NCBI GenBank assembly: GCA_036703665.1
Contig: DATNRD010000099.1
Location: 1-33,009 of the forward strand
Direction of reading: 5' to 3'
DNA from: Candidatus Obscuribacterales bacterium
GTDB taxonomy: Bacteria > Cyanobacteriota > Vampirovibrionia > Obscuribacterales > Obscuribacteraceae
Length of the DNA: 33,009 nucleotides
Shown: positions 1 to 33,009 of the stretch, one piece after another
How the letters are laid out: the number at the start of each line of letters is the position of its first letter
Position numbering within the stretch: the stretch's first letter is position 1
The notes under the pieces: model-generated
The model's database searches: none
Told to the model about the DNA's origin: nothing
The model's input: the letters and a program-made list of their open reading frames with translations, nothing else
Program-made: the position numbers and the translations under genes

Positions 1-483
1 CGGCATGACGACTCTCGCGGGACGCTGGTTGAGGTTTTCCGCGAAGAATGGCAGAGTGATTTCAGGCCGATCCAGTGGAACGCTGTAACCTCCGAAGTCG
101 GTGTGCTGCGGGGGATTCACGTCCACTTGCGCCATTGGGACTATCTGGTCGTCCTAAAAGGTGCAATGAGCCTGGCAGTGAAGGATCTGCGCCGGAATTC
201 GCCGACATCGGACTTATCAGCGGTTGTGCACCTGGAAAGTGATGATCTGCACGCTGTAATCATTCCCCCGCTTGTCGCGCATGGTTTTTACTTTCACAAG
301 CCTTCCCTGCACATTTACGCCGTTTCGCACTACTGGGATCCCGACGATGAGTTGGGTTGCCACTGGGCAGATCCGGAGCTGAATCTTCCCTGGCAGATCG
401 CACAACCGGTGCTGTCCGAGCGCGACGGGCAATTGCCGGGGCTAAAGACACTGATGGAACAGATCCGCGCAGCCTTTCCATAG
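1..483 (+). CDS. rmlC: dTDP-4-dehydrorhamnose 3,5-epimerase-like cupin (RmlC family); 5-prime end lies outside the window
   Basis: Frame 1 is open from base 1 (RHDDSRGTLVEVFREEW...) and runs into listed ORF 103..483. RmlC-type motifs: H-x-D-x-RG, VLRGIHVH, PPLVAHGF, YWDPDDELGCHWADPELNLPW. Stop TAG at 481-483. Confidence 0.8.
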   Translation, partial: RHDDSRGTLVEVFREEWQSDFRPIQWNAVTSEVGVLRGIHVHLRHWDYLVVLKGAMSLAVKDLRRNSPTSDLSAVVHLESDDLHAVIIPPLVAHGFYFHKPSLHIYAVSHYWDPDDELGCHWADPELNLPWQIAQPVLSERDGQLPGLKTLMEQIRAAFP

Positions 484-484
484 G

Positions 485-1426
485 TCAACACACGGCTGAG
501 GTCGCTCGATCCAGCCCGGCCATCTCTCTCAAGCGGGCAAGCGTGTCGACAATTTTGGCTCCTTCGGCGGCGCTACTGCGCGGCGGCGGCCCGCCATTGA
601 GGTGTTCAACGAAAGCACGCAGCTCTTTCAGCAGGGGAAGCTCTTGCGATATCGGGCGCAGCTCAGGCGCTGGTGCCTCGTTCTTTTCAGGGATGGTCGA
701 GCGAAAGATACGAATCGATTCCGCATAACCGTCCTCGAGAATGGCGATACCATCCCGACAGACTAGCCTGATCTCACGGATGTACCGCGGATAGCGCGCG
801 GAAATCTCCATGACAAACCACGGCCTATCACCGAGAAACGCCACCAGGCTGTGAGCCTTGCCTCCTGACTCTTCCCCTCTGGCGCCGCTCGGCTCTGGGA
901 TGAAGCCCAGGATCTCCAGGCAGATGCTCAAGTCGTGCGGTGCCAGAATCCACAGGCCATCAACATCTTGATGGTTGGTGTTCCACTGGGCTCGGACAGA
1001 TCTCAGCCCTATGACCGGACCCAATTCCCCGGACACCGCGATGTCTCGCAGCGCTTCGACGCCCGCATGGTAGCGCCACTTGTCCATCACAAAGATCAGA
1101 TCCGGAGCCGCTTCGGCCAGGCGTCGCGCGCTGTACGGATCAGCGGTCAGCGGCTTCTCCACGAACACCGGTACGCCCCGGTCCAGCACCGACTCCACAA
1201 CCTGGCCATGCGTGCTGGTGGGGGTGGCCACGACAATTCCCTGCACGTCCGGCAATTCGGCGACCTTCGAGACTATGCGTGAGGCGCCTCCGCTCCTGGC
1301 TCGCTCCAGGCTGTCCTGCGAGGCGGCAACAACCGTTACGTCGCACCCCAGGCTTTTCAGGTCCCTGAGACAATTCGCTCCCCAGCGCCCACACCCGATA
1401 AGAGCTACCCTGGTACCACGCGACAT
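485..1426 (-). CDS. Gfo/Idh/MocA-family NAD(P)-dependent sugar oxidoreductase
   Basis: N-terminal Rossmann motif RVALIGCGRWG and family core VVATPTSTHGQVVESVLDRGVPVFVEKPL. I prefer ATG 1426 because GGTGGGGGGAAG lies 6 nt upstream. The listed ORF extends to GTG 1441, which sits inside that RBS-like run. Confidence 0.85.
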   Translation of the reverse strand: MSRGTRVALIGCGRWGANCLRDLKSLGCDVTVVAASQDSLERARSGGASRIVSKVAELPDVQGIVVATPTSTHGQVVESVLDRGVPVFVEKPLTADPYSARRLAEAAPDLIFVMDKWRYHAGVEALRDIAVSGELGPVIGLRSVRAQWNTNHQDVDGLWILAPHDLSICLEILGFIPEPSGARGEESGGKAHSLVAFLGDRPWFVMEISARYPRYIREIRLVCRDGIAILEDGYAESIRIFRSTIPEKNEAPAPELRPISQELPLLKELRAFVEHLNGGPPPRSSAAEGAKIVDTLARLREMAGLDRATSAVC

Positions 1427-1445
1427 GAGACTTCCCCCCACCTTG

Positions 1446-2561
1446 TTACCTCGTTCCCCGCAACAACAGCCTTCCGGCGTACTTCAGCCCGCTACCCAGA
1501 ACCGGCACCCTGAGCATCTTTTCTCTTATCGTCCACACCGGAGAGCCGATCATAGCAGAGTACCGTCGCTCCAACTCACGGTAGCTTCGCTCCCATTCGC
1601 TCGCGGTGCGCTCTTGCACTTCATGAGAACGCTGCCAGATTTCCAGCTGCTCAGCCTGCATGGCAACGATCTCACGCAGCTCGTCAAGATCAGCAGACTG
1701 GGTACGTATCTTCGCCGGTTGGCGTTCGCCGGCTGATCGACCCGGAATAGGCGCAGGCGACCAGCCGGATATGCTCGCCTTGAACAGAACTGCCTCAGCC
1801 ATCTCGCGTGCAGCTGAACGCACCGCATATTCCAGACAATTCTTGCGCAGTCGTTCACGCTGCGCTGGCTCAAGCAGCCGGGGCAGCCATTCCTCCAGCT
1901 CCAGGCGCCGTTCCCTAGGAGTGTGCTGTATTCTCGAGGGAGCAGGAAACCGCAGGACGGTTGGCAGGAAGCCGCTCCTCGCCCGGCAGTCAGGTACGGC
2001 CAGACACTGGCGCCACATGTACTGGTCGGTAGCTATGTCGCCTGGCGTGGTGTGCCAGCCAAACGGAAGCCGGCGATAAAACTCCAGTGTATGAGCCACA
2101 TAAGACAAGCCAAACCGCCCTGTGTAGCCCTGGGCTATGACATGATAATTCGATTCCTGTTGGAGGTCCACTGCCAGAATTCGAAATTCACCGTTATCGT
2201 ATACCAGTGGCAGCGCGTTGACAAAGTCGGCTCCGTGCAACAAAGACCGCATGTACTCTACGTGATCCGGGAAATAGAGGTCGTCATCCGACAGATAGCA
2301 AACGATATCACCGCGCGCTTCCTGCAAGGCCTGGTGCCGATACGGCTCGCCGTGACGAGGGCTTTTCGGGTTATCGAAAAAGCGTATACGCGGGTCGGCA
2401 GACAACTCGCCGACGATACTACGGGTGGCCTCCGGCACACCGTCGCCGATTATGAAGATCTCCACGTTGCGCACGGTCTGCAATTGAGCCGATCTCACCG
2501 ATACATATAAAGTGTCGGCATGATCGAAAGTGGGAATGACGATCGTCGCCTCAGGCTTCAC
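1446..2561 (-). CDS. Family 2 glycosyltransferase with C-terminal coiled-coil tail
   Basis: GT2 signature ATIVIPTFDHADTLYVSVRSAQLQT...IFIIGDG...YLSDDDLYFPDH. GTG 2561 is preceded by GAGGAG with a 7-nt spacer. The listed ORF start at 2636 would overlap the upstream GNAT gene by 86 nt. Confidence 0.85.
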   Translation of the reverse strand: MKPEATIVIPTFDHADTLYVSVRSAQLQTVRNVEIFIIGDGVPEATRSIVGELSADPRIRFFDNPKSPRHGEPYRHQALQEARGDIVCYLSDDDLYFPDHVEYMRSLLHGADFVNALPLVYDNGEFRILAVDLQQESNYHVIAQGYTGRFGLSYVAHTLEFYRRLPFGWHTTPGDIATDQYMWRQCLAVPDCRARSGFLPTVLRFPAPSRIQHTPRERRLELEEWLPRLLEPAQRERLRKNCLEYAVRSAAREMAEAVLFKASISGWSPAPIPGRSAGERQPAKIRTQSADLDELREIVAMQAEQLEIWQRSHEVQERTASEWERSYRELERRYSAMIGSPVWTIREKMLRVPVLGSGLKYAGRLLLRGTR

Positions 2562-3132
2562 TGACAGGCTCCTCAATGTAACCGCCGTGCAGGCAAGAGA
2601 TCGGTCCGGCTGATTGCCTCGTCTTGGCCGGATCAAGAACCATTTTGATCAGACCATCGTGCGCACCACGCTCGGTAAAACCGAGTTGTTCGTACAGCCT
2701 GATCGCACGCTCGTTCTCTTCCTTTACCTCCAGGCAGAAGCGCTTGATGCCATAGATCGAATGCCAATGAGCCAGCAATAGCAACGAAGCTTCACGAGCG
2801 TAACCCTTCCCGAGGGCTGCCGGCTCACCTATCAGCAGCCTCCCAAACTCCGCCTCCCCCCTGTCCCAGTTTATGTTGTATATGCTCACTTGCCCAACAG
2901 GAAGATGCGAGCACTCGATTTCATCAATTACGTAAACATAATCGTCCGCCTTCGATAAGTATTGCGAAAACCATGCCGAGTGCGACTCTGGGGAAATCTC
3001 AGCGCTGGACTTGAAAAACGTGCGCACGCGCTCCTGATTACGCCAGCGTAACGTATCGGACAGATCGCGCTGCTCCAGTGGGCGCAATCTCACCCGTTCG
3101 CCGGTGATCGAACTGACCGCTATTTTGCTCAA
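2551..3132 (-). CDS. GNAT-family N-acetyltransferase (RimJ/RimL-like), probable amino-sugar N-acetyltransferase
   Basis: GERVRLRPLEQRDLSDTLRWRNQ... N-terminus and acetyl-CoA motif region GKGYAREASLLLLAHW, NERAIRLYEQLGF. The only possible start is TTG 3132-3130, which overlaps the TGA (3131-3129) of the upstream aminotransferase. Confidence 0.8.
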   Translation of the reverse strand: MSKIAVSSITGERVRLRPLEQRDLSDTLRWRNQERVRTFFKSSAEISPESHSAWFSQYLSKADDYVYVIDEIECSHLPVGQVSIYNINWDRGEAEFGRLLIGEPAALGKGYAREASLLLLAHWHSIYGIKRFCLEVKEENERAIRLYEQLGFTERGAHDGLIKMVLDPAKTRQSAGPISCLHGGYIEEPVSEA

Positions 3133-4283
3133 CTCAACCCCTTTGCCAGGCGGGTACGGGCTACGGCCTTCGCCACACCGTTACATACTCTCCCTACATC
3201 GGCATGGGTCAGCCCCAGATGCATGGGCAAGGAAATCAAACGCTGGCTGGCGTTCGCCGCCCGAGGGCAAGTAGATAGTTGCTCGGCGTACATGGGATAT
3301 TCTCGATTGTCCCGGTAGTGCACACCCGGATAAATGAGTTCCTCGTTTAACGCGAGCATCACTTCGTCCCTCCGGTCGACCAGTATCTGATACAGGTGCC
3401 GTGAGGGCTCGCATTCCGGACTGACCGGCACGGTCTCCACGCCTTCCTTCAATAGAGCCTGATCGTACCAGGCAGCTATCTGACGGCGATAAGCGTTATC
3501 CTGGTCCAAATAGCGGAGCCCGACCAAGCCCAGAGCCGCCATGATCGAATTTCCGTGGTACTTGAAGCCGACTTGCTCCACGTCGTAGTGCCACTTGTAC
3601 CCACCCAGAGATGAAGAACGTGAAAAGGTGTCCTTACTGATTCCAAGCCAGCTCAGCCGGCGGGCGAGATCGTCGGCGCGTTTTTCTTGAAAGCACAGCA
3701 TGCCACCATCTGCGGTGGGGAGATTCTTGACCGAGTGAAAACTAAACACCGACACGTCCGCCTCTGCGCCAACGTGCCTGCCCTTCATTCTCGTACCGGT
3801 CATGTGAGCGGCATCGAGGATGAGTCGGAGGCCCCTTTCCTTGCAGATTGCCGCGACCTCCGCCAACCTGCCTGCATTTCCGCCAAACCCCACGAACATG
3901 ACGGCCCTCGTGCGCTGGTTCAGGCGATCAACTATTGAGTGCGGGTCCAGGCAGAGATACTCATCGATATCAGCAAAGACCGGCTTGAGACCTTCGTAGA
4001 GGATGGCATGATTGGTCGCGACAAAGGTAAGCGGCGTTGTAATAACTTCGTCTCCGTCACTCCAGTGATCGAGATGCTTGAACACCCGCAAGGCAAGATG
4101 CAATCCTGCTGTGGCCGAATTAACGAAGTGGGCGTGCGGCAACTCCGTATACTCAGTCCAGGCTCGCTCGAACTCGGTCGTCTTGAACCCCAGTCCGGTC
4201 CACCCGGACTCCAGGCACTCGCGGATCTGCTCCAGGCACTCCTCGACACGGTAAGTGGGCAAAAACAGGTGGATGGGCTTCAT
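3129..4283 (-). CDS. DegT/DnrJ/EryC1/StrS-family PLP-dependent sugar aminotransferase
   Basis: Family-typical N-terminus and SATAGLHLAL motif. PLP-lysine motif is FSFHSVKNLPTADGGML. ATG at 4283-4281. Confidence 0.9.
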   Translation of the reverse strand: MKPIHLFLPTYRVEECLEQIRECLESGWTGLGFKTTEFERAWTEYTELPHAHFVNSATAGLHLALRVFKHLDHWSDGDEVITTPLTFVATNHAILYEGLKPVFADIDEYLCLDPHSIVDRLNQRTRAVMFVGFGGNAGRLAEVAAICKERGLRLILDAAHMTGTRMKGRHVGAEADVSVFSFHSVKNLPTADGGMLCFQEKRADDLARRLSWLGISKDTFSRSSSLGGYKWHYDVEQVGFKYHGNSIMAALGLVGLRYLDQDNAYRRQIAAWYDQALLKEGVETVPVSPECEPSRHLYQILVDRRDEVMLALNEELIYPGVHYRDNREYPMYAEQLSTCPRAANASQRLISLPMHLGLTHADVGRVCNGVAKAVARTRLAKGLS

Positions 4284-4289
4284 TGTCTG

Positions 4290-5642
4290 TCAGTCGATTG
4301 AGGAAGAGCGACCAGGCGATGCATCACAGTTCTCTGCCACCCCGTGATGCGGGTTTTCGCCGCGCTTAAGACGCCCGATGACGGCACTGGCGTTGCGGCC
4401 ACTGTCGGGGCAGCATTGTTCTAGCGGCTGTGAGTCTTTGAAGCGTGCGACGGCTCGCTTGAGTTCCCGCAATGGCCTGGTTAATTGCCAGGATTTGCTG
4501 CGCATAAGCATGTGATAGCGCTCGTCGAGCGACCAGTATGCGCTGTTCAACTGCCTGATGCGCTCCGTGGGATCACAGGGAACTGTTCCCATGCCCTCCA
4601 GGTTCATCCGTTGAGCATCGAGCTCGGCAACGCAGTAGTTGGCATAGAATGCAGTACCCAGAAAGGCCAGCGTGCTCCGATCGTTTCTGATAAGCTCGGC
4701 CGGCAGACCGGTCTTTGCCATAAGGTGCTCAAACTCGGGAATTGCTTGCTCGAGTAGCAGGTTCGTGTACTCGACCAGGCGGTCTATGGCCGCAATCCGA
4801 ACATAGTGTTGGAGCACGAGAACAGCAATCTGCAGGCGCTCCTCCGGAGTAAGCTCGAACGGCACGTCCGCTACGGAATATTGCCCATTGGCAATCATGT
4901 CAGGCGCCAACAAATGGTCACGAGAAACGGCCCTGTACTTTTCCATAAGAGGCAGGAAGAGAAGGTGAGAGCGCCCGAGCGAATCGCTCAGGAGAGAGCC
5001 GAACTCTTCGGCTACGATTTCGGGGATAAAGAGCGCCGGAAAGCGCTGCAAGATGCGAATCCACAAGTCCCAATCGCAACTACGCTTGAGGATTATGTGC
5101 GGGTCATACCAACCGACCTCCGATATGACCCATCGCGGCAGCATCACGGCAGGGTTGCCGATGCAGTTTCTTTCCAGCAGTCTTTCCACCGTCGCCGGGC
5201 TTCCCAACAAGTCAGTGCCGCTAGGAAAGTGCATCAGCGTCTGGCCGTAAACCATTCCCAGTCCGGGTTCGCTTAACAGCCCATCCAACAGGGTCGCAAT
5301 GTGGTTAGGGAGGAACATGGAATCATCGAAGATGAATGCCAGGTAATCGCCCCGCGAGCGCAGGAACGCGTGCGCCAGGGTGCAGGCCGGCAATCCGACA
5401 TTCCTGTCGAAGCGGACGTGCTGTATGCGCGGATCAGCTGCAGCAAGTCTCTGGACATATTCCGCCGTGCCGTCCGTCGAAGCGTCATCGGCTACCAACA
5501 ACTCCCAGTTCTGGTACGTTTGATTCAATACGCTGTCGATCGCACGCTGGAGATAGCCCGACCGAAATCGGGCGTGCGTCGGCAGCAGGATGGAGACTAA
5601 CGGCTCGTTCACGGTAATCGGATCTGGCTGCCCGCCGTTCAA
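4290..5642 (-). CDS. Family 2 glycosyltransferase with about 200-aa C-terminal extension
   Basis: LVSILLPTHARFRSGYLQRAIDSVLNQTYQNWELLVADDASTDGT...IFDDSMFLPNH. The listed start is TTG 5642; GTG 5612 is an alternative. The stop lies 6 nt before the aminotransferase ATG. Confidence 0.85.
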   Translation of the reverse strand: MNGGQPDPITVNEPLVSILLPTHARFRSGYLQRAIDSVLNQTYQNWELLVADDASTDGTAEYVQRLAAADPRIQHVRFDRNVGLPACTLAHAFLRSRGDYLAFIFDDSMFLPNHIATLLDGLLSEPGLGMVYGQTLMHFPSGTDLLGSPATVERLLERNCIGNPAVMLPRWVISEVGWYDPHIILKRSCDWDLWIRILQRFPALFIPEIVAEEFGSLLSDSLGRSHLLFLPLMEKYRAVSRDHLLAPDMIANGQYSVADVPFELTPEERLQIAVLVLQHYVRIAAIDRLVEYTNLLLEQAIPEFEHLMAKTGLPAELIRNDRSTLAFLGTAFYANYCVAELDAQRMNLEGMGTVPCDPTERIRQLNSAYWSLDERYHMLMRSKSWQLTRPLRELKRAVARFKDSQPLEQCCPDSGRNASAVIGRLKRGENPHHGVAENCDASPGRSSSID

Positions 5643-5700
5643 TACATGGCGGTCAACTTTGCAACCAGTCGTATATTAGACCGGGCAGCGGCAGGAGGAA

Positions 5701-6102
<402 letters not shown>

Positions 6103-6141
6103 CTAAAGAGGCTCGGGCGGAACAGGATTTCTGGGCACCAG

Positions 6142-6540
6142 CTACTCCTTGATGAACGACACTACAATCTCGCGCCGCCGCGGGCCGTCCAACTCGACGA
6201 GCACTACGCGCTGCCAGGTCCCCAGAACCAGCTCACCCTTGTCGACCGGTAGGAGCACTGCCGGCCCGATGAGCGTCGACATGATGTGATCCCCGACGTG
6301 AGCCGGGTTATGCGGATGCCTGTACTTGAGCTTCGGAATCATGTGCTCGAAAGCGTCAAGCATATCGAGGTCAGTGCCTGGATCGAGATCGGCTGTGGTG
6401 ATGGCAGCCGTTGTATGCAACGCGAAAACGTGACACAAACCAGCCTCCGCTTTGCGCTCGCGCAGCAGCGAATTGACCTGGTCAGTTATATCGACGATCT
6501 CTTTCTTGTGCTGGGTAACTACCGTTGCCTTGCGACTCAT
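6142..6540 (-). CDS. yjbQ: YjbQ/UPF0047-family protein (secondary thiamine-phosphate synthase family)
   Basis: Family signature LCHVFALHTTAAITTADLDPGTDLDM...HPHNPAHVGDH...LVLGTWQRVVLVELDGPRRR. AGGAGG lies 7 nt upstream of ATG 6540. Confidence 0.85.
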   Translation of the reverse strand: MSRKATVVTQHKKEIVDITDQVNSLLRERKAEAGLCHVFALHTTAAITTADLDPGTDLDMLDAFEHMIPKLKYRHPHNPAHVGDHIMSTLIGPAVLLPVDKGELVLGTWQRVVLVELDGPRRREIVVSFIKE

Positions 6541-6784
6541 GCCACGGCCTCCTGCGGCAAAACGTCCGGAACCAATTCTCGCACGTCATCGAGCGGAAGA
6601 ATCGGCGGACAGGCGGGGGTGGGCGGGCCACGCCCCTACGATTGCTTCGGTAAAGACGGCACTGGTTCACGACGCTCATGGCAGGGGCGGCTGGCAAGCC
6701 GCCCACGGTAAGGCAGATGAGTGGACCGTCGGGCGCGCTGCCGTGAGCAGCTGCCGAAAACGCACATTCCAGGAGACGAATACA

Positions 6785-6856
6785 CTGGGGCGCAAGGATT
6801 CGAACCTTGGAATGCCTGATCCAGAGTCAGGTGCCTTACCGCTTGGCTACGCCCCA
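6785..6856 (-). tRNA. tRNA-Gln (anticodon CTG)
   Basis: The reverse complement reads TGGGGCGTAGCCAAGCGGTAAGGCACCTGACTCTGGATCAGGCATTCCAAGGTTCGAATCCTTGCGCCCCAG. It has a 7-bp acceptor stem, anticodon stem CCTGA/TCAGG with loop CTCTGGA, a GGTTCGAATCC T-arm and discriminator G. It is close to E. coli tRNA-Gln as I recall it. CCA is not encoded. Confidence 0.93.
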
Positions 6857-6912
6857 ATAAGTCCGTTTATCGATTCTATGCAAATGCTGGCGCGGCTGTC
6901 AAATTTCTCCCA

Positions 6913-8655
6913 CTATCTTTTCTGGGCGCGCGCCCACGAATCCTTAAGAGAGACGATGCGGTTGAACACCAGCGAGCCGGGCTTGCTGTCCTTAACATCA
7001 GCCACGAAATACCCTTGTCGTTCAAACTGGAAACGCTCACCCGGCTTTGCCTCTCCCAGACTCCTCTCCAGTTTGCAACCGGTTAAGACCTTAAGGGAGT
7101 TGGGATTGATCGCCTTGAGAAAGTCGCTGTCCTTTCCCGTGGGCGGAGCCTCTTCAGAAAGCAGGCGATCGTACAGCCTCACCTCGGCATCGACTGCGTG
7201 GCGGGCACTCACCCAGTGAATCGTTCCCTTCACCTTACGCCCGGTCGTCCCGCTGCCCGACCTGGTTTCCGGGTCATAGGTGCAGCGCACCTCAGTTACC
7301 TCTCCCGCCGCATCTTTAATCACATCGGTGCATGTAATGCAGTAAGCGTGCCGCAACCGCACCTCCTTGCCCGGCGCCAGCCTGTAATAGTCCTTGGGCG
7401 GATCGAGCATGAAGTCATCGCGTTCGATGAAAATCTCCCGGCAGAACGGCACCTTACGTGTGCCTTCTTTAGGAACATCATGCGGCCAGTAGGAGGCGTC
7501 CAGCTCCTCCACCTGGTTTTCCGGATAGTTCTCAATGACTACTTTCAGCGGCTTCAACACTGCCAGCACTCGAGGCGCCTTCTGATTGAGATCGTCGCGG
7601 GCATGAAACTCGAGCTGCGCCATGTCCACGGTGCTGTTGGCTTTCGCCACCCCCACGCTGGCACAAAAGGCACGGATGCTCTCCGGCGTGTAGCCACGGC
7701 GGCGCAGTCCGGCAATCGTGGGCAGCCTTGGGTCATCCCAGCCGCTGACGTAGTTGCCTTCGACCAGCTCCAGCAGACGGCGCTTGCTCATAACGGTGTA
7801 ATTCAGGCTCAACCGCGCAAACTCGTACTGACGCGGCCGGCTGGGAAATTTCGCATAGTCTATGAGATTGTCGATCACCCAGTCGTACAACTCGCGGTTG
7901 TTCTCGAACTCAAGAGTGCAGATACTGTGCGTGATACCCTCGATTGCATCCGAAATCGGGTGAGCATAATCGTACATAGGGTAGATGCACCAGCTGTCGC
8001 CGGTCATGTAGTGAGACACGTGGCGGATGCGGTATAGAAGTGGATCACGCATCTTCATGTTGGCGCTGGCCATGTCAATCTTCGCGCGCAGTACGTGCTC
8101 GCCGTCCTTGAATTCTCCGCGGCGCATGCGGCGGAACAAATCGAGATTCTCTTCGACGCTGCGCTGGCGGTACGGGCTGTTCTTGCCGGGCGTCGTCACC
8201 GTGCCGCGATACTGTTTGATTTCCTCGTCGCTCAGGCTGCACACGTAAGCCTTTTCAGCGGTGATCAGGTGCTCGGCGTACTCGTACATCTTCTCGAAGT
8301 AGTCGCTGGCGTGATAGAGCCCGTCCCAGTTGAAGCCCAGCCAGTGCACGTCTTCCTTGATGGCTTCCTCGTACAGCGTGTCTTCTTTGGTGGGATCCGT
8401 GTCATCGAACCGCAAGTGGCAGCGTGTCCCGCTGCCTGGAAGCCTCTCGCGGTACTCCAGCGCCAGCCCGAAATTGAGGCAGATCGACTTGGCGTGCCCG
8501 ATGTGCAAAAACCCGTTCGGCTCTGGCGGGAAGCGCGTGATTACTTTCTGATGCCGCCCCGCTTCCAGGTCGCTGTCAATGATGTCCCTGATAAAATCGC
8601 CTGGCTTTGCCGGTGCCGACACGGAGGAATCCGCGGTTAACTGCTTGTCTGCCAT
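6913..8655 (-). CDS. glnS: Glutaminyl-tRNA synthetase
   Basis: [45 protein letters not shown] contains the HIGH motif. VMSKR is the KMSKS-type motif. Length and C-terminal anticodon-binding region are typical of GlnRS. I prefer ATG 8655 (MADKQL...); the listed ORF extends to 8706. Confidence 0.95.
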
Positions 8656-8843
8656 AACAAATACTCTGCTTCTGTGAAGACAATATTTTACTCTACCCGG
8701 GAGCATCTCGCCGCTGGCGCCGCTTCCATGGCTTCATGGGAGACGGTGTCGAAAGCAGGTGGATGAGTCCGAATTAGTCTGAAGGCAGGGATGCCCGTGC
8801 TGGTATGCCATTCAGCCAGTCTCTCATAGTATCAAACCGATCT

Positions 8844-8865
8844 GCCGGGCCTGGCGGCAGGCCCG
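8844..8865 (-). terminator. Perfect 9-bp GC-rich hairpin downstream of the TPR gene; possible intrinsic terminator
   Basis: CCGGGCCTG-gcgg-CAGGCCCGG. On the minus strand it is followed by cagatcgGTTTGat, a weak U-tract. It lies between the TPR stop (8962) and the glnS start (8655). Confidence 0.3.
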
Positions 8866-8961
8866 GTATCGCCTGACCCACGAGCCTTTCGAGCGCCTGC
8901 GCCGTGCGCGCGCTGGCAGCTTTTGTCGCAGCCAAACGCCGGGCGGGGAACCCCGGTGGCA

Positions 8962-10107
8962 TCAGGGCTTACGCTGACCGGAAGGCGGCTTTGTCTGAGC
9001 TTGATCAGGCTTCCCTTGCGCTTGCTGCTCGAGCACGCGGGCAAAATCCCGGTTTTTCATCAAGCTGCGTACCTCCGGGCTGTCCGGTCCCAGTGACTTG
9101 GTCAACACCTGAGCCGCCCGGTCATACAGCGAAGCCGCCTCCCCGAACTTTCCCTGACGGGCGCACAAGGCAGCCAGATTGTTCAGGCAAATGCCGGTCT
9201 CATGATGATCGGGGCCCAGCGCCCTCTCGTAAATCCCGAGCGCCCTCCGGCGAATCGGCTCGGCATCGGCGAGCCTGTCTTGCTCGTAGTAGACGGAGGC
9301 AAGATTATCCAACGATGTAGCCAGGTGCTTTTCGGCACCAGGGAGCTTCTCTTCAATGGAAATGGCTCGCTTGAGCAACTCCTCGGCCTTGTCGTACTTC
9401 CGCTGCCGGTGGTAGACACCGGAGAGATTCGCCAGGTTCATGGCGAAGTCCACGCTATTTGGTCCCAACGTCTTTTCCAGAATGGCCAGCGACTGGTTGT
9501 GGAGCTTCTCGCCCTCCGCAAGATTTCCCTGCGCGTCATAAACCTGCGCAAGATTGTCCAGCAGTATGCCCACCATAGTACTTTCGGGTCCATCGCTCTT
9601 TTCATAGACGGGAAGCACCTTCTTGTACAGGTCTTCAGCCTCCTGCAAGCGCGAGGTCCTCAGGTATACACCGCCCAGCAACAACCGGCTGTCAGCCAGA
9701 CGCCGGTCGTTCTCCCCAAATGGCTCCGCCAGCTCAACCGCGCGCTTGAGAAGCCGCTCCGCTTCCGGGTACCTCCCCGCCAGCTTGGCAGCGGCACCAG
9801 CGTCAAAAGCCTCTTGCCAGCCAGACGTCTCAGCCAATTTTCCAGAAGCGGTGGTGCCGCTTGAGCCTGGGGGCGCAGGTATCCTGCCTGCTCCGGACGG
9901 CTCGGCAGTCTTTCCAGTAGCGGTGGCGCCCCGCTGGGCAGCCGACGTGGATGGCTTCTGCGGCCGCTGCCCGGTTCGCGGCAGTGCCGAGGACCGGTCG
10001 GCCGCAGAGGAGGGGGTTGGCAACTCGAAAAACAGCGTCGACGCCAGCAGCAAGGCAAAAATCAGGCTGGATGCAAATTGCAACATGTGTAAAACCTCTT
10101 GCTTCAT
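8962..10107 (-). CDS. Secreted tetratricopeptide-repeat protein (kinesin-light-chain-type TPR_12-like units)
   Basis: Signal-like N-terminus MLQFASSLIFALLLASTLFFELPTPSSA, then a P/S/G/A-rich linker. About five ~42-residue units follow, of the form LDNLAxVYxxQGxxxEAExLxxxALxIxEKxLGPxxxx. ATG 10086 is an alternative start with AAGAGG upstream. Confidence 0.85.
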   Translation of the reverse strand: MKQEVLHMLQFASSLIFALLLASTLFFELPTPSSAADRSSALPRTGQRPQKPSTSAAQRGATATGKTAEPSGAGRIPAPPGSSGTTASGKLAETSGWQEAFDAGAAAKLAGRYPEAERLLKRAVELAEPFGENDRRLADSRLLLGGVYLRTSRLQEAEDLYKKVLPVYEKSDGPESTMVGILLDNLAQVYDAQGNLAEGEKLHNQSLAILEKTLGPNSVDFAMNLANLSGVYHRQRKYDKAEELLKRAISIEEKLPGAEKHLATSLDNLASVYYEQDRLADAEPIRRRALGIYERALGPDHHETGICLNNLAALCARQGKFGEAASLYDRAAQVLTKSLGPDSPEVRSLMKNRDFARVLEQQAQGKPDQAQTKPPSGQRKP

Positions 10108-10270
10108 GGATTCGCTTCACCGGTCACCGGGTGCAGTCCGGCCCGTCCGCTCACCAGCATATGCCCGGTAGGCGTCAATGTTAATGCCAGAGAAAAGATA
10201 TATGTCGCCTTATCTATTTCGACCAGGCGCTACCACGCACTGGCCGTGGCACCACAGGTGGAACCAGAGG

Positions 10271-12820
10271 CTACCGGAACAGGTACTGGCTGCCCATGCC
10301 GACAAGGGCCTTGGTCAAGAGGGAGTGTTGTCCGGCAAGCGGCTCGACCCAGATGGGCGCAGTCCACATGTAGTCGGTGAAAGCGCCGTCGGGAGCTATG
10401 CGCTGAACCTCTACCCAGTAGGCGGATTTGTTGCCGATGATGGTGTCTATCTGATCGAATTTGACCTTGCCGCCCAGCGCGCTCAACTCCGCCCCAGTGA
10501 TTTCCTGCGTCTGCAGCGGAGCAGCCAGTTTGCGGTCGCCAATCTTCTTGTCGCCCCAGAGCGTCAGCTTGTACTGGGCTCCGGGAGCCAGGTCGCCGCC
10601 TATGTGTGCCGTTATGTTTAGGTCCTGAACGGCATTTTGATCCAGGATCGTCCCCATGACGTACCTGTCGTTGGCAGTTGTGTAGCCTTTCAGCAGTGCG
10701 CGATCGGTCGTCGCCATGGTGCGGCGCTGGCGCATGGCTTCCAACAGTGATGCTTTGTCGAGCCGGTCGGCGATGATGCCTGTGCCGGCCGGGCGCCCGC
10801 CCGGCATGGCAAAGTGGTCGTCCCGACCATATGTGGGGCTCACGTGCAGCCCCTTGTCCACGTAACCAGCCAGGTTCACGCCGCCCAGGTCTCTCTCAGT
10901 CATGTGTTCCACAGGCTTGGGGTTCATCGCCTGCCCGGTGATCACCTCGATCTGGCTGGCGTACTTGCCGAACTTCTCCGCCCACTCGGCCTGGCTTCCG
11001 AAGGACTTGACTCCATAGTCCCGTCCTCGATACTTGGCCGGCAGGTGAGGATCATGATCGGCCAGATAGCGTGGGTGATTGAGCTGTATGACAGGCCGCC
11101 CGCCCGTGGAGTCCTTGAGCTGGTCGAGGTGCCGAACCAACGCCGCATAGTCGCCGTCATTGTATTTGACCACGGGAGGTTCTTTGACTACGTAGGGTTC
11201 CGGCAGCCCCATGATTCGTCTTATCGGTGCCATGAGCCTGGCGGCGAATGAGTCTGCACGGGGCTGCTTAACGGATTCGAAGAAGGTGGGCACCTCGAAG
11301 AGGTTGATGTGATTGACGCCGCTGTAGTGACTGGCCTCGCGGGCGGCGAGATCGGCAATGGCTTTTTCTCTGGGGGTCAGCTTCGCCCCCTTGGGCACCG
11401 GGGTTCCATCCACGAGGAAATCAGGAATGACACCGTCGTCCGGATGAGCATGGTTGGCCGCAGGCAAGGATTCTGGGGAACTGGGGCGGGGCGCCGTTGG
11501 TGCGGTTCCGCCCATTCCTGCCTCCGGTGTGCTCGTGCTGGGGAGTCCGGGCTGCAATTCCGTCATTCGATCCGCTTGAACCTTGGGCACCTCTTTGCCG
11601 ACACCGGCCGCGATGCCGCCGGCTGTCTCGAGCGGCTGTGACACGCCGCCTCCCGGCGGACTGCCCGGTCGTTCCACCGGGACGCCCGGCAGCCCCGAGC
11701 CATGCCCGTGCGGGTGGGCAGTACCGCCTTCCAGAATGGGCTTGTGGTCGACCACCGGACGCTCAACAACCGCCCTGGAACCACCACCGGGCGCGTGCCC
11801 GCCGCCGACCTTACCGATTGTGCCCATTTCCACACCGACGAGCGCCACAAATGTGCCTTCCTGTGTGGCGGCGGCGGCATCGGCAAAGGTTTGCGAGTAT
11901 GCGATCGGCTTTTCAGCGACGGTGGGCGTGCCGGTCTGGTCTGCCCAGCGCGGGTCGCCTTCCTTGATGCCGCCCCGCGCCGCCAGGTGGTTGTGATCGG
12001 TGACCGCGTAAAAGTCCAGCCCCTCCGCCCTGGCTTTCTGGAATATCTCCCTGGGCAAGCCCATCCCGTCCGAGTAGCGCGAGTGCCCATGCAGGCTGCC
12101 CATTCGCAGCCTGTAGTCTTGCGCAGGGGCGTCGAACTGTGCGATCCGCTGCCGCAACAGTGAATCGCGCCCGGCAAACCATGGTTGACGGGGGATGGTG
12201 GTGTTGCCTGTTCCAGCAACATCCGCTGCCAGCGCCGCTTCGCCCGCGGCGCCGGTTACTGCCGTTGACGAGGTTGACCTGCCTGCCACGACCTTCGGGA
12301 GTCTTGTCAGACCCACGAGTGCCTTGTTTTCACCATGGAGGATGGCGCGCTGACCCTTTTGCAGGCTCGCCCCGATGGAAGTCTCGCTGGCGGCCAGCCT
12401 GACGCCGGCCGATGCACCAGCATAGCCGCCCAGGACGGACAGACCAACCTCTGCCCCGGTATTCACCAGGTCTCTGGCCAGCGCGTGCCCGAGCGCCTCA
12501 TGGTCAGCGCCGGGTCGCTGTCCTGCTTCGTAGAATTTCCGTATTTTAGATGCGGTATCGAGCACCAGCGGAAACGTAAAGGCTATGCCCACGGCAGCAG
12601 CCACCGGCCCACGGGCGGGGATGAGCGCTCCCAAGACCAGGCCGGTTCCTGCCGCGACGCCGACCGTCTTTACTGCGTGCCTGGCCGTCTGCCAGGGGTG
12701 CGCCCAGGCTTCCCTGGCCAGCTCAAGCGTCGCGGCCGGAGCCTCGATGAGCGACTCGCCCAGCACTTCCCAGCCGCCAAGATGGTTTTGTCTGTCTGCT
12801 TCCAGTGCCTGGCCGACCAT
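10271..12820 (-). CDS. Membrane-associated PHP-family (CehA/McbA-like) metal-dependent phosphoesterase with low-complexity insertion
   Basis: PHP motifs occur in order: SLHGHSRYSDG, AVTDHNH, GVEMG, GVNHINLF, IQLNHP, YGRDDHF. The C-terminal end reads TAPIWVEP. N-terminal hydrophobic hairpin is VGVAAGTGLVLGALIPARGPVAAAVGIAFTFPLVL. I prefer ATG 12820 because AGAGGAG lies 5 nt upstream; the listed ORF begins at GTG 12907. Confidence 0.8.
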   Translation of the reverse strand: MVGQALEADRQNHLGGWEVLGESLIEAPAATLELAREAWAHPWQTARHAVKTVGVAAGTGLVLGALIPARGPVAAAVGIAFTFPLVLDTASKIRKFYEAGQRPGADHEALGHALARDLVNTGAEVGLSVLGGYAGASAGVRLAASETSIGASLQKGQRAILHGENKALVGLTRLPKVVAGRSTSSTAVTGAAGEAALAADVAGTGNTTIPRQPWFAGRDSLLRQRIAQFDAPAQDYRLRMGSLHGHSRYSDGMGLPREIFQKARAEGLDFYAVTDHNHLAARGGIKEGDPRWADQTGTPTVAEKPIAYSQTFADAAAATQEGTFVALVGVEMGTIGKVGGGHAPGGGSRAVVERPVVDHKPILEGGTAHPHGHGSGLPGVPVERPGSPPGGGVSQPLETAGGIAAGVGKEVPKVQADRMTELQPGLPSTSTPEAGMGGTAPTAPRPSSPESLPAANHAHPDDGVIPDFLVDGTPVPKGAKLTPREKAIADLAAREASHYSGVNHINLFEVPTFFESVKQPRADSFAARLMAPIRRIMGLPEPYVVKEPPVVKYNDGDYAALVRHLDQLKDSTGGRPVIQLNHPRYLADHDPHLPAKYRGRDYGVKSFGSQAEWAEKFGKYASQIEVITGQAMNPKPVEHMTERDLGGVNLAGYVDKGLHVSPTYGRDDHFAMPGGRPAGTGIIADRLDKASLLEAMRQRRTMATTDRALLKGYTTANDRYVMGTILDQNAVQDLNITAHIGGDLAPGAQYKLTLWGDKKIGDRKLAAPLQTQEITGAELSALGGKVKFDQIDTIIGNKSAYWVEVQRIAPDGAFTDYMWTAPIWVEPLAGQHSLLTKALVGMGSQYLFR

Positions 12821-13070
12821 CCTGGCTCCTCTTGGTGGCGTGAAAACATTCTTGGGCAAAACAAGCAATCGATGAATCGTGGAGTTACGCACTTGTGGGA
12901 GAAACACGTAGCCTCACAAGAGCAGTCGAGCTACCACAGACCTCCCGCATGAGGCCTGGATTCTGCAGGCCGTTGCATATGAGTGGCCAATCTGTCGCTC
13001 CGTCTTGACTACTGCCCTCATTTCCTGTAATCACTCATGAAGGGGGGCAGCGAACCACGCTGCGGGGTAG

Positions 13071-13613
13071 GTGCATTCAGAGAGCGAAATTACTGTCCTT
13101 GTTGTGGACGACGATTCACTGCTGCGCATTGGGCTGGTTACCTTGCTCGAAAATGAGGCCGGCTGGAATGTCGTCGGCCAGGCCTGTGACGGCGAAGCCG
13201 CCTGCCAGCTCGCCCTGCGCCTCAAGCCACGTGTCGTCGTGATGGACCTGCACATGCCGGGAATGAACGGGATTGCTGCCACAAGGCGCATAAAGAATGC
13301 GCTGCCCAATACGAAAGTTGTGATTGTCTCGGCATCGGACGATATCGAAGACATTGCCGAGGCCATCTCGGCAGGCATGGATGGTTACTGCTTGAAGAGC
13401 ACCAACGGGCGTGGCCTCCTGCGGGCGATAAGGACGGTCGTCTCCGGCAGCGCCTGGGTCGATCCGGAGCTGGCGGAAAAAGTGCTGCATGCCGAGAGCC
13501 TCCTGCATGCCAGAACAGCGGGGGAAGACACGACAGGCGGCATCAACCTGATCATCGAGGACGATAGCACCGCGCTTCCCTCGTGCTCAGAGGCGGAAGA
13601 CACGCGGGAATAG
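13071..13613 (+). CDS. Single-domain response regulator: NarL/FixJ-class receiver with no HTH output domain
   Basis: ITVLVVDDDSLLRIG carries the acidic pair. VVVMDLHMPGMNG carries the phospho-acceptor Asp59 (codon 13245-13247). KVVIVSASDD and GYCLKS follow. After the receiver only a ~45-aa acidic tail remains. GTG start follows directly after an in-frame TAG. Confidence 0.85.
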   Translation: MHSESEITVLVVDDDSLLRIGLVTLLENEAGWNVVGQACDGEAACQLALRLKPRVVVMDLHMPGMNGIAATRRIKNALPNTKVVIVSASDDIEDIAEAISAGMDGYCLKSTNGRGLLRAIRTVVSGSAWVDPELAEKVLHAESLLHARTAGEDTTGGINLIIEDDSTALPSCSEAEDTRE

Positions 13614-13667
13614 ACCTTCCTGACCATGTACGGACCAGGCGGGAGTACGTGATTGACGGGCCCTTTA

Positions 13668-14438
13668 CTATTCCCGGCGCAGTTCGATCAGACGGTAAGG
13701 CTTTCCGTCCAACCACACGGGTGTCGAGCCAACCGTGTCAACGGCGGAACTTTCAGAGCCCGCGCTGTTGTTGAGCGCGTTGAGTATGAGCGGAATCAGC
13801 ACGCTTGCCGCCAGAATCGACACGATCACCGCACAGATGGACTCTCGCCATGGAAACCGCCACTTCCTTCGGTTAGCCGAACGTTGAGGCAACTGCCCCG
13901 GGTTCAACGCCAACCCTTGATCCACCGCGGCAGCCGCGGGTGTTTCAAGCGCGCTGCTCGCGCGCTCAGGTAAGCCCTGCATCCCCGGGTCGAGCCATAT
14001 GGCTCCCTGCGATACCCCTGCAATTGCCTTGAGGATGATCCCGGGGCGAGAACTCTTCAAGCAGCAACCGCGCGCACCGGCACCGAGGACGGCAAGCACG
14101 ACGGTCCAGTCGGGATTGTCGAAGAGCACGACGACGTCGCACTCGGCACGCTGCGCCTTGATCTGCTCGATAAGCTCCAGAAGGGGCATGCCGGGCAGAC
14201 TGTCAGCAAGGACAACAATCCGCGCCCTGGCAGCGGTCACTTGCCCGATGGTTGCGGACGCGTCTCGTGCGTGCCCGACGACCTTTATCTTCGAGGAACG
14301 CGCAAAGAACTGCGCCAGGGCATCGCCGGCGGGCACATCCTCCAGCGCCAGCAATACGGTAATATCCCGGCCGGTCCTTGTCCGGTCGGAAGCCTCCAGT
14401 AGACCTTCGGCTCGCATCGGTATGTCGCGCCCTACCAC
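13668..14438 (-). CDS. Membrane-tethered degenerate receiver (pseudo-receiver) domain protein
   Basis: Clear paralogue of the neighbouring receiver: GCCLKSSRPGIILKAIAGVSQGAIWLDPGM versus GYCLKSTNGRGLLRAIRTVVSGSAWVDPEL. The acidic pair reads L-E, the acceptor position is Ala78 (IVVLADSLPGM) and the conserved Ser/Thr is Phe. C-terminal basic patch RRKWRFPWRE precedes a TM helix ICAVIVSILAASVLIPLILNAL and a ~45-aa tail. Confidence 0.75.
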   Translation of the reverse strand: MVGRDIPMRAEGLLEASDRTRTGRDITVLLALEDVPAGDALAQFFARSSKIKVVGHARDASATIGQVTAARARIVVLADSLPGMPLLELIEQIKAQRAECDVVVLFDNPDWTVVLAVLGAGARGCCLKSSRPGIILKAIAGVSQGAIWLDPGMQGLPERASSALETPAAAAVDQGLALNPGQLPQRSANRRKWRFPWRESICAVIVSILAASVLIPLILNALNNSAGSESSAVDTVGSTPVWLDGKPYRLIELRRE

Positions 14439-14583
14439 GTGCCCCCGCCAGCTGTCGCCCGTCCCTTGGCCACTTCCACAATTACCATGACTATTAGTAG
14501 CCAGGAATCCCGAAAACGGGTGGACCCAACATCGCCCGATGGGGGATGGCGGGGTAGCTGCTATGGGAAATACCCTCGTTCGA

Positions 14584-16305
14584 TCAGTTTACGGAGGTCG
14601 GCGGTCGTTTCCCGATTTCTGTTGCTGGAAACACCTTGCCCCCGGATACCGTACCCCAGACCTTGATGTCACGTATTTTCTCGGGCCGGACCTCGACCGG
14701 GTCTTCCTCCAGTACGACAAAGTCAGCAAATTTCCCAGCCGCGATGCTGCCAATCTTGTTTTCCACACCAAGCGTGTAAGCAGCGTTGATGGTCACCATT
14801 TTCAACGCTTCGTTGACAGAGACTCGTTCGGCCGGTCCCCTGACCGCCCCGGAAAGACCGAAACGGTTGACGGCAATCCATACCTCCTCGAGCGGACAGG
14901 GGGGAGCCACGGGCGTATCGGTATGCAGCGACACGACCACACCAAGATCCGTAAGCGTCTTCAAGCGCGCCGCCGTATAGGCCCGGTCGGCTCCGATGTA
15001 CGGGGCGGTCAGCTCCGAACGGTGATACAGGTAATAGGGATTGATGCTCACCACACCCCCGAGGGCTTTGATTCGACGCGCTTGCTCGGGCGTCGAAATG
15101 CCGAAGTGCTCGAAAGTGAACCGGTGGTCGGCTCTTGGAAAGACTTTCATCAGGTCGTCGAGAGCGTTCACCGTGGCTTCATTGCCGGCGTTGCCATTGG
15201 TGTGCACGTGAATATGGAAGCCGGCCTGCCACCACGGAAGCCACTGCCCAACCATCTCCTCCGGCCGCGTAATGAACAGTCCTTTTCGCCCGTCAATGTA
15301 TCCCGGGTTTTCTATGGCCATGCCCAGGCTCAAGAACGCGTCGTCAGCAAAAAACTTGACGCCCCTGAACACCATCCTGTCCCTGCTCTGTTCCTGCAGA
15401 GATTTGACGAAATCGATCGCTGCCTGACCCTTTCTCTCGACGGCGTTCGCCCCGTCGGTTACGACAACAAGCCTGAGCGGACTGTTGTCGTTATCGAAGT
15501 GCTCGGAAAGCGCCGCAAGCTCCAGATCACAGTCGATAAGGCCCATGGCCATCTCGGAAGTCGTGGTTATGCCGTGCTTCCTGCTCAGGTCCATCAAGTA
15601 CCGAATGCTGTAATGCAACACGCTCGGTTGCATGAGCTCCACAAGCGGCTTGCGCATCATCAGCTCGGCAGCAAGCGTTCCGAGGAACTGCCCGGTCGGC
15701 TGACCATCCGCGTCGGTCAGCACCCCGGTCACGTTGAGATCGTCCTTGGTCAACGGGTACTTGCTCAAAGCAGCACTGTTAGCGTAGACGAAATGCTCGG
15801 AGGCCTCCCAAACCAGAATCGGCTGCGTTGCTGAAACATCGTCGAGAACGTGCCTGTCCAAGTGCTGCCCGCCCATCGCCGTCAGATCATAACCCCAGGC
15901 AATCAGCGGGGAGTCGGGCTTCGACTGTGCGGCATACTCGCGCAGTTTGGAAATAGCTTGCTCCCTGTTTGTCACACCAGGAAAGTCAGGGCCGTACGGG
16001 TTGGGAGACGGGTGGAAGGTAAGCAGCGGGCGCGTCAGGGCTGTGCCGCCAACGATCGGGTGCCCGTGCGGCTCGATGAAGCCTGGTAGGACGACTTTGT
16101 CGGCAAATGTGGTATCAACCGTATGCGCTGCCCGATTCAGCCACGGCTCAATGTCCTCGACGCTGCCTACCGATAGAATCTTGCCGCCCCTCACGGCTAC
16201 AGCAGACGCATCCGGTAAGCCTGGGTCCATAGTGATGATCTTCTTGCATTTGAAGACTGTTATCAGGTCATCAGCTCGTTCAATCTCTCTTGACATAGAC
16301 ACCAT
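14584..16305 (-). CDS. Amidohydrolase-3 (YtcJ-like) metal-dependent hydrolase
   Basis: VVLPGFIEPHGHP carries the H-x-H metal site. VKFFADD, HIHVHTNGNAG, FEHF and VSLHTDTP are spaced as in the TIM-barrel amidohydrolase superfamily. Confidence 0.85.
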   Translation of the reverse strand: MVSMSREIERADDLITVFKCKKIITMDPGLPDASAVAVRGGKILSVGSVEDIEPWLNRAAHTVDTTFADKVVLPGFIEPHGHPIVGGTALTRPLLTFHPSPNPYGPDFPGVTNREQAISKLREYAAQSKPDSPLIAWGYDLTAMGGQHLDRHVLDDVSATQPILVWEASEHFVYANSAALSKYPLTKDDLNVTGVLTDADGQPTGQFLGTLAAELMMRKPLVELMQPSVLHYSIRYLMDLSRKHGITTTSEMAMGLIDCDLELAALSEHFDNDNSPLRLVVVTDGANAVERKGQAAIDFVKSLQEQSRDRMVFRGVKFFADDAFLSLGMAIENPGYIDGRKGLFITRPEEMVGQWLPWWQAGFHIHVHTNGNAGNEATVNALDDLMKVFPRADHRFTFEHFGISTPEQARRIKALGGVVSINPYYLYHRSELTAPYIGADRAYTAARLKTLTDLGVVVSLHTDTPVAPPCPLEEVWIAVNRFGLSGAVRGPAERVSVNEALKMVTINAAYTLGVENKIGSIAAGKFADFVVLEEDPVEVRPEKIRDIKVWGTVSGGKVFPATEIGKRPPTSVN

Positions 16306-16411
16306 TACCGCAATGTGATCCCCTGATCGAGCTTCCTGGGAGCTTAGCAGATAACCTGTCGCTCCGTATGAAATCCGCGGCGAGGGTGAGCCCGTCCGGC
16401 TTGCGAGCGCG

Positions 16412-17947
16412 TCACAGAAAAATCTGCCTTCGCCCGTAGAGCTCCGTCAGCCTTTTGAGCCTGTCTCGGGCGGCAGGCGTGATGTCTTCCGCGGCGAATC
16501 GCCAGCGCCAGTTTCCCTCCTGCGTGGCGGGCGTGTTCATGCGAGCGCTGGAGTCGAGCCCCAGCACATCCTGCAGAGGAATAATGGCCGTTGCGGACAC
16601 CGAGGCGAGTACGGCTCTGATGAAATCCCAGTGGATCTCCTTGCCGGTGGTGTTGAGGTACTCCAAACAAAAGGCACGCTCACGTTCGATCTGTTCAGCA
16701 CTGCGTGTAGAGCCCTTTCCGGCCTGGCTGTGGAACCAGCCGACGGCGGTGTCATTGTCGTGGGTGCCGGTGTAGACCACCGTGTTAGCCACGTAGTTGT
16801 GCGGCAGATCGATGTTTTCCTCATCGCGAAAAGCAAACTGCAGAATGCGCATGCCTGGGAAACCGAAGCGCTCGCGAAGCGCAATCACATCCGGCGTTAT
16901 GACGCCGAGATCCTCTGCTATGACGGGAAGCTCATCAAACTCCTGCTTCACCGCATTTAGAATCTGCATTCCCGGTACTTTGACCCAACGTCCTTTCACC
17001 GCCGTGGGCTCGCGCGCCGGAATCTCCCAGCATGCCGCGAAGCCGCGGAAGTGATCGACCCGCACAACGTCCGTGAGCTCGAACACAGAGCGAAACCGCT
17101 CCACCCACCAGCGGTACCCGTCTTTCCGCAAGCGGCTCCAGTTGTAAATCGGGTTTCCCCAGCGCTGACCGGTGGCGCTGAAGTAGTCCGGCGGCACTCC
17201 CGCCACCACCTTGAGGGTACCGTCACGATTGAGCTTGAACAGGCGCGGGTGAGCCCAGACATCAGCCGAGTCGTAGGCGACAAAAATGGGAATGTCGCCG
17301 ATAATCCGGATGCCGCACCTGTGACAGTGCTCCCTCAACTCGAGCCACTGCTTGAAGAACAGGTACTGGCAAAACTTGACGGCTTCAATTTCGTGCTCGA
17401 GCTCCTTTCCAGCCGAGGAAAGCGCCTCCGGCTCCCTGAGTGCGAGCGCCCGCGGCCACTCGGACCAGGGACGGCCGCCCTGAGCATCCTTCAGCGCCTG
17501 GTACAGCGCATAGTCCTCCAGCCACCGCGCATGCTTCCGGATAAATGCAGAGAAATCATCCCTGGCCTTGCCGCCTGCAGCGGACCGGAACCTGTCGAAG
17601 GCCTTGCGCAGCATGTCGCCCTTGAAGGCGATGACGGCAGGGAAATCGACCGTCCGAACGGGGAATTGCGGGGCATGCGTGAGTTCTCTACTGTCGAGCA
17701 GTCCTTCGGTTGCCAGCCCATCCAGACTAATCAATAACGGATTACCGGCAAAAGCCGACAGGCACTGGTAGGGTGAGTCCCCGAAGCCAGTCGGACCGAG
17801 CGGCAACACCTGCCAGAAACTCTGGGCGCCAGCTGCCAGAAAATCCGCAAACCGGTAGGCCGGCTGACCGAGGTCGCCGATGCCAAACCGTCCTGGAAGG
17901 GATGTTGGATGCAGGAGTATGCCGCTTGCTCTCTTGGAATCACTCAA
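16412..17947 (-). CDS. malQ: 4-alpha-glucanotransferase (amylomaltase)
   Basis: RASGILLHPTSLPGRFGIGDLG...FWQVLPLGPTGFGDSPYQ plus the GH77 core. The only possible start is TTG 17947, preceded by AGGTGGG. Confidence 0.92.
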   Translation of the reverse strand: MSDSKRASGILLHPTSLPGRFGIGDLGQPAYRFADFLAAGAQSFWQVLPLGPTGFGDSPYQCLSAFAGNPLLISLDGLATEGLLDSRELTHAPQFPVRTVDFPAVIAFKGDMLRKAFDRFRSAAGGKARDDFSAFIRKHARWLEDYALYQALKDAQGGRPWSEWPRALALREPEALSSAGKELEHEIEAVKFCQYLFFKQWLELREHCHRCGIRIIGDIPIFVAYDSADVWAHPRLFKLNRDGTLKVVAGVPPDYFSATGQRWGNPIYNWSRLRKDGYRWWVERFRSVFELTDVVRVDHFRGFAACWEIPAREPTAVKGRWVKVPGMQILNAVKQEFDELPVIAEDLGVITPDVIALRERFGFPGMRILQFAFRDEENIDLPHNYVANTVVYTGTHDNDTAVGWFHSQAGKGSTRSAEQIERERAFCLEYLNTTGKEIHWDFIRAVLASVSATAIIPLQDVLGLDSSARMNTPATQEGNWRWRFAAEDITPAARDRLKRLTELYGRRQIFL

Positions 17948-17987
17948 CTCTCAGCCCACCTGTTCGAGCGACATTTGCCCGAAGCTT

Positions 17988-19685
17988 TCAATCCGCCTCG
18001 CGCAATGCCTGGTCAGCCGCGTCCCGATCTCGGGGCGAACGGAGCAAGAGCCAGAAGAATGCGTACGGCTCCAGAGTCACCGCATATGGTTTCGATTCAA
18101 CGCACGGGAACTGCTTCGCCCCCAGGATGTCCACCGGCTTATGCCCTTCGTAATCCGGCAGGTCGAGTTCTGCCGACTGCCTATCGCCTGACAGATTCGA
18201 CACCACCAGCACACTGGTGTCTCCAAGCTTTCGCACATATGCCAGCACCTTTCGATTCGCCGGATAAAGAAACGTCATCGTTCCACGACCGAACACCTTG
18301 TAAGAGCGGCGAACGCGGATAACGGCTTTCATCCGGTTAAGCAGCGAGGAAGGATCCTTGAGCTGCGACTCCACATTCACTGCCTGATAACCGTACACCG
18401 GGTCATCAATGACCGGTGCATACAGCCGAGATGCCGGTGCCTTCGAGAATCCGGCACAAGGGCCGCTCGACCACTGCATGGGCGTCCTGACCCCGTTTCT
18501 GTCACTTAGATGAACATTGTCGCCCATGCCGATCTCGTCGCCATAATAGATAATCGGCGTACCGGGCAGAGAGAAGAGAAGATTGTTCAGCAGATCTATT
18601 CGCCGGCGGTCGTTTCCTAGCAAGGGAGCAAGTCTTCTTCTGATACCGACATTGATCCGCATGATCGGGTCGGGGGCGTAGGAGCGATACATGTAGTCGC
18701 GTTCCGCATCCGTCACCATCTCCAGTGTCAGCTCATCGTGGTTGCGCAAGAATATCGCCCACTGGCACGTCTCCGGAATGGCAGGCGTCCGCTCCATAAT
18801 GTCCGTGATCGGTGCTCGGTCTTCCATATGCACGGCCATGAAGATTCTCGGCATGACCGGAAAGTGATAGGCCATGTGGCACTCATCACCGTCGCCGAAA
18901 TACTCTCTGACGTCATTCGGCCACTGATTGGCCTCGGCCAGGAAGACCCGATTTCTATACCGGTGATCCAGAGCCTTGCGCAGTGCCTTGATAATCGCGT
19001 GCGTCTCGGGAAGGTTTTCACAGTTGGTGCCCTCGCGTTCGACCAGATAGGGAATGGCATCCAGTCGCATCGCGTCCACTCCCATATCCAGCCAGTAGTA
19101 CATCGTAGCTATCATCTCTTCCAGAACTGCAGGATTGTCGTAATTGAGATCCGGCTGATGATGGAAGAACCGATGCCAGTAAAATGCGCCGGCCAGGGGA
19201 TCCCATGTCCAGTTGGACTTCTCCGAGTCGGTGAATATGATGCGGGTGCCTGCGTACTTCTGGTCTGAATCGGACCAAACGTAGTAATTCCTCTCCGGCG
19301 ATCCGGCCGGCGCTCGGCGAGCGGTCTGAAACCACGGATGCTGATCGGAAGTGTGGTTGATGACCAGCTCGGTCATGATACGGATTCCGCGATCGTGGGC
19401 CTCTCTCACAAGCCGCTGAAATTCTTCTCTAGTACCGTATGCCCGGTGGATGTCCCGGTAGTCGGAAATGTCGTAGCCGTCGTCCCGCAATGGCGACGGA
19501 TAAAAAGGCAACAGCCAGAGGCAATCGATTCCCAGGTCTTGAACATAGTCGAGCTTCTCGATCAGTCCCGAGATATCCCCGTACCCGTCTTCGTTACTGT
19601 CGCAAAAGGCCTTGACGTGCAGCTCGTAAATGACCGCATCCTTGAACCACAGCGGATTGTCTTCCAGTGGTACCGACAACGGCAT
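17988..19685 (-). CDS. treS: Trehalose synthase / maltose alpha-D-glucosyltransferase (GH13), with no fused maltokinase domain
   Basis: [69 protein letters not shown], then [20 protein letters not shown] and [11 protein letters not shown]. Confidence 0.9.
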
Positions 19686-19776
19686 CGGACTTCTCCCGTT
19701 GACTACTTCCGTTTGCTTCGAGGCATGTCTGGAACGCCTGCGCGCTAATAATCATACTGCGGTGCCGGTTACTTCT

Positions 19777-20313
19777 TCACCGGTCGAGAGGGTTCGCACG
19801 ACGCACGGGATTGGATTCCTTCCTCGAAAACAGTGGAGGTACGCTCGCGTCATACAGGCTATGTCGCACCGCCGGTGAAAACCAATAAGCCGGTTTAGTG
19901 ATGCGCTCGACAGCGGGCACCATTCTGGTCAGTACGATGTCGCTCAGCTCCTGTCTTCCGGCGACAGACCGGCTGACGATTTGCAGGGTGGGAAAGGCCG
20001 GGTCAAGAGCATTCAGCCTGTCAAAGTCCTTTTGCATAGCCCTGGCATACTTGAGCCGCTCCTCTAACGAAAGGCTATTGAGTGCTGCCGACACAAACGC
20101 ATTGTCTTCGCCAAGCGCTCGTCGCTCGAGAACCTCGAGACGGGCTTCGTTTATTCCTTGTTCCATGAGCACACCCCCACAGCTTGCTACGACTCCATGG
20201 TAATCCGGTGGCCGGAACATGAAAGGTGGAATTCCACAGTGCAAACGGGCCGGTAAGTCCACGGCGGGCCGGGCAGCCCCGGTCATGACGGGGCGAAAGT
20301 TAGAGGGGCACAT
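19777..20313 (-). CDS. Hypothetical protein
   Basis: ORF with coding-like third-position GC. The opposite-strand ORF 19898..20203 is Ser-rich, which is typical of antisense. I recognise no motif. The start is uncertain: candidate Met codons at 20313, 20286, 20220 and 20166. Confidence 0.5.
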   Translation of the reverse strand: MCPSNFRPVMTGAARPAVDLPARLHCGIPPFMFRPPDYHGVVASCGGVLMEQGINEARLEVLERRALGEDNAFVSAALNSLSLEERLKYARAMQKDFDRLNALDPAFPTLQIVSRSVAGRQELSDIVLTRMVPAVERITKPAYWFSPAVRHSLYDASVPPLFSRKESNPVRRANPLDR

Positions 20314-20375
20314 GTCAAGGAATGATATGGGCGCGCGGGTGGGTACATAGCTGGAGACCGGAGAGGGGAATTATC

Positions 20376-20504
20376 ATGAAAGCTCTCAGAAACTGGCTTC
20401 TTAACCTCTGGAACGCGCTGCAGGTGGGAGACCAACACGACGGCTGGTCGAGCTACCTTAAGGCCAGGCGTCAGACCTTTGCCAGGCACGGGGATCAGGC
20501 CTGA
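20376..20504 (+). CDS. Possible 42-aa small protein (MKALRNWLLNLWNALQVGDQHDGWSSYLKARRQTFARHGDQA)
   Basis: ATG 20376 is preceded by GGAGAGGGG with a 6-nt spacer. Third-position GC is high. The N-terminus is amphipathic. The 3-prime end overlaps the convergent recQ stop by 10 nt. No homology recognised. Confidence 0.25.
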   Translation: MKALRNWLLNLWNALQVGDQHDGWSSYLKARRQTFARHGDQA

Positions 20505-22402
20505 TCCATGGGCACATTTCTGGATCGGCACTCCGAGGTCAACAGGTCGAGGAAAGCGCCGCCGAAATCGCGAAGCTTGGTATCACCCACGCCTGAAATT
20601 CTCCGCATTGCGGTAAGCGTCGAAGGTCTCACCCTGGCCAACTCCCGCAAAGTGGCATCGTTGAAGATGACATACGGAGGCACGCGGCGCTCGTGAGCGA
20701 GATCTCTGCGCAGCTTTCGGAGAGCTTCAAACAGGGCGGCGTCCACACCGTCCCAGGACGCCGCATCAGCCCTGGAGCGTTTGGCTTGCTCACCGTTTTT
20801 GCGCTGGACGGGCTGAAGGAGACGCACCTCACGCTCGCTGCGCATCACCTCGAGTGACCCCTGGTTCAAGCGAAGGACTGGCAGGCTCCGCCCCGATGAG
20901 GTCTCTACCTCCACCTGCTCCAGAACGCCATGGCTGATTAGCTGATAAATCCAATCGCGCAGATCATGCTGGCTGTGGCCGCGCAGCAAGCCATGAGTGC
21001 TGAGCTCATGATGCCCGCGCAGGCGAATCGCTTCCGAATTCTCGCCACGCAGAACGGAGACCACATGCCCGATGCCGAAGCGCTGTTTGACCCTGGCGAC
21101 ACAGGACAGTATCTTCTGCGCTATTACCGTTCCGTCAGCCACGGTGACCGTCTCACCAAGACAGATATCACAAGCACCGCAATTATCCTGGGCATACGAC
21201 TGCCCGAAATACTGCGCCAGCAGCCGGTGCCGGCACGCGGCAGATCGGCAGTAGCGATCCATGTCGTTGAGATGTTTCAAGGCGCTTTCTATATGCGCCG
21301 AATCTGCCGGCTCAGCAGAAACCGCCCTTTCAATGATCGACTTCCAGGCAAAGAAGTCAGCGCCGGAATGCAAGAGCACGCACTCGGCCTCCAACCCATC
21401 TCGGCCGGCGCGACCGGTCTCCTGCTGGTAATGCTCGATTGATTTGGCCATGGCCGTGTGGAGCACGTATCTGACATTCGATCGATCTATTCCCATGCCG
21501 AACGCAACCGTTGCAACGACGATATCGCAACGCTCGTCCGTGAAGGCATCCTGAGTTTCCGTGCGCTGCTCTGCAGTCAGTCCCGCATGATAGGGCATCG
21601 CCTTGACACCCCTGTCCACCAGCGCCGAGGTAATCTGGTCGACATCCGCGCGCCGAATGCAGTAGATGATTCCACCTTCACCTCTATGCCGCTCGATCAC
21701 ATCACAGATCTGCGAGATCAGATCGCCGCGGCGGGAAACCACCCGATAGGTCAGGTTTGGTCTGTCGAAGTCGCCAATCAAAACAGCTGGATCGCGCAGC
21801 CCGAGCTGGTCGATAATATCTTTGCGTACTACCTCGGTGGCAGTGGCTGTGTATGCATGCATCGATGCTGCTGGAAACAGCTCCCTCAAGCGTCTTAACT
21901 GGCGGTATTCCGGCCGGAAATCGTGTCCCCAGTGACTGATGCAATGCGCCTCGTCGATGGCGAAGGCTTGAACCCGGATGTTCTGCAGCAGCAAATGCAA
22001 GTCACTCTGCACCAGTCGCTCGGGTGACACGAACAGCAGTCTAACCGCTCCGTTCCTTACTTGCCTTTCATATGCCATCCGCTGTTCGGCAGTCTGAGAA
22101 CTGTCGAGTTGGACGGCATTGACACCGGCAGATCTGAGCCCGTCCACCTGATCCTTCATTAACGAAATGAGGGGCGATACGACAATCGTCGTGCCGGGCT
22201 GCACGAGGGCCGGTGCCTGATAGCAAAGCGATTTGCCGCCGCCCGTGGGCAGCACCACCAGCGAGTCCCGCCCGGCAAGCACCGCCTCGATTGCCGGCTG
22301 CTGAAGCGGACGCAAGCGCGTGATGCCCCAGTAGCGGGCAATCGCATCGTGTACTTGGGTCTGCAACGGCGGCTCGACGATCATGACAACATCACGGAGC
22401 AA
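20495..22402 (-). CDS. recQ: ATP-dependent DNA helicase RecQ
   Basis: Full RecQ architecture: LRPLQQPAIEAVLAGRDSLVVLPTGGGKSLCYQ, DEAHCISHWGHDFRPEY, a Zn-binding Cys cluster (CRSAACRH...CGACDIC), RQC, and HRDC (VPPYVIFNDATLRELARVRP). Start is either TTG 22402 or ATG 22384. Confidence 0.93.
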   Translation of the reverse strand: MLRDVVMIVEPPLQTQVHDAIARYWGITRLRPLQQPAIEAVLAGRDSLVVLPTGGGKSLCYQAPALVQPGTTIVVSPLISLMKDQVDGLRSAGVNAVQLDSSQTAEQRMAYERQVRNGAVRLLFVSPERLVQSDLHLLLQNIRVQAFAIDEAHCISHWGHDFRPEYRQLRRLRELFPAASMHAYTATATEVVRKDIIDQLGLRDPAVLIGDFDRPNLTYRVVSRRGDLISQICDVIERHRGEGGIIYCIRRADVDQITSALVDRGVKAMPYHAGLTAEQRTETQDAFTDERCDIVVATVAFGMGIDRSNVRYVLHTAMAKSIEHYQQETGRAGRDGLEAECVLLHSGADFFAWKSIIERAVSAEPADSAHIESALKHLNDMDRYCRSAACRHRLLAQYFGQSYAQDNCGACDICLGETVTVADGTVIAQKILSCVARVKQRFGIGHVVSVLRGENSEAIRLRGHHELSTHGLLRGHSQHDLRDWIYQLISHGVLEQVEVETSSGRSLPVLRLNQGSLEVMRSEREVRLLQPVQRKNGEQAKRSRADAASWDGVDAALFEALRKLRRDLAHERRVPPYVIFNDATLRELARVRPSTLTAMRRISGVGDTKLRDFGGAFLDLLTSECRSRNVPMDQA

Positions 22403-22444
22403 GACTCCAGCCAGCCATATTCTACTGGCTGTACTGCTGAAAGT

Positions 22445-23449
22445 TCATCGCATCAGGTACAACAGCCCTGCGGAGCCCACGTAAAGCACCAGAATGCCCA
22501 GGGCATCCCAAGCAAGCAGCAGGCGCTTTTTCTCGGACCGATAACTCAACCCAGCAACCGCAACAGCGGTCATGGCAATGGCCGAAACCAGGCTGATAAC
22601 ATTGTTGTGCGAAGCGGCGGACAGGAGCGGCCCTCGAAGGTAAAAGCAATCCGCAAGCGCGAGAACGCATATGTTAAAAAGATTGCTGCCTAACACATTT
22701 CCCACCGCCATATCCAGGGCGCCCAGTCTCACGGCAGCCAGCGACACCACGACCTCTGGCATGGAGGTCACGGCCGCAAGGAAGAAATTACCGACAAACG
22801 TTTCTCCGAGCCCGGTTTCAACGGCAATGCGGTCGCCTATAGAGGGCAAGAACATCGCTGCACCGACGACAACGGCCGCATTCAGGGTCAACATCGTCCA
22901 GGCCTTCGGTGTTGAGATTTCACCGTATTGCTGTTCCGCCTCAGCCGCAAGCTCAGCCACGAACTGGGCGATTCTCTTGCGCTCGTGATCGAAGACGGAG
23001 CGCATAGCCACAAGGTAAAGCGCAAGAAGGACGAGGCTGCCGGCGCCGATCCAACCGACTGTGGGAATGAACCGGGACGCCAGGATGTTCAGGCAAACGA
23101 GGGCGCACAGCAAGCTGCCGAAACTCGCTGACAGTATATGACCTTCGTGCACCTGCCTCGAGAGTGGAATCGAGCCGGCTGCTGCGTCTACCAGCGAAAC
23201 GATAACCAGGTTGAACATATTGCTGCCGGCAATCGAACCCACGGCAATGTCGGGCAGATCGTTGACCGTGACAGCGCTGATCGCTGAAATCAGTTCAGGT
23301 AGCGACGTTATCGACGCCAGCAAGAGGACACCGACCCATGTCCTGCCCAGGCCCGTCTTCTCGGAGATGCAATCCGCGTACTTGGCAAGCTGTACGCCGC
23401 TTGCGACGATCAGCACAGCGCACACGCCTAATGCCAGCCACGACAGCAT
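22445..23449 (-). CDS. CaCA-family sodium/calcium exchanger membrane protein (YrbG-like)
   Basis: Two alpha-repeat signatures, GSIAGSNMFNLVIV and GNVLGSNLFNICVL, separated by a cytoplasmic loop. About 10 hydrophobic spans. Confidence 0.85.
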   Translation of the reverse strand: MLSWLALGVCAVLIVASGVQLAKYADCISEKTGLGRTWVGVLLLASITSLPELISAISAVTVNDLPDIAVGSIAGSNMFNLVIVSLVDAAAGSIPLSRQVHEGHILSASFGSLLCALVCLNILASRFIPTVGWIGAGSLVLLALYLVAMRSVFDHERKRIAQFVAELAAEAEQQYGEISTPKAWTMLTLNAAVVVGAAMFLPSIGDRIAVETGLGETFVGNFFLAAVTSMPEVVVSLAAVRLGALDMAVGNVLGSNLFNICVLALADCFYLRGPLLSAASHNNVISLVSAIAMTAVAVAGLSYRSEKKRLLLAWDALGILVLYVGSAGLLYLMR

Positions 23450-23485
23450 CGTCTTCTCCCTGCAAACGACTTAAATGCAGCGCAT

Positions 23486-23953
23486 TTACCAGCGGTGATA
23501 AGCGGGATGCCCAGGTTTCACCGCTACGAACCTGCCGTGGCAGGTGGCGCACAACTGGTCCTCCGAGTATAGCTCACCTGCTATGGTTGCCCTGTCTGCC
23601 TTAGACTCTAAGACCTTTGCAACGAGCCGCACAGGGTGATTGGCAGGCGTAGGACGCAGGAATTTCACCGTGTACTCCGCAGTTACAGTGCAGGGCGGAT
23701 GATCCAGCCCATTCTGCCGCATGAGATGCCAGGCAGCCGTCCAGTTGCAATGGCAGTCAAGCAGGCTGCCAATCAGTCCTCCATAGAGTACTCCGGGAAA
23801 CGCCTGATACTTCGGGTCCGGCTGCCATTCTGCCACCAGCGAGTCGCCCTCGGCATAACTCCGGATATGAAGTCCCGCATCGTTCGCCGGTCCGCAACCG
23901 TAACAGATGCTGTTTGGTGCGTACCGCTCCTGCAAGCTTGGCGTGCTGCCCAT
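23486..23953 (-). CDS. PaaI-family hotdog-fold thioesterase
   Basis: CYGCGPANDAGLHIRS N-terminal motif and hotdog core GVLYGGLIGSLLDCH...TAEYTVKFLRP. Confidence 0.8.
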   Translation of the reverse strand: MGSTPSLQERYAPNSICYGCGPANDAGLHIRSYAEGDSLVAEWQPDPKYQAFPGVLYGGLIGSLLDCHCNWTAAWHLMRQNGLDHPPCTVTAEYTVKFLRPTPANHPVRLVAKVLESKADRATIAGELYSEDQLCATCHGRFVAVKPGHPAYHRW

Positions 23954-24080
23954 GTATGATTTCTCCCTCTACCCCGCAATGGGTCAACCAAATGCTCTTG
24001 CGGAAATAATAGGCGACCCGGCGCTCACTCAGCAAGCCAAGTGAACGAGCACAACGGGCTTCCACGACGTTACCGTTCCC

Positions 24081-26522
24081 TTAGATGGCGTCGGAAACTG
24101 TCTCGCGCTGCAGATCGCTTTCAGCGCGTCTGGACAGCCCGGTGATCAGCGCGATTAACAGGAAAACTGCGACAACCGCAAAGACCTCGAGCATTCCGGT
24201 CGAGCGTAACCAGGCCTCATATGCCGGCCACGCATATGACAGGGTCCAGTTAATACCAAATGCGCCACCAGCGCCGGCTACCCACGCGAACGCACCGGGG
24301 AGCTTATATTGTCCTTTCCAGATCACGCACGCCCCAAGAACCAGGGCAGGAAGCCAGGCAGAAAGTATGGAAGCAAGCAGGTTGTAGTCAACGTATAGCG
24401 TCGTGCACATCGGTAAAATCAAGACACGAGCGTCGGTCGGTAACGGCAGTTCGAACCAGCTCCGGGAAAAGGCAGCAAACCCGGCGGCAAACGAAAGTAG
24501 AGCAAGCACGGTCGCCGGGGATGCTGAGAGCCGATCCGTGATGTGGCGTCTTGTGAGAACAGCTATCAGGACAAGTGTGCCAACGTAGATCACCGAGCGC
24601 ATCACCACCCACGTCTCAGGCAGAACCGGCGGTATGGTCGCTGTTACACCGGATTGCATGAACACTTGCACCTGCCGCACTACATACTCCCTTAGTCCCC
24701 CAAGGGACCAGCTGCAGAGCGCCAGTTTGTCGAGAACGTTCAAGGGAAAAGTGAGCAGCGCGCCCAGACAGAAAAGCTGAAATATTTTTCCGGCCCGCAG
24801 AGGAAGCCCGCCGAACCGACGCGATGCGACAACATAGACAAAGTACGGTAAGCCCACGTCGACCACGCCACGAAACATGATCAAGAACATCTCGTCCATC
24901 ACCCGGAAATCGCCGAGTATAGTCCGAGCGTTGACCTCCAGCAGGCAGAAAAGGACAACCGCTGCGTAGAGGCACAGGCGCCCTGCCGATGGCCACCCCG
25001 GCGAGGATTCCAGACTCAACTTGAGCCCGGCGGTGTGGAACAGCCACACCAGCCACATGGCGAAAACGGTAAGAAGCGCAACCGAATGCGCTTGAGATCT
25101 GCCGAACGAGAGGAATTGAAACAAGTATTCGGAAATCAGGAACCACGATAAGACAATCCAATACAACAGCGACGCTGCCGTATCGCCGGTCAGCCGTCGC
25201 TTCGACCCTAACCAGGCGCCGGCAACAATGGAGCACAGGAGGATCCAGCGCATCCACTGCGCTGAAAATGCGCTCACCGGATTGGACCAGAACCATTGAG
25301 AGTTCTTATAGACCCACGCAAAGAAGGTCAGCACAGCAGGCATACCCGCGGCAGAGGCGCTGGCGACAACAGTCTCACTCCAGGTGAGGCAGGCACCGGC
25401 CGTGATGACAAATAGCACGGCCGGCACGAATACTCGCTCTGGAAGAAGATCGCGCAGCGCGCTCGAGACAATTTTCGTGCTCTTGAGCAACTTGAAGATA
25501 ATGCCGACGCCGATAAAGTACCAGACCGGCCAGAGATACCCGTTCCACAACGTGAGCACCGAAAGCAGCTGCTCTGCATAGGCACCAGGGCCACCTCGCA
25601 GAAGCAGGCTAACCAGGAACGCGGCCGAGCCTGCCGTGATCGCATAGACGGCAAGTGCTGCCGGCAGCTGCATTGAGCTTGCTGCCTGCCACTGGTTCCG
25701 CTCCCACGCGCGGCCGCCCCAGATCATGCTCAGCAGGCAGAGCGCACCGCCGAGCAGCCCTCCCAGGAGCACCACGTGTGGTTTGACCATCGAGTGCAAC
25801 GGTGTCAGGGCAGCCAGATAGACGCCGGCTGGTGCCCCCACCGCCAACGCCGTGGCAACACTCGGTAGGCGACTCCGCGCACCGGAAGCGTGCAAGGCTC
25901 TTTCGGCCAGCGCCACTGACATTACTGCACAGGCAGGAACAAGCCCGTTCCAGAGCGAGCGGGGCAGGAAAAAGGCGCACGCTCCCAACAGGTACACGTA
26001 CACCAGCGAAGCAGCCACGAACATCGCCCGGTTGCACCGCATCGCCCCGGCTACCACGCATCCCCAGGCCAGTCCCGCAACCAGCGACCACAGCCAGATT
26101 GCCCACAGGGGTGCCTGCGTCACGGCACCACTTGCAGTCGTGATCGCCGGTCCCGCGGTATGGAACACCGCAGCAAACGGCATCGATACCGTCAAAAGAA
26201 CCGTAACGAGAAAAACCGGTCGGATCACGTGCAAGCTCTCGGCGGGAAGCACGCTCAAGTCGAGTCGATCCTTTCCATAATCGCGCCAGAAGAAACGCTC
26301 TACCAGGGAACCTATGGCAGCAGCCTTGCGATTCTCCCTCAGCCGGTCGACACAGCGCGCCACGATCGGCACGCTGGCCAACTGCCGGATTCGCGCTCCG
26401 ATCCAGTCGGCTACCGCCCCGATTACGGGAAACAGTCCAATCAGAAAGTTCCCGAACTTGCGAAGAGCTGCAATCACGTTGAGGAGATTCATCAAGGCGA
26501 GTTTTAGAACTGAAAGGCGCAT
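24081..26522 (-). CDS. Large polytopic membrane protein of unknown function (813 aa, at least 20 hydrophobic spans)
   Basis: Long uninterrupted ORF made almost wholly of 18-25-residue hydrophobic segments separated by short Arg/Lys or Trp-rich loops. I recognise no catalytic or transporter motif. ATG at 26522-26520. Confidence 0.8.
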   Translation of the reverse strand: MRLSVLKLALMNLLNVIAALRKFGNFLIGLFPVIGAVADWIGARIRQLASVPIVARCVDRLRENRKAAAIGSLVERFFWRDYGKDRLDLSVLPAESLHVIRPVFLVTVLLTVSMPFAAVFHTAGPAITTASGAVTQAPLWAIWLWSLVAGLAWGCVVAGAMRCNRAMFVAASLVYVYLLGACAFFLPRSLWNGLVPACAVMSVALAERALHASGARSRLPSVATALAVGAPAGVYLAALTPLHSMVKPHVVLLGGLLGGALCLLSMIWGGRAWERNQWQAASSMQLPAALAVYAITAGSAAFLVSLLLRGGPGAYAEQLLSVLTLWNGYLWPVWYFIGVGIIFKLLKSTKIVSSALRDLLPERVFVPAVLFVITAGACLTWSETVVASASAAGMPAVLTFFAWVYKNSQWFWSNPVSAFSAQWMRWILLCSIVAGAWLGSKRRLTGDTAASLLYWIVLSWFLISEYLFQFLSFGRSQAHSVALLTVFAMWLVWLFHTAGLKLSLESSPGWPSAGRLCLYAAVVLFCLLEVNARTILGDFRVMDEMFLIMFRGVVDVGLPYFVYVVASRRFGGLPLRAGKIFQLFCLGALLTFPLNVLDKLALCSWSLGGLREYVVRQVQVFMQSGVTATIPPVLPETWVVMRSVIYVGTLVLIAVLTRRHITDRLSASPATVLALLSFAAGFAAFSRSWFELPLPTDARVLILPMCTTLYVDYNLLASILSAWLPALVLGACVIWKGQYKLPGAFAWVAGAGGAFGINWTLSYAWPAYEAWLRSTGMLEVFAVVAVFLLIALITGLSRRAESDLQRETVSDAI

Positions 26523-26540
26523 TTGTCAACAAGTGACAAA
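26522..26540. promoter_or_regulatory. 19-bp perfect-arm palindrome TTTGTCA-acaag-TGACAAA in a divergent control region; candidate operator
   Basis: 7-bp inverted arms at 26522-26528 and 26534-26540. The site abuts the ATG of the 813-aa membrane protein and lies 25 nt (ATG 26565) or 91 nt (ATG 26631) upstream of the TPR-caspase gene. Confidence 0.3.
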
Positions 26541-26564
26541 AGGGCGCTGTAGAGGTGCCACGAG

Positions 26565-29111
26565 ATGTTAACATCGAGCAGGTACGAGCACGTCGAACAG
26601 CTTAAAGAGGGAATCCCGGGAAGCCGCTACATGTTTCAGACACCGTCTTTGCACCTGAGATTCCCGCCCAGCCGACAATCCCGCGCCAGCCTTGCCCTGG
26701 CGTTCCTGGTGACAGGACTGCTCATGCTGTGCGCGCCCCAGCAGGCTCTCTCTCAGAAAACGCTCTGGGAGACCTACATTGAGGGCGGCCGGAAGGCGTA
26801 CGTGCAGGGAAACTACACCGACGCCGAAAGGTTCTTCAAGGAGGCCCTCGAGGCCGCGACAGCTGCCGGAGACAGGGGAATCCGATTGGAACGCAGTCTT
26901 TTGAATTTGGGTACCGTGTATCGCGATCAGGCCAAGTATGCCGAGGCAGAGAAATTGCTTAAACAGGCAATATTGGTCATGGAAGCCGGCAAGCTGGCCG
27001 AACAAACGGACATGGCGCTTGCCTTGAATAATCTGGCAGGACTGTACCAGATGCAGGGGCGCACAGCCGAAGCGATCGAGCTCTACAACCGTTCGGTCGG
27101 GATCGCGCAAAAGCGGTTGGGAAGCAAAAATCCGGAGCTCGCCCTGGAGCTCAACAACCTGGCTTATGTCTACGTTGTGGCAGGCAAGTACGCGGATGCC
27201 GCCGCAGTGCTCAGGAGATCGATCAGCCTCTTCGACAACTCGAAGAAGCGCAATTCACTCTATTACGCAGTTACCCTCTTCAATCTTGCGTTTCTCGATC
27301 AAGAGACCGGCAACTTCGTAAATGCAGAAAAGCTCTATAAGCAGGCACTGGATGTCTGCGAGAAGTCGGCCGGGAAAGATCACAGATATACCGCAGGCGC
27401 TCTGACGGCCCTGGGTGAGCTGTACACGCGCCAGGGAAAGTATGTCGATGCCGAAGCCCTCTTGAAGCGTTCTCTGGAGATTATGGAAAGAGTGCACGGC
27501 CCCGGGCATCCTGAGATCGCCGGCGTCTTGCACGAGCTGGGCTCTGCGTATCTCATGCAGGGCAAGTACCAGATGGCCGAGCCCCTCTGCCGAAAGGCGC
27601 TTGACATAGCTGAGACAGCGCTGGGACCGGACCATCCCGCTGTCGCTTCCGGGCTTAACGATCTTGCCTTCGTCTACCAGCAACAGGGGAATTACTCCGA
27701 GGCTGAACCGCTTCTTGAAAGGGCGCTCAAAATCAGAGAGCAAAAATTCGGCTATGACCATGCCAAGACGGCTCAAAGCATGAAGCATCTAGCCGTGCTC
27801 TATCAAGACGAGGGCAAGCTGGAGCAATCCGAAGCATTGCTGACAAAAGCGCTTGCAATAGCGGAAAAACAGCTCGGTCCCCAACATGCCGACGTAGCTG
27901 AGATAGTGCGGCTCCTGGCCAGGATTTACGCCAGGCAAGGGAAATATGATCTAGCCGAACCGCTCTATAAGAGATCGCTTGTTGCCACTAAACACGCTCT
28001 CGGAGCGGACAACGTGCAGTATGCTGCTGGGCTGCGCGATCTCGGCTCTCTGTATCAAATGCAGGACAACCTCTCGGAAGCCGAACGGCTCTATCTCCAG
28101 GTGCTGGCCATTGACGAAAAATCGCTAGGTCCCGGCAGCGCCAGGGTAGCCAGCGACCTCGAAGCACTGGCAAAGGTATACACTGCGCTGGGCGACAAGG
28201 CAAAAGCCGGGGAAATGAGCGCCCGGGCAGAACAAATCAAGAGTGCGCTACCGGGCGCTCGTTACCTCAACAAGCTGGCTGAGTCTCTGGGCAGCGATGA
28301 TGCTCGAAGTGCTCGCGGGATCGACAGACCGGTCGCCGACAAATGGGCTCTGGTAATCGGTATAAGCAACTTCAAGGATTCCTCGATAAACCTCAAATAC
28401 GCGGCCAAGGATGCCACCGATTTCCGCAACTTTCTCGTTAACCGAGCCGGCTTCCAACCCGACCACGTCAAGCTGCTCACCGACTCCGGCGCCAATCGTG
28501 AAAATATTGTCGGGCAGCTCGGAGAAAAATGGCTTGGACGTCTGGCCAATCGCGACGACCTGGTCGTCATCTATATATCGAGCCACGCCAGCGGCGCCAA
28601 AGAAGAAGCCGGCGGGGTGAACTTTCTGGTCGCCTACGACACCAACAAGAACAGTCTTCTATCCACAGGCATTCCCATGCAGTGGCTGACGAACATCATC
28701 AAGGAGCAGGTGCACAGCGACCGCGTGGTGCTCATTATGGATGTTTGCCATGGGGGCGCAGCCGCGCCCGGCGAAAAAGGTCTGACCCGCACGGGCGGAC
28801 TCGATCTCGACCAGCTCAACATAGGCAGCGGACAAGCAATCCTGTGCTCGAGCCTTGCCGATCAGGTGTCCTGGGAATCCAAGAACTATCAAAACAGCGT
28901 CTTCACCAGACGGCTGCTGGAGGCGCTCGAATCGAGCGGCGACAAGACCACTCTAACTGAGGCTTACCTCAACTTGCGCGACGCCGTGGAGTCGGAAGTC
29001 CTGCGTGACCGGGGTGAACTGCAAACGCCCGTTCTGAACAAGAAGCAGTGGAAGGGCCGCGATGCCGTCATCTCGGTGCAACCGGCCAAGCCACGTCCCG
29101 GTCTGCCGTAA
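26565..29111 (+). CDS. Exported TPR-array protein fused to a C-terminal caspase-like peptidase C14 domain (orthocaspase/metacaspase-like)
   Basis: Signal/anchor-like segment RQSRASLALAFLVTGLLMLCAPQQALSQ. Ten in-phase 42-residue TPR units at 26886-28145. C14 domain from about 28338: KWALVIGISNF...AAKDATDF..., His in VVIYISSHAS (codon 28584-28586) and Cys in VVLIMDVCHGG (codon 28746-28748). ATG 26631 (GGGAAG 7 nt upstream) is an alternative start. Confidence 0.88.
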   Translation: MLTSSRYEHVEQLKEGIPGSRYMFQTPSLHLRFPPSRQSRASLALAFLVTGLLMLCAPQQALSQKTLWETYIEGGRKAYVQGNYTDAERFFKEALEAATAAGDRGIRLERSLLNLGTVYRDQAKYAEAEKLLKQAILVMEAGKLAEQTDMALALNNLAGLYQMQGRTAEAIELYNRSVGIAQKRLGSKNPELALELNNLAYVYVVAGKYADAAAVLRRSISLFDNSKKRNSLYYAVTLFNLAFLDQETGNFVNAEKLYKQALDVCEKSAGKDHRYTAGALTALGELYTRQGKYVDAEALLKRSLEIMERVHGPGHPEIAGVLHELGSAYLMQGKYQMAEPLCRKALDIAETALGPDHPAVASGLNDLAFVYQQQGNYSEAEPLLERALKIREQKFGYDHAKTAQSMKHLAVLYQDEGKLEQSEALLTKALAIAEKQLGPQHADVAEIVRLLARIYARQGKYDLAEPLYKRSLVATKHALGADNVQYAAGLRDLGSLYQMQDNLSEAERLYLQVLAIDEKSLGPGSARVASDLEALAKVYTALGDKAKAGEMSARAEQIKSALPGARYLNKLAESLGSDDARSARGIDRPVADKWALVIGISNFKDSSINLKYAAKDATDFRNFLVNRAGFQPDHVKLLTDSGANRENIVGQLGEKWLGRLANRDDLVVIYISSHASGAKEEAGGVNFLVAYDTNKNSLLSTGIPMQWLTNIIKEQVHSDRVVLIMDVCHGGAAAPGEKGLTRTGGLDLDQLNIGSGQAILCSSLADQVSWESKNYQNSVFTRRLLEALESSGDKTTLTEAYLNLRDAVESEVLRDRGELQTPVLNKKQWKGRDAVISVQPAKPRPGLP

Positions 29112-29151
29112 TGCATCGCAGGTAGGCAGCTACGCCTTCTGTTGATTCGCC

Positions 29152-29191
29152 GGGAGCGCCGGCTTCCGGCCGGCGCGATCCGGGCGCTCCC
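29152..29191. terminator. GC-rich hairpin between convergent genes; possible bidirectional terminator
   Basis: GGGAGCGCC (29152-29160) pairs with GGCGCTCCC (29183-29191). The 22-nt loop contains CCGGCCGG. It lies between the TPR-caspase stop (29111) and the RRM gene stop (29268). There is no clear U-tract. Confidence 0.2.
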
Positions 29192-29267
29192 AGGGCAACG
29201 AGCACCCTCATCTGCGTCATTATTACGGCAGCGTCTGTACGCCCGGTTAGGCGGATTGCAGCGCGAA

Positions 29268-29549
29268 TCAGTAACGACCGCGTGGGCGGCTGCCGCTGCG
29301 TGGCTTCGGCTCCGAAAGATTTACGGCTAGCGACCGGCCGTCGACATCACGGGAATTGAGCCCTTTGATGGCGGCCTCGGCTTCGGCTTGCGATGCCATC
29401 TCGACGAATCCGAAACCCCTCGGGCGGCCCGTGTCTCTATCCTTTATGGTCACAGCCGAGACCACCTGACCATACGAGCCGAACAGCTCTGCCAGGTCAG
29501 CATCCGTAATGCGGTAGGACAGGTTCCCTACAAACAGCTTGTTATTCAT
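29268..29549 (-). CDS. RRM-type RNA-binding protein (single RNA recognition motif with short Arg/Gly tail)
   Basis: RNP2 is KLFVGNL and RNP1 is RGFGFVEM. GGAGA lies upstream of ATG 29549 (MNNKLFVGNLSY...). The listed ORF extends upstream to 29618 without RRM similarity. Confidence 0.88.
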   Translation of the reverse strand: MNNKLFVGNLSYRITDADLAELFGSYGQVVSAVTIKDRDTGRPRGFGFVEMASQAEAEAAIKGLNSRDVDGRSLAVNLSEPKPRSGSRPRGRY

Positions 29550-30018
29550 CAGTATTCTCCAATCTCCGACCGAACGACTCAATAGAGATTGAGAACACCG
29601 GCCCGAATAAGTAGACACAACAATTATGCCAGATTCCGTGTAAATTCACACCCCGGCTCCGACGTCACCCGCCGCACTGCCCTAGCACGCCTATCCTGCC
29701 AGGTGGGCTCCCCCGCGGCTCGCCCGGGTCACGCAGATTAAGCACATTTCCCGCAAACGCTCCGCCAGCGGCAGTTTGGGTCACATGCGCCCGACCAGGA
29801 CAAAAGAAATCTTTTGACATCCTGCTTGACTTGTGCCATACTTACGTAGACCCTGGCGGGTATGGGCACTGAAGGTCAGCAGGTTCGGACGTCTGTCGTT
29901 CCCTGAAGCTGGCTGCCGGTAAAGTGACGAGCAAGAGGCTCTAGGCGCGGCGCAGGGTTGTGGAAAAGACAAGAGTTGAATGGCTGATCGAGCCAGTGTT
30001 TGAAACAAGGAAATCAGA

Positions 30019-31182
30019 TTGAGAAATTTTGCTGAGCTTGGCTTGTCCAAGCCTATACTCGCTGCATTGAGAGAATGCGGCTACACAGAACCAACCGAGA
30101 TTCAACGAAAAACTATAGGAGTGATGCTGTCGGGGCAGGACGTAATGGCCTCGGCTCAAACGGGTTCCGGGAAGACGGCCGCCTTCGCCCTGCCCATCAT
30201 AGAGTGCCTGGAGGAGCCGGATAGCAAACCCAGGGCCCTTGTTCTTGTACCCACCCGCGAACTGGCCCTGCAGGTCGAAGAGCAGTTCATGCTCTTCGGC
30301 AAGTATTCTCGGCTTCGCAGCGTCACCCTCTACGGTGGCACCGGCTACGAAAGCCAAACTCGCGCCCTGAGACGCGGGGTGGACATTATTGTGGCTACGC
30401 CCGGCAGACTCCTCGATTACATCGAACGCAAGATGGTGGATCTTGCGAGCATAGAGATACTTGTACTGGATGAGGCCGATCGCCTGCTGGATATGGGCTT
30501 TATGCCCCAGGTCAGGCGAATTGTCGCCCGTCTGTCGAGGGAGCGACAGACGGCGATGTTCTCAGCCACGATTGACAGGCAGGTAGAGCAGATAGCATGG
30601 GAATTTCTCATCGACCCGGTAACAGTTCAAGCAAACAAACAACAAATCGAGCCGACCGAGATCGATCAGCGCATTTTCCACGTTCACGAGTTCGGCAAGG
30701 ATGCGCTTCTTGCCAGGCTCATAGGCGATCTCAACATGACATCGGTGCTGGTCTTCACAAGCACCAAGCGCAAGGCTACCTGGGTCAAGAGCAGGCTGCG
30801 TGATCTGAGCGTCCCGGCCGAAGAGATTCACGGCGACATTGCCCAGAGTCAGCGTGAGAAGACTCTGACCAGGTACAGAGAAGGAAACTTCCAGGTTCTC
30901 GTCGCAACCGATGTTGCCGCCAGAGGTCTCGACATACCCCACATCAGTCACGTCGTGAATTATGATCTGCCGGAATCCCCGGAAGACTATGTGCACAGAA
31001 TCGGGCGAACCGGAAGAGCGGGGCGCTCAGGTATGGCGCTTTCATTCGTTTCCGAAGAGCAGCGCCACCTCGTGCGAGAGATAGAAAAGTTAATCGGTCG
31101 CCCGCTCGATCCCGGTAAGCAGAGCGACAAGACTCCAGCGCCGCGCCGCTTTGGATCGATGAGGAGACAGCGGGTCGTCTAG
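30019..31182 (+). CDS. DEAD-box ATP-dependent RNA helicase (core-only, RhlE-like)
   Basis: Q-motif FAELGL...TEPTEIQ, then AQTGSGKT, PTRELA, VLDEADRLLDMGF, SAT, and HRIGRTGRAG. The only start that keeps the Q-motif is TTG 30019, with AAGGA 7 nt upstream and an in-frame TGA at 30001. Confidence 0.93.
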   Translation: MRNFAELGLSKPILAALRECGYTEPTEIQRKTIGVMLSGQDVMASAQTGSGKTAAFALPIIECLEEPDSKPRALVLVPTRELALQVEEQFMLFGKYSRLRSVTLYGGTGYESQTRALRRGVDIIVATPGRLLDYIERKMVDLASIEILVLDEADRLLDMGFMPQVRRIVARLSRERQTAMFSATIDRQVEQIAWEFLIDPVTVQANKQQIEPTEIDQRIFHVHEFGKDALLARLIGDLNMTSVLVFTSTKRKATWVKSRLRDLSVPAEEIHGDIAQSQREKTLTRYREGNFQVLVATDVAARGLDIPHISHVVNYDLPESPEDYVHRIGRTGRAGRSGMALSFVSEEQRHLVREIEKLIGRPLDPGKQSDKTPAPRRFGSMRRQRVV

Positions 31183-31321
31183 TGGCCGTGATGCACACTG
31201 CAGGCCGTGCGCATCACAGGTGATGCCTGGAGTGCCGGCGTACCTCGACACCCCTGCTTCACTGGCTGTGGATGTTGAGAGTGCAAGTATTCGGCCAAGA
31301 CAGGTGCTCGTACGGACGTTC

Positions 31322-31411
31322 TGTCATCCTCTTAGGCAGCACGAAGGATCTCGTCTCTGCACAAGGAGATCCTTCGCCCCTCTCGCTTTGCTCAAGTGCC
31401 TCAGGATGACA
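31322..31411. repeat. Nested-palindrome REP/MITE-like intergenic element (~90 nt)
   Basis: Outer arms TGTCATCCT (31322-31330) and AGGATGACA (31403-31411). Inner perfect 10-bp arms GAAGGATCTC (31343-31352) and GAGATCCTTC (31366-31375) enclose a 13-nt loop. The bottom strand reads GTCATCCTGAG...GCGAAGGATCTC. Confidence 0.5.
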
Positions 31412-31636
31412 ATTTCGTGCTCGGAGACCTATGTTGGCGAAACTTTACTAGCCGGTGGTTACCTTTTGGTGCTCATTCTCATTTACGCCCAACATTGCTA
31501 GGATCGGAAGTCACGGCCGAGATCTGCATTTAGTTAGACAACTTGGCAGCCAAAAATGCAAGCCACACGCGGCGCTGTGTGCGGCGGAAGCATCGTATCC
31601 GTGCATGGCATCTCAATGCCAGGAGGCGAATCAGCG

Positions 31637-33009
31637 ATGAACGATCCCGTAATAATTCAAGGTGGAATGGGTGTGGCAGTATCAAACTGGCGATTGGCCA
31701 GAGCTGTCTCCCAGGCCGGTCAACTGGGGGTCGTTTCGGGAACATTTCTCGATGCGGTTGTGGCTCGACGCCTGCAGGATGGCGACATGGATGGGTCCAT
31801 GCGCAGGGCATTCGATCACTTCCCGTATCAAGATGTCGCCCAAAGAATCTGGGATCGCTATTTCGTAGAGGGCGGCAAGGCACCGGCCGAAGCGTATCGC
31901 CCGGTGCCAATGCACGGTGCCAGCCCGCAGACCGGACTTACAGAGCTGACCGTGGTGGCAAATTTTGCCGAGGTGTTCCTCGCAAAAGAGGGGCACAATG
32001 GGCTTGTAGGTATCAACTACCTTATGAAAATCGAGCTTCCCACTTTGCCGTCGCTGTATGGCGCTCTGTTGGCAGGCGTCGACTACGTCCTTATGGGAGC
32101 AGGCATACCCAGAGCGATTCCAGGCATGCTTGACAAGCTGAGCCGGCACGAGCCGGTGAGCCTGAAGCTGGACGTAAAAGACGCTGAACCCGGTGAAGAA
32201 TTCGAGATCACGTTCGACCCGCGCGTCTTCACACCGCGCGCTGCCGCTGCCCTTGTGCGGCCGAAGTTCTTGCCCATCGTGTCATCGGCGACACTGGCGC
32301 AGTCGCTGGCCAGAAAGGCCAGCGGCACTGTCGATGGCTTCGTCGTCGAGCACCATACTGCCGGCGGGCATAACGCGCCGCCCCGCGGTGGAGTGACGGT
32401 CGACGAGCATGGCGAGCCTGTTTATGGACCCAAGGACGAATTCGATCTGGAAGGCTTCAGGAAACTCGGCCTGCCGTTCTGGCTGGCCGGGTCCTGCGCC
32501 TCTCCGGAAAAACTGAAGGAAGCGCAGCAGGCCGGGGCACGGGGCGTTCAAGTTGGATCGGCGTTCGCATACTGTCGCGAATCGGGCATCCGGCAAGACA
32601 TAAAAGAGCGTGTCATTGAAAGTATCTTACGAGGGCAAGCACGCGTCTTCACCGATCCGCTTGCTTCGGCTTCCGGTTACCCCTTCAAAATCGTCGCGGT
32701 CGAAGGGTCGCTGTCCGAGAGCGACGTGTACGAGACTCGACCGAGAATCTGCGATCTGGGGTACCTGAGGACGGCATATAGACGGTCTGACGGGTCCGTC
32801 GGCTTCCGTTGCCCGGCAGAGCCGGTGGAGGACTACGTACGCAAGGGCGGTCGAGCGGAAGACGTCGTCGGCAAGAAATGCCTCTGCAACGGGCTTATGT
32901 CTACGGTCGGTTACCCGCAAATCCAAAAACACGGTTACCTCGAGCCACCGTTGATCACGGCCGGCAAAGACCTATCCGTCATCGCGCGCCTGGTGGCCCC
33001 GGGTGAAAC
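31637..33009 (+). CDS. Nitronate monooxygenase / 2-nitropropane dioxygenase-family FMN protein (long form); 3-prime end outside window
   Basis: Not in the supplied ORF track. I translated frame 2 by hand from ATG 31637 (AGGAGG 10 nt upstream) to base 33009 and found 457 codons with no stop. Motifs: MNDPVIIQGGMGVAVSNWRLARAVSQAGQLGVVSG, GVDYVLMGAGIP, VDGFVVEHHTAGGHNAP, GVQVGSAFA. Confidence 0.75.
   Translation, partial: MNDPVIIQGGMGVAVSNWRLARAVSQAGQLGVVSGTFLDAVVARRLQDGDMDGSMRRAFDHFPYQDVAQRIWDRYFVEGGKAPAEAYRPVPMHGASPQTGLTELTVVANFAEVFLAKEGHNGLVGINYLMKIELPTLPSLYGALLAGVDYVLMGAGIPRAIPGMLDKLSRHEPVSLKLDVKDAEPGEEFEITFDPRVFTPRAAAALVRPKFLPIVSSATLAQSLARKASGTVDGFVVEHHTAGGHNAPPRGGVTVDEHGEPVYGPKDEFDLEGFRKLGLPFWLAGSCASPEKLKEAQQAGARGVQVGSAFAYCRESGIRQDIKERVIESILRGQARVFTDPLASASGYPFKIVAVEGSLSESDVYETRPRICDLGYLRTAYRRSDGSVGFRCPAEPVEDYVRKGGRAEDVVGKKCLCNGLMSTVGYPQIQKHGYLEPPLITAGKDLSVIARLVAPGE

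Follow-up and report, generated by a model that had tools for sequence, protein, structure and literature searches.

A C14 caspase homolog with a putative export signal and a tetratricopeptide-repeat solenoid in an Obscuribacterales bacterium

Does a caspase-type protease operate in the cell envelope of Obscuribacterales? The question is raised by a gene of a Candidatus Obscuribacterales bacterium (assembly GCA_036703665.1, contig DATNRD010000099.1), encoded in the stretch of 33,009 nucleotides analyzed here, hereafter the window. Its product was read in a preliminary description as an apparently exported caspase-like protease fused to an array of tetratricopeptide repeats (TPR), with a proposed role in envelope proteolysis for which no system was said to be described. 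The characterized caspase-fold systems are cytoplasmic, the partly characterized DdvA being the exception, and we know of no exported TPR-C14 member studied so far. The claim of novelty was nonetheless overstated. Bacterial metacaspase-like proteins with an N-terminal transmembrane (TM) helix or signal peptide were cataloged in 2012 (Asplund-Samuelsson et al., PMC3501461); among the 671 sequences of that catalog, TPR_1 fusions make up 7% and Sel1 fusions 6%, and a sizeable minority carry an N-terminal TM helix, interpreted by the authors as probably a signal peptide. Secreted C14 proteins are also mentioned in PMC3355149 and PMC4550343, and both DdvA (PMC11506125) and the LbcA-CtpA pair, discussed below, also bear on the claim.

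Gene structure and the N-terminal export signal

The elements of the locus that define the gene, its start and its divergent neighbor are as follows:

26565..29111, + strand: longest open reading frame (ORF) of the TPR-C14 gene, 848 aa, the coordinates including the stop codon, matching Pfam TPR_12 and Peptidase_C14
26631..29111, + strand: likeliest coding sequence of the TPR-C14 gene, 826 aa from the second ATG (M23)
26631..26753, + strand: putative Sec-type signal peptide, M23-S63, with a basic n-region, h-core FLVTGLLMLC and c-region PQQALS
26493..26630, no strand: divergent intergenic spacer between the TPR-C14 gene and the membrane-protein gene
24081..26492, - strand: orphan polytopic membrane protein with about 18 predicted TM helices, likely start M11 (the ORF reaches 26522)

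Because dN/dS against a 91% relative is 0.14 over the whole gene (0.08 for C14, 0.13 for the TPR part and 0.47 for the signal peptide), the ORF is, as judged from these substitution patterns, a real gene under purifying selection. Of its two candidate starts, ATG 26631 appears likelier than ATG 26565, on evidence that is suggestive and not decisive: the start called in the 91% relative (P0001) is the counterpart of ATG 26631; at an orthologous locus, L001, a GTG takes the place of the upstream ATG and the Shine-Dalgarno-like GAGGTG motif is gone, the 24 nt preceding ATG 26631 being identical; and M23, combined with M11 of the neighbor, yields a 138-bp divergent spacer, similar in length to the 100-130 bp of orthologous loci.

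From M23, the n-region holds three Arg and no acidic residues (+3/-0) and is followed by an uncharged run of 24 residues, whose core FLVTGLLMLC has a mean Kyte-Doolittle value of 2.55, and then by A-L-S|Q, which places the predicted signal peptidase I cut (ALS|QK) between 26753 and 26754. This call is heuristic, made by combining a hand-written scan for n/h/c organization and small -3/-1 residues with conservation rather than with a trained predictor; the scan and the ortholog alignment agree with the original reading of a charged and then hydrophobic N-terminus ending in ALS-Q. Orthologs generally devoid of the hydrophobic segment, named at the outset as an observation that would speak against export, are not what was found: the n/h/c layout recurs in all seven full-length database orthologs, and the segment in 78 of 80 genomic relatives, a count to be read against a loose control in which 50% of other ORFs pass too. 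Direct alignment places 48 of these 78 onto an A/S/G|Q-type junction, and the +1 Gln after the small-residue cleavage site is invariant across eight aligned orthologs. The C14 subfamily is mostly signal-bearing, its shorter members consisting of signal peptide, C14 domain and C-terminal extension. Export of the TPR-C14 protein is thus supported by a conserved N-terminal segment.

The window protein contains no lipobox ([LVI][ASTVI][GAS]C), the only Cys of its signal following L-M-L (Leu at -1) and not being kept in orthologs. Its n-region, with single Arg residues only, holds no twin-arginine S/T-R-R-x-F-L-K motif; the P0001 n-region reads V-R-R-A-L-A-F, and the other orthologs have no RR. With neither motif in the window protein, lipoprotein and Tat-substrate assignments were rejected.

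The TPR solenoid and the C14 protease domain

Downstream of the predicted cleavage site, the protein can be divided into the following elements:

26754..26885, + strand: degenerate N-terminal capping TPR-like unit (QKTLWETYIEGGRKAYVQGNYTDAERFFKEALEAA...), from row print-out and AlphaFold model
26886..28145, + strand: ten in-phase 42-residue (126-nt) kinesin-light-chain-type TPR units, from autocorrelation, HMMs and AlphaFold
28146..28271, + strand: C-terminal capping TPR-like unit and solvating helix, from row print-out and AlphaFold model
28272..28340, + strand: flexible, Arg-rich TPR-protease linker (…SLGSDDARSARGIDRPVAD), pLDDT 65-71, poorly conserved among orthologs
28341..29039, + strand: Peptidase_C14 (metacaspase/orthocaspase-like) domain, p20-like and p10-like parts, Pfam aa 593-825
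28584..28586, + strand: catalytic His in ISSHAS (H674 from M1, H652 from M23), end of strand beta-3
28746..28748, + strand: catalytic Cys in DVCHGG (C728 from M1, C706 from M23), end of strand beta-4
28752..28790, + strand: disordered loop after the catalytic Cys, GEKGLTR with K738 and R742, pLDDT <50 at residues 708-715 (M23 numbering)

Over aa 61-590, BLOSUM/identity autocorrelation peaks only at lag 42 and its multiples, with 27% identity at lag 42 and 5-10% at every other lag, and 42-residue rows written from nt 26886 give ten aligned units to 28145 with zero indels, upholding the earlier count of ten uninterrupted units between degenerate caps. The Pfam search proposed together with that count returns TPR_12 at E 1.1e-120 (nine stretches) and TPR_10 at E 2.3e-82. 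The AlphaFold model (pLDDT 89.3 and pTM 0.81 for the whole protein) has 25 helices and, after them, a domain of beta-sheet, with paired helices at pLDDT >90 across the TPR region, and Foldseek matches the TPR domains of KLC1/KLC2 at 34-43% identity. In the row print-out the degenerate N-cap row begins at 26760; its motif also follows the signal peptide in P0053, P0017, P0097 and P0118. A second TPR protein of the window likewise carries the N-cap motif after a signal peptide.

The C-terminal domain matches Peptidase_C14 (PF00656) at E 2.3e-19. The alignment spans profile positions 2-224 of 233 and its score of 70.5 bits exceeds the cut-off of 21.4, so that the Pfam check suggested for this domain is positive. 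The family profile matches yeast metacaspase Yca1 (4f6o) at 3.4e-9 and the p10 chains of caspase-1/-4 at about 2e-3, and its alignment sets the His onto Yca1 SGHGG and the Cys onto DSCHSG. Both catalytic residues occur in 128 of 128 aligned relatives, and the C14 order of motifs with His and Cys retained, as first read from the letters, is confirmed. The residue after the His is Gly in 126 of 128, Ala being found only in the window protein and P0001. In the AlphaFold model the His ends strand E644-653 and the Cys ends strand E698-706, an order that fits the caspase-hemoglobinase fold; the 50 Foldseek matches listed for this model are all TPR-repeat proteins. Taken at the level of sequence, the evidence supports a C14 caspase homolog that keeps its dyad and is joined to a TPR solenoid.

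Two further acidic positions, D616 (K-D-A, 126 of 126) and D726 (D-x-C, 128 of 128), align with Yca1 I-N-D-A and D-S-C, and we take them to form an acidic S1 pocket as equivalents of TbMC2 Asp95 and Asp211; E771 is invariant among the aligned relatives. The S1-pocket Cys (TbMC2 Cys92) is missing family-wide, the position being Ala in 94, Pro in 22 and Ser in 7 of 126 sequences, and the window protein reads Y-A-A-K-D against R-G-C-I-N-D in Yca1. Although this Cys does not define the C14 family, it marks active metacaspases. Acidic S1-pocket residues of metacaspase-type enzymes have also been described in a 2017 review, as have the strong reduction of metacaspase activity by TbMC2 Cys92-type mutation and the association of Cys absence with inactive orthocaspases (PMC5756287). 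Because this Cys is missing across the family, C14 activity may be low or altered in specificity. According to the same review, the non-caspase C14 enzymes characterized so far favor a basic P1 residue owing to their acidic pocket, and a single orthocaspase had been biochemically characterized, which autoprocesses (PMC5756287). K738 is present in 127 and R742 in 125 of 128 aligned relatives, and since orthocaspases and metacaspases autoprocess (PMC5756287), the loop that carries them is a candidate site for autoprocessing that would separate the p20-like half from the p10-like half.

Family, genomic context and related systems

The TPR-C14 gene is no singleton, being one paralog of a large uncharacterized family of Obscuribacterales/Melainabacteria, which are non-photosynthetic kin of the cyanobacteria. 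More than 519 relatives were found, the best 80 of which are almost all from Candidatus Obscuribacterales/Melainabacteria, several genomes among these 80 holding two or three copies. Variants differ in TPR number, include a short form without TPR, and comprise paralogs with different conserved neighbors. This lineage-specific, multi-paralog setting and the conserved divergent membrane-protein neighbor had been missed in the preliminary description.

The divergent pair formed with the 18-TM protein is kept in the window and at the orthologous loci L001 and L005-L009, every other flanking gene differing, and persists across 41-54% identity. Searches of Pfam, NCBIfam and PADLOC returned no match for the 18-TM protein, nor did Foldseek, although its model reaches a pLDDT of 83.8; no sigma-70-like site was found in the spacer. 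The pairing is missing in four more distant members of the membrane-protein family (P0262, P0265, P0267, P0271) and in the TPR-C14 paralogs, whose neighbors are instead Ser/Thr kinases or an exported hydrolase of S33 type; it could therefore reflect inherited synteny. Directly downstream in about 31 paralog loci lies an S33-type alpha/beta hydrolase with a signal peptide, and S41, M16, NlpC/P60 and C39 peptidases are encoded nearby at paralog loci. The conserved arrangement lends weak to moderate support to the 18-TM protein as a possible partner.

Several known systems resemble the window protein in part. Gingipains (C25) and clostripain (C11) combine the caspase-hemoglobinase fold with export and Arg/Lys specificity, as in the reading put forward here, but belong to other families, have no TPR array and rely on dedicated secretion and pro-domain systems. 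In Escherichia coli, NlpI-Prc associates a TPR lipoprotein adaptor with a periplasmic S41 protease. LbcA-CtpA of Pseudomonas aeruginosa is built in the same way (PMC6050968, PMC8764530). The likeness of both pairs is one of functional logic only, an envelope TPR solenoid picking substrates (cell-wall hydrolases) and activating a protease; they are separate polypeptides with a lipoprotein adaptor and a serine S41 protease, whereas the window protein has no lipobox and fuses its TPR array to a cysteine C14 protease.

Closer in module order are the TPR-CHAT proteins, including Csx29 of type III-E CRISPR (Craspase), in which a TPR_12 array also precedes a caspase-fold protease. Their catalytic family differs (PF12770 rather than PF00656), Csx29 is cytoplasmic and RNA-guided, and the many "CHAT domain-containing tetratricopeptide repeat proteins", like the exported TPR-CHAT proteins, are themselves uncharacterized. 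The top database matches of the window protein are to TPR-CHAT arrays, which share 35-46% identity with its TPR part; of the 119 best matches to this part, almost all TPR-CHAT proteins, 95 (about 80%) have a signal-peptide-like start. Myxococcus xanthus DdvA is a transmembrane anti-sigma factor whose periplasmic TPR-CHAT module has been resolved by cryo-EM (Sci Adv 2024, PMC11506125). It shares the succession of TPR array and caspase-fold His-Cys protease in the periplasm; in the mechanism proposed for it, the TPR senses a protein signal to which proteolysis responds, through signal-induced autoproteolysis (PMC11506125). It differs in being dimeric, of CHAT type and anchored by a TM helix, and in having on the cytoplasmic side a zinc anti-sigma domain that binds the ECF sigma factor DdvS, whereas the window protein is of C14 type, has no cytoplasmic domain or nearby sigma factor, and is apparently cleaved free of the membrane. 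With no Pfam match to PF12770 (the protease being PF00656), only 18-40 residues preceding the hydrophobic segment, and no ECF sigma or other sigma-factor gene among the window ORFs scanned, TPR-CHAT or DdvA-type membership was rejected.

The catalytic domain itself is akin to prokaryotic metacaspase-like proteins or orthocaspases (MEROPS C14B), which share its His-Cys dyad, acidic S1 pocket, habit of fusion to interaction repeats and post-Cys loop with expected autoprocessing. Their biochemically characterized example, Microcystis aeruginosa MaOC1, is cytoplasmic and single-domain (PMC5756287), unlike the TPR-bearing and putatively exported window protein. Compared with cataloged metacaspase-like proteins, the window subfamily lacks the pocket Cys and has the protease preceded by its TPR array; it occurs mainly in Obscuribacterales/Melainabacteria, as several paralogs per genome.

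A proposed mechanism and its alternatives

The explanation that we favor, with a probability of roughly 0.6 as a whole, is that of a Sec-exported, soluble envelope protein of a diderm, Melainabacteria-type host, in which a TPR superhelix and a C14 protease act together. Signal peptidase I would take off about 41 residues at ALS|Q, leaving a mature protein made up of a 12-unit kinesin-light-chain-type TPR superhelix, the flexible Arg-rich linker and the metacaspase/orthocaspase-like domain. As the His-Cys dyad and both acidic S1-pocket Asp are retained, cleavage would most likely occur after Arg or Lys. The TPR groove, acting as the recognition module, would dock a protein or peptide partner, either delivering substrate to the active site or restraining the enzyme until a ligand binds, and activation would probably proceed via self-cleavage at the near-invariant K-G-L-x-R loop just past the catalytic Cys. 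The 18-TM protein is at present the strongest candidate for the role of anchor, substrate or signaling partner. We infer regulated proteolysis with retention in the envelope rather than release.

Release is the reverse of this last point: the protease could cross the outer membrane or be shed and attack foreign or environmental proteins, for feeding, surface remodeling or antagonism, with no envelope regulator. Gingipains and clostripain are well-known secreted clan-CD proteases, and both the expansion of the family to several paralogs per genome and the exported or degradative enzymes of paralog loci (the S33-type hydrolase; S41, M16, NlpC/P60 and C39 peptidases) fit such a role. We nevertheless consider it unlikely, if far from negligible, given that Pfam reveals no recognizable outer-membrane secretion signal or C-terminal sorting domain, that a 12-unit peptide-binding solenoid is easier to reconcile with one specific partner than with bulk digestion, and that the closest orthologs pair with a membrane protein and not with a secretion system. 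An uncleaved signal anchor would instead hold TPR and C14 on the inner membrane facing the periplasm, as a DdvA-like sensor without the anti-sigma domain. The uncharged run is long (24 residues), the n-region would extend to 40 residues from ATG 26565, and DdvA demonstrates that a membrane-tethered periplasmic module of TPR and caspase fold exists; yet the small -3/-1 site and the invariant Gln fall in the same column in all orthologs, at the start of the folded N-cap, a pattern that matches the prediction for a cleaved signal. Ortholog h-regions as short as 10-15 residues, and the lack of a cytoplasmic domain and of an ECF sigma gene in the window, further render the anchored form improbable.

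Soluble or tethered, the C14 domain might be weak or inactive and serve mainly for binding, the protein being a periplasmic adaptor like NlpI and LbcA. Pseudo-orthocaspases are common (PMC6426788), Ala replaces Gly after the catalytic His in the window protein and P0001, in a family without the S1-pocket Cys, and at the orthologous locus L002 an S41 protease gene lies directly upstream. Against this, neither His and Cys nor the two pocket Asp vary among the 126-128 sequences aligned, C14 shows the lowest dN/dS of the gene (0.08), and the described pseudo-variants swap the dyad itself, which makes a scaffold quite improbable. The reading that we disfavor most strongly, and hold to be extremely unlikely, is a cytoplasmic conflict or defense effector of the NLR/STAND-associated TPR-caspase type with an incidental N-terminal hydrophobic stretch. 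Such systems typically contain TPR_12/TPR_10 arrays and caspase domains, PADLOC returns weak domain-level matches (TPR 2e-17, caspase 6.8e-9) and the NCBIfam model "caspase, EACC1-associated type" (caspase_w_EACC1) scores 85.7 bits, under its cut-off of 140; but Pfam and NCBIfam find no NTPase, death-like or EACC1 domain, the window holds no defense genes near the TPR-C14 gene, and the signal peptide is conserved family-wide. A PADLOC, EACC1 or NLR-type defense system was rejected, the matches being generic to the domains and unaccompanied by an NTPase or a defense neighbor.

Beyond the soluble envelope protease that we favor, a bolder extension, to which we assign low odds, is that the combination of signal peptide, TPR_12 and caspase fold marks a widespread, unrecognized class of periplasmic sensor-proteases (C14 in Melainabacteria, CHAT in many phyla), and that, in the ortholog group of the window protein, protease and 18-TM protein work together as an envelope system of two components. 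Ligand capture in the TPR groove would then trigger Arg/Lys-specific cleavage of the 18-TM partner or of the protease itself, relaying a signal or repair response across the inner membrane, in a soluble version of what has been proposed for DdvA.

The architecture of the TPR-C14 gene is already cataloged, and its value lies in providing a well-defined entry point rather than a surprise. If the favored explanation is true, an exported, dyad-intact C14 protease coupled to a large peptide-binding solenoid would place caspase-type chemistry in the bacterial envelope. Signal peptides on most of the best-matching TPR-CHAT proteins, across many phyla, suggest that the envelope may be a common site for caspase-fold proteases, and the TPR-C14 family offers many natural variants for study.

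Architecture and conservation of the TPR-C14 gene

The open reading frame that the preliminary description had read as a TPR array joined to a caspase-like protease is borne out by Pfam, which matches TPR_12 (E 1.1e-120, nine stretches), TPR_10 (E 2.3e-82) and Peptidase_C14 (E 2.3e-19, aa 593-825; 70.5 bits, gathering score 21.4). Judged by its sequence, the protein belongs to both the C14 family and the TPR_12 class. Its features were located as follows, the caps from a print-out in rows of 42 residues and the catalytic residues from an alignment of 128 sequences; residues are counted from ATG 26565 unless stated.

26565-29111, + strand: TPR-C14 open reading frame, 848 aa
26760 (start), + strand: degenerate N-cap
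28146 (start), + strand: degenerate C-cap
28584-28586, + strand: catalytic His in ISSHAS
28746-28748, + strand: catalytic Cys in DVCHGG

Autocorrelation over aa 61-590 peaks at a lag of 42 residues, at multiples of 42 and nowhere else (identity 27%, against 5-10% at other lags), and rows of 42 residues laid out from nt 26886 keep their register without any indel to 28145, so that the previously described ten uninterrupted, in-phase TPR units are exact. Three orthologues (P0022, P0047 and P0080) carry one further whole unit of exactly 42 residues, at columns 311-352 of the orthologue alignment A1, and TPR number in the family therefore changes in whole 42-residue units.

The earlier reading that both catalytic residues are retained also stands: H674 and C728, together with D726 and E771, are invariant in the 128-sequence alignment, D616 is present in 126/126, and K738 (127/128) and R742 (125/128) are nearly invariant. 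The dyad was compared by aligning the family profile with PDB sequences, which matched the yeast metacaspase Yca1 (4F6O) at 3.4e-9, with S-H-G-S aligned to SGHGG and D-A-C-H-S-G to DSCHSG, and the p10 chains of caspase-1/-4 at about 2e-3; the Yca1 comparison was also run as a single-sequence search. A full-length AlphaFold model (pLDDT 89.3, pTM 0.81) consists of 25 helices followed by a sheet, and the predicted positions of the His, ending strand E644-653, and of the Cys, ending strand E698-706 (both strands numbered from M23), are those expected for a caspase-hemoglobinase fold. The 50 matches listed by Foldseek for this model against PDB are all TPR-repeat proteins (KLC1/2, APPBP2, SPY, OGT, APC subunits and others).

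The family retains the two acidic residues that metacaspase-type enzymes have in S1 and, under the rule that an acidic S1 pocket directs cleavage after Arg or Lys (PMC5756287), such cleavage would be expected of this protease. The loop directly after the Cys (708-715, numbered from the alternative start M23) is disordered in the AlphaFold model and runs into a K-G-L-x-R motif; by analogy with MaOC1, self-processing in this loop is plausible. Of the 128 family members, the window protein and P0001, its 91%-identical relative, are alone in having Ala after the catalytic His (Ala675, 28587-28589); the remaining 126 have Gly there. This may be a change of the oxyanion-hole position that is peculiar to the lineage. 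At the position of the metacaspase pocket Cys (TbMC2 Cys92), the loss of which lowers activity (PMC5756287), the protein has Ala, and the Cys is absent throughout the family.

Relative to the 91%-identical gene, dN/dS is 0.14 overall, with regional values (C14 0.08, TPR 0.13, signal peptide 0.47) such as a genuine exported protein shows. These analyses demonstrate the architecture, conservation and selection of the gene. Its start is likely ATG 26631: P0001 is called from the equivalent codon, and at its locus (L001) the upstream ATG is replaced by GTG and the GAGGTG motif is lost, while the 24 nt 5′ of ATG 26631 are identical. The comparison favours this start without settling it, since identity is 91% across the entire spacer. 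With the conserved start of the divergent neighbour placed at M11 by alignment, the spacer measures 138 bp, a length comparable to the 100-130 bp of orthologous loci. Whichever start is used (26565 or 26631), the hydrophobic segment is N-terminal. A scan of 26300-29400 revealed no sigma-70-like promoter sites, and terminator-like sites only on the minus strand, inside the gene and at chance level.

Export signal and family distribution

As described previously, the N-terminus is charged and then hydrophobic, comprising a basic n-region and a 24-residue uncharged run (core FLVTGLLMLC) that ends in A-L-S|Q. Export was assessed with a rule-based signal check and by conservation. Each of the seven full-length orthologues in the databases (38-91% identity) has such a basic-then-hydrophobic N-terminus, which closes with a small-residue site; the Gln that comes next is invariant in the alignment and opens the folded N-cap. 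This Gln (26754-26756), at +1 of the predicted signal-peptidase site, is also very common at the matching position of exported TPR-CHAT proteins, and resembles the pyroglutamate rule for Bacteroidetes signal peptidase I substrates.

Among full-length genomic relatives, 78 of 80 carry the N-terminal hydrophobic segment at a threshold of 2.0, a loose measure by itself, as 50% of the control ORFs reach it too; of the two exceptions, one is truncated at the end of its contig and the other scores 1.99 and reads LSQPAFA|DA. Direct alignment onto an A/S/G|Q-type junction, obtained for 48 of the 80, is a stronger argument for export than the hydrophobicity statistic. The preliminary description had counted a general lack of this segment among orthologues as refuting export; since orthologues and genomic relatives do keep it, the claim is not refuted. 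Two other routes were rejected on sequence: lipoprotein export, as a lipobox is absent, and Tat export, as a general twin-arginine motif is absent. Searching with the C14 domain only showed that the subfamily includes many proteins of 420-460 aa, composed of a signal peptide, a short linker, C14 and, at the C-terminus, some 150 further residues.

When one genome per species was scanned, over 519 relatives were retrieved. Almost all of the top 80 belong to Candidatus Obscuribacterales/Melainabacteria, the sister group of cyanobacteria that does not photosynthesise, and several genomes contribute two or three copies to these 80. The best species-level match to the window protein has only 54% identity, and the window organism, which probably falls in the same group, is therefore without a close representative in the species set. 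In our search of the literature on Melainabacteria and caspases, the 15 hits listed of 32 concerned unrelated topics, and none dealt with this family.

A second exported TPR_12 protein is encoded in the window at 8962-10107 (-). In its 381 aa, a signal peptide (…LPTPSSA|AD) is followed by some 60 aa of low-complexity Pro/Ser/Gly linker and then by the N-cap motif GWQEAFDAGAAAKLAGRYPEAERLLKRAVELAE, which the TPR-C14 protein has as well; it is 33% identical to the TPR-C14 array and lacks a catalytic domain. The best TPR matches (P0002-P0120) are nearly all TPR-CHAT proteins of 1100-1450 aa, those with a named source coming from Nitrospirota, Deltaproteobacteria, Acidobacteria, Cyanobacteria and Hyphomicrobiaceae, and P0118 joins the same exported module to FG-GAP/VCBS repeats. 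A signal-peptide-like start, typically ending AxA|Q, is present in 95 of these 119, so the combination of an exported TPR array with a caspase-fold protease looks like a widespread architecture.

Gene neighbourhoods

All ORFs of 85 loci were clustered. Within the window's orthologue group (the window, L001 and L005-L009; 50-91% identity) exactly one neighbour is kept, a divergently transcribed polytopic membrane protein with 41-45% identity between lineages, every other flanking gene being different.

24081-26492, - strand: orphan membrane protein, ~18 predicted TM helices (813 aa for the full ORF, which extends to 26522)

This protein has no match in Pfam (E up to 10), NCBIfam or PADLOC. Its AlphaFold model is confident (pLDDT 83.8, pTM 0.81), and Foldseek found no fold relative in PDB (best E 0.43, TM < 0.2), suggesting that it may have a new membrane-protein fold. 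A profile search of 1.84 billion representative proteins retrieved no more than 144 relatives, none of which linked it to a known family; assignment to a known family was rejected on all these searches. The relatives that are named or placed belong to the Melainabacteria/Cyanobacteriota group, and most relatives (among them P0242-P0271 and L005-L009) continue at the C-terminus into a further domain of about 200 aa, which is missing from the window copy. An obligatory partnership was rejected as a general rule, since near four more distant members of the membrane-protein family no TPR-C14 gene was found and the unannotated 785-aa neighbour in L003 is unrelated to the membrane protein. The absence near the four members confines the pairing to one clade, where it may be a matter of inheritance instead of function.

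Other paralogue clades have different fixed neighbours. At about 31 loci (L038, L046, L055, L065, L067 and some 26 further), the genes of paralogues of roughly 890-900 aa are followed, after 0-115 bp and in the same orientation, by that of an S33-type alpha/beta hydrolase (Hydrolase_4). Behind the signal peptide of this hydrolase comes a strongly basic stretch (e.g. FWPFSKKHKDKHGKERNRKKR), which would be a natural target of an Arg/Lys-specific protease, and the two may thus form a protease-zymogen pair. Ser/Thr kinase genes (Pkinase, some with C-terminal TPRs) are adjacent or near at 22 loci (including L032, L035, L040, L045, L052, L059, L060 and L074). Some follow the TPR-C14 gene at 9-33 bp in the same orientation; others precede it by about 80-125 bp, and of these the ones in L032, L035 and L040 are divergent and the one in L045 is co-directional. 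Two single orthologue loci have other peptidase genes immediately before the TPR-C14 gene: an S41 C-terminal processing protease in L002 (6981-7964), where NlpC/P60 and C39 genes are also nearby, and an M16 pair in L003 (5048-7936).

Proposed function and known systems

We infer the protein's location after export, specificity, activation, TPR role and any link to the membrane protein. In the reading that we favour, with a probability of roughly 0.6, it would be exported by Sec and cut by signal peptidase I at ALS|Q to give a soluble periplasmic protein, the TPR groove of which would bind a specific protein or peptide; the C14 domain would cut after Arg or Lys, and activation would proceed by self-cleavage at the K738/R742 loop.

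Release as an extracellular protease shares the export signal with this reading and seems unlikely; an uncleaved, membrane-anchored sensor, which would keep the hydrophobic segment and forgo the cut at the conserved junction, is improbable. The His-Ala variant and the missing pocket Cys are grounds for caution on the protease domain, and a weakly active scaffold, set against the invariant dyad, is more improbable still. A cytoplasmic defence effector is barely credible: PADLOC and NCBIfam matches are generic or sub-threshold, the protein does not qualify as part of a defence system, and that reading was rejected. Beyond the favoured reading, it would be a long shot that exported proteins combining TPRs with a caspase fold make up a general class of sensor-proteases in the envelope, this one working with its orphan membrane neighbour.

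The preliminary statement that no system had been described for such a role needs correction. Asplund-Samuelsson et al. catalogued 671 prokaryotic metacaspase-like proteins in 2012, with TPR_1 in 7% and Sel1 in 6%, about 100 of them having an N-terminal TM helix that the authors considered a probable signal peptide (PMC3501461), and secreted C14 proteins with YARHG domains or ExoR-like Sel1 repeats have been reported (PMC3355149, PMC4550343). DdvA of M. xanthus contains a periplasmic TPR-CHAT module of solved structure, for which self-cleavage on sensing a protein signal has been proposed (PMC11506125), and in LbcA-CtpA a periplasmic protease is driven by a TPR adaptor (PMC6050968, PMC8764530). 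The TPR-C14 protein is not of the DdvA/CHAT type, and our literature search found no exported C14-TPR protein with an established substrate or trigger. The finding is real and well described, and the protein belongs not to a new kind but to one already catalogued and still uncharacterised.
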